Shown: positions 1-64,000 of the stretch, piece after piece
Layout: the number at the start of each line of letters is the position of its first letter
How positions within the stretch are numbered: position 1 is the first letter of the stretch
Virus record (IMG/VR): IMGVR_UViG_3300025154_000049
Coordinates: 1-64,000 of that record
DNA length: 64,000 nt
Reading direction: 5' to 3' (one strand)
Source: a virus
Notes under the pieces: generated by a model
Seen by the model: only the letters and a program-made list of their open reading frames with translations
Database searches by the model: none
What the model was told of the DNA's origin: nothing
Program-made: the position numbers and the translations under genes

Positions 1-540
1 AGGAAGAAGACCTTGAACTTCTTCTCCTCCAGTTAGCATTACTTTAGTGGGATTGAATCCTAAAGCATTATGTTTGTGTATCTGAAGGTCGTCCTGAGTT
101 ACATAAACCGTAGAAGCACTCAAATTTATTGTTACTTCGGGTAAATTTACTATTTCTATTAATAACTTCTCCCTAAAATCATATACGGCTCCTTCGCTCG
201 GTACATTTTTATACACCTCTGGGTGAGCTGCTACACAGAATAGTTCATTGTTATCTGTAAATATTCCTACTTCTCTTATATAGAATCCTCCAACACTAGC
301 AGGAACTATAGTTAAAATTTCTAACCATATAGCTACATTGCTATTAATATATAATGAAGTTATATTTTGTCTATATACTTCATTAACTAAATTTTGTTGG
401 GATTGACTAGGATTTACATTAAATCCTCCTCCGTCGCCCCAAGCAAAGTATTTTAAATTGATAGGAGTTCCGTGAGCCAAACTTTCTAAAACTAAGGTTT
501 GTCCTACAGTAGTAAGTATTGGATTATAAATAGTAACCAT
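1..540 (-). CDS. Tail fibre protein, N-terminal tail-collar (DUF3751-like) domain; runs off the window edge
   Basis: Not in the ORF track. ATG at 540, open to base 1: MVTIYNPILTTVGQ...YFAWGDGGG...VPASVGGFYIREVGIFTDNNELFCVAAHPEVYK, the typical P2 gpH-type N-terminus; follows baseplate genes. Confidence 0.85.
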   Translation of the reverse strand, partial: MVTIYNPILTTVGQTLVLESLAHGTPINLKYFAWGDGGGFNVNPSQSQQNLVNEVYRQNITSLYINSNVAIWLEILTIVPASVGGFYIREVGIFTDNNELFCVAAHPEVYKNVPSEGAVYDFREKLLIEIVNLPEVTINLSASTVYVTQDDLQIHKHNALGFNPTKVMLTGGEEVQGLLP

Positions 541-597
541 AATTTGTATCCTCTATATGTAAATAACTTTTATAATATATATATAAAAACCGTCCGC

Positions 598-1305
598 TCA
601 CCAATTCCATTTGGATGTATCCCAATCTGAAATATCCCAAATCATAAAATCTATTCCGAAATACCATTTTTTCTCATCCCAGTTAAACACGTCCCATATA
701 AGGTATTCGGTGTCTGGATAAGCTGTATACATTAACGTACCCTGACTCGCAATTCCTATATAGTATGTAGACTTGTCTAAAGCGAATTCTAAGGTAAGTT
801 TATTTATAATAGGATAAATATAATTCCTAGCAAAATTTACTATCTTATCTACAACTTCAAAACCTCTAACTTTAGTAGGGCTAAAAGATACTAAATCCAA
901 AGAAATGGTATGAGGCTCTCCTACTGGAGTTTGTTCATACCAATCAGATAATTCAAAATCTATATCTAAAAGTTTTAAAGCAAACTCAAAACCTTTTCTG
1001 CTCCCCTTATTGATATGTATAAAATTTATAAAAGATAAAAATGTCCTTACTGACTCTTCCTCTAAGTAAAGAGTATCTATTATATACCCGTAACCAAATT
1101 CATTAATCAGAGAATACACATCCTCCAAAGGAATATCTTTTAAACTTCTATATTTACTCTTAACAGAGTAAAATCTTTGAGCTAATTTATCAGAGTATGG
1201 ATAATCAACACTAAGAAGCCAATCTACAGAGTCTGCAAATTGTTGCATAGTTTCTTCTTCTCTTCTATTTTCGGGTATCCATTTTCTTATTGAATGATTA
1301 AACAT
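598..1305 (-). CDS. Baseplate wedge protein (P2 gpI / T4 gp7-like)
   Basis: HINKGSRKGFEFAL...DWYEQTPVGEPHT resembles Tail_P2_I; lies between gp6-like and fibre genes; Trp-Asp-rich C-terminus. Confidence 0.75.
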   Translation of the reverse strand: MFNHSIRKWIPENRREEETMQQFADSVDWLLSVDYPYSDKLAQRFYSVKSKYRSLKDIPLEDVYSLINEFGYGYIIDTLYLEEESVRTFLSFINFIHINKGSRKGFEFALKLLDIDFELSDWYEQTPVGEPHTISLDLVSFSPTKVRGFEVVDKIVNFARNYIYPIINKLTLEFALDKSTYYIGIASQGTLMYTAYPDTEYLIWDVFNWDEKKWYFGIDFMIWDISDWDTSKWNW

Positions 1306-1339
1306 GTCTTTATAAAATCCACCCTCCCGAATTCCTACC

Positions 1340-1350
1340 TATAATATAAA
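1340..1350 (-). promoter_or_regulatory. Phage late promoter motif TTTATATTATA
   Basis: Exact copy upstream of the 598..1305 gene; one of 22 exact copies. Confidence 0.75.
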
Positions 1351-1351
1351 T

Positions 1352-1380
1352 AAAAAACCGTTGATTGATGGTTCAACGGT
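1352..1380 (-). terminator. Intrinsic terminator
   Basis: ACCGTTGA stem plus T-run on the minus strand after the gp6-like gene. Confidence 0.7.
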
Positions 1381-1416
1381 CAAAACCTTTATACATCTCT
1401 TACCTTTGGTAAGAGA

Positions 1417-3528
1417 CTATACTATGGCTACATTGGTTTTAATTTTTATATATTCATTCCAATTATATTGGAATAAGATATTATCACTATCATAGTACTT
1501 CCAAAGGATACCTCCATCCTTAGTAAGAGTATCTTCCATAACTAAATCTCCTCCCACATTACTAGTAGGAATAGGATTAGATACTTGTACTACGGTGTTA
1601 CCACTAGATATTGTAGCTGAAATAACATTATAATATCCATCATTTCCGTTAGAACTCTGAACCCTCACTACGTCATTAGGTAGAAAATGAGATGTCTTAT
1701 CTCCAGAAACAGTAAAAGTATACGGACTAGAATTATTAACAGCTATTATAGAGTACCTATCTGTGGTTTTAAATAAGGGTAAAGAACTATTGGAAGAATC
1801 TAAAAACCCTACGCACTCATAAGAGAAATTACCAGACAACACCGAATCCCCTATTTGATAGTGATGATTAGCTTGCCAGTTTGGGTCTCCCTCTACCTTG
1901 GTCTTACATACCCATATTATGTCGTTGTCCTCGGTAAAATCACCTAGTGTGGTAGTAAATGTAGGAATAGAAGAACCAGAATACTTAACAATATCTACAA
2001 GCTCAAACATAACATCTATAGATAAAGCATTTATTAAAGTACCTTGAACTAAATCGCCCAATTTATAATATCTGCTAGGGTACCATGTAGGAACTAGCTT
2101 ACCGTATCTTTGTATACATTTCCATGTCATTCCATTATCTATAATTAAATCTCCATCAACATAAGACCAAGCGGGTTCTGTAGCTCCCGATTGTTGTATA
2201 AAATCAGAAGCCATATATATTTTTCCGTTATCTGGGGAGAGAGTTATGAAATCTCCCAATCTGTATTTAGTACTATTGTCTCTAACTGTGGTATTAACAG
2301 TTACTCTGGTTCTTTTTATATAAGAAAAATTATCCATATCGTGTTCTAATTGTTCTAAATCAAATTCAGTACTTAGAGATTTCTCATAAGCAGACATTAA
2401 AGAAGCTACATCACTTTCTACATCAGTTATGGCTATTACATTATTAAGATACTTTCTTAAGTTAAAATTCAATTCTAATTTAAAATGTCTGGGGTCTGAT
2501 ATTCTAGGCATAGGAACTCCCATAGCCCTTCTTATATCCAAAGAACTAAGAACACTAGACTTCTCATCATCTGTCATAATAGTATAGTCATTCTTAATAT
2601 AAGTCAAATTTACTATAGCTGGAGAAAAATCAGTACTATTAGTATCTGCAAAGTTATATCCTAAATTTCTAAATTCTTTCAAATAGTCATTTCTAGCTCT
2701 TATAAGTACTTGTGTTTCGTGATACAAAGGAGCATTTACCCTTATACTATCGTTACTCTCTGGAGCTATATATGGAAAAGTACTAGTTACTGAAGTTACG
2801 GAACCAAAGTCAAATTTAATATCTGATAGAGAATAAGATACGGTAGCTAACTCTATGTACTGAAGCGTTAATGTATCTGAGGGAGAATATAAATAGCTAC
2901 CCTCTTGTATGTATGAAACATCTACAGCTCCTAGAGGATTAGACAAAGCTACATACATATCGTTAAATAAGTCTTTAAGATTGCTACTGAGAGGAACTAT
3001 TGTTCCATTCAATAGTATCCTTATGTAATCACTCACATTTTCAGATATAAATCTAAAAACTTTCAATTTGTCTGTGTCTACTATCAAATCTTCTGTTTTT
3101 AAATTACCTATATATACTTTGATAGTGGAAGCTACGTTTTTATTTAATTGTGTTTTATCTACTGTTATGATTTCTAAGTTTTGTATAGTTCCCACTTGAG
3201 TGTATTCTGGAATAAATCCAGTAGTATTAGGTATTATATTTAATTCTATTATCTCATTCTTACCCCTGATTACAGAATATCCTAAGTTCTGAGATATTCC
3301 TACCAAAGAAGTTCTATTTTGTGCATAAGTAATATAGTTCTCTCGTCTAGCTATGGTAACTAGATAAGATATAAATGAAGCAAAAGCTGATAACAGTCTT
3401 ATTAACAACCTACCTGTAGAAGATTCGTAAAAATCTTTCCACTTCTGAGATTGGGCTTGACTATTATAGTACTCAGTCAAACTATCAAATATCTGAGAAA
3501 ACGATAATGAATCTAATTTAATAACCAT
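1417..3528 (-). CDS. gp6: Baseplate wedge subunit (T4 gp6-like) with inserted CBM-like repeats and a shared beta module
   Basis: SLSFSQI..WKDFYESSTG..RENYITYAQNRTS..LGY and PESNDSIRVNAP..RARNDY gp6 motifs; W-x5-Y-x2-GD-x-V repeats in the C-terminal half. Confidence 0.85.
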   Translation of the reverse strand: MVIKLDSLSFSQIFDSLTEYYNSQAQSQKWKDFYESSTGRLLIRLLSAFASFISYLVTIARRENYITYAQNRTSLVGISQNLGYSVIRGKNEIIELNIIPNTTGFIPEYTQVGTIQNLEIITVDKTQLNKNVASTIKVYIGNLKTEDLIVDTDKLKVFRFISENVSDYIRILLNGTIVPLSSNLKDLFNDMYVALSNPLGAVDVSYIQEGSYLYSPSDTLTLQYIELATVSYSLSDIKFDFGSVTSVTSTFPYIAPESNDSIRVNAPLYHETQVLIRARNDYLKEFRNLGYNFADTNSTDFSPAIVNLTYIKNDYTIMTDDEKSSVLSSLDIRRAMGVPMPRISDPRHFKLELNFNLRKYLNNVIAITDVESDVASLMSAYEKSLSTEFDLEQLEHDMDNFSYIKRTRVTVNTTVRDNSTKYRLGDFITLSPDNGKIYMASDFIQQSGATEPAWSYVDGDLIIDNGMTWKCIQRYGKLVPTWYPSRYYKLGDLVQGTLINALSIDVMFELVDIVKYSGSSIPTFTTTLGDFTEDNDIIWVCKTKVEGDPNWQANHHYQIGDSVLSGNFSYECVGFLDSSNSSLPLFKTTDRYSIIAVNNSSPYTFTVSGDKTSHFLPNDVVRVQSSNGNDGYYNVISATISSGNTVVQVSNPIPTSNVGGDLVMEDTLTKDGGILWKYYDSDNILFQYNWNEYIKIKTNVAIV

Positions 3529-3537
3529 TTTATATAT

Positions 3538-3900
3538 CTAACCCCTAACTGTTTCTACAACTGAAAATTTTTCAGTAAATCCTTTTATCTTGAAATAGAT
3601 AAAAGCTTTATAAGCATTATTATCTATGTCTGTAACAACCCTAGACATATTCATATCTAACAATACTCTATCATCCCAAAAAGTTATATTATTTACTATA
3701 TCCTGAAAAAGTATTATAGCATTTGTATCATCTATAACATCAAAAAGATAATCATCCCTCTCAAATCCAAAATCTGGAAGATACAGTACTTCCGTCTTTC
3801 TGGTTTTTATTATACTACTAATACTCTGAATTACAGAATCTAAATCTATAACTTCAGGTCTTTTGTAGGAATCATTAGCATTTATATCAGAATACAACAT
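3538..3900 (-). CDS. gp25: Baseplate gp25-like sheath initiator
   Basis: YSDIN..SVIQSISSIIKTRKTEVLYLPDFG..WDDRV pattern. Confidence 0.85.
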   Translation of the reverse strand: MLYSDINANDSYKRPEVIDLDSVIQSISSIIKTRKTEVLYLPDFGFERDDYLFDVIDDTNAIILFQDIVNNITFWDDRVLLDMNMSRVVTDIDNNAYKAFIYFKIKGFTEKFSVVETVRG

Positions 3901-3940
3901 TTATTTTCTCTTTCGTTAAACTTCTACATATAATATAAAT

Positions 3941-4657
3941 CTATAGAGGGGGAGAAGTTGTACCGCCTTGAGGGTCGATGTGTATATGACTTTTTCCAGA
4001 TTTACCACTAGAAATATTATCATTGGCTGTAACAGTTCCAACAACATTAACAGCTCCTCCTATGTTGACATCTCCCGATATATTAGTAGTGGTAGCTGTT
4101 ATATTATATACAGTAGTTATTAAATCGGTGGTTCCATCAGGATTCATCCTCAAAACATTACCAGAGACTTGAAAAATATCTATCGTAGTATCTTGATGAA
4201 TTTTAACATAGTTACCCGAAGGATGTAAAAATTCCCAAGTTTGTTTTTGTTTGTTGATTCTAAAGGTGGTTCCAGTAGGGTCAACAAACCCATAAGAATG
4301 AGGGTAGTCCTCATCAAAGGCAGTAGTTCTAGTTTCTAAAGAAGTAACCCCTCCTTTATAATATCCGAAATAGGGGTCTGAGGTAGGATATTCAACAGTT
4401 ACTTTAGTTCCTATATCTGGTACTGAAAACATTCCAGAGTTAGTACTATTGCCTAAAAATGAAGAGGGTACCTGATTTATCCAAGGTAAGTCGTCGTCTG
4501 GAATATACTCAGACGTTCCTACAAATCCGTGATACTGAGGAACTCTAACTCTAACTCTACCTAATTTTAAAGGGTCATTATTGTCTGTTATAGTTCCCTC
4601 AAACGAAGATGTCTTTCTATTTTTATCTTTAAGCCATATAAGAGGTTTAGCTAACAT
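3941..4657 (-). CDS. Baseplate central spike (gp5 OB-fold / gpV-like)
   Basis: DNNDPLKLGRVRVRVP..LPW..VPDIGTKV OB-fold; C-terminal HIH metal-binding spike tip. Confidence 0.9.
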   Translation of the reverse strand: MLAKPLIWLKDKNRKTSSFEGTITDNNDPLKLGRVRVRVPQYHGFVGTSEYIPDDDLPWINQVPSSFLGNSTNSGMFSVPDIGTKVTVEYPTSDPYFGYYKGGVTSLETRTTAFDEDYPHSYGFVDPTGTTFRINKQKQTWEFLHPSGNYVKIHQDTTIDIFQVSGNVLRMNPDGTTDLITTVYNITATTTNISGDVNIGGAVNVVGTVTANDNISSGKSGKSHIHIDPQGGTTSPPL

Positions 4658-4658
4658 A

Positions 4659-6713
4659 CTAAATTATCTCCAGTGTTATTTTGTTTGAAAATTTTACATT
4701 ACTACGATATATTATATAATCGTAATATTTGTTATTTATTTTTATACTCTTATAATTAACCTTAAAACTTTTCTTATCCACGATATCTTCGTCTGGAAGA
4801 TAAACTTTATAGTCTTCCCCATCAACCCTAACAGTTCCTACTTCCATATAAGATGGATAGGCTATGTACACATATCCTTTAGGAACGAATATTTTATGTA
4901 TATATCTTCTTATGCTTTCATCACTGTACAGTTGTTTTAATTCATCTTCATTGATATTAATATCATTATAGGAGCCCCAATATCTTCTGAATACTGCTGA
5001 ATCCTGTTGATTTATTATAGCTCCGTCTTTAAGATATGCTAATGTTTCTAATAAAAGATTATTCAAACTAGCATTTCCTGTCTCTACAGTATCTGTTAAT
5101 TTATCCTGTACATACCACCCGAAGGTACTAGCAGTATATTCGGTTGCTTTCAAGGAGGTAGCTCCCATATTAGGTATAACTAAATAACCCATATCTATGA
5201 AACTATCGTAAGTTCCTGAAGTTAGTTCTAATATGATAGAATTATCCTCTGAAAGATATACCGTCTCTCCTCTAGTCGATAAATAATCAAAGGTAGTCTT
5301 AAGTATATCAAATATTAAACTATCCGATAAAGAGCTTAAAACATGTTCTAACTTAATCCAAATTCCATTATCATCAAATCCAAATAAAGTGGAGGTTAAA
5401 CTTTCTAACTCCTGAGCAAGTATTCTTATATTAGGTAAATTTAATTTTAGTCCTTTTAAGGATAATAAGTCTTTTATTTGATTCATTACATCATTTATTT
5501 TAGATATAGCTTGTGTATAATCATTATTCTCTTGTACCTCCAAAGACACGCTATTCACCTCCCTAGTATAATCAATTAATTCATTAAAAGACTCTCTAGT
5601 AAGAACTAGATGAGTTTGAAAATTTTTATTTTCTCCTATAGTTCTAACAACTTTAGATATTAGATATTTCCCAGAATATAATCCCTCTGTTATATTAATA
5701 TTACTATCGGTACCCTCTAGGTACTCTACCATATCTAAAACATGTAAATCCTCTATATATTTACCAATAAAGGATACGGTTAATCTAGCAGTCGACAAGT
5801 TAATCAAACTTGATATATTATGTAGATAGTTATTCCAATATCCAGAAAAAACATTATCGTTAGAAAGAAAATCATAACCATCTTTTCTTTCTACATTAAA
5901 AGAATCTAAATCAGAGGTCATGGCTATAATAGGGGATTGGGTAAACTTTACCTCTTGATAACCTCCCTTAATCATATCATAAACCCTGTTTATTCTATTT
6001 TGAACCATACTATTAACTGCCCCAGCATCGTTAGTTATTTCTGGAGTACCATTTATCCGTATATCATTTGAGTTAATTGCAGGTCTGTTACTTAACCTAT
6101 ACTTGGGTTTACTTTTCACTTGAGTATCAGAATTAAATAATCTGAATGCTCCGTTCTTAGTAATAGCTACCAAAGGAATAGCCTTATTAGATAATCCCAT
6201 CCTATACCAAATATCGGTTATAAATTCCCTATAACTTTTTCTACAGCATAACCATTTTTGTAATCCTGAATCTTCCCCATCTATATTTGTTTCAAAAGTG
6301 AAAAACCTAGATACTACTTGTTTTATGGCTCCAAATCCAGATACTTCAGTATTTGAGTCAGAAGTAACAGATTCTGTATGGCTTCCCTTCATATATCCTA
6401 AAGCATCGTAGAATCCAGATATCTCTATATAAAATCTATTCTGTCCGTAATTCTGTAAATCTTTTTTAAATATTCTTAGGGGTATCGAGACTTTATCCTC
6501 GTCAGAACTTCCTATAGTTATTCTTATAACATTATTTTCTATTAAATAACTTCTTAGTTCTGGAATAGAAAAACGGAACTTCAAGTCAAAACTAGGAAGA
6601 GTGTTACCTGCTTCCTCTATTAAAGTAAATTCTACAAGGTCTCTGGATTCTATAAAATCCTTATAGTTACCTACTTGCATATCAAAAATATATTGTCCTT
6701 GAATTTCTATCAT
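4659..6713 (-). CDS. Baseplate hub protein (gp27/gpD-like) with a long C-terminal extension
   Basis: Position between gp53-like and spike genes; LYSGKYLISKVVRTI..LTRES hub C-terminal motif near aa 345-375. Confidence 0.65.
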   Translation of the reverse strand: MIEIQGQYIFDMQVGNYKDFIESRDLVEFTLIEEAGNTLPSFDLKFRFSIPELRSYLIENNVIRITIGSSDEDKVSIPLRIFKKDLQNYGQNRFYIEISGFYDALGYMKGSHTESVTSDSNTEVSGFGAIKQVVSRFFTFETNIDGEDSGLQKWLCCRKSYREFITDIWYRMGLSNKAIPLVAITKNGAFRLFNSDTQVKSKPKYRLSNRPAINSNDIRINGTPEITNDAGAVNSMVQNRINRVYDMIKGGYQEVKFTQSPIIAMTSDLDSFNVERKDGYDFLSNDNVFSGYWNNYLHNISSLINLSTARLTVSFIGKYIEDLHVLDMVEYLEGTDSNINITEGLYSGKYLISKVVRTIGENKNFQTHLVLTRESFNELIDYTREVNSVSLEVQENNDYTQAISKINDVMNQIKDLLSLKGLKLNLPNIRILAQELESLTSTLFGFDDNGIWIKLEHVLSSLSDSLIFDILKTTFDYLSTRGETVYLSEDNSIILELTSGTYDSFIDMGYLVIPNMGATSLKATEYTASTFGWYVQDKLTDTVETGNASLNNLLLETLAYLKDGAIINQQDSAVFRRYWGSYNDININEDELKQLYSDESIRRYIHKIFVPKGYVYIAYPSYMEVGTVRVDGEDYKVYLPDEDIVDKKSFKVNYKSIKINNKYYDYIIYRSNVKFSNKITLEII

Positions 6714-6720
6714 GATTATC

Positions 6721-7053
6721 CTATTGAAGACTTTTTAAACTATAGTATAAAGATTCTAAGTCAGATACACTAAAATAGTTTAACAATCTCCCCGTTTTTA
6801 ATTCTGATAAATCTATTATATTATTATACAACATTATTAAATGAGTATATATTACAGTATCATATATTCTATACGATATTAAGTCTGGTCTTTCCTCTTC
6901 TACGGTTATAGTAAAAACTCCTTTTACTGGAAGATTTTTAAAATTTTCTAAAAAATAAGAATCCAATACGTCAAAATTATCATCTTTCCAAGGAAGAAGT
7001 TTTCCTAAATCATATCTCTCCTTACTTATATATTCTGGGTTGACAAAAAACAT
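6721..7053 (-). CDS. Baseplate wedge gp53-like (LysM-like) protein
   Basis: EERPDLISYRIY..LIMLYNNI motif. Confidence 0.8.
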   Translation of the reverse strand: MFFVNPEYISKERYDLGKLLPWKDDNFDVLDSYFLENFKNLPVKGVFTITVEEERPDLISYRIYDTVIYTHLIMLYNNIIDLSELKTGRLLNYFSVSDLESLYYSLKSLQ

Positions 7054-7736
7054 TATTGTATCTCCATATTTGGTGTTTGTAAAAACATAGACTGCATTTC
7101 ATCATAGTAGGGAAGTCTGGTAGGACTTAAAGTAACTGTAAGTTTAGTCCAATATGGCTGACCATCAGGAGTAAGGGTAGTGGAGTATTCTGGTCTAAAA
7201 CCTTTAATTAAAAGATTCATAGCTCTAAACCATTGACCTATAGTCAATATCACTGTTCCTTTTAATGGTTTCCTATTAATACCTATATTATTACCATATT
7301 GTGCTAAGTTGACTGGTTGGTACCCCCAATGATATTTAACAGCTACAGGAACTCCTAATACTGGAGAATTCTCTGGATAAATAGCTTGGTATAGTTTATT
7401 AACTATCTCTGTTGGTTTAATAGTACTGTTAGTTGCTATGATATAAAAGCTAAGATTGAATACAGGTATATTGGCTCCAGTCCACTGCTGAGTAGTGTCT
7501 AGGTGATTCAATATTTGAATGTCGCTTCCTAGCCTAGCTAACCATTGATTAGCTTTAGTAGAATATTCTCTTCCGAATAACTGGTCAGACCAGTTAGCTT
7601 CGTTTTGAAAATCAAAAGGTCCCTCAAGATACCCCAAAATAACATTACCTTGGTCTGGTTCTCCTCCAGTTTGTTTTGGTAGTATTAATTTTACCTTTAG
7701 TCTATCATCATTTATAACTCTATCGAAAATATTCAT
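7053..7736 (-). CDS. Baseplate tail-tube cap / initiator (gp48-like)
   Basis: Gene order; FNLSFY and DGQPYWTKLTVTL tube-fold motifs. Confidence 0.55.
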   Translation of the reverse strand: MNIFDRVINDDRLKVKLILPKQTGGEPDQGNVILGYLEGPFDFQNEANWSDQLFGREYSTKANQWLARLGSDIQILNHLDTTQQWTGANIPVFNLSFYIIATNSTIKPTEIVNKLYQAIYPENSPVLGVPVAVKYHWGYQPVNLAQYGNNIGINRKPLKGTVILTIGQWFRAMNLLIKGFRPEYSTTLTPDGQPYWTKLTVTLSPTRLPYYDEMQSMFLQTPNMEIQ

Positions 7737-9901
7737 TATGCTATATCCCCATAATCTATATGATGATTAAGTAATTCGTTGTCTGATTTTAATTTTCTAG
7801 TTGATTTATCTTTAGCTGGCTGAGGAATAGGTATCATCTGAGCTTTATTATCCGCTATATTTCCTACTGTCTGAGATATGGATTTTTGTTCTGGCATAGT
7901 AGCTACTTCGTTACCTATGTTTGAAAACTCGGCAGGATTTTTCACCCATTTATTTTGACCCCCTACATCGTAAGTTAATACGTCAGATGCGTTTAAGCTC
8001 TTCATCTCTCCTGTAGTTTTATTGGAGGCTAAAACTTTATAATTACCATCTTTATCCTGAGTTATGTTCTTAATATTGTATTTATTTTTAAAGTTATCGT
8101 AGTTAGTTGTATCTACTGCCTGTCCTTTATTAGATAATGCTAATTTTGTAGTATCCACGTTACTGGCATCCATCATAAATTTTTGTCTTTGCTCCCAAAT
8201 AGACGGACTAGCAGAGGATAATTTATCCCCCAATGAACTAACAGTACTTTTATTCTTTTGATAGGCTGGAATTACCTTTGTGGGGTCTATAGCTTTTCCA
8301 GAAGTATCCCTTACTTTATAATGTAGAACAGATTGACCCTTTCCTACTCCCACAACTCTACCAGTAGTCCCAGTCTCTCCTACAACCCCTCCAGTAGGTA
8401 CTATGTCTCCGAGTTTAACATTCTGTTTACTTAAGTGAGAAAAAGATTCAGTAGTTCCTTTGGGATTTTTAACAAAGACATAGTTACCTGAAAGTTTATC
8501 GCTTCCTATTTTTGTAACTTTCCCGCCCCCCAAAGATGATTTAACTGGACTTCCATAAGGCTGTGCTAAATCTAGGGCACCATGTATTCCATAGTCTCTA
8601 GGCGAACTAAAAGTATCTGTTATTTTTCCTTTAGTGGGTAATAGCCCTTTTAACCCCTTAAGAATTCCAGCACCCACTCCAGTATACTCACTTTGTACTT
8701 GAGCTGGGGTTTTGCCCTGTCTTTTAGCCATGGCATCTATTCCCTTACCAGCAGTATTAGTAGCATTACTTAGAGCTATTCCTCCTCCCACCACTAGAGC
8801 TCCTCCCGCTAAATAAGGAAGTAATGGAGCCAATGCTCCAGCAGCAGCGGTTAATTTAGGTAAATCTGTAGCTGGATTAAAATTCTTTACCATATCCCCA
8901 ACACCTTTACCCATCATTTCAGCAGAGGAGAAAACAGCGGGACTAGCTCCTCTTAACATTGGATTTTCAGCCATGCCTAAAGCAGCGGTTTTCCCTGTCA
9001 TTACTACTGCAAAATCTGCTAAATCAGCAGTAGTCTTTTTAAGCTCTCTAGCTAAATGTGATACTGCTCCCCCTTCATCTTTGCCTTTTCCTCCCTTGCC
9101 TCCAGTTTCCCCCTGTTCTTCCAGATAACCTTCTATCTTATCATTACTTCTTTGATTATCGGTTAATAGTCTAACTACCTCTTCTAAAGATACGTTAGCT
9201 TCTTTCAAATCAGTATCTAATTTCTTATAAGGGGCAAAGGTAGCAGTTTTAAATTCCTTCTCGTTTTCTGCATAATATTCTAAATTTTTATCTAGCTCCA
9301 TTAAAATATTTACAATCTTCTCATCATTAACTTTACCCGTCTTTAAAGTACTATCTAACAATCCTTTGAGTTCTTTGCTCAAAGCTAAATCCTCATCAGA
9401 ATAATCTCTGAGAAAACTAAACAGGTCTAATTTAAAATCATTACTAATCTTCTCATCTTTAACCATCTTCTTAAAATTAGTCAAGATATCTTTTATAGGC
9501 ACTCCTATCTGTTCTTGACTATCCGACAAAGCATCTTTCATAGTCTGTACAAATTTAGCTAGTTCTTTTTTCTCTTCTAACTGTAATCTCTGTCCAGATA
9601 CATATCTATCCATAGTTTTTTTAAAGTTACCGTCTATCTTAGTCATGAGGTCTATTAACTTTAAAAATCCCTTATCGTCATTAAGACTCTCTTCTCTTCC
9701 CTTTTTACTAGAAACTTTATCTTTATTGTAAGAATTCTCCAATAATTTATAATAGAGAACCATTTGTTTTATAAGTTTGTCTAATTTATCATTAGTGGCT
9801 TTCTCCCTTTGTTCCATGCCAGAAAACATCTTCGACATTGAAGATGTTAAATCCAAAAATGGATTATTCTTTATTGGTTCTTTTGGTTCGTTTAAAGCCA
9901 T
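7736..9901 (-). CDS. Tape measure protein with M23 peptidase domain
   Basis: Helical N-half, hydrophobic Ala/Gly segment, HGALD...H.S...LHY M23 motifs. Start moved to ATG 9901 (AGGA SD) from the track GTG 9940. Confidence 0.75.
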   Translation of the reverse strand: MALNEPKEPIKNNPFLDLTSSMSKMFSGMEQREKATNDKLDKLIKQMVLYYKLLENSYNKDKVSSKKGREESLNDDKGFLKLIDLMTKIDGNFKKTMDRYVSGQRLQLEEKKELAKFVQTMKDALSDSQEQIGVPIKDILTNFKKMVKDEKISNDFKLDLFSFLRDYSDEDLALSKELKGLLDSTLKTGKVNDEKIVNILMELDKNLEYYAENEKEFKTATFAPYKKLDTDLKEANVSLEEVVRLLTDNQRSNDKIEGYLEEQGETGGKGGKGKDEGGAVSHLARELKKTTADLADFAVVMTGKTAALGMAENPMLRGASPAVFSSAEMMGKGVGDMVKNFNPATDLPKLTAAAGALAPLLPYLAGGALVVGGGIALSNATNTAGKGIDAMAKRQGKTPAQVQSEYTGVGAGILKGLKGLLPTKGKITDTFSSPRDYGIHGALDLAQPYGSPVKSSLGGGKVTKIGSDKLSGNYVFVKNPKGTTESFSHLSKQNVKLGDIVPTGGVVGETGTTGRVVGVGKGQSVLHYKVRDTSGKAIDPTKVIPAYQKNKSTVSSLGDKLSSASPSIWEQRQKFMMDASNVDTTKLALSNKGQAVDTTNYDNFKNKYNIKNITQDKDGNYKVLASNKTTGEMKSLNASDVLTYDVGGQNKWVKNPAEFSNIGNEVATMPEQKSISQTVGNIADNKAQMIPIPQPAKDKSTRKLKSDNELLNHHIDYGDIA

Positions 9902-9906
9902 GATTC

Positions 9907-10047
9907 CTATTTCTTTTTCTCTTTTATTAAGGATTCCCACATATATAATATTTCTGAATAAGGTATATCCATAATATTTACAATATCTGCTACTTCATTT
10001 CTAGCCAAATGATATTTCATTTCTAATATCATATTCCTGTCCACGAA
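9907..10047 (-). CDS. Overlapping +1-frame ORF (46 aa); probable frameshift extension of the gp26-like chaperone (gp51/GT-like)
   Basis: Not in the track: FVDRNMILEMKYHLARNEVADIVNIMDIPYSEILYMWESLIKEKKK*, entered at CCC TTT CGT; fills the gap to the tape measure gene. Confidence 0.65.
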   Translation of the reverse strand, partial: FVDRNMILEMKYHLARNEVADIVNIMDIPYSEILYMWESLIKEKKK

Positions 10048-10726
10048 AGGGTCTGGTTATTTCTGCCTCCGCATAATTCGCAGGATTAACAAGATATTCA
10101 AAATGACAATCAGAACATTTGAATGGTATCTTAGATAATCCATGATAAAGTAATTTATTGATATATTCTACTTTTTCTACATCATCTCCTACTAGGCTAT
10201 ATATTAAGTTATAGGCTTCTCCCGAAGGTAAGTTATCCACGTGTTTAGCAAAAACATATATGACATCTCTTATTTTATCTAACTTTAATATCTCCAAGTA
10301 ATCCCTAATAGTTAAAAATTTAAAAGAAACTTCTGTTTCTTTAATTCTAATTCTTATAGGCATCTTAGGAATCTCAGTATCCTCAAAATCCATATCTTTT
10401 AATTCTAGGGTTCTCGAGTTTTTTAAATCACAGTTAGGACAGAAAGCTTGCATTTGAAACAAAGGAGTTCCAAGACTTGCTATCTTTCTTAACCATCCAA
10501 TATAAACAACATCATAGAAAGTTAATTCATATTTATCCATTCCAGTAGCCCTTACACCCTGTAAAAGATATTCATATAATTGTACAGCATCCATATTAGA
10601 GTTATTTATCTTTTGTAAATCTCCCAATGTATAAGGATTATAATAAATCCTAGTAGCTTCTGGGTAAGATAGTTTTTTAGAAGGTAGATTCTTAATCTCC
10701 ACTTCTGGTAAAAATTTGTTTTCCAT
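10001..10726 (-). CDS. Baseplate hub assembly / tail assembly chaperone (T4 gp26-like)
   Basis: LPSKKLSYP, LRKIASLG, CPNC and CSDC zinc pairs, FKFLTIRD; lies between tube and tape measure genes. Confidence 0.75.
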   Translation of the reverse strand: MENKFLPEVEIKNLPSKKLSYPEATRIYYNPYTLGDLQKINNSNMDAVQLYEYLLQGVRATGMDKYELTFYDVVYIGWLRKIASLGTPLFQMQAFCPNCDLKNSRTLELKDMDFEDTEIPKMPIRIRIKETEVSFKFLTIRDYLEILKLDKIRDVIYVFAKHVDNLPSGEAYNLIYSLVGDDVEKVEYINKLLYHGLSKIPFKCSDCHFEYLVNPANYAEAEITRPFRGQEYDIRNEISFG

Positions 10727-10742
10727 CCAACAACCTCTCCTG

Positions 10743-11411
10743 TTATCCTAAATAATCAATTACTAAAAAATTAACTGTTAATTCTCTAGCAGAGGAATCC
10801 CGAGAGGACATTTCTACTTTAACATCCCCCCTAGGAATTACTTTATATTTAGTTTCTAATACGATATTTCTCTCAAAATTTAATTTATACACAGATAAAT
10901 CTCGATAGGAATCTTCTAAATAGTTACAAGTAACTCCATCATGCACCTCTAAAAACCAAGCACGTAATGATTTTTCTATTATACATTCTTCTGTATCATA
11001 TATTGTCATACTTATTTCTGGTATACCTTTTTGAGAAGGTATCCTGAAATTATTATAGTTTGGTAATGCTATATCTTGGGTAACTATCTCTGGTAAGTTT
11101 TCTGTAACGGTACTAGCGGGAATGATGTAATTATCCAAAGGACTATTTATACCCCCCTGAAGTCTTACCATGAATAGATATTTAGCTCCCCAAGTAATAT
11201 CGAAAACGGTGGATAAATCGTCCCTCGAAGAATTATTAACAACTCCAGAAGAAAGAAGTCTTTGAATATCGCCTACCTTATCTGACAATGCTCCTAGAGA
11301 GGATATCTTACCTAAGCTATCCTTAGCATTTTGAATTCCTTCTTTAGCTACAGAATCCGCTGTCTGAGATATCGCTCCAGTTAATAATTTAGGAGTGTAT
11401 TTATCAACCAT
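10743..11411 (-). CDS. Tail tube paralogue / tube initiator (gp54-like)
   Basis: gp19-fold motifs ISMTIYD..LRAW, ELTVNF; late promoter at 11437-11447. Confidence 0.6.
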   Translation of the reverse strand: MVDKYTPKLLTGAISQTADSVAKEGIQNAKDSLGKISSLGALSDKVGDIQRLLSSGVVNNSSRDDLSTVFDITWGAKYLFMVRLQGGINSPLDNYIIPASTVTENLPEIVTQDIALPNYNNFRIPSQKGIPEISMTIYDTEECIIEKSLRAWFLEVHDGVTCNYLEDSYRDLSVYKLNFERNIVLETKYKVIPRGDVKVEMSSRDSSARELTVNFLVIDYLG

Positions 11412-11472
11412 AATTAAATCCTACCTCATTCCTATTTATAATATAAATTATCTTGAGGTAGTATTTTTAAAT

Positions 11473-11847
11473 TTAAACTCGGTAGATAGCTAAGATACGT
11501 TCTATTGATGGGTCGCTTTTAGCTAAAGCACTCGCTTCATTAACACAAGTAGCGTAAACAAATTTCTTAGATTGAGCAAAACCTTTAATAGTACAGTCTA
11601 TTCTATATTGATAATAGTTACTCCCATAAATATTATTGCTAACAGTTTCTTCTTTCGTTTCCTTGGAACAAGAAATTGCTGGAGGAGTATTAAACATAAC
11701 CCAAACTACAAAAGCTATGAAAGCTACTACTAAAATAACAACTGGATTAATCATCATAGCTATTAAAGAACCCATAACTAGGATACCTATCAAGATATTA
11801 GAAACAAAATTGTCTTCCTTGGTTTGGTATCTTTCTATATCTAACAT
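11473..11847 (-). CDS. Small membrane protein inserted in the tail module (moron-like)
   Basis: Two hydrophobic helices at about aa 15-52; own promoter. Confidence 0.6.
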   Translation of the reverse strand: MLDIERYQTKEDNFVSNILIGILVMGSLIAMMINPVVILVVAFIAFVVWVMFNTPPAISCSKETKEETVSNNIYGSNYYQYRIDCTIKGFAQSKKFVYATCVNEASALAKSDPSIERILAIYRV

Positions 11848-11879
11848 AATTCAGTCCTCTATCTTAACCTTATATAATT

Positions 11880-11916
11880 AGTATAATATAAAAGAGGGTT
11901 GTTGTCAACCCTCTTT
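11880..11916 (-). promoter_or_regulatory. Overlapping terminator, sigma70 promoter and late promoter
   Basis: Hairpin AGAGGGTTG..CAACCCTCT-TTT contains TTGACA (11908-11903), 17 bp from TATACT (11885-11880); TTTATATTATA at 11892-11882. Confidence 0.7.
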
Positions 11917-11943
11917 AAGCGTATTATGAACTTTTGTAACGTA

Positions 11944-12480
11944 TTATACCTTTTGTCCATCTGCCAAGAAATAATCGAATCTCAAAGTTATTTCTGGGTT
12001 TATTGTAGCATTAGAATCTCCCGCAGGGCTTCCTATGGTATGAGACTGCATCCAGCAATTTTTAAGAGTATACTCAAATATCTTAGCATTTTCACTGGCT
12101 AGAGGTCTTAATACTATAGTAGGACAAATATACTCAGGTTTTCTTTTTTGGGTACCTGCCCCTGGTTTCCAAAGTAACTCTCCCCAGTCTCTGATAAATC
12201 TTTCAATGATACCATTATCACTTTCAACAAATGTTAAAGTGATGGGGTCATACGTCCTTAATCCTGCTTGGTATACTTTGTGTCCATGAATACCAACCTC
12301 TATTTCTTCATTAGAAAATTTAGGGTATTCTGAAGAAAGAGCACGAGCGTTCAAAGAATCGCTGTTGTAATTTCCAGCATTAGCTATAGCCGATGGAAGG
12401 GTAGGTATAATAACTTCCCATCTATACAGAACAGCAAAATCCTGATTGTTGATGATTTGAATTATGTCTGGTCTAGTCAT
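11944..12480 (-). CDS. gp19: Tail tube protein (T4 gp19-like)
   Basis: YPKFSNEEIEV..KVYQAG..YDPITLTFVE..YTLKNCW..ITLRFDY. Confidence 0.9.
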   Translation of the reverse strand: MTRPDIIQIINNQDFAVLYRWEVIIPTLPSAIANAGNYNSDSLNARALSSEYPKFSNEEIEVGIHGHKVYQAGLRTYDPITLTFVESDNGIIERFIRDWGELLWKPGAGTQKRKPEYICPTIVLRPLASENAKIFEYTLKNCWMQSHTIGSPAGDSNATINPEITLRFDYFLADGQKV

Positions 12481-12500
12481 CTAAAAGACTCCTATCTATA

Positions 12501-14558
12501 TTATCCTAGTAAGTTCTGAGCTAAATTTAAGTCAAATCCAGTTCTTGTGATAACCACTGACAGTGTAATAAATTCTGCTGTTTTAGTTGGTTGCACAAAT
12601 AACCAGACGTTCATTATGTTATTGTCTATATCGGCTGGAGTATTGTTTGTTTCATCACAAACAACTTTATAATCATAGACACCTTTTCTGGATTTTATGT
12701 TATCCATATAAGATTCCATACCTGTTCTTATTAATAATCTTGTGAAGTCGTCATTAAATTCAAACAGATAATCTTCTAAGAAAGCTGCTAAAGCTGGTTC
12801 TATGGTTATTAAAAGTAATCTCACGTTCAATCTATCTAGTGCTGAAGGTCTAGCAGATAATGTTTTTTGACCCCAGATAGCTATCCCTTTTCCCACAGAA
12901 AATTTAATAGGGTTAATTCCTGAATCATAGAGTAAATCCAATTCCCCTTCAGTAAATCTTCTTTTGGTGTCAAGTACATTAATCATACCTCTTTTGAAAC
13001 CTGCTGGAGCGAACCATATTTCGTAATTTGAAGAGGTATCTGATATAGCTGCTGCTGCGTATCCGTCAGGTGCCACGAATATATCTCTATCATTAAACCT
13101 GTCTCTAATTTTAACGTGGGGTGAGTATAGAGCAGAGTATGAAGAATTCAGGTTAAGAGTGGTTTTTCTATAAGTAACTATGTCCGTCATATAGTTACTT
13201 GAATCTTCAGTATAATATGGAGTAGACAATATACCAACACAGTCTTTTCTGCTTTGGCACAAACTATCTATAGCTTGTTGATATGCTACGGTAGCCCATC
13301 CTCCGTCCATTATTACTGTTAAAGGTATCTCTGCTTTGTTATTCAATGTATTAAGAGCACTAATCATATTAGTATCAGTTACTGATAATCCGTCTAATGC
13401 TCCAGTTAATGTCAAGAAGGTAGTTTGTTCTTTTATAGTCTCAGTACTGACAAGAGAAGTATTATCTATTGCCCTAATATAACTAGAACCTAATAGAACA
13501 TCTTCTATGTAGATGTTTTTACCATATCCATCTTTAGCATTTACATCTCTCGAACATGTAAATACCTCTAAAGTTTCTCCAGTAGATTGTTTATACACTT
13601 GAATCTGAAACGCATCTGGTTCTTTTACAACGTCTGGACTATTAGCATAAGTAAATAATTTTATCTCAATATCATTAGCCCAAGAACCTTGATTAGCTCC
13701 TGTTATAAGGAATAAGTCATCTGATTGAAATTCATAAGTTTGTGGATTTACTAAACTGTTTCTAAAAATGGTACCGTCTACTACGTTACTAGCTAATGTT
13801 TCGGATACTACAACTTCTGTATCTCCTGCTACTAAAGTAGCACTTACTACTGTATAAACTCCATCATTTCCCGTAGAGCCTTGAACTCCTATTTTATCTC
13901 CAACATGACAAAAAGATGTTAAATCTGTAGCCATTGTGAATTTTTTGTTAGGTTGGTCTACTGCTGTAATAGCTCCTATCTCAACATCAGTTAATTGGAT
14001 GTTGGTATTAATAGTAGATACCTCTTTGTATATGCTACCGTCTGCTGTAGCATCGGGAACAACTTCGGATACTACAACTTCTGTATCTCCTGCTACTAAA
14101 GTAGCACTTACTACTGTATAAACTCCGTCATTTCCAGTAGAGCCTTGAACATTTATAGAAGTAACTCCTGTAAAGGAAGCTGTTAAATCTCCAGTTAATG
14201 TGAATTTTTTGTTAGGTTGGTCTACTGCTGTGATAGCTCCTATTAGAGTATTAACTAATATAGGAGTTTTTCTCACAACTAAACCACCGTATGTGGAACC
14301 ATTATCGGCTCTTACAACCCATAATCTATTAGCTTTTGATAAATAGGCTAAGGCAGAATAAAAAGCCATATTATATCCCACTTCTACTCTTTGATTAGGA
14401 GTAAAATAGTTTAATAAGTCTGTATCCGAAGTTACAAATATAGGCTTATTAATATCACCTTTTGGTGCTGGGATAGCTATAGCTGCATAAGTTCCTAAGG
14501 AACTTGGAACTCTTGTAGAGATATCAATCTCTTTTACATTTATGCGAGGTGCTGTCAT
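12501..14558 (-). CDS. gp18: Tail sheath protein (T4 gp18-like) with a tandemly duplicated insert
   Basis: PRINVKEIDIS, WFAPAGFKRG, WGQKTL..ALDRLNVRLL, FEFNDDFTR, DYKVVCDETNNTP. Confidence 0.95.
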   Translation of the reverse strand: MTAPRINVKEIDISTRVPSSLGTYAAIAIPAPKGDINKPIFVTSDTDLLNYFTPNQRVEVGYNMAFYSALAYLSKANRLWVVRADNGSTYGGLVVRKTPILVNTLIGAITAVDQPNKKFTLTGDLTASFTGVTSINVQGSTGNDGVYTVVSATLVAGDTEVVVSEVVPDATADGSIYKEVSTINTNIQLTDVEIGAITAVDQPNKKFTMATDLTSFCHVGDKIGVQGSTGNDGVYTVVSATLVAGDTEVVVSETLASNVVDGTIFRNSLVNPQTYEFQSDDLFLITGANQGSWANDIEIKLFTYANSPDVVKEPDAFQIQVYKQSTGETLEVFTCSRDVNAKDGYGKNIYIEDVLLGSSYIRAIDNTSLVSTETIKEQTTFLTLTGALDGLSVTDTNMISALNTLNNKAEIPLTVIMDGGWATVAYQQAIDSLCQSRKDCVGILSTPYYTEDSSNYMTDIVTYRKTTLNLNSSYSALYSPHVKIRDRFNDRDIFVAPDGYAAAAISDTSSNYEIWFAPAGFKRGMINVLDTKRRFTEGELDLLYDSGINPIKFSVGKGIAIWGQKTLSARPSALDRLNVRLLLITIEPALAAFLEDYLFEFNDDFTRLLIRTGMESYMDNIKSRKGVYDYKVVCDETNNTPADIDNNIMNVWLFVQPTKTAEFITLSVVITRTGFDLNLAQNLLG
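13800..14242. repeat. Near-identical tandem duplication (264-bp period) inside the sheath gene
   Basis: 13800-13885 matches 14064-14149 and 13935-13978 matches 14199-14242 with only a few substitutions. Confidence 0.9.
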
Positions 14559-14579
14559 TATTAATTCTCCCGTATCAAA

Positions 14580-14741
14580 TTATATTAATTTTTGTATTTT
14601 TAACAGAGGATTAAGTGCTCCTTCTATATCGGAGATTTTCTCAACAAAGAAACTTTCCCTAGGAGATACTACTTTAGATTCTCCTTTAAGAACTATATTT
14701 ATAGGGTAATCTGCTCTGGAAACGATTTTTGCTTCAAACAT
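14580..14741 (-). CDS. Small hypothetical virion-associated protein
   Basis: Likely start MFEAK at 14741 (AGGAG SD, late promoter 14778-14788). Confidence 0.55.
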   Translation of the reverse strand: MFEAKIVSRADYPINIVLKGESKVVSPRESFFVEKISDIEGALNPLLKIQKLI

Positions 14742-14791
14742 TTTATTATAACTCCTAATTAATACTTCAATCCTATTTATAATATAAACTA

Positions 14792-15724
14792 TCAACCATC
14801 TATATTTATTTCCTCGTATGGTTGGTTCATAATTAAATTTCCCATATCTGGAACATTTTTTATCTTTAAAGATATATGTTTTATTAGCTTAGAACTTGCA
14901 ATTCCAGAAGGACCCCCTGAAGCATTTTCTTTTTTTATGACGGGATACTCTAAATTAAACGAATTAACTAAAAAGCATATTTCCCCTCTTGATTGGTCGT
15001 TATAGTTTTCAAATTGGTTAGATTCAATATCTTTTAAAAATATTGTAGCTGGAACTTCCATTATCGTATTTTGTTTAATCATGATTCCATCAGCTATAGC
15101 AGAATTTATAGATTCTTGAACTATTATTTCTGTGGTTCCCGCTACTATGATTGAACTTACTACGGTATAAGAACCGTTATTACCAGTAGAGTTTATAAGT
15201 AACAGAGAGTTTAGAGGTTCTAAAGTAAATTCTGCATTCAAAGTAAATTTTTTAAGTCCTTGGTCTACTCCAATTACAGTATCCAAATCCAAATAATCTG
15301 TTGGAACTTGATAAGTAGTCTGATAATGTTTGGTTCTGTCGTAAGCCATTAAAAAATATTCTTCAAACTCCATTAAATAGGTAGGGTCGTTAGATACCCA
15401 ACAAATATTAGTTTGAGCTTGCACATTCTTAACAGTATATAAATCTGCCGATAATGCTCCTACGTTTCTATGAGATGCTTTAAATTGTCTTGGTTGTGTG
15501 GGAACAGCATTTAAAACTCCTCTATTATACATAGCAAAAATAAAAGGTTCCCCCCTATCCTCATAAACAAATTGAGATAATCTTTTGTATACCTTGTCTT
15601 CAAAGCTAAAATTAATATTATAAAAATAATGCTTGTTCCCTATATCTGGAAACTCTAAAAAATTAAAGCCAGAATTAACTTTCATATCTATAAAGAATCT
15701 TTGTACTGCAAACTGATAAAACAT
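14792..15724 (-). CDS. Tail terminator / sheath stabiliser (gp15-like) with an inserted module
   Basis: Gene order upstream of the sheath; insert at 15085-15280 is similar to the sheath repeat. Confidence 0.55.
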   Translation of the reverse strand: MFYQFAVQRFFIDMKVNSGFNFLEFPDIGNKHYFYNINFSFEDKVYKRLSQFVYEDRGEPFIFAMYNRGVLNAVPTQPRQFKASHRNVGALSADLYTVKNVQAQTNICWVSNDPTYLMEFEEYFLMAYDRTKHYQTTYQVPTDYLDLDTVIGVDQGLKKFTLNAEFTLEPLNSLLLINSTGNNGSYTVVSSIIVAGTTEIIVQESINSAIADGIMIKQNTIMEVPATIFLKDIESNQFENYNDQSRGEICFLVNSFNLEYPVIKKENASGGPSGIASSKLIKHISLKIKNVPDMGNLIMNQPYEEINIDG

Positions 15725-15734
15725 ATTCTTTCCT

Positions 15735-16196
15735 TTAAGTAAGTGGACGTAAGTATTGTTTAATCATAATAGTGCTGTGGTCTCCAGTAACAACTCCATT
15801 AGCATCTGTAGCTAAGGCACCAGTAACCACTTTATCTATTTCTGTTTGGAAAGACATCTTAGCCCCTCCTAAGAAAGCATCTATCCTAGCTCTTGGGGGT
15901 ATCCTTTTCTGTTCATGAGTTATTATGTAAGGTCTTTCGTCTCCAAAGAAGCTTTCAAACTGAGTTAAATTTCCTCTCATAGCATCTGGTTTTATAAAAT
16001 TAACTATAAGGATTTTTCTATTCGTTTCATCTGGAATAGCCTTATATCTTACTTTTCCAAAATCATCAAACATATCATCCAACTTATCTGGTAAGTATAC
16101 ACTACAAGGGAGTCCAAACAAATCTTCGTATATGTCTAAAATATCTGGTGTTAAATCCGTAAAAATCTGCAATAAATCTGTAAGAATTGACGACAT
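15735..16196 (-). CDS. Head completion / neck protein (gp14-like)
   Basis: DLFGLPCSVYLP N-terminal pattern and gene order. Confidence 0.5.
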   Translation of the reverse strand: MSSILTDLLQIFTDLTPDILDIYEDLFGLPCSVYLPDKLDDMFDDFGKVRYKAIPDETNRKILIVNFIKPDAMRGNLTQFESFFGDERPYIITHEQKRIPPRARIDAFLGGAKMSFQTEIDKVVTGALATDANGVVTGDHSTIMIKQYLRPLT

Positions 16197-16231
16197 CTAA
16201 TAATCCTCTCAATCTAAATATAATATAAAAC

Positions 16232-16262
16232 AAAAATGGGACAGACCTCTCGGTTGTCCCTT
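16232..16262 (-). terminator. Intrinsic terminator between two late promoters
   Basis: GGGACAACC-GAGA-GGTCTGTCCC-ATTTTT; late motifs at 16269-16279 and 16219-16229. Confidence 0.65.
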
Positions 16263-16280
16263 AGTAATTATAATATAAAA

Positions 16281-16859
16281 TTATCTTTCGTTTATGAGAT
16301 TATCTAAATGTTTACTAAAATAGAAGAGAACTTCTCTTTTATCAGACTCTGTAGCGTGGTGGTATTTCTGTATCTCTTTCCATACCTCTTCTTTGCTCAA
16401 ATCCTTCCATCTATTTTTTATGTTGTTCTCTATCCGTTCTATAGTTCCAGTATAACCTGTTTTATGATTTCCTCCTCCAAAGTCTCCTACCCCTTCATGT
16501 TTCTTTTTCTTTTTAGTCGATTTCATTTTCTTAGAGGCACCAGCACCCGATAAGTTATAATTCTGACCTCTGGCATCTACTACGCTCAAAGGAAGTTTAG
16601 GAAGTGCTCCTAAGTCAGCTACCGTTCCGTCCTCTTGTATTTTTGCTCTTCCTACATTTATAGCTTGTATTAAATGTTCTTTTACCTGTTTAGCTCTTTC
16701 TACTACATCGTCGGATGCTCCGTAGGACATTCCTTCGTCTTTTATTATGCTGTCTAAGGTCTCGAGAGAATTGTGTATATCGTCAAGAGTACTTTGTAGA
16801 GTATCTTCATATATATCATAGTTTTCGTTTATTACTTTTTTTATTCTCTTGAAAGACAT
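16281..16859 (-). CDS. Putative internal head protein
   Basis: Start MSFKRIKKVINE carries the shared N-terminal tag. Confidence 0.55.
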   Translation of the reverse strand: MSFKRIKKVINENYDIYEDTLQSTLDDIHNSLETLDSIIKDEGMSYGASDDVVERAKQVKEHLIQAINVGRAKIQEDGTVADLGALPKLPLSVVDARGQNYNLSGAGASKKMKSTKKKKKHEGVGDFGGGNHKTGYTGTIERIENNIKNRWKDLSKEEVWKEIQKYHHATESDKREVLFYFSKHLDNLINER

Positions 16860-16864
16860 TTTTA

Positions 16865-17098
16865 TTACCATCCATCTTCTTCGTTATCGTAATCATCGTA
16901 ACTGTCTTCTTCTGACTGTTCAAAATGGATACATCCAAAGTTCATACCAACCATGTGGTTTCCTTCTTCTACATACACTCCAGCACCATCTATGTTTAGT
17001 TCATTATGTTCATTGACATCTTCGCTAGTACATTCACCCATCAGTCTGGAAGATTCATTCTCTTTATAAAATTTACACTCGTGGCAATACCCAGTCAT
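16865..17098 (-). CDS. Cys-rich hypothetical protein
   Basis: CHEC..C..FGCIHF; acidic tail. Confidence 0.6.
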   Translation of the reverse strand: MTGYCHECKFYKENESSRLMGECTSEDVNEHNELNIDGAGVYVEEGNHMVGMNFGCIHFEQSEEDSYDDYDNEEDGW

Positions 17099-18243
17099 TA
17101 TTCTTCCTCGTCTCCAGATAATTCTTTGTGTAGTTGTACATAGTGGTCATAGTTATCTAAATCTGCTTTAGACACTGAGCCAACACCCATACGTCTTCCT
17201 TCTTTTTGAGCTTGCATAGCTTTAACCTTAGCTATAAATTTAGCTTTCTCTATCTGTTCTGGAGTTCCTGCTCCGACAGCACCTCCAGTTCCACCCTGAA
17301 CATCTATCGCATGGAGTTTAGGAATGTTATTTTTTATATTATCCATAAAGCCTTCACTTTTTTCTGGACGGAATTTAACTTTAAGTTTATCCATGAGAGC
17401 ATCAGCTTTATTACCAATCTCTGGGTCTTCCGATTTATGCCAAACTTTAATATTGTTTAAAGCTCTTATTACCTTGGCATACCCTTTTTTATCTACTAAG
17501 TCAACATAATGTTTAAAAGGAACTTGCCAGAAGTTTTTATCCTCTGGTATCTCTAATAAATCACTATGTTTAACTTTAATCTTGACTTTGGCTTTTTCGT
17601 CGAGTTTTAGAGAATCAATCAATTGATTAATTCGTCCGAAATTTTTACTCTCCATCTTATTTTCCCCATTATCTTTATTATCAATTCTATCCATTTTATC
17701 TTTAGGAGATTCTTCTTCTCCCCCTTTATCTTCCGTAGATAATTGATTCCATTTTTTATTTACATATTCATCGTCAAAAAAAGGTATTACAAACTTCACT
17801 CCCTTATAAGAAGAATAATTTTCTTCTGCTTTGTCTCTAAAAACAAAAGTTCTTCTTACTTGAGTACTGTTATAATTTCCATCATCGTCTACTTCCATAT
17901 AATGAAATATCATATTGTCATCAACACCATTTCCATATATAAAAGAAAGTTGTCCGAATTCCTTAGCTAACTCTTCTAATTCATCTAAAGATAATCCAGT
18001 AACTAAATAAGAATTTTCCAAAACTCCTTCAAAATTTCCTTGAAGGGGAAATACCCTCGTATTGGGATGAGTTTTAAATTTCTTTAAAAGAGTATAATTT
18101 CTTTTATTATTAACAGAGTCGGGTAATCTTTTACCCATACTATTTTCAGCAGTAATAATACCAATACTTAAATTCTTTCCAGACTTTCCTCTTAGTACTT
18201 TTTCCACATCTGAAAAAATAGTTCTTTGCTCTGAGGTTAGCAT
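17098..18243 (-). CDS. DUF3293-like domain protein, possible head-packaged polyprotein
   Basis: GIITAENSMG..NNKRN..L..G.FEG..ENSYLV..LAKEFGQLSFIYG; internal FGRINQLIDSLKLDE tag; late promoter 18273-18283. Confidence 0.6.
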   Translation of the reverse strand: MLTSEQRTIFSDVEKVLRGKSGKNLSIGIITAENSMGKRLPDSVNNKRNYTLLKKFKTHPNTRVFPLQGNFEGVLENSYLVTGLSLDELEELAKEFGQLSFIYGNGVDDNMIFHYMEVDDDGNYNSTQVRRTFVFRDKAEENYSSYKGVKFVIPFFDDEYVNKKWNQLSTEDKGGEEESPKDKMDRIDNKDNGENKMESKNFGRINQLIDSLKLDEKAKVKIKVKHSDLLEIPEDKNFWQVPFKHYVDLVDKKGYAKVIRALNNIKVWHKSEDPEIGNKADALMDKLKVKFRPEKSEGFMDNIKNNIPKLHAIDVQGGTGGAVGAGTPEQIEKAKFIAKVKAMQAQKEGRRMGVGSVSKADLDNYDHYVQLHKELSGDEEE

Positions 18244-18285
18244 TTTTAATCTCCGAATTTAGTTTTCCTAAATATAATATAAATA

Positions 18286-18456
18286 TTACAACCTTGTTTT
18301 TCTAAACTCAAACTTTTTATCGTTTATTAATCCATATAATATAATAGACTCTTTATCACAATCACAAGAAGTTTCCTTACTTCCTAGTTCCAAAGTATTA
18401 GATACTAGTTTAATATTTCCACAAGAATGACATTCTAAGATAGAATAAGTATTCAT
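18286..18456 (-). CDS. Small zinc-ribbon protein
   Basis: CHSC..CDC; start MNTYS with AGGAG SD. Confidence 0.55.
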   Translation of the reverse strand: MNTYSILECHSCGNIKLVSNTLELGSKETSCDCDKESIILYGLINDKKFEFRKTRL

Positions 18457-18458
18457 GG

Positions 18459-18668
18459 TTAAACTCCTAATTCGTTCCATACTTGTAATATAGTGCCATA
18501 ACAAGAATATTCTTTTCCTATCTTATTTCCATCCTTAGTCAAATTCATCACATCTACTAAAATAGAAAAAGGTAACTGTTTTATCTGAACTTTATAAGAA
18601 AGTTGTTTTAACAATTTAACTTTATCTTTTTTATTTAAACTTATTGACCCGTCTTTCAATATTCTCAT
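18459..18668 (-). CDS. Hypothetical early protein
   Basis: AAAGGAG SD; promoter TTGAAA-17-TATTAT at 18723-18695. Confidence 0.55.
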   Translation of the reverse strand: MRILKDGSISLNKKDKVKLLKQLSYKVQIKQLPFSILVDVMNLTKDGNKIGKEYSCYGTILQVWNELGV

Positions 18669-18694
18669 AGTATCTCCTTTAACAATATAATTTT

Positions 18695-18730
18695 ATAATA
18701 ACAAAAAGAAGACTATATTTCAAGTCTTCT
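18695..18730 (-). promoter_or_regulatory. Terminator hairpin overlapping a sigma70-type promoter
   Basis: AGAAGACT-loop-AGTCTTCT-TTTT with TTGAAA inside the hairpin and TG-extended TATTAT 17 bp away. Confidence 0.6.
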
Positions 18731-18762
18731 TCTATAAGTTTGTTACAATACTTATTATTGAT

Positions 18763-18972
18763 TTATTCTTCTTCCCCCCTAAACGTGGGACAAACCTCCC
18801 AAGACATATCTTCAACACCACAGGTAATTTTAGTTTTACTACAAGTTCCATTAACTTGTTTTTGAGGACAAGTTAATATAGTTCCCAAACTAAAACCGCA
18901 GGAACCACAGGTGTCCTCTTTTATATCTATCTCACCGCAACTGGGACAGAAAGCTCTCGTATCTTCTGACAT
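18763..18972 (-). CDS. Cys-rich double zinc-ribbon protein
   Basis: CPSC, CGSC and four further Cys; strong GGAGG SD. Confidence 0.65.
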   Translation of the reverse strand: MSEDTRAFCPSCGEIDIKEDTCGSCGFSLGTILTCPQKQVNGTCSKTKITCGVEDMSWEVCPTFRGEEE

Positions 18973-18998
18973 GTTATCCTCCCCTTAAACTTTATATA

Positions 18999-19643
18999 CT
19001 ATAAAGATAATCCATTATTCTGTAACATGGCTGCAAACTGAGCTAGGTGCTTACAAAGACCTTGATATTTTCTAACATCTGGATTTCTGGGGGCATGAGT
19101 TTTTGTTTTCCTGACATAAGGTTTAAATCTTCCTCCAAATTGAATACCAGCAAGCATATTAGACCAAGACCATGTGAAGTAATAATCGCTACAGGAGCAA
19201 CGCACCAATACAGATTGTCTTTTCATATCAAACTTCTTTATCCAATAAAACTTATTTTGATACTGTATCCTAAAATGTGTATTGGGGTCATAGGTAGGAT
19301 TAACATTAGTATTAACTATAGGTTTTCTTACAGGTATCTGAGGTTTCTCTGAATCTATTATAGTAGGTTCTTGAGTTTCTTCTTCTGCCTGTACTGTTTC
19401 CGCTACCTCTTCTATTATTTCACAATTCATAAATAATATATTGGATAAGTGAACTGAGTTTTCAGTCAATCCCCAGAAAGAAGCGGATATAAGAACCGTC
19501 TTAGTTCCTAAAAAAGGAACTATCTGGTTTATTTGTCTCTTAGGAGATTGAGAATAATTTCTTCTCCAAACCGCTGGTTGCCCTTTAGCATTGGGTATTT
19601 GTGTAGCCTTTATCCATATTTGTTCTAGCGTTAATCTAGCCAT
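18999..19643 (-). CDS. SWIM-type zinc finger protein
   Basis: VRCSCSDYYF...RNP...GLCKHL (CxC-xn-CxH). Confidence 0.75.
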   Translation of the reverse strand: MARLTLEQIWIKATQIPNAKGQPAVWRRNYSQSPKRQINQIVPFLGTKTVLISASFWGLTENSVHLSNILFMNCEIIEEVAETVQAEEETQEPTIIDSEKPQIPVRKPIVNTNVNPTYDPNTHFRIQYQNKFYWIKKFDMKRQSVLVRCSCSDYYFTWSWSNMLAGIQFGGRFKPYVRKTKTHAPRNPDVRKYQGLCKHLAQFAAMLQNNGLSL

Positions 19644-19697
19644 TTAATTTTCCCCGACAACTTATTACTAATATTATATCATAAATTAATTAAAATA

Positions 19698-19985
19698 TCA
19701 ATAGTCTTCCCTATTGCGTATTAAGTTTATTATATCTACATTATTATTCAGTAAGTCTTTTTTATCTATTGATATAGAATTAATCTTATCTCCTCCCTTA
19801 AATACATCCAATAAAAATTTATTAGGATATTCTTTAACAGTCTTTATGTCGTAACCTTTTTCTCTAGCTAATTTAATTACATTATCCAATTCATAGTTAG
19901 GTGTGGGTTTGGAATAAGTATCCAATATACCCACTTCTTCTGGACTTAAAACTCCTTCTACTAATTTTAATATCCTTTTCATCAT
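19698..19985 (-). CDS. Putative internal head protein
   Basis: MMKRILKLVEG tag. Confidence 0.5.
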   Translation of the reverse strand: MMKRILKLVEGVLSPEEVGILDTYSKPTPNYELDNVIKLAREKGYDIKTVKEYPNKFLLDVFKGGDKINSISIDKKDLLNNNVDIINLIRNREDY

Positions 19986-20563
19986 GATTTTAATTCCCAT
20001 AATTCATTTAAATATTCTACTACAAAACTAGCCTCATCTTCCGTATCCATGTTTTCCAACCATGCTACGGGTATTGGAAATACTCTGGGATTTCTTTTAG
20101 TATCTAATATAGGTTTTCTATTAGACAATATAAATAACTGAGCTAAATAAAAACTAGGGCTTCTAAGTTTACCCGTAACTTGAACTAAGTACCCTTTTTT
20201 ATTAAAGGCTGGTAATAGTAACTTATTCACCTTATCCACTACTTCATAAGTAATAGGTAATTTAGGTAATTCTCTATAATATAATTTATTACCATAGTAC
20301 CAATTTCTTATTTCATTTCTATCTTTTTCATGTATCTTTTCTATAAAAGTTTTAGAGATAGTTTTTCCTATCATATCTGAAAAAGCGTTTACTAGAGGCA
20401 GGGGGACTGCTCTTAAAAATCCAGTAGCTAATCCTCCCAAAACATCAGCTAATTCGTTTCCTACCGTGGATAAAACACTTTTTCCTACTCCCTTCAATAA
20501 GGACAAAGCAGGATTTTCTTCATTTATTTTATTACTCAATTCTATTATTTTATTAAACTTCAT
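19982..20563 (-). CDS. Putative internal head protein
   Basis: Likely start MKFNKIIELSNKINEE at 20563. Confidence 0.55.
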   Translation of the reverse strand: MKFNKIIELSNKINEENPALSLLKGVGKSVLSTVGNELADVLGGLATGFLRAVPLPLVNAFSDMIGKTISKTFIEKIHEKDRNEIRNWYYGNKLYYRELPKLPITYEVVDKVNKLLLPAFNKKGYLVQVTGKLRSPSFYLAQLFILSNRKPILDTKRNPRVFPIPVAWLENMDTEDEASFVVEYLNELWELKS

Positions 20564-22634
20564 TATTACTAACCTTATTTTCATTAATAAGTTTATTAAA
20601 AATATCAAACAGGGGAACTTTCTTGTCCCCCAACTCAAAAACTCTAGTCCTGAAGTACTCTCCTAGAGTCATTTCTTTCTGACCATCATTTATTATAGTA
20701 TCCTCGTTAAACATCCTCTCAAGTAATCTTCTGAATTGTTCTATCTGAGGCTCATTAAAAGATACTCTATCTTGGAGATACTTATCATAATGGTATTTAT
20801 CATCACTAGACGTTTTTATGCCATTCAAAGTTTCAGTGAATAATTGATTACTGTAAGGTTTCTCCTCTGTAGCAAAGTGAATTCTTGTAAATAATAAATA
20901 AAGTAGGAACAAGGTAGACTTATCGCTAGTGGGTGTAAAAGAAAATCCATAATGTATACATAACTCAATAATAGATTTTAACTGTGTCTCAAACCACTGT
21001 ACTAATTTATTAATACTAGCTTCACTTCTAGCCACTTCTTCTTTACTTAAATAAGATTGTTGATTTTCTGGTTTGAAATCTGGATTATCTGGGGAAGTAT
21101 CCCAATCACTAGCTATCTGTCTAGCTATTTCCTCAAAAGTAGTATCTTTAGAAAAAGTGATAGTTAGAAATTTCTTTTCGGCATATATCATAATCTTAGG
21201 TCTGTGATAATCTGACCATTTGTTTTCCTTATGTGTTTTTTCTCCCCAAGATTTATTTTTATAATAATCGTCATCTACATCAAATTTTATCGCTATTCTC
21301 CTGCCTTTATTAGTCCAGTACACACTATAGCCGTTTTGATTAGTTCTTAAAGCTTCTTGAGATAACAATTTATCCCCATCTATCATAGCAAGTATCATAG
21401 ATGCTAATTTTCTGGATAACCTTTCTTCGTCTTGAGAAGACATACTGCCAGCTATATAGTCCTCTTTTCCTCCCCTTAACTCATAGATATCTACAATTTT
21501 AAAAGAATCTCTAGTTAAAAATATGGTTTGTTGAGGTTCCCTAGGATTAATAACAGCACCTTTTTGATTCTTAGCATTATCTATTATACAATCAAAACCT
21601 GCTTTCAGAAATAAACCTGTCTGCTCTTTTCCAGAACGCATCTCCAATTTTACTTTCTCATCACTACTCCAAAAAGGTTTCTTTCCCGATAATTCATTTA
21701 CATTTTTTATCTGAACTACGGACATAAAAGCTTTTCTCATAGCATTAGACCCTGTATATCCAAAATACTTCTTAGCTCTTTTCAAAAGGTCTTCGATTTG
21801 AGAAGGCTTAAACCCCATGTTATTTAAAATTATCTCTATTTGCCTATCAGTCATCTCTGTTATATACAGGGGATTCTTAGAATTATCTTGAATAACCCTA
21901 AGATATTTAGCGTTTCTTCCATACCATATATCAGCAGGGTAATCTATAACATACTTTAAAGGATACCCATATATGCCTACGGGGTCTGTGTGGTTAGGAT
22001 TGTCGTAGGGATTCTTATCTATAGTGTTATCATTAAAATTTGAAAAATTAACATATACTCCATAATCGTCTTTCTTCTTAGTATAGTCTTTTCTGAATTT
22101 AATAAAATCTTTGGGATATAAATCAGTCCAAGATATTTCATTAATAATATCTTTTATATCTTTTAAAGATTTATTTTCATTTTTAGGAAAGCTATTGAAT
22201 AAATTTATGGTAGATAAATCCAAAACAACTACTTCCATTATATGACTATCTTCATCCTTAGTTATAACAGAAGTATAACCTTCTCTCATAATTCTTTTAG
22301 CTAATATTTTCCCATTAGTAGTCTTGTACTTACCATGAAGATAATCTTTCCAAAACTTACCATCAGTATAGAATCCTAATTCTAACGGGTTAGCTTTAGA
22401 GTTAAATTTAGCATATATAGTAGCAGTTTTACCTAAACCTTTCCATGACAAGGTTTCTTCGTCGTAGGGTTCATTGGTAACAGAAAAACTAATACCGTAT
22501 AAATCTTTCTTATAGTCCATACCCCAAACTTTGGAAGTTTCTCCAAACTTATTTAAATTAAAGCCACTTCCTAATATGTTAATCTTTGCTTCCTTGGTAG
22601 TGTTATGTGCTAATATCAATTTAGAATAATTCAT
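20553..22634 (-). CDS. Multi-domain protein with two ADP-ribosyltransferase-like domains
   Basis: LAHNT..GF..GISFS..EGY..V..EVVVLD domain; internal LKDIKDIINE; second domain DPVGIYGYP..AGFDCIID..G..I.PREPQQTIFL. Confidence 0.5.
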   Translation of the reverse strand: MNYSKLILAHNTTKEAKINILGSGFNLNKFGETSKVWGMDYKKDLYGISFSVTNEPYDEETLSWKGLGKTATIYAKFNSKANPLELGFYTDGKFWKDYLHGKYKTTNGKILAKRIMREGYTSVITKDEDSHIMEVVVLDLSTINLFNSFPKNENKSLKDIKDIINEISWTDLYPKDFIKFRKDYTKKKDDYGVYVNFSNFNDNTIDKNPYDNPNHTDPVGIYGYPLKYVIDYPADIWYGRNAKYLRVIQDNSKNPLYITEMTDRQIEIILNNMGFKPSQIEDLLKRAKKYFGYTGSNAMRKAFMSVVQIKNVNELSGKKPFWSSDEKVKLEMRSGKEQTGLFLKAGFDCIIDNAKNQKGAVINPREPQQTIFLTRDSFKIVDIYELRGGKEDYIAGSMSSQDEERLSRKLASMILAMIDGDKLLSQEALRTNQNGYSVYWTNKGRRIAIKFDVDDDYYKNKSWGEKTHKENKWSDYHRPKIMIYAEKKFLTITFSKDTTFEEIARQIASDWDTSPDNPDFKPENQQSYLSKEEVARSEASINKLVQWFETQLKSIIELCIHYGFSFTPTSDKSTLFLLYLLFTRIHFATEEKPYSNQLFTETLNGIKTSSDDKYHYDKYLQDRVSFNEPQIEQFRRLLERMFNEDTIINDGQKEMTLGEYFRTRVFELGDKKVPLFDIFNKLINENKVSNNEV

Positions 22635-23251
22635 TATTCTATAACCTCATAGGTTACATTGTTATCATTTAGATATTTTATAAAAGCATCATAAAATTGA
22701 TTAGCTATTAAAATATTGGGAGAATCTAGTTCTCCATTCTCTATATTCAAATTAAGCTCATCTCTTAAGTCTCTTCTTTCAGACCTAAGCATGCCCCCTA
22801 CTCTCATCTCTTGTAGAAATTTATCTCTATATATTATAATCTTTGTTACATAATCTAAAAAATTAGGTATTTCTATACCCTCTATAGCATAAATACCTTT
22901 ACCTACTACTCTTTCCTCTGCTTCTACACGTTCTGGGTTACTTTTATCTGCATAGTTATAGTAATTAAAAGGTTCTATTTTATACTTATTAGATAATTTA
23001 TCCCCATCCACTATAAAAACTATAGCTGTACCAGATATACTTCCCCTAGGTACTTTGTTAAAATTTTTATCCCTAGTAAAAGATATGTACCCATAACCAC
23101 CATAACCGCTATCTGGTTGTCTCCTACTAGATTTAAGAGAATTCTCTTTAAGAATATGTATAAATTTATCAGCATTAGTAAAATGATAAAGAGTTCCTAC
23201 CTGTTTACCTTCTAACATCTCTATCAAATTTTTAATCTTTTTAATGGACAT
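22634..23251 (-). CDS. ADP-ribosyltransferase-like protein with N-terminal tag
   Basis: MSIKKIKNLIEMLE, then LYHFT..ILKENSLK..ISFTR..EAEERV (H-S-E / ExE ART pattern). Confidence 0.6.
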   Translation of the reverse strand: MSIKKIKNLIEMLEGKQVGTLYHFTNADKFIHILKENSLKSSRRQPDSGYGGYGYISFTRDKNFNKVPRGSISGTAIVFIVDGDKLSNKYKIEPFNYYNYADKSNPERVEAEERVVGKGIYAIEGIEIPNFLDYVTKIIIYRDKFLQEMRVGGMLRSERRDLRDELNLNIENGELDSPNILIANQFYDAFIKYLNDNNVTYEVIE

Positions 23252-23258
23252 AATACAC

Positions 23259-23690
23259 CTAATATACTAACTTACTCATAGGAACCCCGTGAACTAACTT
23301 TTGTCTTAGTAAGTTATCATGAAAGTCTTTATCCAGAACATTCATTATTTTGCTACTCTCCACTTCTGGATATACTCTCTCTGGTGTTTTAACCTTAAAA
23401 AATTCAATATAATCAGGATTATAGTAAACACCCTTTACTTTATAGTTCTTCTTTAATTGATTAGCTACTTCATCATGTTCTGCATCATCAAAAGCCCATA
23501 CGTAAAAGTCTCCGTTAAGAGCTATAAAAAATCTAACAGGAGTTTTACCTCCTCTAGTCATTTTTAATATCTCCCCTTTACTGGGATTAACAAAAACATC
23601 TATGAGGGCATCTTTTTTCCAACTGGTTTTTACAGAACCCGCCCACTCTTCTTTAACATTATTACATAGTTTTAATATTTTGTCAAACAT
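23259..23690 (-). CDS. Putative internal head protein
   Basis: MFDKILKLCNNVKEE tag; VFVNPSKGE..VRF..YVW..H pattern. Confidence 0.55.
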   Translation of the reverse strand: MFDKILKLCNNVKEEWAGSVKTSWKKDALIDVFVNPSKGEILKMTRGGKTPVRFFIALNGDFYVWAFDDAEHDEVANQLKKNYKVKGVYYNPDYIEFFKVKTPERVYPEVESSKIMNVLDKDFHDNLLRQKLVHGVPMSKLVY

Positions 23691-23696
23691 GTCGAA

Positions 23697-24569
23697 TCAA
23701 TACCCGAACTCGTACCACTTATCATTGTTATTAAGCATCGTTTGTAACTGGTCTTCTAATACTCTAGCACGGTCTAGCATGGTATCCGCTTGCAGAGAGA
23801 AAGGAAGTCCCGCAGAAGGGTCTAATGTTGCTTGATATTTCAAGCTACCGAATGACCTTAGTACAGCTACAGTGAAAGCTAACATAAAGGGTCTATTACT
23901 TATATCAAAGTCTCTTATAGCTTTTCTTTTATTGTACATAGTAACAGTTATATTACCCGCACTTGTATCAGTAAGGGTCATATTTACTTTCAAAGTACTC
24001 AAATCTATAGTTCCAGAGCCTAAAGTACCTCCTAGTGTAACAATATTACCTACACGTGATACTTCCGTAGCTATATGTTTAACATTAAGAACATCCGTTT
24101 TAGATATTTCTAAGCTACCTTGTTTATAATTACATCTTAAAAAGAAATCTATAACAGATTCCCCGTCAATGGTATATGTGGGAGTATCACTTATCTGAAA
24201 ATTACCTATTACATACTCTCTAAGATATACTACGTTAAAAGTAGATGAAAAAATAGACTTTAATATCCTAGTATGAGGGTCAAACCACCACAAATTACGT
24301 GCTATGGGAGCACTATTTCTGTCAAGATTTGGGTATAGTGGATATTTTAAAGCTAAAACAGATAAAGCATTAGGAATGCTAACACCATTTTGATTTACAT
24401 TCACATTTAAAATATCTCTAACAGGTCTCTTGTTCTGCAATTGTTTAGCAGTGTATACAAATAGTTGTTCTAAATTATCATCATCAAGTCTTAAAGCTTG
24501 TAAAGGTATAAGAAGTTGACCTTCACTTATCTTAACTTGCTTTATAGCTTCTTCAAAAGTCAAAACCAT
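23697..24569 (-). CDS. Neck / head-tail adaptor (gp13-like) with an inserted domain
   Basis: LDDDNLEQ N-terminus, LQADTMLDRARVLEDQL C-terminus; gene order downstream of the major capsid gene. Confidence 0.6.
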   Translation of the reverse strand: MVLTFEEAIKQVKISEGQLLIPLQALRLDDDNLEQLFVYTAKQLQNKRPVRDILNVNVNQNGVSIPNALSVLALKYPLYPNLDRNSAPIARNLWWFDPHTRILKSIFSSTFNVVYLREYVIGNFQISDTPTYTIDGESVIDFFLRCNYKQGSLEISKTDVLNVKHIATEVSRVGNIVTLGGTLGSGTIDLSTLKVNMTLTDTSAGNITVTMYNKRKAIRDFDISNRPFMLAFTVAVLRSFGSLKYQATLDPSAGLPFSLQADTMLDRARVLEDQLQTMLNNNDKWYEFGY

Positions 24570-24629
24570 ATAAATACTCCAAAGATAGTTTTATCCTACT
24601 TAAAATATAAACTATCTTTGTTAAAAATA

Positions 24630-25376
24630 TTATGATTTAGGAGTATTCTTCTTAGAACCTTTCTTCTTAGCAGGTAATGTATTTTCCGACTCTTTTATTT
24701 CTAGGTTAGGGTCTATCGTAACATCTCCTACTAACTCTTCATCTTCTGGATAATTATTATCTGATAATTCGTCTGCATCTAATACAGAAGCATCGTCGTG
24801 ATTAAAATCTTTTAATTTATCTAATAGCTCTATATTCTTTTTACTAAATGCTATTTCTTCTTTAATCCCTTTAACTATGGCTAAGTTAGGTTCACTATCT
24901 TCAAAATTAAATGTAGTCTTCAAGTAAGTTTCTATTTCTTCTTCAGATAAGGGCATCAGTTCAGATTTTATATCCTCAGAGGAATCAGTTTTCAAAGAAA
25001 CATATAGTTCGTTTAAATCCTCATTTACATTTTTATTTATATTAATAGCCACATCTCCAGTTACTCTCCTATTAATAGGAATTAACTTTCCCTCGTCAGT
25101 AACTTGGTTGAATAAAGATTCTTCTGGTTCCTCGTCGTACAATCCCATCTCTTGGGAAAGCCTTGAAAGTTTACTCAATCCATCTTCTTCTATAATTTCT
25201 TCTAAAATTATATCGCCTTTAAATATTCTTATAGTCTCAGTAAGATGATTTATATAATAGTTATCTAATAATTCCTCTTCACCGTCTGGAGGAATATTAA
25301 ATACTTGTTTCATTCCATTAACACTCACACCGATAACCCTATTAGATTTATTTATTAATTTATATCTTTTATCCAT
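24630..25376 (-). CDS. Acidic hypothetical protein with two sigma70-type promoters
   Basis: AAGGAG SD; promoters TTGACT-17-TATAAT (25434-25406) and TTGACA-17-TATACT (25490-25462). Confidence 0.65.
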   Translation of the reverse strand: MDKRYKLINKSNRVIGVSVNGMKQVFNIPPDGEEELLDNYYINHLTETIRIFKGDIILEEIIEEDGLSKLSRLSQEMGLYDEEPEESLFNQVTDEGKLIPINRRVTGDVAININKNVNEDLNELYVSLKTDSSEDIKSELMPLSEEEIETYLKTTFNFEDSEPNLAIVKGIKEEIAFSKKNIELLDKLKDFNHDDASVLDADELSDNNYPEDEELVGDVTIDPNLEIKESENTLPAKKKGSKKNTPKS

Positions 25377-25496
25377 TAAAAAACTCCTTATCGAACTACT
25401 AATATATTATAACATACCTAATTTAAAAAGTCAACATTAGGATATCTTAGATTATGCCTATAGTATACCATGATTATTATATAATGTCAATATAGA

Positions 25497-25526
25497 AATA
25501 GAGATGGTTTTTAAACCATCTCTATT
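25497..25526 (-). terminator. Terminator after the major capsid gene
   Basis: AATAGAGATGGTTT/AAACCATCTCTATT palindrome. Confidence 0.75.
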
Positions 25527-25552
25527 ATTGATTCTATGTTTATTACAGAGTC

Positions 25553-26965
25553 TTATACTAAGTTCTGCACGTCAATCTTAGTAATAAACCTGTTCACGAT
25601 GACCTTCATGGCTGACCAAACCAATGCGTACCCTTGGGTTTTTAACACATTGTTTAATACTGGTAAACTTCCGTTTACAACTAAAGGCATATATGGACAG
25701 TAAACAGCAGGAGCATCGAAGTTGCCTGTACCTTTGTAGATACAATATACAGCACTGTCGTCTATTACGTCTATCGCTCTGATTACTGGAATATTTTTGT
25801 TGTACATACCATAAAGTGTAGGTCCTGAAGAAGCAAATCCAGTTCTTTCAAATAAGGTTCCTAATTGGTCAAACAAGGCTGCTGCTTTAACACCACAGAT
25901 AATAGCTGTTACTTCACCACGACCTGCGTTTTGAGCAATGTGGGAAGAAGCTTCAGCGATTCTGTTTCTGAAAGCAAGTTTGTGTTCGACTTCGGAGGTT
26001 CCTGCTGGAGCTGCTGAATCCCATACGATAGGAGTACCGAAAGAAGCATTAGCTATTCTGCTAATAAGAGTGTTTCCCAATTCAGCGTTTATTTCCATTG
26101 TAAGGTCGTTAATCATTTCTGTTTCAGCATCCTTACCAAAGGTTTGTTTTAATTCAAACGCTTTCAAGCTACCCATTTCACTTCTTAATGCGAACACTTC
26201 GGCTCTAACATCAGCGGAATCGAAACTTGATTGAATCGTAGGAAGGTTTCCGTTTTCTTCGTATTCTGTACCAAACTCAGCTCTAGCAACTTCTACACCA
26301 GTAATAGGGGTGATGAAGTCGATAGTTACTAAACCTGTAGCATAGTTAATAGTACCTGTACCTAATGCTCCACCAACTGGAACAATGTTTCCATTACCAT
26401 CATCTATTAAGGTTTGGGTTGTCGTGGAAAGACTGATTGTTAATTGTCTTTCTCTAACAGGTGCTGGAGTTAAGTTGAAAGTATAACTTTGTTGAGCAGC
26501 TATCAATGTTCCTAAGTTCTGATAAACTTTCTCACCAGCGAAACCTACTGCTTGTACTTGAGGTTTAGCAATAGCATTTCTAAGGATGTCATTTTCACTA
26601 ACATTTCCTCTAGTTGTTCTAGCTTTGATTTGTTTGAAATAAACAATACCTTGTTGACCTTTAATAGGTTGAACTGAAGCTAGTAAAGGAAGAATGGAAG
26701 CTGCGTAGTTAGCTGTGATAACATCATAAGCGTATTTAGGTAATTGACCTAAATCTTTTAATGTACCAAATGTTTCACTTACCATTTTTTTGTAGTTTTC
26801 AAACTGTCTAAATTGTTTTCCTAAGATTACATAATCCATAGGGGAAATAGCTCTTACTCTTGCAAGTGGTGATTCTTCCAAGGATTCCATGTAAGGCTTG
26901 TAGGTAGGGTTCTTTAAGAAGTATTCCGCACCTCTTAATACTTTTTCATTCTGAGTCATCTTCAT
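25553..26965 (-). CDS. gp23: Major capsid protein (T4 gp23-like) with an insertion domain
   Basis: LASVQPIKGQQGIVYFK, DAETEMINDLTMEINAE, VYCPYMPL; late promoter 27033-27043. Confidence 0.92.
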   Translation of the reverse strand: MKMTQNEKVLRGAEYFLKNPTYKPYMESLEESPLARVRAISPMDYVILGKQFRQFENYKKMVSETFGTLKDLGQLPKYAYDVITANYAASILPLLASVQPIKGQQGIVYFKQIKARTTRGNVSENDILRNAIAKPQVQAVGFAGEKVYQNLGTLIAAQQSYTFNLTPAPVRERQLTISLSTTTQTLIDDGNGNIVPVGGALGTGTINYATGLVTIDFITPITGVEVARAEFGTEYEENGNLPTIQSSFDSADVRAEVFALRSEMGSLKAFELKQTFGKDAETEMINDLTMEINAELGNTLISRIANASFGTPIVWDSAAPAGTSEVEHKLAFRNRIAEASSHIAQNAGRGEVTAIICGVKAAALFDQLGTLFERTGFASSGPTLYGMYNKNIPVIRAIDVIDDSAVYCIYKGTGNFDAPAVYCPYMPLVVNGSLPVLNNVLKTQGYALVWSAMKVIVNRFITKIDVQNLV

Positions 26966-27046
26966 AATTTTAAATCACTCCTGTGGTCTGACGTTACTTA
27001 TATCTTACAAACTATCTAACAATACATCTATATATAATATAAAGAA

Positions 27047-28483
27047 CTATTTTGATTTTTCATTTTTGTACTGTCTGAACAAATTATAGACAGGTGGTTT
27101 ATCCTCTTTCAAAGACTGTTGCTGTTTTTTATCAACAACTTTTTTCTCTTCCATTCTAACTTCTTCTTTAACAATTTTTTTGTTTTTAAGGTTAAGTGAT
27201 TGAAGAATACCAACTGTTTGAACTTCTCCCAATGTTTCTAACATGCTTCTTACGTTTTCTATAGGAGCATTGTATTCTCTCGAAATAGAAAGAACTAAAT
27301 TTTCATTTTGTTTTTCTTTTTCTTCATTTACTAAATGTTCCGCTCTTGAAATTATTTCTTTAACTTCACTAAGAGGAATACCTAAATTAACAGTTTCTTC
27401 AAGAACATATTCAATAACAGGTATAGCTTCTACGATAGAATCTAACTCACCAAGTTCTGACCACTTTTCATTGTCTTCTGTTAATTTTTTAACTTTTCTT
27501 TCAATCTGTTCAGGTCTTCCTAATTTAGCATAAGCTTCGAGTAATGAACCAGACTTCTCTAAATCTTCTTTAAGAGTGGTAATATCTTCTATTTCACACT
27601 CTTTCAAATGATTCTCAATAACTGCTAATTTTTCTGAAATCTGATTTTTTTCTGTTTCTACTTCTTCTGCTTTAGCTAATTTTTCTGTAAGACTAGCTAT
27701 CTCAGCATTTTTCTTAATAACTTCTTCATCTAATTGTTTTGCTTTAGCTTCAGAAATAGCTTTCTCTTCCCTAAGTTTCATAACTTCTTCGTTAAGAGAA
27801 TTCTTTTCTGTTCTTAAGTCTTCATAAATTTTTTGGGTAAATTCCATCTCTAGTCTCCTCATGTCTTCTTTTATCTTTTTGATATTTTCTTTAATCAAAG
27901 GATTAGTTTCTGTAAAACCTGGATTCAATACGAAGTCAAAAGTTTCCAAATAATAACTATTTTCGTCAACTATTGGCATACCTTCGTGAGTCTCGTTGGA
28001 TTTATAGTCCCCAGATGCTCTGGAAGATACTTTTATTCTCGAACCTGCTTTCATAACAACATAAAGGTTTCTTCCAGCAGGAGTACCTAGAATATATGCC
28101 TCGCCCATACCCATCTTAGTTTCTTCGTCAATCCATAATTTAGTAACAATATGAGAAACTTTGCCATCCGTTATATCTGATTCAGTTATACCTCTATCTT
28201 CATGACCTATACAACCAAACATAACTTTATCGTCCAGTCTTCTTCTTAAATCTGGATGACCTATAATAGTTTCCCAAAATACTTTAGGATAATATCTTTC
28301 ATTTCTTGAAACACCGTCTGGAACAAAGAAAACACCTTGAACAACTGCCAAGATATTTCTACCGTCTGCAACAGATTTATTAGAAGATTCATTTAAATAA
28401 TCTTCTTTTAATTCCCATTTATTATCGGGTATGTCCCAAAGCTCATATTGAAAATTTTTACTCATTACTTTCATACTCTCCAA
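27047..28483 (-). CDS. gp21: Prohead protease (gp21-like) fused to a coiled-coil scaffold
   Basis: SRNERYYP, FGCIGH, VSHIVT, ILGTPAG, VSSRASG, FDFVLNPG; heptad-rich C-terminal half. Confidence 0.9.
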   Translation of the reverse strand: MESMKVMSKNFQYELWDIPDNKWELKEDYLNESSNKSVADGRNILAVVQGVFFVPDGVSRNERYYPKVFWETIIGHPDLRRRLDDKVMFGCIGHEDRGITESDITDGKVSHIVTKLWIDEETKMGMGEAYILGTPAGRNLYVVMKAGSRIKVSSRASGDYKSNETHEGMPIVDENSYYLETFDFVLNPGFTETNPLIKENIKKIKEDMRRLEMEFTQKIYEDLRTEKNSLNEEVMKLREEKAISEAKAKQLDEEVIKKNAEIASLTEKLAKAEEVETEKNQISEKLAVIENHLKECEIEDITTLKEDLEKSGSLLEAYAKLGRPEQIERKVKKLTEDNEKWSELGELDSIVEAIPVIEYVLEETVNLGIPLSEVKEIISRAEHLVNEEKEKQNENLVLSISREYNAPIENVRSMLETLGEVQTVGILQSLNLKNKKIVKEEVRMEEKKVVDKKQQQSLKEDKPPVYNLFRQYKNEKSK

Positions 28484-28880
28484 AATTTATTGTTTTTGAA
28501 TAGATGACTTGATTAGTTGTTTCCGTTTTTTTCCAAGATGCTAAATTAAATAAATTTTTAATTTGTTTATTGTGAGGCTCGAATTGTTGAAGAGCATGTA
28601 CCAAATCTGAAAAACTTTCATTATTCTTAATTGATTTTAATACATATTCTTCTATTTCTGTATCCTCGTCCATAGCTCTTTTGTCTATTGTTATCTTTAC
28701 TTTTATAGTTTTATTCTGATTTTCTGATGTTATATCCCAGATAAGAGGTGCTGTGGTAGAATTTAAATCGTATTTAAAGTGTCTTAAACTTAAGGAAACT
28801 AGAGGACTTTCTATATTTACATCTCTGGGTATCCCTACTTTTTCAGTCAACTCTAATACTTTTTGTAATTTACCTTTCAC
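28458..28880 (-). CDS. Putative head-associated protein
   Basis: MKGKLQKVLELTE tag; head operon. Confidence 0.5.
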   Translation of the reverse strand: MKGKLQKVLELTEKVGIPRDVNIESPLVSLSLRHFKYDLNSTTAPLIWDITSENQNKTIKVKITIDKRAMDEDTEIEEYVLKSIKNNESFSDLVHALQQFEPHNKQIKNLFNLASWKKTETTNQVIYSKTINFGEYESNE

Positions 28881-29202
28881 CGTCTACTTTCCTTCTTCTT
28901 ATTAATAGTGAATGTTTTTTGGCTAATTTTGCTTGGGGGGTTCTCGATTTCAACCTAGCTTTTATTAAAGTAGCTTTATTGTGTAAATCGTCTACCTCTT
29001 CCACATCCCCCAACTTATTTCTAATGTTCTTAACTCTTCCGTGTTCAACTTTTTTAGTGAAAAGTTCCTCCTTTAACTCGTCCTCCTCGTCTTCAGAGTT
29101 GGTCTCTTCACCATCATGGCGACGTGGTGATTCTGTTATCTCCACAGCAGACCCACCACCTTCGCAAATTATTCTAACTAGTTCATTAATTCTTTTAAAC
29201 AT
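28870..29202 (-). CDS. Prohead core protein (gp67/gp68-like)
   Basis: MFKRINELVRIICE tag, acidic middle, basic KKHSLLIRRRK end; between portal and protease genes. Confidence 0.55.
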   Translation of the reverse strand: MFKRINELVRIICEGGGSAVEITESPRRHDGEETNSEDEEDELKEELFTKKVEHGRVKNIRNKLGDVEEVDDLHNKATLIKARLKSRTPQAKLAKKHSLLIRRRKVDGER

Positions 29203-29204
29203 TA

Positions 29205-29843
29205 TTAATCCAATAAATCAAACATGTCGAATTCATCAGCTACTATAGACTCGTTAGTAAAATAAGTACTTCTACTTGATTCAAACAACTCATTTTTAAA
29301 TTCGTTATATTCTTCATCTTCGTCGCTTAAGGATTCATTTGGCTCTTCTTCATCTTCTTCTGAACTTTCTTCGCCTTCTTCATCCTCTTCGCCATACATA
29401 TCATCTTCGTTGTCGAAACCTTCACCGTCATCTTCGTAATCTTCTTCGCTTTCTTCCTCTTCGCCCTCATCTACATCGTCTATAAATTGTTGAAGAGTGT
29501 CTATGTCTACGTTTGTATCTATCATAATTCTAGTAAACATTATTAAAGCATGCTGAACTTCTTCTGGAGATGATTCAAAAGCATTTGTTAATTTAGATAA
29601 AGCATGAACATTATCCTCATCTCCATCTCCGTCAACATCTTCTCCATTTTCGTCATCTTCTTCGTGGTCTGAATGTTCTTCATCATCCAAACTTTGACTA
29701 TCCAAAGATTCTTCATCGTCTTCTTCTGGTTCTGCTATAGCTCTAACAGATAAATCTTCCAACTCGTCGTCTTTTTCATATTTAAAACTAGGAGTTAGTT
29801 CTCTAAGACTTTCTAAAAGTGATTTTTTCTTATCCATCTTCAA
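29205..29843 (-). CDS. Highly acidic prohead core protein
   Basis: D/E-rich; several L/F-x-E sites; late promoter 29890-29900. Confidence 0.55.
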   Translation of the reverse strand: MKMDKKKSLLESLRELTPSFKYEKDDELEDLSVRAIAEPEEDDEESLDSQSLDDEEHSDHEEDDENGEDVDGDGDEDNVHALSKLTNAFESSPEEVQHALIMFTRIMIDTNVDIDTLQQFIDDVDEGEEEESEEDYEDDGEGFDNEDDMYGEEDEEGEESSEEDEEEPNESLSDEDEEYNEFKNELFESSRSTYFTNESIVADEFDMFDLLD

Positions 29844-29922
29844 TTCTCCAAACTTATATAATATACATATTATGTATTAAGCCTCTAATTATAATATAAA
29901 TTAGACTTAATTAATTATAAAA

Positions 29923-31647
29923 TTAAAACGTATCAGCTACATTAACACTACCACCACTAGGGGTTTCTGGAGGTGTTGGAGCCTCTGCTGTTATAGTTGG
30001 AGTTTCTCCTGTAGGAGTACTAGAAGTACTAGGAGCTCCTTGAGGAGATTGAGTAGATAATTGAGGACCTTGGAAAGAAGTATTTCCTCTGCTAGGAGTT
30101 CCAGAAGGAGTCATAAGTTCTCCCCCCCTATCGGGTAATGATACCCTACCCTTACCATCAGCATATAATTTTAAAACTTTTTGCATTTTAGGGAAAGCAG
30201 CGGTATACATTTTAAAGAATTCAAGTAACTCTTTACTGTCTACTTCTAAAGCTATCTGGTCAGATGAAGAAATCTCGTTTAATAAAGCTACAAAATCTTT
30301 AAGTGTAGTCATTACTGCTACTATTACTTCCATATCGTCCATTAAATCCACATTAGTAACAGATTTAAATTTTACTTTTATATCATTTTTCTCAACATAA
30401 TACCCCTTATGGAATAAATGTTTCCACATTATATCTTTGATACCATTACCGTAACATGTTTGAATATTTACTAGCTTGGTAGAGTAAGCAGAATAAACTT
30501 TTAGCATATCTGTCTTACCTAATAATTGGTCTCCGTATGCTAAATAAAAAGAAGGAACTCCCATAGCCAAAGCTATGTTTTTCCTTACATCGTTTATTCT
30601 ATTATTTAAATCAGAACTATCAAAATTAAACTGTATTTGTTCTATACCACCCTTACCGTCTGAGAATCTTGGGATAACTTTAAACCTAGAAGCTGTCTGT
30701 AGAATATCTCCTACGTTAAGATTTTCCATATTTAAGGCTTCAGTGTTCATACTGTTAAGTATGTTCTCGTATCTGTCTATAGCTTCTGAAGTATTAGTAT
30801 TATCCATATCTGCGTTCATGTCTACAGATACTATAATGGGGGCTAATACCCTTTTCAACTCTGAGGCTAGGGCAGTAGTCTCTAATACACTTAATTTTTT
30901 AACTGAAGATAATACGGGATATATTACCGATGTTCCAACTCTTACAGACTCTGGAACATCTATAATATCTGTATCTGTTTCTACTTTTACTCTCAGTCTG
31001 TTGTTATTTAAACAGAAGTGTACTATCTCGTCCTTATCTATAAGCTCAAACTTAGAAGCCTTTCTGTTAAATCTGAAAAATGAATCAATATCTCTTCCCT
31101 TATAAATAGCCAAGTAATCGTCTAAATCACAATTATCTGTAATTTCTACTACTCCAACACCTTTTACTATCTTAGTCTTAAGGAAGTATTCTCCCATTAG
31201 CATAAAGTCTGGAAGAATATCCGAAGAGAGACCAGCTAAATCATGCTGGTCTACAAACCCGTCCATTATTTTTTGTATATCTTCATCTGTTTTATATCTT
31301 TTTTCTCTATTAGGAGAATATTCTATGGATATAAATTTATCATCAGATACACTACTGAAAGCATCGTTATATAAAGAAGTCAATAAAGTTTGTACAAGTT
31401 CATTATCTCGTACAGTCATTAAATTTTTTATTAAATCTTCCCTAGACTTGAAACTAGCCCCCATCTGTTTCATTATCTGACCGATAACATTACTTCTGGA
31501 ATAGTCCCCATAAGAGTCCACGGGTAAATTATATCTGTTAGTTAAATCAAACGTCTTAGTACTGTCGGGTTTTAAATCATAATGTCCCGTTAGTCCTCTA
31601 AATATGTTCATTGCTTGACTTAATTCAAAACCGCCACCAAAAGGCAT
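29923..31647 (-). CDS. gp20: Portal protein (T4 gp20-like)
   Basis: GEYFL, IVHF, GTSVI..KKLSVLE, IALAMGVPSFYL; downstream of terminase; Pro/Thr-rich tail. Confidence 0.85.
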   Translation of the reverse strand: MPFGGGFELSQAMNIFRGLTGHYDLKPDSTKTFDLTNRYNLPVDSYGDYSRSNVIGQIMKQMGASFKSREDLIKNLMTVRDNELVQTLLTSLYNDAFSSVSDDKFISIEYSPNREKRYKTDEDIQKIMDGFVDQHDLAGLSSDILPDFMLMGEYFLKTKIVKGVGVVEITDNCDLDDYLAIYKGRDIDSFFRFNRKASKFELIDKDEIVHFCLNNNRLRVKVETDTDIIDVPESVRVGTSVIYPVLSSVKKLSVLETTALASELKRVLAPIIVSVDMNADMDNTNTSEAIDRYENILNSMNTEALNMENLNVGDILQTASRFKVIPRFSDGKGGIEQIQFNFDSSDLNNRINDVRKNIALAMGVPSFYLAYGDQLLGKTDMLKVYSAYSTKLVNIQTCYGNGIKDIMWKHLFHKGYYVEKNDIKVKFKSVTNVDLMDDMEVIVAVMTTLKDFVALLNEISSSDQIALEVDSKELLEFFKMYTAAFPKMQKVLKLYADGKGRVSLPDRGGELMTPSGTPSRGNTSFQGPQLSTQSPQGAPSTSSTPTGETPTITAEAPTPPETPSGGSVNVADTF

Positions 31648-31683
31648 ATAAAAACCTCCGAATAAATCTACTTATAATATAAA

Positions 31684-33579
31684 TTATTTAAAGTTCCATG
31701 TTTTATTTATCTGTTCTTTTTGTTGTTGTGTCCTAGCCTGTCTCATTAACTGAGATAAACCAAGTCCTAAATCTGGAGTCAGTCCATCTTTATTAGACAG
31801 GTCTACGTAAACCTGATTTCTGTTCATATAATCTTTAGAATTGATACATTTCCAGATACCCCCACACACAGAGTCAGCAATATCTTTGCTGTTATTTGAT
31901 ATATGGTCTATCTTCTTTTCTAAATCTCTTAGCCCTAACAGTTCTGTTATTAGTAGTTCGTTTTTAACCCCTATTAGTTTATTAGTATACATTAATTCTC
32001 TTAAAGTGTAATAAGGTTCCTTAGTTCTATCCACAGATAAATATTCTGTTTCTACATTACTTGTTCTAAGTAACTGACGAGTAACATCTCCTTGAAACAT
32101 GTCAGTAGTTATAACTTTAATAGGGTATCCCATTTTTATCAATAAAAATAAAAAATCTATGACTTTAATTATATTTATTTCTTCCCCTTTTTTGGCTTCT
32201 ATCCCTATAGCAAAATCTACATAGAACATTCTTTCTCTTTTTTTAGTTACAGGAATACTAGGATTCTCTATAGTAGGTCTTATTTCAAATTCCTCTAGTG
32301 TGCTATATACTGAAGATAGTCCAAATCTATCTTTCTTAGTAGCTATATCTAAATGAACAAACCTGTAACTATCCTGATGAAGAGGTTTTTTAAAATAATC
32401 TAAACTATGAACATAATTCTCTAACTTATCGTTTGGGTCATTAAAACTCATGCTAATAATATCATTTTTGAATCTGTTTGGATTAACAAATAAGTTCCTA
32501 ACGAGTTGTTTAGATTTAAACAAAGATATATCTGCATGAACCCTACGTCCAGCTACATCCCTTATACTCCCTATTAATCTAGTACCACTAAAATCTTCAT
32601 AATAAGTATAAGGAACATCTATTGTATTTTCTTCCATCTCTGGAGAAATTATTTCTTCATCATCAACTAATCGGGGGTCTCTTTTAGAATCCCCTAAGAA
32701 AACCCTAAAAGTATCTTTTGTAAAAGTACCCTTAACTTGCCAAGCTGACAAGTTATCCCTAAAATTTCCGAATGGGTTAGTCTGTATTTCTTCAATAGCA
32801 GTATTTAAATAGTCTTGTTCGTCTATGGGGGAACTTACTAACCATAAAATACCAGGCATAAAATCGCTAAATTTATCAAACCTAGATTTTCTTCTCGTCT
32901 TGAACAGGTTATGAATATCTTGAGCTTTTTTTATAGACTCCTTCCCTAAGTAATAAGAAACTTCGTCCATTAAACACCCGAAATTCATCTTACCTAATAA
33001 ATGGTTAATATTTGAACCAATATTAACTAGGATGATATCGTTAATTATAACACCCTCGTCTGAAGCAGTGGTTCTAGCTTTTGGAGTTGCTTTTCTCTCT
33101 ATAAAATAGGGAGAAGTATTAACCATCCCCAAAAACTTAGAGAAAGCAACAGAACTTCCCTGAGCTTTATCTGGTGTCATTATTGTAAAAGCAAAAGGGT
33201 CTAAGCGTTTTGTCTGTAAATAATAGGTATAGGGGTCTTTTAAACACATCAATTTGTACATTTCATATACCATAGAGGCTATTGCTATAGTCGTCTTACC
33301 TACTCCTATTGCAGTTGAGAGAATAAATTCGTTATACATGTTAATACAAGGGTGCGGATGTACTTCTTGAAGTAGTTCTAACCAGTAATCGTATATCTCG
33401 TCCCCTAAAGAATTTCCTAAATAATAAGGGTCTTTTATAAAAGTAACTATATCTACAGGTTTCTCCGTATAAGAATCTTCTTCAGCATAATAAATAGCCT
33501 CCCCTTTATCCCAAATGGAAAGGTCTTTGTAATTGGTAAAAACATCTTCAGTATAATTAATCCTCTGAAGGTAAGTCAT
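31684..33579 (-). CDS. gp17: Terminase large subunit
   Basis: Walker A AIGVGKT, Walker B CLMDE, VSSP, nuclease VHLDIATKKD, KIDH..SKDIADSV. Confidence 0.92.
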   Translation of the reverse strand: MTYLQRINYTEDVFTNYKDLSIWDKGEAIYYAEEDSYTEKPVDIVTFIKDPYYLGNSLGDEIYDYWLELLQEVHPHPCINMYNEFILSTAIGVGKTTIAIASMVYEMYKLMCLKDPYTYYLQTKRLDPFAFTIMTPDKAQGSSVAFSKFLGMVNTSPYFIERKATPKARTTASDEGVIINDIILVNIGSNINHLLGKMNFGCLMDEVSYYLGKESIKKAQDIHNLFKTRRKSRFDKFSDFMPGILWLVSSPIDEQDYLNTAIEEIQTNPFGNFRDNLSAWQVKGTFTKDTFRVFLGDSKRDPRLVDDEEIISPEMEENTIDVPYTYYEDFSGTRLIGSIRDVAGRRVHADISLFKSKQLVRNLFVNPNRFKNDIISMSFNDPNDKLENYVHSLDYFKKPLHQDSYRFVHLDIATKKDRFGLSSVYSTLEEFEIRPTIENPSIPVTKKRERMFYVDFAIGIEAKKGEEINIIKVIDFLFLLIKMGYPIKVITTDMFQGDVTRQLLRTSNVETEYLSVDRTKEPYYTLRELMYTNKLIGVKNELLITELLGLRDLEKKIDHISNNSKDIADSVCGGIWKCINSKDYMNRNQVYVDLSNKDGLTPDLGLGLSQLMRQARTQQQKEQINKTWNFK

Positions 33580-34003
33580 TATTTTCTCTAGCCCTTCGTT
33601 TCATTTCATTAACAAATTCTCTTATTCGGGCATCCTGTGGAAGATTTCCTCCTTTAGCAGGAGGACTATCTTGAAAATAAGCTCTTATTATCTCATTTTT
33701 TGTTGAAATATCATACAGTTTAGTCAAAAAACCAAGACTAGCGTACTTAGACTTAACCACGCTATTCAATAGCTGTATTAAATCTTTAGGTTCTAACGCA
33801 AAGATAAATTCATCGGAACACAAATACTTCTCTATCTTTCTAATTATCCTGTTACATTTTCTAATACATCCCATTTCGTTTGAAACAAGACTCATAAACT
33901 TGTCAGGTGTCAAATTCCTCTTAATACGAGTTTTATTCTCAACTAAAGATTTTACCTCAGAAGTGATATCTATTATTTTATCTTTATTGTCGTTAGAATC
34001 CAT
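33557..34003 (-). CDS. Probable terminase small subunit
   Basis: Helical 148-aa protein overlapping the large terminase start. Confidence 0.5.
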   Translation of the reverse strand: MDSNDNKDKIIDITSEVKSLVENKTRIKRNLTPDKFMSLVSNEMGCIRKCNRIIRKIEKYLCSDEFIFALEPKDLIQLLNSVVKSKYASLGFLTKLYDISTKNEIIRAYFQDSPPAKGGNLPQDARIREFVNEMKRRARENNDLPSED

Positions 34004-34026
34004 CTTAACCCCGTACCCTTAATCAA

Positions 34027-34374
34027 CTAAATGTTTATTTCCATAGAATCGTTGTCGATTATTTCTATAAATTCTTGATAAATATCTAAAGTCTTAGCTT
34101 TATCTATTTTCTTTTTAGGATTGACAGTAACCTTAGAGAATATCTCTTCAGCTTCTTGTATAAACCCATATAACTTTTCTTCTTTAGGAAAACTTACCTT
34201 CTTACCAGCACACATAAAAAAGAACTTAAAGATATCTACTCCAACATCTTTGTATATAGAATATAAAGTAGGAAAGTCTATATTCATGTTCCTACTAATA
34301 TAGAACAAGATACAAGTGGTTCTATTCACTGGTATTTTTAACGATGGTTGAACTGTTGTTTCAGCATGTTCCAT
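34027..34374 (-). CDS. Hypothetical protein (Mor-like or late transcription cofactor candidate)
   Basis: FKFFFMCAGKKVSFP resembles the Mor-type GG-x-P motif; next to the sigma gene. Confidence 0.4.
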   Translation of the reverse strand: MEHAETTVQPSLKIPVNRTTCILFYISRNMNIDFPTLYSIYKDVGVDIFKFFFMCAGKKVSFPKEEKLYGFIQEAEEIFSKVTVNPKKKIDKAKTLDIYQEFIEIIDNDSMEINI

Positions 34375-34934
34375 AATAAATCTTTCCTCACCACATCTAG
34401 CTTATGTAACTCATTTATATCAACATTTTCTAATTCTTTTAACTTTTCATATTGCTTTACGATATCACAATAGTATTCTATATCCTCATAAGCATCGTCA
34501 TACTTTAGCTTACCACAATAATTTTCTACGTTGTCTAAATTATCGTCTTCTATTTCCTCATCTTCTAACGAGTCGTTAGCCTTTAGCCTTAACTCATCTT
34601 TATTTATATATTCAAAGTCTAAAGATATAGGATTTTGATTATTTATCAAACGATAATTAACCTTAGTACAGTAATTCCTAACTATTGTATGAATAAAAGT
34701 CCCTAAACATCCTTTATTAACATCATAGTTTTGGGAAACTTTCTCATAAATAACTACAAAACAATCATTGATATTATCCTCATTGAATTGTTTTTGTAAC
34801 AGATATTTATTTAAAAGTCTTTTAACATAAGCAATTATTTGAAAATAGAACTCTCTACTACAGAGACCTTCGTTATCATAGATATCCTGTATCTTTTTAT
34901 AATTGCCGTATAATTTTTTTGGTGTTTCAGACAT
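34338..34934 (-). CDS. Phage sigma factor (region 2 only; late, gp55-like)
   Basis: EDNINDCFVVIYEKVSQNYDVNKGCLGTFIHTIVRNY matches sigma70 region 2.2-2.4; no clear region 4. Confidence 0.75.
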   Translation of the reverse strand: MSETPKKLYGNYKKIQDIYDNEGLCSREFYFQIIAYVKRLLNKYLLQKQFNEDNINDCFVVIYEKVSQNYDVNKGCLGTFIHTIVRNYCTKVNYRLINNQNPISLDFEYINKDELRLKANDSLEDEEIEDDNLDNVENYCGKLKYDDAYEDIEYYCDIVKQYEKLKELENVDINELHKLDVVRKDLLWNMLKQQFNHR

Positions 34935-34943
34935 ATAGTTTCC

Positions 34944-35111
34944 TTAATCATTCAAATTGAAGTTATGTGAATTATCTATATTATCATTTAAATTCATTTT
35001 TTTATCTTCTGTTTTATTTTCTTTTTGGGGTTCTTCTGGAACCACTTTCAGCTTGCATTTACAATTAGGACATTCTAACTCTAATTCCTCGTGTTTATGG
35101 TCTTCTCCCAT
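34944..35111 (-). CDS. Small zinc-ribbon protein
   Basis: ELECPNCKCKL; start MGEDH with GGAGG SD. Confidence 0.55.
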   Translation of the reverse strand: MGEDHKHEELELECPNCKCKLKVVPEEPQKENKTEDKKMNLNDNIDNSHNFNLND

Positions 35112-35112
35112 T

Positions 35113-36048
35113 CTAGTATCCCTCCTGAAAGTCTTGTATAAAATCCACATTAGGTAGTTTATTGTGTTTCAATAAAATGGAATAGATAACATCATGTTTA
35201 AATTTAAATTTAGAACTGTATGTTCTTAAATTAGGTAAAAATAAATTACTTAATTCTACAAGTTCTAACACATTTAATAATTGAAGTTCTTCTTTTTCTA
35301 TGTACCTTCTTATTTTCTTACTCTGAGATTTATTTATGAGTTTATCTTTCTCGAAGGATAATAAAAGATTGATGCAGGATTCAGAATCAGTATTAATATT
35401 TTGTAAATGTTGAATAGTTTTGTCAATATTAGTTTTCTTAGTATTGTCGATTAAATCTAAAAAATATCTATTATGGTCTGTCTCTGGAAGAACTTCATTT
35501 TTTAATTTTATCTTCGTATCTGGAATCAATATTTCAGAATTTTTCTCCGAATCCACCGAACTAATTTTGTAGAAACCTACATTAACCACCATCGATTTAG
35601 AGAATAAAATAGGATAGTCAATAAAAGTTCCGAGCATATAGGTATCATTAACCACCTTATCCGCAGTCATAAAATATCTTTGATATCCCGCTTTTAAATC
35701 CTCCTCTATAAAAATCCAATCATTGCTAATAGGAACCCTATCTCCCAACTCAGTAAAATAATCAGAATCTAACAAAGTAACAAATTCCACTATATCATTT
35801 CTTTTTAAAATTATTAATTCCTTGTCTTGAGGAGTAAATAGCTGTTTCTGATTTAATAATAATTCCATCTGAGTTTCTACGGGCTGTTTTATAAAATAAT
35901 TTACAGGTATTTTTAAGGTTTTAAGAAAGGTTTCAATACCTGAATTAGACATTTTAAAAGGATAATTGTCCTCGAAAAATTTATCAATCTCCTTAACACT
36001 TAAATTATAGATTTCCCCGTTTAAGTATTTATCCCTAATTAGTTTCAT
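35113..36048 (-). CDS. Hypothetical protein (DUF932-like)
   Basis: FLKTLKIPVNYFIKQP resembles the L.IP..Y...P motif. Confidence 0.45.
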   Translation of the reverse strand: MKLIRDKYLNGEIYNLSVKEIDKFFEDNYPFKMSNSGIETFLKTLKIPVNYFIKQPVETQMELLLNQKQLFTPQDKELIILKRNDIVEFVTLLDSDYFTELGDRVPISNDWIFIEEDLKAGYQRYFMTADKVVNDTYMLGTFIDYPILFSKSMVVNVGFYKISSVDSEKNSEILIPDTKIKLKNEVLPETDHNRYFLDLIDNTKKTNIDKTIQHLQNINTDSESCINLLLSFEKDKLINKSQSKKIRRYIEKEELQLLNVLELVELSNLFLPNLRTYSSKFKFKHDVIYSILLKHNKLPNVDFIQDFQEGY

Positions 36049-36766
36049 ATATTCCTCCTAAATCTTCTATAGCAAATTTTAGTTTATCTAAAAAAATATT
36101 TAATCCCGAAGGATTACTTAAAAACATAGCACAATCTTTATGTGCTGGAGTAACAACTTTATGCTGAACATGCCAATCTGTGGAAGTAGTTAAAATTCTA
36201 TGTATTCTATTTTCTTCTTTATTTACAGATTTCTTACCTACGTTGTCTATTTTATCTTCATCATTATCGTAACAAAATATTATCTTAGAGACAGTATTCT
36301 TAAATATTTCTAAATTGCTAATAGTTATCTCAGAGCCATTTAAAGCTAGGCAATATTTGTAATATTGTTTTAACCATATAGCATCTTTAACACCTTCACA
36401 AATTATAACAGGTTTGGTATAGTCAAAATCAGAAAAATCCTCCCACCCAAATATAGGGGGAATGTTGTTTTTATAATCAAAAATAGTTCTATACTCTTTT
36501 TTATCATAACTTCTCAAAACAAAACCTATGATTTTTTTACTGGGGGTAGCTAAAGGAATCATCCAAAAACAAGGATTTTCTTCAAAATACTTCCAAAAAC
36601 TTTTAATAGGATACTGATATTTTATAGTATCCTTAACAAAAACTAAACCCACAGGTAATCCCTTCTTCAATTGAAAACATGTATAGTTTTCATTAGTTTC
36701 TGGAACTAACCCACACACAGGTATAGAATGTTTATAAAGTTTTATAAAATCCTCTAACAAACCCAA
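36035..36766 (-). CDS. DNA primase, TOPRIM catalytic domain only
   Basis: IPL..IIGFVLR, VIICEGVKDA, ALNG, FCYDND, KDC; no N-terminal zinc finger; promoter TTGACA-17-TATAAT at 36819-36791. Confidence 0.8.
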   Translation of the reverse strand: MGLLEDFIKLYKHSIPVCGLVPETNENYTCFQLKKGLPVGLVFVKDTIKYQYPIKSFWKYFEENPCFWMIPLATPSKKIIGFVLRSYDKKEYRTIFDYKNNIPPIFGWEDFSDFDYTKPVIICEGVKDAIWLKQYYKYCLALNGSEITISNLEIFKNTVSKIIFCYDNDEDKIDNVGKKSVNKEENRIHRILTTSTDWHVQHKVVTPAHKDCAMFLSNPSGLNIFLDKLKFAIEDLGGIYETN

Positions 36767-36926
36767 TCCTCAATATTCACCCATAACAACATTATAACAT
36801 AACACAAAGGATATGTCAATACCGTTACAAGATTAAATTTTAATTAAAATGAGGCAAGTATTACAAAACGCTAAGATGACAGAGTGTGGTCAATGAGCAA
36901 AAGTAATTTAGCCTAAAGTCAGTGAT

Positions 36927-36988
36927 GACAAGATACAATTACTACTATGTAAGTTTGTATAGTTTCATTTCTTGTTATTAAGATTAAT
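36927..36988. repeat. 62-bp perfect direct repeat, copy 1
   Basis: GACAAGATACAATTACTACTATGTAAGTTTGTATAGTTTCATTTCTTGTTATTAAGATTAAT. Confidence 0.95.
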
Positions 36989-37294
36989 GATAGTAGTTTT
37001 CCATATACAATCCAAGCTTACTCTTCTTAACAGGTATTAATAACCTATTCTCCTCAAAGAGAGATAACTGTGAACGTGCTTTTTAACCTATTATTATAAC
37101 AGGTTAGGGCTTTAAAAGAACAACTGTATGGGAAACTTCTGTAACTATTTAAGTGAGATTGCTTTTTTTATCAGCGTTTCACCCAGTACATTCATCTCTA
37201 CGAGATGGTTTAACAATTTACTTACAGGGAGATTTCGTTGTTGCATACAGAAGAGTATTAACCATTTCTTCAGCATTTTACCCATCTGATAACA
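36989..37294. ncRNA. Candidate structured non-coding element (RNA or origin)
   Basis: Long-range complementary pairs GTTTTCCATA/TATGGGAAAC, TAACCT/AGGTTA, GAGATGGTT/AACCATTTC, TTATCAG/CTGATAA; promoter TTGACA-17-TAAAAT at 37322-37294 on the minus strand. Confidence 0.4.
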
Positions 37295-37344
37295 TTTTAG
37301 CATATTATAACAATTATGTCAAGATTTTAATTCCTTCAGTTTCC

Positions 37345-37406
37345 GACAAGATACAATTACTACTATGTAAGTTTGTATAGTTTCATTTCTTGTTATTAAG
37401 ATTAAT
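37345..37406. repeat. 62-bp perfect direct repeat, copy 2
   Basis: Identical to 36927-36988, offset 418 bp. Confidence 0.95.
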
Positions 37407-37446
37407 TCTCTAAAGAGAAAAGAAATATAAATATATTTATATAATA

Positions 37447-37851
37447 TTAAACTCTATAATAAGGAGTTTTATAAACTCCCATATCTCCAAATAAGTCTAA
37501 CTTATAATTTCTTTTATCTGCTATTCTTTTTTTAAAATTATTACTAATATTTAACTCTGCTAATTCATTGAAAAGATTCTGAATAAATTCAGAATTAAAT
37601 AGGTTATGTAATCTATCTGTTTTCTTAAGATTGTTAAAACTAACTATTAAGCATATAGAATTACCGTCTCTATGATAATCAAATTTTGCTTTATACAACT
37701 TTCCTAAAGCTTCCTCTTTTTTATACCTGTCTAAAATTTTCATGACATCGTAGATATCTGATTTAATTATTTCCTCTTCTTCGTCATGAAGAACATCTTC
37801 TTTTTCTAAATCTAACTTATCCATTATCTGTTTTATAAAATCTAAAGACAT
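37447..37851 (-). CDS. Late hypothetical protein, possibly head-packaged
   Basis: Late promoter 37883-37893; MSLDFIKQIMDKLDLE N-terminus. Confidence 0.6.
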   Translation of the reverse strand: MSLDFIKQIMDKLDLEKEDVLHDEEEEIIKSDIYDVMKILDRYKKEEALGKLYKAKFDYHRDGNSICLIVSFNNLKKTDRLHNLFNSEFIQNLFNELAELNISNNFKKRIADKRNYKLDLFGDMGVYKTPYYRV

Positions 37852-37889
37852 AAATCCACCCTGACGTATTATGTTTTCTAAATATAATA

Positions 37890-37922
37890 TAAAAATATCC
37901 GTCGATTTAGGGTCGACGGATA
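37890..37922 (-). terminator. Intrinsic terminator fused to a late promoter
   Basis: TATCCGTCGAC..TCGACGGATA-TTTT. Confidence 0.75.
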
Positions 37923-37943
37923 CAAACTTATTATAGTTAATTA

Positions 37944-38462
37944 TTATACGCTAGGTTTAATTGAAGGGTTGCCTCCAGATTGTACATTTTTGTCTACTTT
38001 ATCAGCAGTACTTTTCCTTGTTATGATACCCATAATGTTATCAATATACTGTTGAAGTTGTGGGTCCATCTGACCTCCCATAGCAGATTTAAGATATTCA
38101 GCAACTCCTAGAGCCCCTTCTTTTCCAGTTGAGTTAGGATTCATAATTTTTTCCAAAGCACTCAACATAAGAATATTTTCATTCATTAATTCTTCTGACT
38201 TAGCCTTAGCTTTACCTTCTCCAGATATACTTTTAGGAACAGTGTGTTCAATGTCTGGAGCTTTATCGTCTTTAGATTTAGCTAGTTGAGCTTTATCCAC
38301 TCTTTTTTTAACTCTCTTAAGGTCTACTTTTTGAGTAGTACCTTCCCCAGATATATCACTAGGGGTAGTGTGTTGTATTTCTACTTCTTTAGCTGATTCT
38401 TGCATCTTTCTTAATTGCAGTCTAGCTATAAAGTCATAAGAGCTGTCGAATCTTTCGTTCAT
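37944..38462 (-). CDS. Putative internal head protein with an internal repeat
   Basis: EIQHTTPSDISGEG and DIEHTVPKSISGEG repeats; KMQE and LMNE sites. Confidence 0.55.
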   Translation of the reverse strand: MNERFDSSYDFIARLQLRKMQESAKEVEIQHTTPSDISGEGTTQKVDLKRVKKRVDKAQLAKSKDDKAPDIEHTVPKSISGEGKAKAKSEELMNENILMLSALEKIMNPNSTGKEGALGVAEYLKSAMGGQMDPQLQQYIDNIMGIITRKSTADKVDKNVQSGGNPSIKPSV

Positions 38463-38476
38463 TTTAATACTCCTGT

Positions 38477-38707
38477 TTAATAATTATAACTTGTGTCTTT
38501 ATTTTTTAAAACTCTCTTTAGTTCTTGTTCCAACTCCATATTATCTATTACTTCAAGAGCTTTGGATAAAGTAATTAAAGTTGGGTCAAATTTTCTAGCA
38601 AAGTTTATAATGTCTTGTACTTTATAGTTATCCCCATAAACATTACAAGTCTCTTTTTCATTAAGAACACTACAAAATTCTATTATTTTTTGAAATTTAC
38701 TAATCAT
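38477..38707 (-). CDS. Putative internal head protein
   Basis: MISKFQKIIEFCSVLNE tag; late promoter 38734-38744. Confidence 0.55.
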   Translation of the reverse strand: MISKFQKIIEFCSVLNEKETCNVYGDNYKVQDIINFARKFDPTLITLSKALEVIDNMELEQELKRVLKNKDTSYNY

Positions 38708-38754
38708 AGTGAGTTCCTTATAATATATCTATTTATAATATAAACTAATGTCTT

Positions 38755-39534
38755 CTACAGTTTATATTCCTTTATGTATTTTATTTTTTTACTAGATACT
38801 CTACTTTCGGAATGTTTAAATTCATGGGAACATTCAATACATTTAATAATTTTTGAAGTTACTATTACTTCAAAACAAGTTATTTTACATTTGTTCTCTA
38901 AAACATCTATTTTTTTATCTATTGTTTCTTTTATATTTTTTGTAATTGTCCTAAAAGTTAGGTTACTTCTACATTTAGGGCAATTGTGAACATAAGTATC
39001 TTTTAACCTCTGTGTCAGCTTATTAGAGACCTCTTCTAAAGTTATTTTACCTATTAACTGATTCAATAAAGTTTCTTTTAATAAATTATTTATCTTCAAA
39101 TTTTTATTTTTACATAAATCTAATAAATCTTCTTGTTTTAAATTTCTTAGTTTACTATGTAACTTATTTATTTTATCATTTATAAGAGCTTCCCTGCTTA
39201 TTTCAAAAGATAAATCATCCTTAACTGAAACAATCCCCACCTTATTTAATTTATATCTCTTTAAAACGCTACAAACTTCTTCAGAATGTTTATGATGTAT
39301 AATTAAGTAGATGTAGTCAAAAAATTTAAGATATGTCCTTAGCTGAGGTATAAATCTCTTTAGATTATCTGCCTCGGACTTTATTTCATATCCTATAAAA
39401 TGCTCATCTTTAAGTAATGCGAAGTCAACTCTATTCTTCCCATTTATATCATATTCGTTAATAAAAATTCCCTGATTAAAAAATTCTTTATTTTCTAAAA
39501 TATACTTTAATCTTATATCTTTATCTTTAATCAT
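38755..39534 (-). CDS. PD-(D/E)XK nuclease (sce7726/MmcB-like) with C-terminal zinc ribbon
   Basis: NEY..RVDFAL..GYEIKSEADNLKRFIPQLRTYLKFFD; CPKC/CIEC; late promoter 39564-39574. Confidence 0.8.
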   Translation of the reverse strand: MIKDKDIRLKYILENKEFFNQGIFINEYDINGKNRVDFALLKDEHFIGYEIKSEADNLKRFIPQLRTYLKFFDYIYLIIHHKHSEEVCSVLKRYKLNKVGIVSVKDDLSFEISREALINDKINKLHSKLRNLKQEDLLDLCKNKNLKINNLLKETLLNQLIGKITLEEVSNKLTQRLKDTYVHNCPKCRSNLTFRTITKNIKETIDKKIDVLENKCKITCFEVIVTSKIIKCIECSHEFKHSESRVSSKKIKYIKEYKL

Positions 39535-39576
39535 ACCCTTATACTTGATTATCTAAGCCTAAATATAATATAAACC

Positions 39577-39912
39577 TTACTTAGATATAAAATATTCGTA
39601 AACTATATAATCTTTCTCATATCTTTTCCAATTTATCGGGTTAAAAAATCCTTTGAAGAATGACCCAGAATCTTGAATAAATTTATAATCGTTTAATAAT
39701 TTTTTTAAAATTCCCCCTAACTTAGTACTGTTTCTTTTATCCTGAAAAAATTTTCTAAAATTGTTATCTAATAGTTCACTTTCTTTTTTAATATATAATT
39801 TAAATGAAAGCCTGTTTTTACTGTAGTATCTAATCTCTGCCACTCTTTTTGGATTGTAGTAATTAGTTAAGTTCTTGTTCCAGAGGGTTATTTGGCAATC
39901 TAAATCATTCAT
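39577..39912 (-). CDS. Hypothetical early protein
   Basis: Start MNDLD (AAGGAG SD); promoter TTGATA-17-TATGAT at 39965-39937. Confidence 0.55.
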   Translation of the reverse strand: MNDLDCQITLWNKNLTNYYNPKRVAEIRYYSKNRLSFKLYIKKESELLDNNFRKFFQDKRNSTKLGGILKKLLNDYKFIQDSGSFFKGFFNPINWKRYEKDYIVYEYFISK

Positions 39913-39971
39913 AATTAACTCCTTAATATAGTGTATATCATACCACCAATAATCAATTATATCAATACATC

Positions 39972-40000
39972 TTGACAAAACATTAACAATATGTTACAAT
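39972..40000 (+). promoter_or_regulatory. Sigma70/sigmaA-type promoter
   Basis: TTGACA-17-TACAAT with TG extension. Confidence 0.75.
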
Positions 40001-40032
40001 GTATATATAATAAATAAGGAAATATTAAAATT

Positions 40033-40689
40033 ATGATTTATTTTTTAGACAATAATCCAGAATTAGCAGGAATCTATTTGTCGGATAAACATCTATCTTG
40101 TCAACTGGGAAGTGCTTGTACTGTAATTTGTACGGTATTGGAAAATTACACCGATTCTTCTATGCCTCAAAAAGTAATAAATAAAAGTAACGCTGTAGTT
40201 AGTTGGGCTAGTATCTCTAAATCTAATTTTGAATGGTTAGTAGAATACGCTCAATCCGTGCAACGTCATTTTTATACCATTTATGGTAAATATCATAATA
40301 CTACTATAGATTTATCTTCCATTATAGTTCCTGAATTACCCAAAGGAGGACTTATGGAATTTCCTCAGTTACTTCCAGATAGGTATAAAATGGAAGGAAA
40401 TTCTGTAGAAGCCTATAGAAATTATTATGTTATGGAAAAAGCTAAAATATCCAATTATAGACAAAAAGCTCCAGATTGGTTTTTAAATAAATTAGACGAG
40501 ACCCAGAGAACTCTATACATGGATTATTTTGAACACATAGGTACCAATTTAAGAATATACAGGGATAGTGATACAGGTATTGTTATACAAAAAAAATTAG
40601 AGGATAGTTGGGTATCCTTAGGTAACTTAACTTTAGAAGAGCAAATACTGATTGAGAGGATACTGGATAATGGGTTTAGGGAAGGATAG
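40033..40689 (+). CDS. Pyrimidine-dimer DNA glycosylase / endonuclease V family protein
   Basis: MIYFLDNNP..A..L.DKH, W..S..NF.WL, FPQ..PD.YK..SVEAYRNYY..EK..W. Confidence 0.75.
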   Translation: MIYFLDNNPELAGIYLSDKHLSCQLGSACTVICTVLENYTDSSMPQKVINKSNAVVSWASISKSNFEWLVEYAQSVQRHFYTIYGKYHNTTIDLSSIIVPELPKGGLMEFPQLLPDRYKMEGNSVEAYRNYYVMEKAKISNYRQKAPDWFLNKLDETQRTLYMDYFEHIGTNLRIYRDSDTGIVIQKKLEDSWVSLGNLTLEEQILIERILDNGFREG

Positions 40690-40855
40690 CCTAGAGGAGC
40701 TGGTTTTTGAACTTTACCAGTCTGGGGAAAATAGGGAAGAGTTATTGAAGTCTTTAATCTGTACTTTTATTAATCTAGCAAATATTGATAAAGATTCAGA
40801 AGTACAATTAACAGCAAAAAGTTTATTAGAAACAGCAAAAAATTTAATAATATAA
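40670..40855 (+). CDS. Small hypothetical protein
   Basis: Overlaps the end of the glycosylase gene; GAGG upstream of ATG 40670. Confidence 0.45.
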   Translation: MGLGKDSLEELVFELYQSGENREELLKSLICTFINLANIDKDSEVQLTAKSLLETAKNLII

Positions 40856-40865
40856 GAAATTGTAT

Positions 40866-40945
40866 TTTATATTATAATTGAATACTATATACAATTTACT
40901 ATGAAGTTTTTCTGAGCAGGTTTCCTCCTTTACTGCTCAGTTTTT
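40866..40945 (+). ncRNA. Candidate late small RNA with an anti-Shine-Dalgarno loop
   Basis: Late motif TTTATATTATA 40866-40876 with no ORF after it, then CTGAGCAG-GTTTCCTCCTTTA-CTGCTCAG-TTTTT. Confidence 0.5.
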
Positions 40946-40967
40946 ATTTGTTATATTTTGAATATAG

Positions 40968-40993
40968 AAATAGAGCCTCATAAAGGCTCTATA
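40968..40993 (-). terminator. Intrinsic terminator
   Basis: ATAGAGCCT..AGGCTCTAT-TT after the holin-like gene. Confidence 0.7.
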
Positions 40994-41037
40994 ACGACTA
41001 CGTATTTCGATTTATACAGATGATATACGAGTAATGA

Positions 41038-41493
41038 TTAATCTGTTAATTTTAACAATATCTGATTACATGTATTTCTTATCTCAGATATAGATATCTC
41101 TAATTTTTCATTAGTTTTTGCTTGACTGTCTAAGAACATTTTGAACTCTTGTCTCAATAGATATCTTTGGTCATTGTGTTCTAAGTTAGTATTTTTACAT
41201 TTAATAGTATGGTTCTCTATTAAATTCTCTGTTTCTTCAAATATTTCTTCTTTTAATTCTTCTTTTAATTCTTCTTTACAGTCTTTTACTTTTTTATCTA
41301 TCTCAGAGCTTACCCCTTTTTGCAAATTGTCCTCATAATATTTTTTAATTATATCTTCTACTACTTTCTTAAATATCCACTTACCTGCATATTTTATAAT
41401 TAATACTATGATACCAATGCTACTGGCATAGTAAGCTGGTATACTTAAAAAGGATAAACAATCTTTTAATGTAGTAGCACCTAAATCTATCAT
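41038..41493 (-). CDS. Holin-like membrane protein
   Basis: One N-terminal TM helix plus coiled coil; late promoter 41527-41537; start MIDLG. Confidence 0.45.
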   Translation of the reverse strand: MIDLGATTLKDCLSFLSIPAYYASSIGIIVLIIKYAGKWIFKKVVEDIIKKYYEDNLQKGVSSEIDKKVKDCKEELKEELKEEIFEETENLIENHTIKCKNTNLEHNDQRYLLRQEFKMFLDSQAKTNEKLEISISEIRNTCNQILLKLTD

Positions 41494-41548
41494 ATTTAAT
41501 TTCCTCGTAAAATACCATTCCCTAAATATAATATAAATCAACCATAAT

Positions 41549-41582
41549 AAAACAAGAGGGCTTTTTACACCCTCTTGTTTAT
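41549..41582 (-). terminator. Intrinsic terminator
   Basis: AAACAAGAGGG..CCCTCTTGTTT. Confidence 0.75.
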
Positions 41583-41601
41583 TTATTTTTTAGATTAACT
41601 A

Positions 41602-43926
41602 TTATGCTAAAGGAGCTTCTACGTATTCGATAAGTACCGTAGCAGAACCTATAACAGGAGAACCAGCTACTACGACTCTAGCAACACCTACGTTAGTTGC
41701 ACCTACTGTCAAGAAAGGTCTTGATTCGTATGCGTTAGCTGTTTCAGCATCATTATCTCCAGTAGCTTGAATTTCTAAGTCGGTAGCACCGTCTACGATA
41801 ACTTGAAGAGTAGCACCTGCTGAATAAACTGAGTTTATTCTAGTTGTTACTGATTTAACAATAGCATTTTCAGGGATTGATGTAGTGGAACTTACGCTCG
41901 AAGTACCAACTGTTATCGCTATGTGTTTTGCTAAACCGTTAGATGTAGCGATACCAGAAAGTAAGTTAGCTTTTGTTATTTTCTTGTTAGTGCCAGAATC
42001 GTTAATTAACAATTCATCACTGTCGTCTGCTGATGTTGCAGCCGTTAGACTAGCGATGTCTACATAACTACCAGAAACTTTACTATCTTTAAGTAAAACA
42101 CCGTCTATGCTAACACCATTAGCAGGTGTTAATTCAGAGATAGTGTCCACTTTAACAGCTCCAGAGAAGGATTTGTCTCCTGTTACTGTTTCAGTACCAG
42201 CTAAATGGACAACTGCTGAATCTGTAGCTAATGTTGAAACGTCTTTACCATCGACTAAACCATCTTTAATAAGAACTGTTTCAATGGTAACACCAGCATC
42301 AAGAGTAGATTCTACGATATCATCAGTTTTTATACCACCCGAGAAATCTTTTTGACCTGTAACAACTTCAGCACCTGATAAATGGACAACTGCTGAATCT
42401 GTAGCTAATGTTGAAACATCCATACCATCGACTAAACCGTCTTTGATAAGAACTCCATCAACAGTAACACCAGCGTTAAGGGTAGATTCTAAGATATTAT
42501 CTGTTTTAAGGTCATCTTGGAAATCTTTTTGACCAGTTATTGCTTCAGCACCAGCTAAGTGGACAACTGCGGAATCGACTGCCAAGCCAGCAACCAAGTT
42601 TGATTTTTGCATTTTTCTATAAGCTGTAGCAGAAGCATCGTATATAGGTAAGAAATCTCCATCTGCTATGCTTGTTTCTTCTGTTAATGTATTAAAGTTA
42701 TCGTCAGCAGGTCTTCCAGTTAAATCAGTATAAGCTTTTGTAGCTAAATCTGCTAAGGAAGAACCTGTTTTGTCTATTTTAGACCATGCTATAGCTGCTG
42801 TAGCAGAAACCTCGTTGTTTGTGATTCCGCCAGCTTTAACTCTTAATATATCTGTATTTATTTCAATGGTAGAATCGTCGACTTTAACTTCTAAAGAACC
42901 GTCGACATTTTGACCTAAACCAGAACCCGCCACATCAGCGTTAATTTTATCTTTATCTACTGAATCGTTTGCTAATTTTGCTGTAGATATTCCTAAGTCT
43001 TTAACTCTTAACGTATCTGTATTAATTTCTATAGTAGTAGCATCTACGTTTACACTTAGGGTATTACCTGTTTTTGAAAGTCCATCACCAGCCAGAACTT
43101 GACCAGCACCAGAGAATTGAGCAAATGCTAACGCTGTTGTATCAACTGTGATAGGATTATCTGTAGTTAATACAAAACCTGCATCGGCTAAGGTACTACC
43201 TGCTTCTACGAAGAAGAATGAACCCGATACTACTTCGGATGCAGGGCTTCCATCAAAATCTGTAGCTCTTGTTAATACGAATGGATTGGATACATCACCG
43301 ACAGCAGTTACAACATAAATACCGTTATCTACTCCTGCTACTTGGTTTTTAACTAATATTCTATCACCTGCCACAACAGCAATACCATCTATAGATAAAG
43401 CACCATTAGCATCTGCTGTTAAAGTCTTACCAACTTGAGAACCAGAAGGTGTACAAGCAGGTAACACGTCCACACTAGCTAGTCTAACAGGAGCATGTAC
43501 TGTTAAACCCTGAGCTACTGAGTCTACGTATGCTTTTGTGGCTGCATCTTGAGCTACTGTAGGGTCTGCCACACTTGTTAATTTAAAACCACCCATTGAT
43601 TGAGCTGCCGTAAATGCAACCGTACCATCTTTTTTAATAACTGTGGAGTCAACTGCTAATGTTGAAACATCCATACCATCTACTAAACCATCTTTAATAA
43701 GAACTGTTTCAATGGTAACACCAGCATCGGTTGTTTTTTCTGTGATAGTATCTGTTAAAACTGAAGTATTGGCTGTTAAACTGTCTACTGTAAGATTTTT
43801 TAAAGCCGAACCATCAAAACTTCTAACTTCAAAACCGTTGGTTACTTTTCTAAGCATAATGCCTTTAGGACCACCGATTAAGAAATCAGTTTTCATAGTA
43901 CCTAATAACACTGAAAATAATGACAT
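41602..43926 (-). CDS. Virion fibre / decoration protein with internal repeats
   Basis: DAATKAYVD, GDRILVKNQ..NGIYVV..LTRATD, AGDGL repeats, four TD.I.E.T..AGVTI..VLIKD units; late promoter 43995-44005. Confidence 0.75.
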   Translation of the reverse strand: MSLFSVLLGTMKTDFLIGGPKGIMLRKVTNGFEVRSFDGSALKNLTVDSLTANTSVLTDTITEKTTDAGVTIETVLIKDGLVDGMDVSTLAVDSTVIKKDGTVAFTAAQSMGGFKLTSVADPTVAQDAATKAYVDSVAQGLTVHAPVRLASVDVLPACTPSGSQVGKTLTADANGALSIDGIAVVAGDRILVKNQVAGVDNGIYVVTAVGDVSNPFVLTRATDFDGSPASEVVSGSFFFVEAGSTLADAGFVLTTDNPITVDTTALAFAQFSGAGQVLAGDGLSKTGNTLSVNVDATTIEINTDTLRVKDLGISTAKLANDSVDKDKINADVAGSGLGQNVDGSLEVKVDDSTIEINTDILRVKAGGITNNEVSATAAIAWSKIDKTGSSLADLATKAYTDLTGRPADDNFNTLTEETSIADGDFLPIYDASATAYRKMQKSNLVAGLAVDSAVVHLAGAEAITGQKDFQDDLKTDNILESTLNAGVTVDGVLIKDGLVDGMDVSTLATDSAVVHLSGAEVVTGQKDFSGGIKTDDIVESTLDAGVTIETVLIKDGLVDGKDVSTLATDSAVVHLAGTETVTGDKSFSGAVKVDTISELTPANGVSIDGVLLKDSKVSGSYVDIASLTAATSADDSDELLINDSGTNKKITKANLLSGIATSNGLAKHIAITVGTSSVSSTTSIPENAIVKSVTTRINSVYSAGATLQVIVDGATDLEIQATGDNDAETANAYESRPFLTVGATNVGVARVVVAGSPVIGSATVLIEYVEAPLA

Positions 43927-44019
43927 TCTAATTCTCCTACTCTTTTCTACTACGTATGTATAATTATATTAATTTTTGGCAACAAGCCTTCATATATAAT
44001 ATAAATTAAAAAATTTGTA

Positions 44020-44625
44020 CTAACTTGAAAATATTACAATCTTTCCAGAACCAGTTATAGGATTTCCTGTAAAGTATATTTTTACTGTAGTATCTGCTGG
44101 GTATACATATTCGCTTCCAACTATGTAGCTACTTGCATAGGTTACATCATTATCGGTAGAAGTCATTAATCTTGAATTGTCTCCAGCATCCCCAACTGTT
44201 ATACTTCCCACATCGAAAGGATTATCTATTATAAGTTTTATTTCTTCTATATTTAAATTAGCTTTTAATATCCCGATATCTAAGGAACCAGAGATAAAAT
44301 CAGAATATATGAAATCTAACTCTATTGAAGGGTTTCCTCCAGATAAAGCAACTTCAGCTTCGTCTACTATGTTATTTAAGTTAGCATCGTAAACGTCTTT
44401 AACCATGATACCGTCATGACCAAGTTGTTTACCGTCCAATATATCGTCCTGACTTACAACATACCCATCCAATAAAACTAAGTCTGGGAAAGGAGATATG
44501 GCTTCCCTTACCTGAGCTTCTGTAAATTGTAAAGGTACGTTTATAGTCGTATCTTCTGCTATCTTTAGATTTCCTAATAGGTACACATAAGCTGTATTTT
44601 TTAATGATTTATTTTTAATTCTCAT
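44020..44625 (-). CDS. Virion decoration-like protein
   Basis: C-terminal domain resembles the C-terminus of 41602..43926; YD.N.N.IVD.AE motif; two late promoters (44647, 44680). Confidence 0.55.
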   Translation of the reverse strand: MRIKNKSLKNTAYVYLLGNLKIAEDTTINVPLQFTEAQVREAISPFPDLVLLDGYVVSQDDILDGKQLGHDGIMVKDVYDANLNNIVDEAEVALSGGNPSIELDFIYSDFISGSLDIGILKANLNIEEIKLIIDNPFDVGSITVGDAGDNSRLMTSTDNDVTYASSYIVGSEYVYPADTTVKIYFTGNPITGSGKIVIFSS

Positions 44626-44687
44626 TATTTATTCCTCTCTACTATTTATAATATAAATGAAATAGAGTCAGTTCTCAAATATAATAT

Positions 44688-44712
44688 AAACCCAATCCTT
44701 TTGGGATTGGGT
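44688..44712 (-). terminator. Intrinsic terminator fused to a late promoter
   Basis: ACCCAATCC..GGATTGGGT-TTATATTATA. Confidence 0.7.
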
Positions 44713-44744
44713 AGAAATAAATACGTATTTATGGCTGACAATTT

Positions 44745-45107
44745 TTAGTCTTTATATAATTTCATAGTAGTAAGTTGGGGTAATTTTGTACCTTGAGTTT
44801 GTTCTAATAAACCTTCTTTTAGGGTATATATTTTTTCAACAGATTCAAAATTATTTATATAATAGGGTTCTGGAAACAGAGCTCCCATAACTATCAGAAG
44901 TTCTTTATACATATCTTTATATAAAGACTTAGCTTCTTCTGAGGTATCTAAAATCATAGCATATATAGAAAATATTGGAAGTATTCCCACCTCTCCTGTT
45001 AAATCTTCGGAGTCCACCACTCTTTCAAAATTAAGATAGGCATTTATAGCTACTTTTTTATCTTCAGTAGATATTAATATAGTATTTTTAACTACGTTTA
45101 CTATCAT
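44745..45107 (-). CDS. Hypothetical protein
   Basis: ORF in the early operon. Confidence 0.55.
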   Translation of the reverse strand: MIVNVVKNTILISTEDKKVAINAYLNFERVVDSEDLTGEVGILPIFSIYAMILDTSEEAKSLYKDMYKELLIVMGALFPEPYYINNFESVEKIYTLKEGLLEQTQGTKLPQLTTMKLYKD

Positions 45108-45522
45108 TTTTAATTCTCCATGATAAACTATTATCTATGTCGGGTAATATCTTTTTATTATTTAATTTTATAGATGCTATATAGGATTCACATATAGTTC
45201 CATCGTTTAATTTTATCTCCGTCCTATTGCAAATATGGTGTATTTTATCTAGGTATAATAATATCTCTGAATTGACTTCATAGAGTTCTCCTTTTATGGG
45301 ATAGTCAGAAGGTTCTAAATCTGACATTATAGGGTAATCTCCCAAATCATACATGGTATAATTAGACTCAGTAATTCTTTCACCGAAGAAAAAACAATCG
45401 GGATTATTAAATATATCCGACCTACTAAACTCCGATTTAAGAAAATTATATATAAATATCTTAAATTTCTTATCTTTATTATTTTCTATGAATAATAAAT
45501 CTTGGATATTAAGATTGTTCAT
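45088..45522 (-). CDS. Gamma-glutamylcyclotransferase (GGCT/AIG2)-like protein
   Basis: IFIYNFLK..YTMYDLGDYP..IKGELYEV..LD..RTEI.L; catalytic motif looks degenerate (YN for YG, LDKIH for LDxxE). Confidence 0.7.
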   Translation of the reverse strand: MNNLNIQDLLFIENNKDKKFKIFIYNFLKSEFSRSDIFNNPDCFFFGERITESNYTMYDLGDYPIMSDLEPSDYPIKGELYEVNSEILLYLDKIHHICNRTEIKLNDGTICESYIASIKLNNKKILPDIDNSLSWRIKNDSKRS

Positions 45523-45523
45523 T

Positions 45524-45829
45524 TTATAGAAAAAACCTCGAATATTCATTTAAGTGCATTATAGTTTCTGATAAACTATCTTCAGATAATCCGTCATAAT
45601 GTTCTCTGTCTTTATCTGTATATGAAAAGAAATCTTCATCTACATTATCTAAAGCATACTGAACATCTTCTAAGCTTATAATACGTTCAGAAACTTTTTC
45701 TTCCTTCTTATTATAGAATAGAGTTTCTCCCGTATAGGAATTACGTACTACTCCGTGTTCATATAGGCTTATTTCAGGAGAGGTATTTTCCACACAATCA
45801 TCATAGTTGTAGAGTTGTTCATTAATCAT
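45524..45829 (-). CDS. Hypothetical protein
   Basis: ORF in the early operon. Confidence 0.55.
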   Translation of the reverse strand: MINEQLYNYDDCVENTSPEISLYEHGVVRNSYTGETLFYNKKEEKVSERIISLEDVQYALDNVDEDFFSYTDKDREHYDGLSEDSLSETIMHLNEYSRFFL

Positions 45830-46097
45830 TTTTTGGTTCTTCCTTCTTTTTGCTCTTTTTACTTTCTTTTTTTATTCTAATTTCTTCTGAAACAATGCCC
45901 TTTTTTAATTCTTGTAATTTTCTAATAACTAAGGATATGGCACCTGAATCAAAAAATATAATATCTACTCCTTCTTCAGTTATTTTATCTTCTATCCTTA
46001 AAGTATTATTAACTTTAGTTCTACAAATACCCAAGGATACTTGTAGTTCATGAAGACCAAATAAAACTTGACTATTCTTTTCTGCTCTTTTAATCAT
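45822..46097 (-). CDS. Hypothetical protein
   Basis: ORF in the early operon. Confidence 0.55.
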   Translation of the reverse strand: MIKRAEKNSQVLFGLHELQVSLGICRTKVNNTLRIEDKITEEGVDIIFFDSGAISLVIRKLQELKKGIVSEEIRIKKESKKSKKKEEPKND

Positions 46098-46100
46098 TTT

Positions 46101-47153
46101 TTAAACTCCCATTTCTACATTACTTATTCTTGTTTGTTTATTATCTTTATATATACTATGTTCTTTTATCTTTCCTTTTATAGGATAAAAACTACCTGCT
46201 GTTAAATCTAAAAACGTATTAGACATGTATGTTAAATCATTACCTTCATGTTGAAATTTATAAATGTTACATAACCCAAATCTTGTTTCTGTTTGTATTC
46301 TAGTTAAGAATTTTACGGTACCTTGAAAGTCTTTACCTACCTCCCCCACAAAACTTTGATTATTTCTATCCAAGAAATCTCTAACACTTTTATAAAGAAA
46401 GGATACTGTATTTATATCTTGGTATGACACAAATTTTTTATCGGATAATAATTTTATACTGGCTAAAAACTCGGATACCCTTCCAGACATTATATTTGTA
46501 TTGTACAAATTAATATAATTTTTAGCTTCTTCAATATATTCCTCACGAGGGATATCATTTTTCATTAATTTATTCCATGCTATTATAGGAGTATTATTAG
46601 AAGTATCTTCTTTATTATATGTCCATCCCCCAAAAGCACTTTCTTCTTCACATACCTGTATAACACTGGCTAAAAATATTTCTATAGGAAAATAGTTAGC
46701 TATACTACTTGTTCTATCTTGTAAACTATTTATCATTTTATTATCTAAGATATCTACTTTAATAGTCTTCAAACAGTCTTTACAGTATAAAGCAGTAGTA
46801 CATTTTTTCCTAGATACTTCGTTCACTAAAAGGTACGATTTTTTAATTTCTTTCAAACCACAACACATTTTTATTTCATTTACGTCTAATATATTAGATA
46901 TCTTACCACCAGTCAAATCGTAGTCTATCTTAAAATTTTTCAAATTTTCAAATTTGGATAGTTTTGCTAAAATAACTAAATCTTTTTCTTTATTAGGAAT
47001 AAATATTGGTTTATTTTGTAGCATTACCTCGTATATTTTTCTGTACCTTTCACTATTGCAATCCTTTTCATAATAGCTGTTTAATATATTATAAGATATA
47101 TTGGATTCTTGCAATTCTATTAATTTATTTTTTGTTACAGCTATTTGAATCAT
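46101..47153 (-). CDS. Hypothetical protein with C-terminal OB-fold
   Basis: SFVGEVG..RFG..YKF..GN..IKGKIKEH..Y...KQTRI. Confidence 0.55.
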   Translation of the reverse strand: MIQIAVTKNKLIELQESNISYNILNSYYEKDCNSERYRKIYEVMLQNKPIFIPNKEKDLVILAKLSKFENLKNFKIDYDLTGGKISNILDVNEIKMCCGLKEIKKSYLLVNEVSRKKCTTALYCKDCLKTIKVDILDNKMINSLQDRTSSIANYFPIEIFLASVIQVCEEESAFGGWTYNKEDTSNNTPIIAWNKLMKNDIPREEYIEEAKNYINLYNTNIMSGRVSEFLASIKLLSDKKFVSYQDINTVSFLYKSVRDFLDRNNQSFVGEVGKDFQGTVKFLTRIQTETRFGLCNIYKFQHEGNDLTYMSNTFLDLTAGSFYPIKGKIKEHSIYKDNKQTRISNVEMGV

Positions 47154-47169
47154 ATCACACTCCGAAGTT

Positions 47170-47201
47170 AAAATAGGGAAGGTAGGTTAGTACCTTCCCA
47201 T
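47170..47201 (-). terminator. Intrinsic terminator
   Basis: GGGAAGGTAC..TACCTTCCC-TATTTT. Confidence 0.7.
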
Positions 47202-47210
47202 ATTTATAAT

Positions 47211-48371
47211 TTATCCTCTAGTTGCACCAAGAATGAACTTATATTTTTTACTGAAGTCTAAGAAAGTTTGAGTAGAAGCCATTATAGTTTGAATGTTAGC
47301 GTCTAATCTTAGGATATCTCTAGCCAACAATACTGCATATTCACCAACGAAACCGTCTTGTAGTGTATATCTAAATATATTTTCCAATTGTTGTTTATCT
47401 GCTTTCAGTGCTTTAGCTGTTAAGCTAGAACAAAGAGCAAACATTACATCAGGGGAATTAGGGATAGGGGCTTGTTTGAAATTACCTTCTAAAATGTATT
47501 CTGGATTAGGAAGTTTAGAATACAATTTAGTGTATTGATAAAAGTCAAAACTATTTCCTTCTCCTATTAATCCAGAGATTAAAGGCATAGCATCTTCTAC
47601 ACTTAAATAGTTAAGAACTTCGGATACTTTTTCCCAAGAACGAGGTGTGGGGAATGCGTTATCATCAGAATTAGCATCAAATTTATGTAACATAGAATTT
47701 TGATAGTTAAGATATCCTACTACTTTTTCAGAGATGCCATTAGGTAAAGCCCAAGCTTTCCAGTCATCAATTTCTACGGTTATTTTAAGATGGGCTAATC
47801 TATTAGCTAATGCTTTAGGCATTTTATAAGCTACAGACTTATCGGTTACTTCGTTACCAGCACACATAACTAAACAGTTATCAGGTAATTTGTGCTCTCC
47901 TATCTGTCTATCTAAAGTTATCTGATAAGCTGCTGCTTGTACAGTGGGAGGTGCTGCTGATATTTCATCCAAGATTAAAAAGTTCATGTATTCGTTAGAA
48001 GGATTCATGTTGAATAATTGAGGTCTTAACCATTTAGCCACAGTTGGTTTTAATTTATCAATATTTTCTTGAGATGGATTATCTAGTATGTCTTGGTCAT
48101 CCACAGATGGAACAGGGATACCTCTTAAATCCACTGGATTAAATAATAATAATCTTACATCACTCGTATGAGTTTTTTTACTAAATTTTTTACCCAGTTT
48201 TTCAACTACTTGACCCATAGCTTGAGATTTACCTATACCAGGGCTTCCCCACAACATGATAGGTTGTACTTTTTTAAATGAGCCTGTTTTTGTGTAAACA
48301 TTTCCTGCATAATTAACCATAAGATTAATTAATTCATTCACTTTGAGTTTTTGTCCTAAGTTTTCAGCCAT
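47211..48371 (-). CDS. MoxR-like AAA+ ATPase
   Basis: WGSPGIGKS, LILDEISAA, CAGN, ALANR, FPTPRSW. Confidence 0.9.
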   Translation of the reverse strand: MAENLGQKLKVNELINLMVNYAGNVYTKTGSFKKVQPIMLWGSPGIGKSQAMGQVVEKLGKKFSKKTHTSDVRLLLFNPVDLRGIPVPSVDDQDILDNPSQENIDKLKPTVAKWLRPQLFNMNPSNEYMNFLILDEISAAPPTVQAAAYQITLDRQIGEHKLPDNCLVMCAGNEVTDKSVAYKMPKALANRLAHLKITVEIDDWKAWALPNGISEKVVGYLNYQNSMLHKFDANSDDNAFPTPRSWEKVSEVLNYLSVEDAMPLISGLIGEGNSFDFYQYTKLYSKLPNPEYILEGNFKQAPIPNSPDVMFALCSSLTAKALKADKQQLENIFRYTLQDGFVGEYAVLLARDILRLDANIQTIMASTQTFLDFSKKYKFILGATRG

Positions 48372-48490
48372 AAATAAAGTTCTCCTTTTTAAATAAATTT
48401 TCTACTTGAATTCTTTTCATATTATTATACTAACAATATAATTTAATTAAGTCAATACTTTTTCTTTTTATGTTAAGTTATTTGTTACAA

Positions 48491-49903
48491 TTATTTCTTA
48501 CCATCGTTTAGATATACAGAACGTCCAAAGGGAGCTTCTTGTATATGATTTTGAGTGAATATCCAAAGGGTAGGGATGCCCTCTGCGAGTTCCTCACATT
48601 CGTCATAGTAACATTCACCGTCTGTCAATAGAACTATACCAGCTATGTCTTCAGTTCTAAAATCATCCCTTTTATGGATAGCTTCAAAACATACCCTGAA
48701 GCATGTTCCTCCGCCAGACCTAGGTTTATTTTGAAGGACATCTTGAACATCCTCGAACTTCTGTAAACTATGTACTGCTGTATCAAAATATCCCAACCAA
48801 CCTGTCATAGATGCAAATTGTTGAATAGCTCCTACAACCTCAGAATATACGTCTTCTATTTCTTTATCACTCATAGAACCTGAGATATCTATAAAGAATA
48901 ATATATTTTTTACTTCATTCTCGGTATCATTAAAATCAGGAAGCATACAATCAGTTATAGAATACAATCTTTTATCTGGAGGATTAAATGAATAATCATT
49001 TACAATGGGGCTTACAAATTCATTTAATAATTGTCTCCAATCCTTTTTAGGGGGTTTTAATTTAATTAAAAGTTCTTGTAAGAAAGCTGGAAGGTTACCA
49101 CAGGATTTATCTTGATGTTGTTTAGCTGCACTAATCATAAGTTGTTCCCATTCTTGTTGAGACATTTTAACTTCTTCCATACCTTCACCAGAAATACATT
49201 GTTGTCCTTGTCCTTTATTTTTGTCTTTTCCGTCTTTACTATCTTTATCGTCTCCCTGACCTTTATCTTTATCCCACATACCGTGGTCATCGAGAAGTTT
49301 TTCTGTTAATTTTTCCAGTTTTGATTTACCGTTCCCATCTTGGTCTTGTTGGTCATTCTGATTTTGCTGATTTTGTGAGGACTTCCCACTTTTACTACTC
49401 TGTCCTCGTCCCTGTCCTTGTCCACAAGAGGAAGAAGAGGATTGTTGACTAATAAATTGTTTTAATAATATATCATAAATTTCTTCCGCTGACATTTTAG
49501 CATATTTAGGGTCGTACAATCCTTCATTTTTACCAGAAGGCATACGAAAATCACTATTCTCGAATTGTTTTAAAATATCATGTATTGCATAATCACAAGC
49601 TAAGTTAAAAACCGTAGCATTTCTTGAATCTCTTCTACGAATATGTCCATTAGATACGTGCATAATTTCATGAGCTATCAACCATTTTAATTCGGGTAGT
49701 GAAAGCTGTTCTAAAAATTCTGGATTAAATATAATTTTGGAGCCATCCGTACCTGCTGTGGGAATTTCTTCATCGACTAGGTATTTAAATTTTAATGCAA
49801 GTATCCCAAAGAAAGGAAATTCTTTGATAAGTTTCCATTTACATAAAGTTATTTTTTCTTTTAATTTTTCGATATCTACTTTTGATTTAGTCATAGATGT
49901 CAT
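48491..49903 (-). CDS. DUF2201-type metallopeptidase-VWA protein
   Basis: TAGTDG, AHEIMH (HExxH), N.A.D..I, IDISGSMS (MIDAS), GGGT.F, LTDG. Confidence 0.9.
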   Translation of the reverse strand: MTSMTKSKVDIEKLKEKITLCKWKLIKEFPFFGILALKFKYLVDEEIPTAGTDGSKIIFNPEFLEQLSLPELKWLIAHEIMHVSNGHIRRRDSRNATVFNLACDYAIHDILKQFENSDFRMPSGKNEGLYDPKYAKMSAEEIYDILLKQFISQQSSSSSCGQGQGRGQSSKSGKSSQNQQNQNDQQDQDGNGKSKLEKLTEKLLDDHGMWDKDKGQGDDKDSKDGKDKNKGQGQQCISGEGMEEVKMSQQEWEQLMISAAKQHQDKSCGNLPAFLQELLIKLKPPKKDWRQLLNEFVSPIVNDYSFNPPDKRLYSITDCMLPDFNDTENEVKNILFFIDISGSMSDKEIEDVYSEVVGAIQQFASMTGWLGYFDTAVHSLQKFEDVQDVLQNKPRSGGGTCFRVCFEAIHKRDDFRTEDIAGIVLLTDGECYYDECEELAEGIPTLWIFTQNHIQEAPFGRSVYLNDGKK

Positions 49904-49993
49904 TCTTAGCTCCTTGATTAAGTGTTATTCGTATGATTATTAATTTTATTATTAACCCAATTTTATTAAATGTCAACCCTTTATTAAGAAATA

Positions 49994-50350
49994 TTAAATA
50001 TTATCTGTAAGTTCTAGCATCATTTTTATACGGTCTATTATATCTTTATCTATAGTAGGTAATTGATGTATGAATAAATAATATTCATATTTGTCTACTT
50101 TTTTAACGTCTACCTCATATATCTTAAATATTCTAACTATTTCTTCTATAGTTAATATTTGATGAGTAAGAATTTGTTCTAAGTTAAAATATCCACTAAA
50201 AGTTTCTATCAAATCTAAAGGAAGTTTATAATTTTCCACTAAAGATTTAAAATTTACTTTATACTGTAGACAAGCTAATAAATCCCCATCTAAAATTTTA
50301 TAATTATTCATGAATATATCGTTATATTCATTATTAAGAAAACCACTCAA
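49994..50350 (-). CDS. Trp/Leu-repeat family early protein
   Basis: Repeats resemble 50428 and 60124; promoter TTGCAT-17-TATTCT. Confidence 0.55.
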   Translation of the reverse strand: MSGFLNNEYNDIFMNNYKILDGDLLACLQYKVNFKSLVENYKLPLDLIETFSGYFNLEQILTHQILTIEEIVRIFKIYEVDVKKVDKYEYYLFIHQLPTIDKDIIDRIKMMLELTDNI

Positions 50351-50427
50351 TACAAATTCCTTTAAATAATCTAATATTTAAAGAATAGCATAGTAGTTTA
50401 TATAATGCAAGCTCTTGTAAAGATATA

Positions 50428-50817
50428 TTAAGATATTAATTCATAGAAGGTTTGGAGTCTTAATTTAGCATTTAGAGTTAATTTCTGAGTTTGTACTATT
50501 ACAGGTATATATTCTCTTAATAGTACCATATTATCTATTAAAAATTTTTGAGGATAATTATTTCTACATAGAACAGAGGATACATTTAATTTATGTTTGA
50601 AATTTATTAAAATATCTTCAGTTATTATTCCAGTTAGAGAATAAGCTTCCCAGTGCATCTGATATTCAAACTCTTTTAGGAATGCCACTGTCAATTTATG
50701 GGTAGAACTTATACTTATGTTAAAAAAAGAAACATTAGCACTAAGAGCTTTTCTTTCTCTCTTGTTAAGTTTCTTCCAGTTCTTTATAAAATATTCTTCT
50801 TTAGGATTCTTATACAT
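50428..50817 (-). CDS. Trp/Leu-repeat family early protein
   Basis: LTVAFLKEF..HW..S...TEDIL.NF repeats. Confidence 0.6.
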   Translation of the reverse strand: MYKNPKEEYFIKNWKKLNKRERKALSANVSFFNISISSTHKLTVAFLKEFEYQMHWEAYSLTGIITEDILINFKHKLNVSSVLCRNNYPQKFLIDNMVLLREYIPVIVQTQKLTLNAKLRLQTFYELIS

Positions 50818-50959
50818 TTTTCTTACTTAGTATTTTTAATGATAATTCCCCACATCTAAGACATTCTGAAAAGCATACTAAGTCAAATCCTTTCTCGTTT
50901 TCTATCTTACGAGCATGTATAATTATTTTTCTATGCTCCTCGCAATAATTTTTTCCCAT
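50810..50959 (-). CDS. Small zinc-binding protein
   Basis: C..H..CLRCG; start MGKNY; promoter TTGCGT-17-TATAAT at 51004-50976. Confidence 0.5.
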   Translation of the reverse strand: MGKNYCEEHRKIIIHARKIENEKGFDLVCFSECLRCGELSLKILSKKNV

Positions 50960-51011
50960 AAAACCCCCATAGATTATTATAACATATTTTAAAAAATTAC
51001 GCAATACCCTA

Positions 51012-51040
51012 TTGACAAAACATTTACAAAATGTTATAAT
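51012..51040 (+). promoter_or_regulatory. Sigma70/sigmaA-type promoter
   Basis: TTGACA-17-TATAAT, perfect consensus with TG extension. Confidence 0.85.
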
Positions 51041-51087
51041 GTATATGTAAAGTGGTAAATTTATAATCGTAACTTGGGAGGAATAGG

Positions 51088-52002
51088 ATGTCAGAGGACA
51101 AAAGACAAGAAGTTATTTTAAGGGATGAGCGTGGTAATAATATTATAGAAGTAAATCCAGACAATATTGCGAAAAATCTTGTGGCAATGACTAACAGGGC
51201 AGATATAATGACCCCAGAGGATAAGAAGTTCTTTATAGAGAACACTGAGCGTTGGAGCATGGTACAACAGAATTGTCATATATGGAGAACTAATACAGAA
51301 AAACGTAGTATTTTATCTGAGTTGCCAACTACTCATCTTAAATTTCACCAAGCTATACTAGAAAATAAAGTATTTGTTGATGAAACTGTAAGATTAGCTA
51401 AAGATGCAGAAATTCAAAAGTTAGATGCAGAAGAGTTATATGTAGATATAGAGAATCTAAAAGAAGAAATAGCAGATTTAACAGAACAAAGAAGTGAATA
51501 TGAAGAAGATAGTAGTGAATATAAACAATTTTCTTATAGAATAAGAAAAAAAGATATAGAAATAAGAAAAAAGACAGTAGAATTACAAGAAAAAGCTTAT
51601 CAAATACAACAATCTGCTATTGCCATGGGGTACAGAATGGCTGAAAATCGTGCGTGGAAACAATTTGAAGATGAAATGATAGATGAAATGAGAGCAGACG
51701 GTCTTTCAGACGAAGAAATATGGGATAAAAATTCCGCTCAACTCCTTGGGTATTTCTATTTATTCTTAACTAAGTTTAATGCTGTTAAAAGTTCTACGGA
51801 TAGTGGAGAAGTTCACAATTTAACTTACTTAGCAAGATTCGCTGTAGATGAAATAATAAAGATAGGTAGCTTTGAGGATGCAGTTATTAGATGTGATAGG
51901 ACTCAGATTCAATCTTTGGTAGAATTAGGTTATATAGGAGTTAAAGAAGAGAATGGTAAATTATCAATAATGATACCTGAGCAATATAAAAAGAAAATAT
52001 AA
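51088..52002 (+). CDS. Coiled-coil hypothetical protein, candidate partner of the beta-propeller proteins
   Basis: IWRTNTEKRSILSELPT..KFHQAILE followed by a long coiled coil; GGAGG SD. Confidence 0.65.
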   Translation: MSEDKRQEVILRDERGNNIIEVNPDNIAKNLVAMTNRADIMTPEDKKFFIENTERWSMVQQNCHIWRTNTEKRSILSELPTTHLKFHQAILENKVFVDETVRLAKDAEIQKLDAEELYVDIENLKEEIADLTEQRSEYEEDSSEYKQFSYRIRKKDIEIRKKTVELQEKAYQIQQSAIAMGYRMAENRAWKQFEDEMIDEMRADGLSDEEIWDKNSAQLLGYFYLFLTKFNAVKSSTDSGEVHNLTYLARFAVDEIIKIGSFEDAVIRCDRTQIQSLVELGYIGVKEENGKLSIMIPEQYKKKI

Positions 52003-52062
52003 TTTTTAGTCTATTGACAAATTTTTAATCTCCTTGTATACTATGTATAAGGAGATTTTTTA

Positions 52063-52677
52063 ATGATAAAGATATGTGTTATATGTAAAAAAGAATTTGA
52101 AGCTAAAAAGTCAGCTATTACCTGTAGCTCAGAATGTTCTAAAATACAAAAATACAATAAAAGAAAGATATATAAAGAGAAGAACAAAGATTTTATAAAT
52201 AAACAAGCTAGAGAATGGTTTTCCAACAATAAAGAGAAAACTTCAGAATGCCATAAGAAGTATAGAGATGCCAATAAAGATAAAATTAAAAAATATCGGG
52301 ATACTTGGTATAATAAGAATAAAAATTATAAATTTAGAATACAGAACGATTTATCTTTTAAATTTGTTTTCAATATCAGACAGTGGTTTAATAGAGCCTT
52401 TAGACACAATAAGAAAAGTAATAAAACTTTTCAATACGTAGATTATACTTTTGAAGAATTTAGAGAGCATATAGAAAAACAGTTTAAAGAGGGAATGTCT
52501 TGGGATAATTGGACTAATAGGGGATGGCACGTAGACCACATAAAGCCTATCTCTAAATTTAATTTCTTTAATGAAGATGGAACAGAGAACATAGAGCAAG
52601 TTAAAGAATGTTTCTCCTTAAATAATTTACAACCTTTATGGGCTAAAGATAATTTAAGTAAGGGCAATAGGTATTAA
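52063..52677 (+). CDS. HNH homing endonuclease
   Basis: N-terminal C..C..CS..C, HIEKQF..GMSWDN..WHVDHIKP..NLQPLWAKDNLSKGN; own promoter TTGACA-17-TATACT at 52014-52042. Confidence 0.9.
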   Translation: MIKICVICKKEFEAKKSAITCSSECSKIQKYNKRKIYKEKNKDFINKQAREWFSNNKEKTSECHKKYRDANKDKIKKYRDTWYNKNKNYKFRIQNDLSFKFVFNIRQWFNRAFRHNKKSNKTFQYVDYTFEEFREHIEKQFKEGMSWDNWTNRGWHVDHIKPISKFNFFNEDGTENIEQVKECFSLNNLQPLWAKDNLSKGNRY

Positions 52678-52681
52678 GTAC

Positions 52682-52709
52682 AAAAACCTCCTATAATGGG
52701 AGGTTTTTG
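52682..52709. terminator. Bidirectional terminator
   Basis: AAAAACCTCC-TATAATG-GGAGGTTTTT between convergent genes. Confidence 0.8.
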
Positions 52710-52737
52710 ATATGTGAAAACACATGGATTTATTCTA

Positions 52738-53007
52738 TTAAGCAGGAGGTAATTCTGCTTGTAATTCTTCTAATGTTTTAAGAACTACCGCATTGTCTAC
52801 TACTTTAATAATGGAATTAATAAAGTTATTGACTTGCATAAAAGTTGTTAGTTCTTCAGTAGGCTGAGGTATAGTATCGAAAATAAAATTACACCATACT
52901 CCTACGTCATTGTAGTTATCCCCACCTTGATTTTCGTCTATTCCTATACATAGGATAGAACCGCTTATTCCATCTGATGTTACGCATCTGTAAACAGTAT
53001 TTGACAT
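52738..53007 (-). CDS. Small protein following the propeller genes (fibre chaperone-like)
   Basis: AGGAG SD; ends LKTLEELQAELPPA; late-like motif TTTAAATTATA upstream. Confidence 0.6.
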   Translation of the reverse strand: MSNTVYRCVTSDGISGSILCIGIDENQGGDNYNDVGVWCNFIFDTIPQPTEELTTFMQVNNFINSIIKVVDNAVVLKTLEELQAELPPA

Positions 53008-53049
53008 TTTGTTTCTCCTATCTAATTATAATTTAAAGAAGTAGTAAAT

Positions 53050-55290
53050 TTAAAAATATGATATTTCCGCTATCTTGGTTGAAGTTACTGGTAATGTTAT
53101 TTGGGTATTAAACTTTTCAGTTGTGCTGAGAAAGCTACCGTTAAAACCGCCAAAAGATAATCCTCCATTTTGTGAACCCGAAGAAGCTAAATCTCCCCTA
53201 GCAGTATTTAAATTACCTGTGTTAGTCCAAGTAGCTCCGTTAAACTTTTCAGTACTTACTATATAGGTAGGCACACTACCTCCAAAAACCAAAGCTGAGT
53301 TTTGAGTCCCACAAGCACTAGGAGCATTTCTTCCTACGTTTAGACCGCTGGTATTAGACCAAGTAGCTCCGTTAAACTTTTCAGTAGTAGGTTGGTAAGA
53401 ATACCCTCCAGTATTACCTCCAGTACTTAACCCAGAGTTCTGAGTTCCGCATCCAGTTAGATAATATCTACCCGTATTTAAATTACCTGTGTTAGTCCAA
53501 ACAGAGCCATTAAACTTCTCAGTCTTATCATAAGGAGATACTATACCCCCAAAACTCAACCCTGCATTCTGAGTTCCACAACCCGCTAGATTATAATTAG
53601 CAGTATTTAAGTTTCCAGTACCCGTCCAAGTAGAACCATTAAACTTTTCAGACACTGAGGAAAGAGTGCTACCGTCAGGAGTACCCCCAGAAGCCAATCC
53701 GCCATTTTGTGTTCCACACCCAGCCAATTTGTGTCTAGGAGTATTTAAAGAGCCTGTATTACTCCAAGAAGAGCCATTAAACTTTTCAGCTATTGCAATA
53801 TTAGAAGCTCCGCTATACCCCCCAAAAATTAATCCAGAGTTCTCAAACCCTGCCCCTGCTGGGAATCTTCTTCCGTATGTTAAGTTCCCACTAGAAGTCC
53901 ACACACCACCTATTACATCATCTAAGAAGCCCAGTGTTGCTAGGTCATTCTGTTCTTCTTCTGTTAATCCATTAGATGAAGGTCTTACTTCTACTGATAG
54001 ATAACAAGGAGCCGTTATTTTTATATTTTTAGCATTAAAAGAAGTTATCTCTTTAAAATCAGTATCATTTTTTAAATTTATATATTGAGAGAACAAAGGT
54101 TCCCCTATAAATTTCTCTGTTATGGCAGAAACAGAACCTACTGTTCCTCCAAAGCTCAATCCAGAATTCTGAGTTCCACAAGCCCCTAAAGAATTTCTAG
54201 CAGTATTTAAATTACTAGATAAAATCCAAGTAGCACCATTAAACTTTTCTGTTATATCTAAATAGGCAGTAGTTCCAGCACCTCCAAAGCTCAATCCAGA
54301 ATTCTGAGTTCCACTTCCTCCTAGGGTAGTTCTGGCGGTATTTAAGTTACCAGAAGCAGTCCAAACAGAGCCATTAAACTTTTCAGTAGTGTTAGAAGCC
54401 ACAGAGCCATCAATACTCCCCCCAAAACTTAATCCCGAATTTTGGGTTCCGATTCCTTTAGAATAGCTTTTATTATTGATTAGGGAACCAGTAGTAGCCC
54501 AAGTAGAACCATTAAATTTCTCTGCTGTATTGACGGGAGTGTTTACACCTACTGTTCCTCCGATGCTTAATCCAGAGTTCTGAGTTCCACATCCTGCTAT
54601 ACGAGCCCTAGCGGTAACTAAATTACCAGTGTTAGACCAAGTAGAACCGTCAAACTTCTCCGTTTTGTTTAAAGGGGTTCCAGCAACCACTAATCCACCA
54701 AAACTTAATCCACTGTTTTGAGTTCCACAACCTGCTAAACTTTGTCTAGCAGTAACTAAATTACCAGTAGCTGTCCAAATAGAGCCATTGAATTTTTCTG
54801 TTACGGCTGATGCTGTTCCAGTATTACCTCCGAAACTTAATCCACTGTTTTGAGTTCCACAACCAGAAAGGGCTACTCTGGCAGTATTTAAGTTACCAGA
54901 AGCAGTCCATATATTTTTTACAAAACTACTTATCAAATTAGTCATGTTAAAATATTTATCTCCAGTAGAAGAGATATAGAATTCTTTATACATATCATCC
55001 ATACTTAATATGGTGGCACTTCCACCGCCAGAACCTCCCCCAGTACCAGTTATTTCTAACCATCCAGTATTTCCAGAGCTAGTACTCTTTCTGTATAATT
55101 TTCCTGTTCCAGAAGTATTAATATCTTGATATAGTACACCGATAGTAGAAGCAACAACTCCTTCGGGAGAACCGCTTCCTTGTATAACTACAGCGTTATA
55201 AGCATTATAAATAATATTAAAATTAGCATTGACTTCAGGAGCTACCGCTAATGTCCCAGATGTAAATGTATAAGGTTTATTAATTGTCAT
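53050..55290 (-). CDS. Double Kelch-like beta-propeller virion protein B
   Basis: N-terminal PYTFTSGT.A...VNANF and GSGSPEGVV.A..G.LY fibre motifs; 2x6 repeats of W..TGNLNTAR...GCGTQNSGLSFGG..TEKFNG. Confidence 0.85.
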   Translation of the reverse strand: MTINKPYTFTSGTLAVAPEVNANFNIIYNAYNAVVIQGSGSPEGVVASTIGVLYQDINTSGTGKLYRKSTSSGNTGWLEITGTGGGSGGGSATILSMDDMYKEFYISSTGDKYFNMTNLISSFVKNIWTASGNLNTARVALSGCGTQNSGLSFGGNTGTASAVTEKFNGSIWTATGNLVTARQSLAGCGTQNSGLSFGGLVVAGTPLNKTEKFDGSTWSNTGNLVTARARIAGCGTQNSGLSIGGTVGVNTPVNTAEKFNGSTWATTGSLINNKSYSKGIGTQNSGLSFGGSIDGSVASNTTEKFNGSVWTASGNLNTARTTLGGSGTQNSGLSFGGAGTTAYLDITEKFNGATWILSSNLNTARNSLGACGTQNSGLSFGGTVGSVSAITEKFIGEPLFSQYINLKNDTDFKEITSFNAKNIKITAPCYLSVEVRPSSNGLTEEEQNDLATLGFLDDVIGGVWTSSGNLTYGRRFPAGAGFENSGLIFGGYSGASNIAIAEKFNGSSWSNTGSLNTPRHKLAGCGTQNGGLASGGTPDGSTLSSVSEKFNGSTWTGTGNLNTANYNLAGCGTQNAGLSFGGIVSPYDKTEKFNGSVWTNTGNLNTGRYYLTGCGTQNSGLSTGGNTGGYSYQPTTEKFNGATWSNTSGLNVGRNAPSACGTQNSALVFGGSVPTYIVSTEKFNGATWTNTGNLNTARGDLASSGSQNGGLSFGGFNGSFLSTTEKFNTQITLPVTSTKIAEISYF
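53880..53996. repeat. 117-bp exact repeat, copy in propeller gene B
   Basis: Identical to 56117-56233 (offset 2237). Confidence 0.95.
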
Positions 55291-55307
55291 AATATATTAT
55301 TCCCTTA

Positions 55308-57518
55308 TTATCCGTAAATAATTTCAAAACTTTTTTGCCCGACAGTAGGAAGAGAAATTTGTGTATTAAACTTTTCAGTAATAGCTAATTTGCTACCATT
55401 GGAGCCTCCGAAACTTAATCCACTGTTTTGAGTTCCAGCACCAGCTAAATCAACTCTACCAGTATTTAGGTTAGACGTGTAACTCCAGATAATTCCATTA
55501 TATTTCTCACTAATGATACTGTTAAGTTCTCCTCCGAAGCTTAATCCAGAGTTTTGAGTTCCCGCACCACTAGCATACGCTCTACCAGTATTTAGGCTAG
55601 ACGTATAACTCCAGATAATTCCATTATATTTCTCACTGGTACTAAGGCTACTCTGTCCTCCAGCAGTTAGAGCATTGTTAGAATTTCCAAATCCGATTAT
55701 ATATGCTCTAGCAGTACTCAGATTGCCCCCATAACTCCATGAAGTACCGTTATACTTTTCTGTAGTATTTAAGGTTCCCGTACCTAAACCCCCAAAACAT
55801 AAACTAGCTGTTTGTGTTCCGCATCCCCCTCCGTAACCTCTAGCAGTGCCTAAGTTTCCCCCAGAACTCCATGAAGTTCCGTCGTATTCTTCTGTTAGGG
55901 ATAGATATGATGTATTATATCCTCCAAAGTTTAACCCAGAGTTTAGTATCCCACATCCTAATGATATGTTCTTTACTACACTTGTGTTACCCCCAGAACT
56001 CCAAGAGGAGCCATTGAATTCCTCTGTTATATTCGTTCTACCGATAGAATCTATACCCGCCACCGAAACCGCTGAATTTTGAAATCCAAAACCAGCTAAT
56101 TGTTGCCTAGCAGTATTTAAGTTCCCACTAGAAGTCCACACACCACCTATTACATCATCTAAGAAGCCCAGTGTTGCTAGGTCATTCTGTTCTTCTTCTG
56201 TTAATCCATTAGATGAAGGTCTTACTTCTACTGCTAAATAACAAGGAGTATTAAATATAAACGATTTTGATTCTTTAAATTGGTCTTCTACTACTTTTGT
56301 GTCATTCTTTAAATTTACATATATATTTAATAGAGGTTCCCCAACAAATTTCTCTGTTATGGCGGAAGAGGCACTAATATAACCTCCAAAAGACAGTCCA
56401 CTATTTTGAGTGCCACACCCAGATAAATAATTTCTAGCAGTGTTCAAAGAACCAGTAGTAGCCCAAACAGAACCATTAAATTTCTCTGCAACGGCAGAAT
56501 TAGAACCCGTATTTCCTCCGAAGGATAAACCTGAACTAGAAGTACCTCCCCCCTTTAAACCGTGTCTAGCTGTATTCAAAGAACCAGTAGTAACCCAAAC
56601 AGAGCCATTAAATTTCTCGGTAACAGCAGAAACAGAACCTGTGTTACCTCCAAAAGATAAACCACTATTCTGAGTTCCGCATCCAGATAGAATATACCTA
56701 GAAGTATTTAAGTTTCCAGAAGTAGCCCAAGTAGAACCGTTGAATTTTTCTGTTACTACTATGGTAGTTGATGTGAACCCTCCAGCACATACACCAGAAT
56801 TTTGGGTTCCAAAATCTGCAAATGCCCTCTTGGCAGTATTTAGTGAACCTGTAGCAGTCCAAGTAGCCCCATTAAACTTTTCAGTAACGGCAGAGTTTAC
56901 TGTAGTAAACCCCCCAAAACTCAAACCAGAGTTCTGAGTTCCACATCCCCCTATTACAAATCTAGCAGTATTTAATGAACCTGTAGCAGTCCAAGTAGCT
57001 CCATTAAACTTTTCAGTAGTTCCAGAGGGATTAGTTCCATCGGTACTTCCCCCAAAAGATAATCCAGAATTTTGAGTTCCACATCCACCCAACTGTAGTC
57101 TAGCTGTATTTAAGTTTCCAGAGGCAGACCAAACATTTTTTACTAAGTTAGTTCCTATAAAATTAGATACATTGAATATTTTATTTCCAGTAGTAGATAT
57201 ATAAAATTCTTCGTACATATCATTACCGTCAAGAATAGTTGCTGAGAATCCTCCGCCTCCTCCAGAGCCAGAGTCTATAACAGTCTGCCATCCAGTATTT
57301 CCAGAGCCAGATATTTTCACGTATACTAAACCTGTTCCACCTGCATTCTGGTCTTCATATAAAGTACCTATGTTAGCAGTAACAACTCCTTCAGGAGAAC
57401 CACTTCCATATAATACGATAGAATTAAATGCTGAGTATATAGTATCAAAGTTTGAATTAGCTTGTGCTGATTGAGCTAATGTGTTACTCGTAAAGTTATA
57501 AGGTTTATTTACTGTCAT
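55308..57518 (-). CDS. Double Kelch-like beta-propeller virion protein A
   Basis: Same architecture as 53050..55290; late promoter 57569-57579. Confidence 0.85.
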   Translation of the reverse strand: MTVNKPYNFTSNTLAQSAQANSNFDTIYSAFNSIVLYGSGSPEGVVTANIGTLYEDQNAGGTGLVYVKISGSGNTGWQTVIDSGSGGGGGFSATILDGNDMYEEFYISTTGNKIFNVSNFIGTNLVKNVWSASGNLNTARLQLGGCGTQNSGLSFGGSTDGTNPSGTTEKFNGATWTATGSLNTARFVIGGCGTQNSGLSFGGFTTVNSAVTEKFNGATWTATGSLNTAKRAFADFGTQNSGVCAGGFTSTTIVVTEKFNGSTWATSGNLNTSRYILSGCGTQNSGLSFGGNTGSVSAVTEKFNGSVWVTTGSLNTARHGLKGGGTSSSGLSFGGNTGSNSAVAEKFNGSVWATTGSLNTARNYLSGCGTQNSGLSFGGYISASSAITEKFVGEPLLNIYVNLKNDTKVVEDQFKESKSFIFNTPCYLAVEVRPSSNGLTEEEQNDLATLGFLDDVIGGVWTSSGNLNTARQQLAGFGFQNSAVSVAGIDSIGRTNITEEFNGSSWSSGGNTSVVKNISLGCGILNSGLNFGGYNTSYLSLTEEYDGTSWSSGGNLGTARGYGGGCGTQTASLCFGGLGTGTLNTTEKYNGTSWSYGGNLSTARAYIIGFGNSNNALTAGGQSSLSTSEKYNGIIWSYTSSLNTGRAYASGAGTQNSGLSFGGELNSIISEKYNGIIWSYTSNLNTGRVDLAGAGTQNSGLSFGGSNGSKLAITEKFNTQISLPTVGQKSFEIIYG
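56117..56233. repeat. 117-bp exact repeat, copy in propeller gene A
   Basis: Encodes VEVRPSSNGLTEEEQNDLATLGFLDDVIGGVWTSSGNL in both genes. Confidence 0.95.
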
Positions 57519-57576
57519 GTTTTTAACCTTTATATCATAATTAGTATAATTTCATAGTTCATCCTAAATATAATAT

Positions 57577-57603
57577 AAAAGAAACGAGGGTTTTAACCCT
57601 CGT
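57577..57603 (-). terminator. Intrinsic terminator fused to a late promoter
   Basis: ACGAGGGTT..AACCCTCGT-TTCTTTTATATTATA. Confidence 0.75.
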
Positions 57604-57638
57604 AAGAAATATCCTCCAACCGCCCTTCTAGTAGCCTA

Positions 57639-57731
57639 TTATTTACTAGATAGCCCTCTCGATATAAGATAAGATTCTACATATTTATCTTTTGGCACTT
57701 CTATTGCTTTCTTATTTTTCTTTCCACTCAT
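57639..57731 (-). CDS. 30-aa basic peptide
   Basis: Not in the track: MSGKKNKKAIEVPKDKYVESYLISRGLSSK; AAAGGAG SD; promoter TTGACA-17-TATAAT at 57786-57758. Confidence 0.6.
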   Translation of the reverse strand: MSGKKNKKAIEVPKDKYVESYLISRGLSSK

Positions 57732-57782
57732 TTGTATCTCCTTTAATCTATACTACAATTATAGCATGTTTCATTAACCATG

Positions 57783-58370
57783 TCAAGTATAATATTGCCT
57801 AATGTAACAACAATTACATATAGGAAGGTATTCTAAATCGTCTCCCTCCAATATATTTACATCTTCCCAAACTTCACTAGGAAGTCCATTTACTCTTCTT
57901 AGAATCTTAGTAGCTCTTTTATCTCCACAAAAAAGACATTCAGAAAATAACCTAGTAATCTTATCTGCTCGCTCCATGAACATGTTCATTTTATTAAAGG
58001 AAGAACCTTTAAAATCAAATTCTAATCCAGAAGCTATTATACTTATATTATTCTCTAAACAATAATTAACAATATCCCTAAAGAAGACTACCCAATCTGT
58101 TATAAACTGTACTTCGTCTATATAGATAGTTTCTAACCTGTATAAACTATCACTGCTCTCATGCTCTTTTATTGTTCTTAAGATATCTTGGGAGTTATCT
58201 ATCTTTATCGCTGGATATTTTAATCCGCTCCTTGAAGTAATAAACCCGTCTTCTGTTCTTATATCTACTGAAGGGTAAAAAACTCTAAACTCTCCTTCGT
58301 CTTCAGATATTTTTCTGATAAGTAATTCACTCTTTCCACTCGCCATTGTCCCCGTGATAATCTCAATCAA
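57783..58370 (-). CDS. tdk: Thymidine kinase (type II)
   Basis: GTMASGKSELL, ITSRSG, IDEVQF, ASGL..DF.G..F, CLFC..YLPIC..C. Confidence 0.92.
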   Translation of the reverse strand: MIEIITGTMASGKSELLIRKISEDEGEFRVFYPSVDIRTEDGFITSRSGLKYPAIKIDNSQDILRTIKEHESSDSLYRLETIYIDEVQFITDWVVFFRDIVNYCLENNISIIASGLEFDFKGSSFNKMNMFMERADKITRLFSECLFCGDKRATKILRRVNGLPSEVWEDVNILEGDDLEYLPICNCCYIRQYYT

Positions 58371-58735
58371 TCAACTAACTCCTTTAATGTCAAATATTTA
58401 TTTCTATAGTCAATTTCACTAAAAATCTTTAGGTCTAAATAATTTAAATCTATTTTAGATAAGTTATTGGATATGAATTTATCTAATAAATGATTACGAT
58501 TCTCTAATAAGTCTAGTTTAACTACAGATTCTTGTTGAGAATTGTTTGCCCAGTATCTAACTACAAGATAATAGCCAGATTTTTTAATTTCCATAAAAGA
58601 TTCAATATGTTCACATCTCTCGTCATAGTATTTAAAATCAAAACAATCTAGTATATGTTCTATATATGAAACTGTTCCTATATCAAGTCTTCTTAGTTCT
58701 GTCTTATCTTCACTAAACTTCCAAAATTTTCCCAC
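58367..58735 (-). CDS. Hypothetical early protein
   Basis: Promoter TTGACT-17-TATAAT at 58794-58766. Confidence 0.55.
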   Translation of the reverse strand: MGKFWKFSEDKTELRRLDIGTVSYIEHILDCFDFKYYDERCEHIESFMEIKKSGYYLVVRYWANNSQQESVVKLDLLENRNHLLDKFISNNLSKIDLNYLDLKIFSEIDYRNKYLTLKELVD

Positions 58736-58903
58736 TTGATTTCTTTCGTATTAACTATTATAATGATTATACCACATGTTACCAGTTAAGTCAATATTGT
58801 TATTTAAACACTTAAAAGTATTGATATTATTGGGTTTAAGGCTTTATATTATAAGTACAAGAGGCTAGTAATCTGTTATTTTAATATAAGGACAATTAAA
58901 TAT

Positions 58904-59590
58904 ATGATTAAGAAAATTATTAGCCTAATTATGACCCTCACATTAGTTTTATTTATCTCTAATCCCATATCTTCTTGTGAAAATAAATATAGTTCTATGA
59001 TTATTAATGGAACAAGAGTTCACGTTTTAAAAGCAGATGCTAAAAATATAAAAATTATAAAAGAACAAGGTAAAATAAAATATCTTAGAACCGTAGTTAA
59101 AGAAAATAATGGATGGGGAGCTATAAATGCTTCCTTCTACAATATGAATAACCGTAAACCCTGTGGTCTTTTAATTATAGAAGGTAAGGTTATCTCTAAA
59201 AATGTGTATAACAGACCCTACATAGTCATAGGTGATAAAACTTATATATCAGATGACAAGAATATAAGCTCTGATGCTAAATTAGCAGTAGGGGGAGGAA
59301 GTTATCTATTAAAAGACGGAAAAAAATATTTTACCAATAATCACTTTAGTAAACAATTCACAAATTCAGTGGTTAGAAGAACATGTATAGGCATAAATAA
59401 AGAAGGGAAAGTTCTTTTAGTAGTTATTAGAGGGTCAAATATCTGGGGATGTGCTGATATAATGAAAAAGTTAGGAGCAGTAGATGCTATATCTTTAGAT
59501 GGGGGAACTTCTTCGCAAATGTACTATGAGGGTAAGTATATAGTAGCATCTAATAGGATAGCCCCAGTAGTTATTGTTGCGGGATACTAA
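58904..59590 (+). CDS. Phosphodiester glycosidase (NAGPA-like) protein with signal peptide
   Basis: AINASFY..P.GL.I..G, RTCIGI, LGAVDAISLDGGTSS; late promoter 58843-58853 on +. Confidence 0.85.
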   Translation: MIKKIISLIMTLTLVLFISNPISSCENKYSSMIINGTRVHVLKADAKNIKIIKEQGKIKYLRTVVKENNGWGAINASFYNMNNRKPCGLLIIEGKVISKNVYNRPYIVIGDKTYISDDKNISSDAKLAVGGGSYLLKDGKKYFTNNHFSKQFTNSVVRRTCIGINKEGKVLLVVIRGSNIWGCADIMKKLGAVDAISLDGGTSSQMYYEGKYIVASNRIAPVVIVAGY

Positions 59591-59873
59591 AACACTCTTC
59601 TAAATTTTTTATAGTTTCTCGTCTTTTATTTAATAAAAAATATAAATAATTTAATATATTAATATCCTCTGAAACGATATCTAATTTTATAGATATTTCC
59701 AACATACCTTTATCTGCCTTATTATTCTTTAATGCAAAATAAGTATTCTTTTCATCTGGTTTTACTTTAACTGTTTGATTTTCAATACTTATCTTTAACT
59801 CAGAACAAACTTCGGAGATAATTAAAAAGTCAACCTCACTTAAATTACAAAGAGTTTTCCTGAATTCCGCCAC
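59571..59873 (-). CDS. Late hypothetical protein
   Basis: GTG start with GGTGG SD; late promoter 59905-59915. Confidence 0.55.
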   Translation of the reverse strand: MAEFRKTLCNLSEVDFLIISEVCSELKISIENQTVKVKPDEKNTYFALKNNKADKGMLEISIKLDIVSEDINILNYLYFLLNKRRETIKNLEECFSIPQQ

Positions 59874-59899
59874 GTATCCCCACCACCCTCTTAATGAAT

Positions 59900-60127
59900 C
59901 TAAATATAATATAAATTATTTATAATGAGTAAATCATGTAGATTTTTACCTAATCCACAAGACCAACAACCAGTATAATATGTATGTGGAATGGGAGATT
60001 GGTTATCTCTAGTACTTATAACCTCCTCGACACTTATTACACAATTAGTGTCTATATTTCTAATAACTTTGAATAGTATTGTCCTACAATTGGGACAACA
60101 TAAATAAGAACCCTCGTAGATAATCAT
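59900..60127 (-). CDS. Zinc-ribbon protein
   Basis: CPNC..CWSC. Confidence 0.55.
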   Translation of the reverse strand: MIIYEGSYLCCPNCRTILFKVIRNIDTNCVISVEEVISTRDNQSPIPHTYYTGCWSCGLGKNLHDLLIINNLYYI

Positions 60128-60714
60128 AAAGACCCTCTGAGTTCATTCAACATTTCTATTTTATATATAAAATCTTTATCTTTTTTATATAGTTTTTTAA
60201 GATTACTATATTCTAAAAGAGTGTCTAAATCAAAACTAGCTAAATATTTTTCTATAAATTCTTTAGTTAAATCGTCTCTTTCAGATATCCATTCCCAGTC
60301 TATTATAGAATGTTTATCCACTATAAGTTTTTCTAGCCTAGGCAAAGAAGCTCTTTTGTTAATACCTCTAACTATGTTATTATCTTTCCAAATCATTTGA
60401 GGTCTATTTAGAAAATGGTCAAGTATGTTATCTGTTAATAATATAGTATGTTCTATCAGTATGTCATAGTTCCAATATTCTTTTAATTCTTCACACTCTA
60501 AAAGTTCTTTGCTATAGTTTTTTCTCTTAGACAGTTCCCAGAAATGTAACTGGTTTCTATATTTTAAGATAAAATCCTCTGGTAGCCTATATCTCCATTG
60601 GCAACTGAGGAAACCCCACATTATATAATGTAGGTTTAAAGTACCATCATCCATTTCTTTGTAATCTCTAAGAAATCTTTCAGTATATTTATATCTATGT
60701 CTTTCTGTATACAT
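60124..60714 (-). CDS. Tryptophan-repeat family early protein
   Basis: LPEDFILKY..L.FW.LS, IDWEWIS..LTKEFIEKY repeats; promoter TTGACA-17-TATCAT. Confidence 0.7.
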   Translation of the reverse strand: MYTERHRYKYTERFLRDYKEMDDGTLNLHYIMWGFLSCQWRYRLPEDFILKYRNQLHFWELSKRKNYSKELLECEELKEYWNYDILIEHTILLTDNILDHFLNRPQMIWKDNNIVRGINKRASLPRLEKLIVDKHSIIDWEWISERDDLTKEFIEKYLASFDLDTLLEYSNLKKLYKKDKDFIYKIEMLNELRGSL

Positions 60715-60767
60715 AAAAACTCCTTAAGTATATGATACCACAAGGAGTTATAACTGTCAATACTGAA

Positions 60768-61481
60768 TTACTTAATTGTGTATTTACGTAACAATTCGGG
60801 ATTAATCAGTTCTAGTCCCGCAACGTGTATAAATTCATTATTAAATATTGTCAATGAATCTTTAATATGATATATTAACGGTTTTTCTTCCACTAAATCA
60901 ACGGTATATATGTCTCTTGAGGGAATCCTACTGGAATGGAATAATAAATCCCCTTCTAAAGTATCCCCTATGAATCTTAAACTTGTATTATCTATAGTAG
61001 GTTGAATAGGATAGTTTAAATCTAGTACATCATTACCTATTATGATAACTCTTGTATTTTCTCTTTTTTCAAAAACAGCTTTCTTGGATAAATTGACTGT
61101 TATGTTTATATCGGATAAGATATAATTCATAAAATTGTTATTAATGATAGCAGAGACTTTATTGGAAGCTTCGTTTATTTTATCCATTCTAGGGACTTGT
61201 TTATAAACAAGCTCATTAAGAACTTCTAAATCACAAGGGAGTTTTATTTTAATAGGAATATATTTATTAGTTTTAATGTTAATGTCTGCTTCATGAAGTT
61301 TAAAGGCGGGAGTATTTTCCGTTATTCTTATTTCAGCTATAAGACTTATAATACTATTACTAATTATATTTCTAAGTACTGCTTCCCCATATTTTTCTAA
61401 TTGTGTTTTATAACCACTTGGAGGTAATTCTGATAGTTGTTTAAGAAATAATTCTATATGATTTTGCATAGTATTCTCCAA
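60768..61481 (-). CDS. Hypothetical protein
   Basis: Long ORF; late-like motif TTTATATTTTA upstream. Confidence 0.6.
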   Translation of the reverse strand: MENTMQNHIELFLKQLSELPPSGYKTQLEKYGEAVLRNIISNSIISLIAEIRITENTPAFKLHEADINIKTNKYIPIKIKLPCDLEVLNELVYKQVPRMDKINEASNKVSAIINNNFMNYILSDINITVNLSKKAVFEKRENTRVIIIGNDVLDLNYPIQPTIDNTSLRFIGDTLEGDLLFHSSRIPSRDIYTVDLVEEKPLIYHIKDSLTIFNNEFIHVAGLELINPELLRKYTIK

Positions 61482-61510
61482 TTGAAATTAACTCTTTCAT
61501 TTAAAATATA

Positions 61511-61543
61511 AAATAAGACCCTCTTTAACTGAAGGGTCTTATT
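61511..61543. terminator. Terminator hairpin
   Basis: AATAAGACCCT..AGGGTCTTATT. Confidence 0.75.
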
Positions 61544-61582
61544 TAATTCGTATTATCTGGACTCTCCCAGAAGTATTAACCA

Positions 61583-61660
61583 CTAAGGCAGGTTTCGCAC
61601 TTTATTAAAATTACTAAAGATAGTATTCGGGTTGTGGGGTTTAGACACCCACGTAATCAT
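61583..61660 (-). CDS. 25-aa peptide in its own transcription unit
   Basis: Not in the track: MITWVSKPHNPNTIFSNFNKVRNLP; GAAAGGA SD; promoter TTGACA-17-GATAAT at 61753-61725. Confidence 0.45.
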   Translation of the reverse strand: MITWVSKPHNPNTIFSNFNKVRNLP

Positions 61661-61754
61661 AACTATCATCCTTTCAAATAAAACTAAAACTTTTATAATT
61701 TAAATAAAATATATGTATAATTGTATTATCTCACAAAACAGTTAAGTTGTCAAG

Positions 61755-61955
61755 TTAAAAATTGTTAAGAAATAAAAGATTTAATTTATCCTGAGCTTCT
61801 AAAAATTCTTTCATTTTCTTTATTTTGAAATCATCTTCATTTAAATAGAACATAGACTGTTTTATAAAATTCTCAGAAATAACATATAGCTCATTATTTA
61901 CATCTATTACTTTATTTCTAAACACTTCTTTACTATCAGTTAGATGTTCAAACAT
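61755..61955 (-). CDS. Hypothetical protein
   Basis: AAGGAG SD. Confidence 0.6.
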   Translation of the reverse strand: MFEHLTDSKEVFRNKVIDVNNELYVISENFIKQSMFYLNEDDFKIKKMKEFLEAQDKLNLLFLNNF

Positions 61956-61968
61956 ATAGTCTCCTTAA

Positions 61969-62244
61969 TTAATCAGTATAAATTAGAACTCTGTAACATT
62001 TTTTAGATTCATTATTAGTGTAAGGCTCTACTGTTCCTCCATAATGTCTAGCCACTAAATCATCAAACCTGCATCCATTATCACAGAAAGCTATCAGATT
62101 TAATAAATCTCCGTTTAATTTTTCCAATAACTTTTCTTCCGCTCCCCTATATAAAGTAACATGGTATTCTTTCATGGTTTTATATCTTGAGGGAATTCTT
62201 TTTATCTTAAGGGAGCCATTTATTTCCGATATCTTCATGCACAA
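61969..62244 (-). CDS. Hypothetical early protein
   Basis: AAGGAG SD; FCD..HYGG.V..V.IYTD; promoter TTGAAT-17-TATACT. Confidence 0.6.
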   Translation of the reverse strand: MCMKISEINGSLKIKRIPSRYKTMKEYHVTLYRGAEEKLLEKLNGDLLNLIAFCDNGCRFDDLVARHYGGTVEPYTNNESKKCYRVLIYTD

Positions 62245-62313
62245 CTCCTTAACTAATCTATATTATTAGTATAGATTATAATGAAAAATAATTCAAGCAT
62301 TTGTAACGAAGGA

Positions 62314-62592
62314 TTACATAAAAATACGTTGTTTTTTATGTAACATAGTCTTTTCATCCAACTCGTAAAATATCGACCTTCTGTAGTTTTCTATGATATT
62401 AGGATATCTGTCCTTCAATCTCATTAACTCTATCCCTGTTATGTTTTTTCCATCAGAAGAAAGAGAGTTAATCTGGAATCCAAATACTCTAAGAATAGGA
62501 TTTAATATTATTTTAAGGATACTTCTATGATTACATATATTATAATCACCAGTAACTCCTTTTTTATATATAACTCCCAGATACCACTTCAT
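62314..62592 (-). CDS. Hypothetical protein
   Basis: ORF in the early operon. Confidence 0.55.
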   Translation of the reverse strand: MKWYLGVIYKKGVTGDYNICNHRSILKIILNPILRVFGFQINSLSSDGKNITGIELMRLKDRYPNIIENYRRSIFYELDEKTMLHKKQRIFM

Positions 62593-62593
62593 A

Positions 62594-63445
62594 TTATTTT
62601 TTATCCCTTAGTTTATTTTTTAGTTTATTTTTTAGTTTTTCTATCTTAATAGCGTATTTGGTTTCTTGTTTTTCTAAGACAGTGTTAAATTTATTATCTG
62701 CTTTATCAAGTTTCTTTACATAGTTCTCTTTTTCTTTTTCTAAGTTATTTATAACTTTATTTTTCTTAGTCAAATTTGATTTTAGAGATTTTATTTCTTG
62801 ATGTAATTGTTTTTTATCTTTAACACTTACTTTAGATTCTGTAATTATGCTCCCAGAAATAAAGCCTAGATGGATAGCTTTTTGGAATACTTGAGATGGG
62901 GTTAATTGAAGCTCTTTCGCTATGGTTTCTACAGTTACTTTAGAAGCAACTTTTTCTCTTACTACGTTAAGTTGCTCTGGAGTCCAGACATGTCCCCGAG
63001 ACTTTCTCCTACCAACAGCACTCTCTGTGGATAATCTACCTATTACTGAATTAAGAGGTCTCCCTAGGATAACTGAAATCTCATAATTAGTATACTTGTC
63101 TTTTTTAAGAGCCTTTAAAGTATCAATTTCACTCTCTTTCCAAGAATTTTTAAATTGTTGGACTCCCATTATGCCTCTTATCTCCCCACGTTTAGCTGTT
63201 ATAGCACTGAAGGTTCTATCGGGTAATATTTTCATTAGTTCAAAAACAGACATTCTAGGACTTGTTTTTATGACATTTAATTCTTCATCTGTCCATTTGT
63301 CAAAAGAACTTCCCCTATATAGTACTTTTATCTTTTCTAATATCTGGTCTTCCGTTCTTTCTGGAAGTAGTTTCTTAAGAGTTATTAGGGTACTGCCCAT
63401 ATTTTGTTTTAATAATTCTGTTTCTTGTTTAGTCCATTTTTTCAT
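62594..63445 (-). CDS. Myb/SANT-like HTH-repeat protein with C-terminal coiled coil
   Basis: Four W-[TK]-x-x-[EQ] repeats (WTKQE, WTDEE, WKESE, WTPEQ), with LPERT/LPDRT/LGRP turns. Confidence 0.75.
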   Translation of the reverse strand: MKKWTKQETELLKQNMGSTLITLKKLLPERTEDQILEKIKVLYRGSSFDKWTDEELNVIKTSPRMSVFELMKILPDRTFSAITAKRGEIRGIMGVQQFKNSWKESEIDTLKALKKDKYTNYEISVILGRPLNSVIGRLSTESAVGRRKSRGHVWTPEQLNVVREKVASKVTVETIAKELQLTPSQVFQKAIHLGFISGSIITESKVSVKDKKQLHQEIKSLKSNLTKKNKVINNLEKEKENYVKKLDKADNKFNTVLEKQETKYAIKIEKLKNKLKNKLRDKK

Positions 63446-63535
63446 AAATATATTTTTCTCCTTTTATAATACTATCTTAATTTTATCATTACTTAATTAG
63501 ATATTCAAGTATTTGTAACGAAACATTTACATACC

Positions 63536-63569
63536 AAAAAAACCCGCCTAACTTAATAGGGGGGGTTTC
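63536..63569 (-). terminator. Intrinsic terminator
   Basis: AAACCCCCCTA..TAGGCGGGTTTTTT. Confidence 0.65.
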
Positions 63570-63606
63570 TTAGAGCTAAGATATACCGATTTATACAGTA
63601 GGTACT

Positions 63607-63762
63607 CTAGTGTTTATCTATATTCATTTTCTTTTCCATATCTTCAAGATAATCATAATATTGTTTAACGGAGATATTATGTACTTGTCTGACATGGGAA
63701 GACAAACTTTTATTATTTTTAAAAAGATATCCACATAAAGAACAATTAGTCTTGGCATCCAT
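63607..63762 (-). CDS. 51-aa C2H2 zinc-finger protein
   Basis: Not in the track: MDAKTNCSLCGYLFKNNKSLSSHVRQVHNISVKQYYDYLEDMEKKMNIDKH. Confidence 0.6.
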   Translation of the reverse strand: MDAKTNCSLCGYLFKNNKSLSSHVRQVHNISVKQYYDYLEDMEKKMNIDKH

Positions 63763-63973
63763 GTTCTTTTTCCATATCTTTTAAATAGTCGTAATACCTA
63801 TCACATGATGCGAGGTGTGCTTTAGCAATAGCTTTAGCTATATCTGGGTGATTTGTATGTTCACTTTCTACTTCTACCCCTTTTTTTAATTGACCCTCAT
63901 CGAAATCAGAATCTGGGTCTTGACTGTGTTTTAATAGTTTAACCAAGTCTGTTATTCTACCCATTTTACCCAT
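63746..63973 (-). CDS. DUF5661-like protein
   Basis: QLKKGVEVESEHT..IAKAIAKAHL....YYDYLKDME. Confidence 0.7.
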   Translation of the reverse strand: MGKMGRITDLVKLLKHSQDPDSDFDEGQLKKGVEVESEHTNHPDIAKAIAKAHLASCDRYYDYLKDMEKEHGCQD

Positions 63974-64000
63974 AATGATATTATCTCTTTCTAAATGTTA

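Follow-up and report, generated by a model that had tools for sequence, protein, structure and literature searches.

Frameshifting in tail assembly chaperones is among the most conserved recoding events of viruses, with T4-type myoviruses regarded as an exception. The conserved chaperone frameshift of lambda yields gpG and gpGT (Levin 1993; Xu, Hendrix & Duda 2004; reviewed in PMC5009743), and the papers that cite Vladimirov, Gautam & Davidson (2022, Virology 566:9; via PMC10274946) name gp26 and gp51 as the tail assembly chaperones of T4-like phages. The locus examined here raises the question of whether a gp26-type chaperone gene can be recoded as well, and by what kind of signal.

The locus lies in a 64,000-nucleotide stretch (hereafter the window) of the genome record of an uncultured phage, a record of 158 kb that is 83% complete. 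A sequence-only reading of the window had proposed that a gp26-like gene carries a +1 shift site leading into an unannotated frame, so that a T4-like gp26/gp51 pair would be made as a G/GT-style fusion. Following up this proposal, we consider it very probable that a programmed +1 ribosomal frameshift, in which tRNA-Phe passes from UUU to UUC, yields short and long chaperone forms in the style of lambda G/GT. We found no published report of this frameshift, the 2022 study being covered solely via its citing papers.

Anatomy of the chaperone locus

Read along the minus strand, the genes follow the order sheath, tube, a 124-aa protein, a 222-aa protein, chaperone and a tape-measure-like M23 protein (Table 1). 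An equal gene order is found in Rhizobium, Vibrio, E. coli and Acinetobacter phage records, and Thermus phiLo deviates from the tube/chaperone/tape-measure arrangement. The chaperone gene matches PF12322 (T4_baseplate) with 26.1 bits against a cut-off of 24.5, its residues 7-210 lying on positions 2-206 of the 219-position model; the six-frame search of the genome gave 25.2 bits for the same family, and the gene also matches phrog_150 (baseplate hub). At E<=1e-3, 515 representative clusters match the chaperone.

The anatomy of the proposed site follows directly from the coordinates. As (10726-10051)/3 = 225, CCC TTT CGT occupies codons 226-228 in frame, just as the earlier reading had it. Once C10045 is skipped, the frame continues GTG GAC AGG ..., that is VDRNMILEMKYHLARNEVADIVNIMDIPYSEILYMWESLIKEKKK, and joining codons 1-227 to the 45 extension codons gives a long form of 272 aa, so that the previously noted product sizes of 241 and 272 aa are correct. 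The extension's TAG stands 6 nt ahead of the tape-measure ATG (9901-9899), and it does overlap, as had been noted, the Shine-Dalgarno sequence of that gene, AGGA at 9908-9905. Among the relatives, the next gene begins 0-15 nt from the extension stop, or overlaps it, in most lineages.

Table 1. Features of the chaperone region, in coordinates of the window
Feature	Coordinates	Strand	Details
Tape-measure-position gene	7736..9901	-	721 aa from ATG 9901; internal M23 peptidase, PF01551 E=1.9e-15, PHROG peptidase matches
+1-frame extension	9907..10044	-	45 codons, GTG 10044 to AAA 9910, plus TAG 9909-9907
Dual-coding overlap	10001..10044	-	zero frame ...RGQEYDIRNEISFG*; +1 frame VDRNMILEMKYHLA...
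gp26-like tail assembly chaperone, short form	10001..10726	-	241 aa; ATG start; stop TAG 10003-10001; from the ORF list
Shift site CCC_UUU_CGU	10043..10051	-	CCC 10051-10049, TTT 10048-10046, CGT 10045-10043; skipped base C10045
222-aa gene between tube and chaperone	10743..11411	-	weak tube-like match, phrog_1842 tail tube protein E=8.6e-4
Tail tube gene	11944..12480	-	phrog_45 tail tube E=1e-14
Tail sheath gene	12501..14558	-	phrog_23 E=3.5e-82; PF17482, PF04984

Conservation of the proposed shift site

The comparison set consisted of 26-28 non-redundant relatives taken from phage records and metagenomes, with genes of <80% mutual identity and hosts that include Rhizobium, Vibrio, E. coli, Acinetobacter, Pseudomonas and Thermus. 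Identity to relatives outside the window's own clade is 22-44%, and blastn of the locus against phage records returned no DNA-level relatives. The sequences of two broader alignments (A1 and A2) diverged too far for patterns to be scanned.

Free use of TTC or AGR at the site by homologues would speak against a shift signal, and the sequence-only reading had singled out this point; none of the homologues uses either. The phenylalanine codon is TTT in 25 of 25 sequences of the codon alignment, and in two further lineages. At two control conserved Phe columns the counts are 10 TTT to 11 TTC and 14 to 9 (together 24 TTT and 20 TTC), giving a Fisher P of 1.5e-5 for the difference and 10^-7.45 for the product of the per-gene TTT fractions, although these and the P values below overstate independence because the lineages are related. 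The GC-rich Thermus phiLo, Pseudomonas Peetri and lineage L050 use TTT for just 15-25% of their phenylalanines, yet have TTT at the site. The proline codon is skewed as well: CCC in 18 of 26 lineages against a 21% background (P=2e-7), with CCG in 5, CCT in 2 and CCA in 1; Escherichia phages EP_H11 and vB_EcoM_IME392 read CCG_TTT_CGT. The arginine codon is CGY in 25 of 25 (CGT 21, CGC 4), compared with 9 of 26 at the control Arg column, and all six codons are in use at control position R80; this restriction is, however, largely explained by the need for Arg in frame 0 together with Val or Ala in frame +1.

Across 26 lineages TTTCG reaches 2.0 bits per position, and lineages with a variant site keep UUU_C, namely Vibrio phage Va2 (GTG_TTT_CCC) and L055 (CCC_TTT_CAA). 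The earlier suggestion of a conserved TTT_CGN thus stands for TTT and for CGY in the 25 aligned sequences, but the core is better written CCC_UUU_C, with one lineage having CAA in place of the arginine codon. At the protein level, 149 representatives comprise 123 with PFR, 5 with PFH, 3 with PFC and 2 with PFL, and the residue after F can always be encoded by a codon with a pyrimidine as its first base. Neither the single-protein scans of viral contigs nor the genome-contig scan provided DNA for the PFH, PFC, PFL or PLR variants.

Coding in the +1 frame and the search for an independent start

The +1 frame behaves as coding sequence from the site onward. An open reading frame of 44-74 codons is present in all 27 lineages tested. 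Stops in the +1 frame of the chaperone genes number 361 in 5400 codons, or one per ~15, a frequency at which 45 open codons would arise by chance with P~0.04 per lineage and an open frame in every lineage with a joint P~10^-36. The encoded protein can be aligned across lineages (V/A-x3-(S/N)-L-L ... LA ... D(Y/F)-x-E ...), the periodicity of nucleotide conservation turns to the +1 frame directly 3' of the site, and +1-frame second positions are the most conserved ones past the site. The zero-frame tail PFR-x11-FG occurs in 100 of the 150 best representatives, and the 150 without exception end with this short tail or a variant, PFV read-through occurring in 0. Judged by these sequence patterns, both frames are conserved in the overlap.

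Conservation of the +1 frame had been put forward as a check on the proposal, and the frame is indeed conserved, without a conserved start of its own: across the lineages we found neither a conserved start codon nor a conserved Shine-Dalgarno sequence for it. Neither of the internal ATGs at 10032 and 10020, described before as having poorly spaced Shine-Dalgarno sequences, is preceded at 4-16 nt by a Shine-Dalgarno match. In 10 lineages the +1 frame carries a stop 3-4 codons ahead of the site.

These observations bear on the strongest of the rival explanations, in which the 45-codon frame is an independent small gene, started at GTG 10044, ATG 10032 or ATG 10020 or reached by translational coupling, that makes a separate ~4-5 kDa protein and no fusion. 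The window's frame does contain start-type codons, and many lineages have TTG, the Leu of the LA motif, at codon 13. GenBank, moreover, annotates the small ORF as a separate hypothetical protein in RHph_TM39 and in Vibrio phages 150E35-1, 1.031.O and GR11A, and in all public records inspected the extension is either so annotated or unannotated. Against a separate gene, the start codon is not conserved and almost none of the candidates has a Shine-Dalgarno sequence; L021 and L024 offer no ATG, GTG or TTG before codons 19 and 42; and the first +1 codon varies among GTG, GTC, GTA and GCN, while its residue is always Val or Ala. Selection in the +1 frame is seen no later than codon 6, before most of the candidate starts, and the T4 long form gp51 is a single polypeptide. 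An independent gene would also leave the invariant third base of TTT and the preference for CCC unaccounted for. We consider it improbable.

A model of the proposed frameshift

A programmed +1 shift would account for the site as follows. Most ribosomes would stay in frame through CCC UUU CGU ..., terminate at the UAG at 10003-10001 and release the 241-aa short form. On a smaller share, we infer, the P-site peptidyl-tRNA-Phe (anticodon GAA) moves from UUU one base forward onto UUC, a re-pairing that should be favoured in that a G34:C pair is better than G34:U, with CGU, a rare codon in the source phage (2.1 per 1000 codons and 6% of Arg codons in its genome), next in the zero frame. The A site would then present GUG, and translation would run 45 codons on to the UAG at 9909-9907, producing a 272-aa long form that shares its first 227 residues with the short form and adds a small helical C-module. 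On an upstream CCC, tRNA-Pro can re-pair too, from CCC to CCU, and this would explain the CCC preference. If lambda G/GT is a guide, the N-part common to both forms may coat the tape-measure-like protein and the C-module may bring in subunits of the tube or hub, the proportions of the two forms being set by the efficiency of the shift.

The search for stimulatory elements around the site came out negative. A hungry A-site codon is not a general driver, because CGT and CGC are not rare in the relatives (108 of 266 Arg codons). As for a downstream RNA stimulator, the 171 nt 3' of the site fold no better than shuffled sequences (z=0.27), and no Shine-Dalgarno-like sequence stands at the 3-nt spacing by which a prfB-type stimulator acts. 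A GGNGG motif found 17-24 nt upstream in many lineages was considered for such a role and rejected, as it is too distant and encodes a conserved D-G-G. ARAGORN lists 15 tRNAs in the genome, all of ordinary type and all outside the window; they include Phe(GAA) and Pro(UGG), and none of the 15 has an odd anticodon loop that would suggest a four-base-reading tRNA, and the source phage carries no tRNA-Arg.

The extension might instead be brought into frame at the RNA level, by polymerase slippage or another change of the transcript at the T-run. For RNA polymerase to slip productively, a run of some six or more bases is needed, and the run here is just three T's with C's on both sides; UUU followed by C and preceded by CCC fits tRNA re-pairing rather than run length. 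Transcriptional slippage is conceivable at the GTTTTT motif of other chaperone genes (PMC12846349), and the title of Vladimirov et al. (2022) suggests non-frameshift routes in T4-like phages, but for the present site we rate an RNA-level origin as very unlikely. The view that nothing is recoded at all, the +1 frame being a chance open frame, a relic or an assembly indel in one continuous gene, has a negligible probability, for although metagenomic relative L018 reads through in one frame, the two-frame layout is found in all 27 lineages with DNA, the 150 best representatives hold no PFV, and both frames are conserved. L018 itself was rejected as a natural in-frame long form: its genuine zero frame (...IDEPGVLVSPFRG...RFG*) can still be recognised in another frame, into which one A added to an AAAA run ~20 codons upstream would lead, and the read-through is explained by this missing base, probably a homopolymer error.

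Comparison with T4 gp26 and gp51

Programmed frameshifting would give the source phage in one gene what T4 has in two. The T4 hub assembly chaperones gp26 (208 aa) and gp51 (249 aa) score 215.6 and 177.5 bits against PF12322, both spanning the whole model, and gp51 has ~48 extra C-terminal residues. In T4 and, by prediction, in the source phage, PF12322 proteins come in a short and a long form that differ by a helical C-tail of ~45-48 residues. The T4 proteins, however, are made from two divergently transcribed genes with no recoding, and the end of T4 gene 26 shows neither a PFR site nor a +1 ORF, whereas the source phage has one gene with the proposed frameshift, this being the one PF12322 gene in its 83% complete record, whose missing part may hold a second family member. 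These counts support the idea, put forward from sequence alone, of a gp26/gp51 pair made in the G/GT manner.

Position, length and predicted helix pattern, though not sequence statistics, support the extension as the equivalent of the gp51 C-tail. AlphaFold2 (AF2) predicts the extension as a three-helix module, with helices of 13, 4 and 15 residues and pLDDT 86-93, and the tail of the gp51 homologue as three helices of 14, 6 and 16 residues. The folding input was alignment A4, whose N-part rows are misaligned over their last ~9 residues, and ~19 residues of the AF2 model, within a low-pLDDT linker, are out of frame because of the A-run error of L018; alignment A5 was set aside, its N-parts having been misplaced by MAFFT. 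In profile comparisons the fused profile is colinear with the whole of gp51 (hhalign probability 94.4), but against gp51 the fused form shows no gain in score over the short form, and the extension alone reaches a non-significant probability of 0.2 against the gp51 tail, a region that precomputed annotation assigns to PF28602.

For the predicted N-part, VIA-align wide places the HK97 tail assembly chaperone 2ob9 at rank 1 (rmsd 3.9 over 71 residues, model residues 1-83), at a Z of 5.1 that is below the tool's trustworthy level; 3fgx, 3klu (YqbN) and 5ir0 at ranks 3, 4 and 9 likewise have Z values below it. The prophage proteins YqbN and rbstp2171, both presumably tail-chaperone-like, are within the top 4 PDB matches. 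Foldseek gave no match against the PDB.

Relation to other recoding systems

A close parallel in organization is lambda G/GT, where the gene likewise follows the tube genes and directly precedes that of the tape measure, two products identical at the N-terminus arise at a conserved site, and the second ORF has no start of its own and ends at the tape-measure start. The signals and proteins differ: lambda uses a -1 slip on an X_XXY_YYZ heptamer such as G_GGA_AAG, in place of +1 on CCC_UUU_CGY, and gpG has ~140 residues, compared with ~230 in the window's protein, which carries PF12322 and Cys-pair motifs. Among the +1 systems, Listeria phage PSA uses +1 frameshifts in its capsid and tail genes, with Pro codons next to a stop. 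The chaperone of the archaeal myovirus HSTV-2 is also made by a +1 frameshift (PMC5009743). Both resemble the present case in that +1 recoding serves structural or assembly proteins with C-terminal extensions, at sites and in protein families unlike those described here.

A close match to the signal is influenza A PA-X, which shifts +1 at UCC_UUU_CGU (PMC3498833). PA-X and the UUU_CGN sites of amalgaviruses share the UUU_CGU core, the +1 move of tRNA-Phe onto UUC and the lack of any known downstream stimulator, and the PA-X extension, at 41-61 aa, is similar in size. Both differ in using eukaryotic ribosomes, in hosts where CGU is rare, and in their unrelated function. The preceding UCC of PA-X is absent here, where CCC, or CCG, CCT or CCA in some relatives, takes its place; changing UCC to CCC in PA-X cut shifting by 40-70% (PMC5009743). 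The description of this signal as one best known from eukaryotic viruses needs amending, in that UUU_Ynn is known to be prone to +1 shifts in bacteria too, including in the Yersinia YopN-TyeA fusion (PMC5009743). There, too, bacterial ribosomes meet a UUU_Y slippery tetranucleotide and adjacent ORFs are fused at a low level; the bacterial cases are single genes or incidental errors, whereas the present site is fixed across a family of >500 protein clusters, whose phages infect several bacterial phyla. Finally, a -1 frameshift at GTTTTT has been proposed in chaperone genes of Vandenendeviridae and Andersonviridae (PMC12846349). By their description, these are myovirus chaperone genes upstream of a tape measure, with a downstream ORF, unannotated or 'hypothetical', which in fact encodes the C-terminal part of the long form, but the shift is -1 on T-runs.

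Implications

Few programmed +1 sites are well supported in bacteria, prfB being the textbook case. The chaperone site described here has no evident stimulator, and it shares its core with influenza PA-X. One large gp26/gp51 branch very probably recodes too, but in the +1 direction, with a nine-base site kept from Thermus to AT-rich uncultured phages, and the annotations of the extension in the public records we inspected could all be corrected.

On balance we lean, with some reserve, towards a broader view: that CCC_UUU_C(GY) is a self-sufficient +1 cassette, operating on bacterial ribosomes across several phyla with no need of a stop codon, an RNA structure or a stimulator of the Shine-Dalgarno type, and long fixed in one gp26/gp51 branch, while sister branches use -1 slips on U-runs or, as in T4, gene duplication. 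The proposed frameshift itself predicts that, for gp26/gp51-type chaperones as for lambda G and GT, the proportion of short to long form is important. If the broader view is true, the cassette would be a portable, host-independent means of setting a protein ratio, and the gp26/gp51 family would constitute a natural experiment in interchangeable recoding solutions.

The probable shift site and its genomic setting

Sequence comparisons make it very likely that the gp26/gp51-type tail assembly chaperone gene of this phage is expressed through a programmed +1 frameshift. Codons 226–228 of the gp26-like gene read CCC TTT CGT at 10051-10043, exactly as proposed in the sequence-only reading, and skipping C10045 opens a 45-codon frame that starts VDRNMILEMKYHLARN and stops at TAG 9909-9907. 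The same reading had this unannotated frame overlapping the Shine-Dalgarno sequence of the tape-measure gene and yielding products of 241 aa and 272 aa. Both points were borne out: the predicted products have these lengths, and the TAG, 6 nt ahead of the next gene's ATG, is overlapped by the AGGA of that gene's ribosome-binding region. A +1-frame stop 4 codons before the junction leaves only a few codons in which ribosomes could enter the frame.

Tail genes surrounding the probable shift site
Feature	Coordinates	Strand	Evidence
Tail sheath	14558-12501	-	phrog_23, E=3.5e-82
Tail tube	12480-11944	-	
Two small genes	11847-11473 and 11411-10743	-	
gp26-like gene, 241 aa	10726-10001	-	PF12322, phrog_150
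721-aa gene, tape-measure position	7736-9901, ATG 9901	-	M23 peptidase domain, residues 439-540

Besides its phrog_150 match, the 241-aa protein scores 26.1 bits against PF12322, the T4 gp26 'baseplate' family, above the Pfam threshold of 24.5. The source IMG/VR virus record, of which the window is the first 64 kb, spans 158.5 kb at 31.6% G+C, with an estimated completeness of 83%. In relatives, the protein at the tape-measure position is annotated as endolysin, glycoside hydrolase or transglycosylase, which suggests that the cell-wall enzyme there has been swapped between lineages.

Relatives of the gp26-like gene were found by tblastn in 27 phage records at 22–34% identity, including Rhizobium Kleczkowskaviridae, several Vibrio phages, E. 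coli EP_H11 and IME392, Acinetobacter Ab1-TPeters, nine Pseudomonas putida phages and Thermus phiLo. About 25 further loci came from pattern scans of IMG/VR and JGI metagenomes, and a phmmer search of 1.84 billion representatives gave 515 clusters at E<=1e-3. A joined CDS is annotated in none of the public records inspected; there the extension is a separate 'hypothetical protein' or is unannotated. In Thermus phage phiLo (L024:2474-3220, MH673673), the gp26-like gene phiLo_126 is annotated 'DNA methylase' and is not directly followed by a tape-measure gene; it keeps CCG TTT CGT and a 65-codon +1 ORF.

Conservation of the probable shift site

In a codon-aware alignment of 26 genes (pairwise identity <80%), the junction Phe is TTT in 25/25 aligned lineages, and the site of the 26th, locus L017, reads TTT TTT CGT. 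Two control conserved Phe columns in the same genes show 10 TTT/11 TTC and 14 TTT/9 TTC (Fisher's test against the junction, P=1.5e-5), and the per-gene TTT fractions multiply to 10^-7.45, values that are upper bounds on significance since the lineages share ancestry. Even members that prefer TTC use TTT at the junction, namely L022 (15% TTT), Peetri (18%), phiLo (25%) and L050 (15%). The TTT_CGN conservation that had been put forward as a check, with neither TTC nor AGR, thus held: Arg is encoded by CGT in 21 lineages and by CGC in the other 4; a control conserved Arg at position 80 is, by contrast, AGA 9, CGC 5, CGA 5, CGT 4, CGG 2 and AGG 1. CCC encodes the Pro before Phe in 18/26 lineages, versus 21% at six control Pro columns (P=2e-7, again an upper bound). 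Each position of T-T-T-C-G carries 2.0 bits, against 0.0-0.5 bits at upstream third positions; judging from the control columns, synonymous sites are otherwise randomised.

Coding in the +1 frame

Conservation of the +1 ORF was likewise found: after the site, every lineage has 44-74 open codons in this frame, and a run of 45 would have P~0.04 per lineage at the 6.7% stop frequency seen in that frame of these genes. The peptides it encodes can be aligned throughout the set (V/A followed by ..(S/N)L(L/F).., an LA motif and D(Y/F)xE(V)). Directly after the site, conservation peaks at zero-frame third positions, equivalent to second positions of the +1 frame, with 1.53, 1.23 and 1.30 bits at +20, +26 and +29, where the zero-frame residues are variable. 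Zero-frame conservation returns at the last residues, R(I/V)xFG, and TTTGGC is fixed because both frames need it (F-G in frame 0, L-A in frame +1). On this pattern, the +1 frame is evidently a real coding frame that begins at the junction.

Independent initiation of the small ORF would offer another route to its product. The +1 frame opens with GTG in the window and with GTC, GTA or GCN in other lineages; where the window's clade has an ATG at codon 9, others carry Ile, Val or Leu codons; and no ATG, GTG or TTG occurs before codon 19 in Acinetobacter Ab1-TPeters or codon 42 in Thermus phiLo. No conserved start thus emerged, and a Shine-Dalgarno match is absent at almost all candidate starts across the lineages. 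Together with the conserved TTT and the +1 coding signal, this supports the programmed frameshift originally claimed.

At L018:3060-3294, a locus on the same contig as L051 (IMGVR_UViG_3300004583_000005), the N-domain runs straight into the extension frame. We rejected this as a natural fusion: about 20 codons ahead of CCCTTTCGT an AAAA run lacks one base, probably through a homopolymer sequencing error, and another frame still carries the genuine zero-frame tail (IDEPGVLVSPFRG...RFG*) intact.

Variant junctions

Vibrio phage Va2 (L028:3110-3440, MW073017) reads GTG TTT CCC TAT, in which Phe and Pro have changed places. The junction is preceded two codons earlier by a +1-frame TAG and followed by an 80-codon +1 ORF; this sequence would permit entry only at UUU_C or CCC_U. 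Locus L055:1860-2110 (IMGVR_UViG_3300026484_000157) has CCC TTT CAA (Pro-Phe-Gln), a 56-codon open +1 frame and the usual DYGE motif, so CGY is not obligatory. Of 149 representative proteins, 123 have PFR at the junction, 5 PFH, 3 PFC, 2 PFL, 2 PLR and 1 KFR; in this protein-level survey, all residues after Phe have codons able to begin with a pyrimidine. A possible pyrimidine after Phe in every variant would fit UUU_Y, given as the rule for +1-prone bacterial sites in the Atkins et al. review (PMC5009743). CGY appears mostly a by-product of C after UUU, Arg in frame 0 and Val/Ala (GTN/GCN) in frame +1. The closest relative with an altered junction, P0005 (ENA contig, 59% identical to the window protein), has PFC instead of PFR; its codons are presumably TTT TGY, that is UUU_U, a perfect re-pairing site.

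Relation to T4 gp26/gp51 and other tail chaperones

T4 gp26 (208 aa) and gp51 (249 aa) each span the whole PF12322 model, gp51 having about 48 extra C-terminal residues, annotated PF28602 in the protein collection. Unlike the window's gene, T4 gene 26 lacks both a PFR site and an open +1 frame at its end. For T4-like phages, Vladimirov et al. 2022, as summarised in PMC10274946, proposed that a short gene and a longer, fused one take the place of frameshifting; the window's genome record, 83% complete by estimate, holds one PF12322 gene. A profile of the 27 fused products aligns colinearly from end to end with the gp51 family, including its tail; the score against this family does not rise when the extension is added, and the extension alone is not significant. 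Confident AlphaFold2 models of L018 (pLDDT 91.8; about 19 linker residues out of frame owing to the missing base) and a gp51 homologue (91.3) both place a long-short-long three-helix module after a C-terminal Cys-pair hairpin, with 13/4/15 and 14/6/16 residues, respectively.

For the region common to both forms, whose last ~9 residues are misplaced in the rows of alignment A4, used for folding, the N-terminal 83 residues best match the HK97 tail assembly chaperone 2ob9 in the PDB (Z 5.1). Ranks 3-4 go to YqbN and rbstp2171, prophage proteins that we take to be tail-chaperone-like, and BFVD matches are phage 'baseplate hub assembly' proteins of many myoviruses and jumbo phages. The predicted fold's resemblance to tail assembly chaperones is suggestive, not decisive.

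Full-text searches for the nine-base motif returned eukaryotic-virus and unrelated papers only; influenza PA-X shares its core motif with the window's site. Searches on +1 frameshifting combined with tail assembly chaperones, and others on PF12322, turned up no report of the site, although Vladimirov et al. 2022 might mention frameshifting relatives. A -1 shift at GTTTTT has been proposed for Vandenendeviridae and Andersonviridae chaperone genes (PMC12846349). Chaperone frameshifting is well known, and the present case stands out by its extreme conservation, its lack of stimulators and the core motif it has in common with PA-X.

Proposed mechanism

In the best-supported model, the P-site tRNA-Phe(GAA) would slip from UUU to UUC, exchanging a G:U wobble for G:C. 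Among Pro codons, only CCC would let tRNA-Pro pair again, on CCU, once the frame has shifted, a possible reason for its enrichment; it is not essential, since 8/26 lineages have CCG, CCT or CCA. CGU is rare in this phage (2.1 per 1000 codons, 6% of Arg), whose 15 tRNAs include Phe(GAA) and Pro(UGG) and no Arg, so an A-site pause is plausible here; CGY is common in many relatives, and a pause is therefore not a general driver. Outside the window, a cluster of 14 tRNA genes (G000:C1:123791-124912) holds Phe(GAA) and Pro(UGG), the two tRNAs sitting on the shift site, and no tRNA-Arg; ARAGORN also lists a doubtful permuted tmRNA overlapping tRNA-Ala.

A G-rich GGNGG recurs 17-24 nt upstream of TTT in relatives (GGAGG in the window, 10065-10075); it encodes a conserved D-G-G and is Shine-Dalgarno-like, at a spacing longer than in known stimulators. 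Neither downstream RNA structure nor an upstream Shine-Dalgarno-like stimulator at suitable spacing was found at the window's site, and we therefore expect a low shift efficiency, which would suit a chaperone pair made at unequal levels.

Follow-up and report, generated by a model that had tools for sequence, protein, structure and literature searches.

A hairpin in the genome of an uncultured phage is a real, selected RNA structure: it exposes an anti-Shine-Dalgarno (anti-SD) loop and is associated with a core motif of the phage's late promoters. Our working interpretation, a tentative one, is that the element forms an RNA module conserved in a T4-like clade of uncultured phages, one that occurs both as a free late RNA and as the 3′ untranslated region (UTR) of an early mRNA and that pairs with SD sites. 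The evidence comes from the fold of the hairpin, its retention among relatives on changing stems, and the reuse of the promoter core across the genome.

Genomic setting of the element

The window analyzed here is the first 64 kb of a linear, 158.5-kb IMG/VR virus record (genome G000, ~83% complete), which has a G+C content of 31% and carries nearly all of its genes on the minus strand. Its tail sheath is distantly T4-like, and INPHARED phage records gave no DNA-level match to the genome, near or distant. The hairpin lies in a 182-nt gap between convergent genes, behind an operon that forms a small plus-strand island (Table 1). The TTGACA-17-TAnAAT layout upstream of this operon is kept in all relatives, and with so conserved a host-type promoter the operon is presumably transcribed early, by the host RNA polymerase. 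Family searches with the second gene of the operon gave no match.

Table 1. Features in and around the gap that holds the hairpin (positions of the window)
Feature	Position	Strand	Remarks
Plus-strand island	40033–40689 (218-aa gene) and small gene ending at 40855	+	
Sigma-A-like (host-type) promoter of the plus-strand operon	39972–40000	+	TTGACA, 17 nt, TG-TACAAT; 11/12 matches in promoter scan
218-aa protein gene	40033–40689	+	phrog_624; distant relative of pyrimidine-dimer glycosylases (T4 endonuclease V/Pyr_excise) with an extra C-terminal part
61-aa gene, last in the operon	40670–40855	+	ORF 40652–40855; ATG at 40670 is the start used by relatives
Late (virion-gene) promoter core, candidate small-RNA promoter	40866–40876	+	exact 11-mer TTTATATTATA
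Leader	40877–40911	+	semiconserved TATACA box; U-rich run before the stem
Stem, 5′ arm	40912–40919	+	CTGAGCAG
Loop, 13 nt	40920–40932	+	DNA GTTTCCTCCTTTA, RNA GUUUCCUCCUUUA; core UUUCCUCCUUU is the anti-SD motif
Stem, 3′ arm	40933–40940	+	CTGCTCAG
U-run completing the intrinsic terminator	40941–40949	+	TTTTTATTT
Terminator of the convergent late gene	40970–40992	−	control: stem covaries, loop not conserved
Convergent gene, 167 aa	41038–41541	−	own late-promoter motif at 41537 (−); synteny in relatives

The protein encoded by the first gene of the operon gave no direct match in Pfam or PDB by sequence searches, nor in PDB with Foldseek. A profile search with it returned 4,501 matches, and all 10 of the remote ones that we sampled belong to Pfam Pyr_excise; the top structural match by VIA-align is T4 endonuclease V (1enj), at a weak Z score of 5.6. 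The initial annotation had called this operon a glycosylase operon, a label that is plausible given the remote Pyr_excise homologs and that the weak structural match leaves unproven. About 70 extra C-terminal residues, modeled with low confidence as three strands and a helix, are absent from typical Pyr_excise relatives of 150 to 170 aa, and GTDB genomes contain no relatives of the gene.

A terminator hairpin with an exposed anti-SD loop

At 40912 to 40940 on the plus strand, the sequence is exactly as the initial annotation had described it, with an 8-bp stem, a 13-nt loop and a U-run about 35 nt behind the promoter motif. The fold of this hairpin is more stable than that of shuffled controls (z = −3.1), and the loop is ~0.99 unpaired in the predicted 67-nt RNA. 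The loop is a perfect complement of AAAGGAGGAAA and contains CCUCCUUU, 8 nt that it has in common with the tail of canonical 16S rRNA.

In most respects this is an intrinsic terminator: its G+C-containing stem of 8 bp is followed by TTTTTATTT and stands 57 nt past the last plus-strand stop codon, and the same holds in relatives. The earlier caveat that the hairpin also terminates the upstream operon is correct, and the anti-SD loop is therefore also the 3′ end of the early mRNA. Intrinsic terminator loops are typically 3 to 8 nt long and of any sequence; here, the loop is 13 to 15 nt long and invariant. The terminator scan tool that we used is limited to loops of 3 to 8 nt, and the 40912-to-40940 hairpin is not in its list. 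A genome-wide survey of hairpins followed by T-runs bore out the earlier remark that the loop is unlike those of other terminators: only this one has a CCTCC loop, and the other convincing terminators have loops of 3 to 9 nt.

A covariance model of the element (R1) finds a single copy in G000 and likewise a single copy in G001, a complete relative. A second, weak match of the model in G000 (33633 to 33705, E = 0.44) is a minus-strand UCCUCC..AGGAGGA hairpin around AAAGGAGGAAA, situated within a 148-aa gene and ~70 nt before a 631-aa gene. A scan of Rfam up to an E value of 10 yielded only chance matches (snoZ163 and Chlorobi-1, at E values of 5.8 to 8.6). Scans of IMG/VR for the exact hairpin and for the pattern core-N26-52-TTTCCTCCTTT recovered two close relatives as the only true matches; five further matches were rejected, as none has the hairpin and all resemble pairings of the core with antisense SDs by chance.

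Conservation of the loop on changing stems

Relatives were found through homologs of the 218-aa protein (53 to 96% identity) on contigs with the same synteny, namely, a plus-strand gene of 211 to 226 aa, a plus-strand gene of 61 to 66 aa, a convergent minus-strand gene of 139 to 151 aa and a tail fiber; L032 and L036, whose contigs have no comparable gap, were left out. The hairpin always stands directly 3′ of the two-gene operon and is kept in six lineages on five unrelated stems (Table 2), with runs of T5 to T8 behind the stem in all canonical relatives. Aligned hairpins show compensatory changes in seven of the eight stem pairs, with 95 to 96% of cells paired; none of 500 shuffles reached the stem covariation score, and slid controls stayed near zero. 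All stem pairs are Watson-Crick, without a single G-U.

Table 2. The hairpin in six lineages and its distance from the late-promoter core
Lineage	5′ stem	Loop	3′ stem	Run behind the stem	Core to stem (nt)
Window, L002, L003	CUGAGCAG	GUUUCCUCCUUUA	CUGCUCAG	U5	35 (window)
L007	CCGAGCAG	GUUUUCCUCCUUUA	CUGCUCGG	U5	21
L020	CGGGCAG	AUUUCCUCCUUUA	CUGCCCG	A, then U7	26
L012	GACGUAG	CUUUUUCCUCCUUUU	CUACGUC	U5	32
L014, L015	GUGCGUG	AUUUCCUCCUUUA	CACGCAC	U6	no core
L034	UGACGUGG	AUUUAUCUUCUUUA	CCACGUCA	U7	33

The initial annotation had named a lack of loop conservation as a ground for refuting its proposal, and the relatives do not bear this out: despite the different stems, five lineages share an unchanged loop core, UUUCCUCCUUU, and the sixth, the distant L034, has UCUUCUUU, whose two C-to-U changes would still allow G-U pairing to a GGAG-type tract. 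Among close genomes, conservation extends to the entire 83-nt unit, which is identical to that of L002 at 83 of 83 positions and to that of L003 at 82 of 83, whereas the flanking genes of the same genomes are 88 to 91% identical and the adjacent intergenic stretch is 74 to 84% identical. The leader accounts for part of this, as it is fully identical in L002 and differs at a single position in L003, whereas the flanks have diverged by ~11%, which argues that it, too, is constrained on short time scales. On these comparative grounds, the stem, loop, promoter core and leader are under selection, the stem, loop and promoter-core motif jointly. By the same comparison, the element is old within the clade yet dispensable, since three lineages (L008, L016 and L033) are without it and have no gap at all.

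Three relatives (L013, L018 and L019) carry a variant form, in which a weak 5-bp hairpin with the loop UAUCUCCUUU is followed by a separate terminator; in L013, the CUCCUUU loop of this weaker hairpin stands just past the stop codon, apart from the real terminator. The operon terminator of L009 (positions 3851 to 3871), and likewise that of L010 and L011, pairs UCCUCCC with GGGAGGA in its stem, and a UUCUUCUUUA tract lies just upstream of the terminator, such that the pyrimidine motif persists in a closed context.

The terminator of the convergent gene, on the opposite strand, shows a compensatory change in L002 (GAGCC/GGCTC to GTGCC/GGCAC), and in deeper relatives its stem and loop are wholly different, the usual way in which terminators evolve.

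The late-promoter core

The 11-mer TTTATATTATA occurs 22 times on the minus strand and twice on the plus strand of the 158.5-kb genome, where ~1.3 copies per strand would be expected by chance for an AT-only 11-mer (our estimate from base composition). Its sites lie 25 to 70 nt upstream of the SD and ATG of the major head, sheath, tube, baseplate and tail-fiber genes, and the same core precedes minus-strand late genes in every relative. Many sites come directly behind a terminator hairpin, a position that fits a promoter and not an RNA processing site. At 125525 (−), outside the window, the core stands ahead of 14 clustered tRNA genes and a tmRNA-like call by ARAGORN (123791 to 125525), so late motifs would appear to drive noncoding RNA genes in this genome as well.

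The site at 40866 was initially described as an exact late promoter. Its 11-nt core is indeed exact and is present upstream of the stem in five of the six lineages (Table 2); what is missing is the downstream extension of the fuller consensus, TTTATATTATA-nn-TAG-r, which is found at 17 of the 22 minus-strand sites. The site continues instead as atTGAA and consists of the core only, like the site at 44005 (−) before a tail-fiber gene. It thus has neither nn-TAG-r nor a gene behind it; five gene-proximal sites also lack the TAG. The description of the site as having no ORF behind it holds, in that no plus-strand ORF of at least 30 aa follows, only ATG-AAG-TTT-TTC-TGA. Sequences flanking the retained core are unrelated between lineages, and because the core is retained exactly in four further lineages amid such diverged flanks, chance is ruled out as the source of the site at 40866.

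Judging by where the TAG-r box lies at the other sites, transcription presumably starts at ~40880 to 40882. The RNAs predicted for the different lineages are 54 to 67 nt long, with the loop fully unpaired. L014 and L015 have no promoter core and a leader homologous to that of the window (AATACT..TATACA..AATTT); as they keep the hairpin all the same, the 3′-UTR role may be the older one.

Candidate targets and hosts

Translation initiation regions in G000 are of the AAGGAG or GGAG type, with a mean duplex energy with the loop of −7.2 kcal/mol, and none of them contains a full 11-nt match to the loop. First genes behind late motifs and those behind sigma-A-like promoters do not differ in this respect (P = 0.22), and no selectivity between early and late phage genes was found. 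In the mRNA of the operon itself, no site complementary to the loop is conserved; the best sites differ between lineages, and the SDs of its 5′ UTR pair with the loop over only 5 to 7 nt (−9 to −11 kcal/mol; less in the window). Overall, no preferred target of the loop was found in phage genes. Within the 218-aa gene, at 40341 to 40356 (+), AAAGGAGGACTTATG combines a strong SD with an ATG in frame (codon 108) and has 9-nt complementarity to the loop of the hairpin; it is kept in L002 and missing from deeper relatives, so the match is probably a coincidence.

With respect to the host, GGAG or AGGA stands upstream of 44 to 53% of phage genes. Phages throughout the clade use GGAG-type SDs, and their hosts should accordingly carry a canonical anti-SD. 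The idea that loop variants track variant host anti-SDs was rejected, since L034, with its UCUUCUUU loop, still uses GGAG-type SDs.

One contig bears on the Patescibacteria. In L012 (positions 320 to 1465; JGI 3300045700), phage genes are joined to a segment of higher G+C content that carries the 3′ end of rpsF followed by ssb and rpsR; the segment shares 78% DNA identity with a Paceibacterota genome, and identity reaches 94% for its bS18 protein. Phage genes and segment meet in an A-rich stretch at the contig end, where a phage P4_cII-like gene is truncated, and for these reasons the contig may just as well be an assembly chimera as a true link to Patescibacteria. Two Patescibacteria genomes that we examined have almost no GGAG and show AAUAA- or UAAAA-type words upstream of genes. 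Among the 16S rRNA 3′ tails of Patescibacteria genomes (G003 and G007 to G061; L117 and L128 to L155), 8 of the 16 that are readable have no CCUCC behind GGAUCA (for instance, UUUAUUUUUUU, CUUCUUAUCU and UCUCUUUUC), which suggests, from sequence, that part of the sampled class has altered or lost SD/anti-SD pairing. Several Patescibacteria genomes have the canonical tail GGAUCACCUCCUUUCU, which shares CCUCCUUU with the loop.

Comparison with known regulatory RNAs

The element belongs to none of the families with which we compared it: it has no Rfam match, is a single hairpin and has a different loop. Small RNAs of the DapZ/MicL type derive from 3′ UTRs, have their own promoter and share the terminator of the mRNA, with the seed usually 5′ of that terminator. 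The phage element is similarly placed at an mRNA 3′ end whose terminator it shares, and it has a candidate promoter motif (missing in one lineage) and a conserved loop, but its putative seed is the terminator loop itself.

Exposed anti-SD loops and regulatory terminator loops have precedents (PMC4615179, PMC2790875, PMC11979758). The cuckoo RNAs of Alphaproteobacteria (CcsR/ar14; PMC4615179) likewise combine a conserved anti-SD-like loop with freely varying stems. They are, however, cellular RNAs with two to four adjacent hairpins and the loop sequence CCUCCUCCC, whereas the phage element has one hairpin, which doubles as the terminator, displays UUUCCUCCUUU and stands behind a late-promoter motif; it gave no match to their family (Rfam RF02344) at E values up to 10. 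The unpaired C-rich motifs of RsaE, RNAIII and other Rsa RNAs of Bacillota (PMC2790875, PMC6158497) pair with SDs and block initiation, much as proposed for the phage RNA. Those RNAs are larger, multidomain and cellular and use UCCC motifs, whereas the phage RNA is minimal, has a loop that matches the full extended anti-SD and is unrelated to them by sequence or by Rfam family.

As in the icaR mRNA (PMC3868564), an anti-SD motif lies in a 3′ UTR, although the best intramolecular sites vary by lineage, unlike an icaR-type pairing of 3′ and 5′ UTRs. In StxS, the short PR′-tR′ transcript of Stx phages (PMC7547250), a phage late promoter is also followed immediately by a terminator to give a short regulatory RNA; StxS, however, is an antitermination by-product made before late genes and has a different loop motif, whereas the genes around the phage element are convergent and nothing lies downstream of it on the plus strand. 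An intrinsic terminator loop is the functional determinant in the control of fepA by SdsR, RseX and ArrS (PMC11979758), but those E. coli RNAs require Hfq and RNase E, carry no anti-SD sequence and probably do not act by base pairing. Finally, T4 itself acts on SD regions (GGAG) through RegB and RegA and so reprograms translation (PMC3014915), the purpose that the initial annotation had proposed for the RNA. RegB and RegA are proteins, RegB an early one, whereas here the agent would be an RNA, with no early-versus-late difference in SDs.

Alternative explanations

The element might have no role beyond that of a 3′ UTR in the early operon mRNA, its anti-SD loop acting in cis or, from the mRNA, in trans, with the 11-mer unused as a promoter. 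The constant position of the hairpin directly behind the two genes suits such a role, as do the L014 and L015 elements, which retain hairpin and homologous leader without the core, the L013 arrangement in which the CUCCUUU loop is detached from the real terminator, and the precedent of the icaR 3′ UTR (PMC3868564). We regard it as unlikely, given that the exact 11-mer persists in five of six lineages with diverged flanks and that the operon mRNA offers no conserved complementary site, its 5′-UTR SDs giving only 5 to 7 nt. An improbable reading has the loop recognized by a protein: by mimicking the 16S 3′ tail, it would serve as a decoy for a factor that is ribosome associated or directed at the SD/anti-SD, such as a nuclease or a ribosomal protein. 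The two C-to-U changes in the L034 loop suit G-U-tolerant pairing better than sequence-specific protein contacts, and a phage-encoded bS18, looked for as a partner, is absent from both G000 and G001; the idea draws on the 8 nt (CCUCCUUU) that the loop has in common with canonical 16S tails (GGAUCACCUCCUUUCU in Patescibacteria) and on the enzymatic attack of T4-type phages on SD sites via RegB (PMC3014915).

It is quite improbable that the hairpin is an ordinary intrinsic terminator whose loop is constrained for another reason, for instance as a site at the DNA level or as a hairpin in single-stranded DNA, and whose promoter core is a by-product. Termination of the operon does account for the stem and the U-run, and with stem pairs that are all Watson-Crick, covariation reads the same for an RNA hairpin and a DNA hairpin; termination needs no invariant loop of 13 to 15 nt, however, the other good terminators have short, variable loops, the U-run is on one strand only and the whole 83-nt unit is constrained. 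On the minus strand, read-through from the convergent gene would display the loop UAAAGGAGGAAAC, a perfect strong SD that could act as a ribosome site, a CsrA-type GGA site or the ribosome-binding site of a tiny ORF, and hairpins with GGA in the loop are classic CsrA sites. We consider a functional minus-strand RNA highly improbable, since the convergent gene has its own terminator upstream, at 40992 to 40970, and both the U-run and the promoter core belong to the plus strand. An ORF behind the SD-like loop was rejected as well: no lineage has a start codon at a usable distance, none is kept across lineages and no ORF is conserved.

A model for the element

In the model that we favor, the module would run from the late-promoter core through a short leader rich in U to an intrinsic terminator, with UUUCCUCCUUU exposed in its unusually large loop of 13 to 15 nt. 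Early in infection, the two-gene mRNA made from the host-type promoter would end in the hairpin, so that the loop would first be present as part of its 3′ UTR; a free RNA of 55 to 67 nt is most likely made in addition, from the promoter core, at the late stage. The loop most likely pairs with purine-rich SD regions of the AAAGGAGG type and hinders binding of the 30S subunit. That the RNA is transcribed on its own, that it acts by base pairing and that SD regions are its targets are inferences; base pairing is suggested by the identity, exposure and invariance of the loop and by the G-U-compatible changes in L034. Blocking of strong-SD host or early mRNAs, as put forward in the initial annotation, may be the outcome. 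An anti-SD RNA made at that stage would encounter AAGGAG-type sites of the phage itself as well.

A bolder version, which we think doubtful, is that a lytic phage makes a free copy of the anti-SD tail from a strong late promoter and with it masks extended SDs throughout the cell or decoys a factor aimed at the 16S tail or the SD. If this were true, translation would be reprogrammed late in infection by RNA only.

To our knowledge, very few regulatory RNAs of lytic phages are understood, and this one is short, easily synthesized and mutated, and clear in its seed sequence. If the RNA does pair with ribosome-binding sites, its signature in metagenomes would be an invariant CCUCC loop on a freely varying stem, with a U-run and a phage promoter, and the phage would tune or stop translation with a mimic of the 16S tail and not with a protein, such as RegB or RegA of T4.
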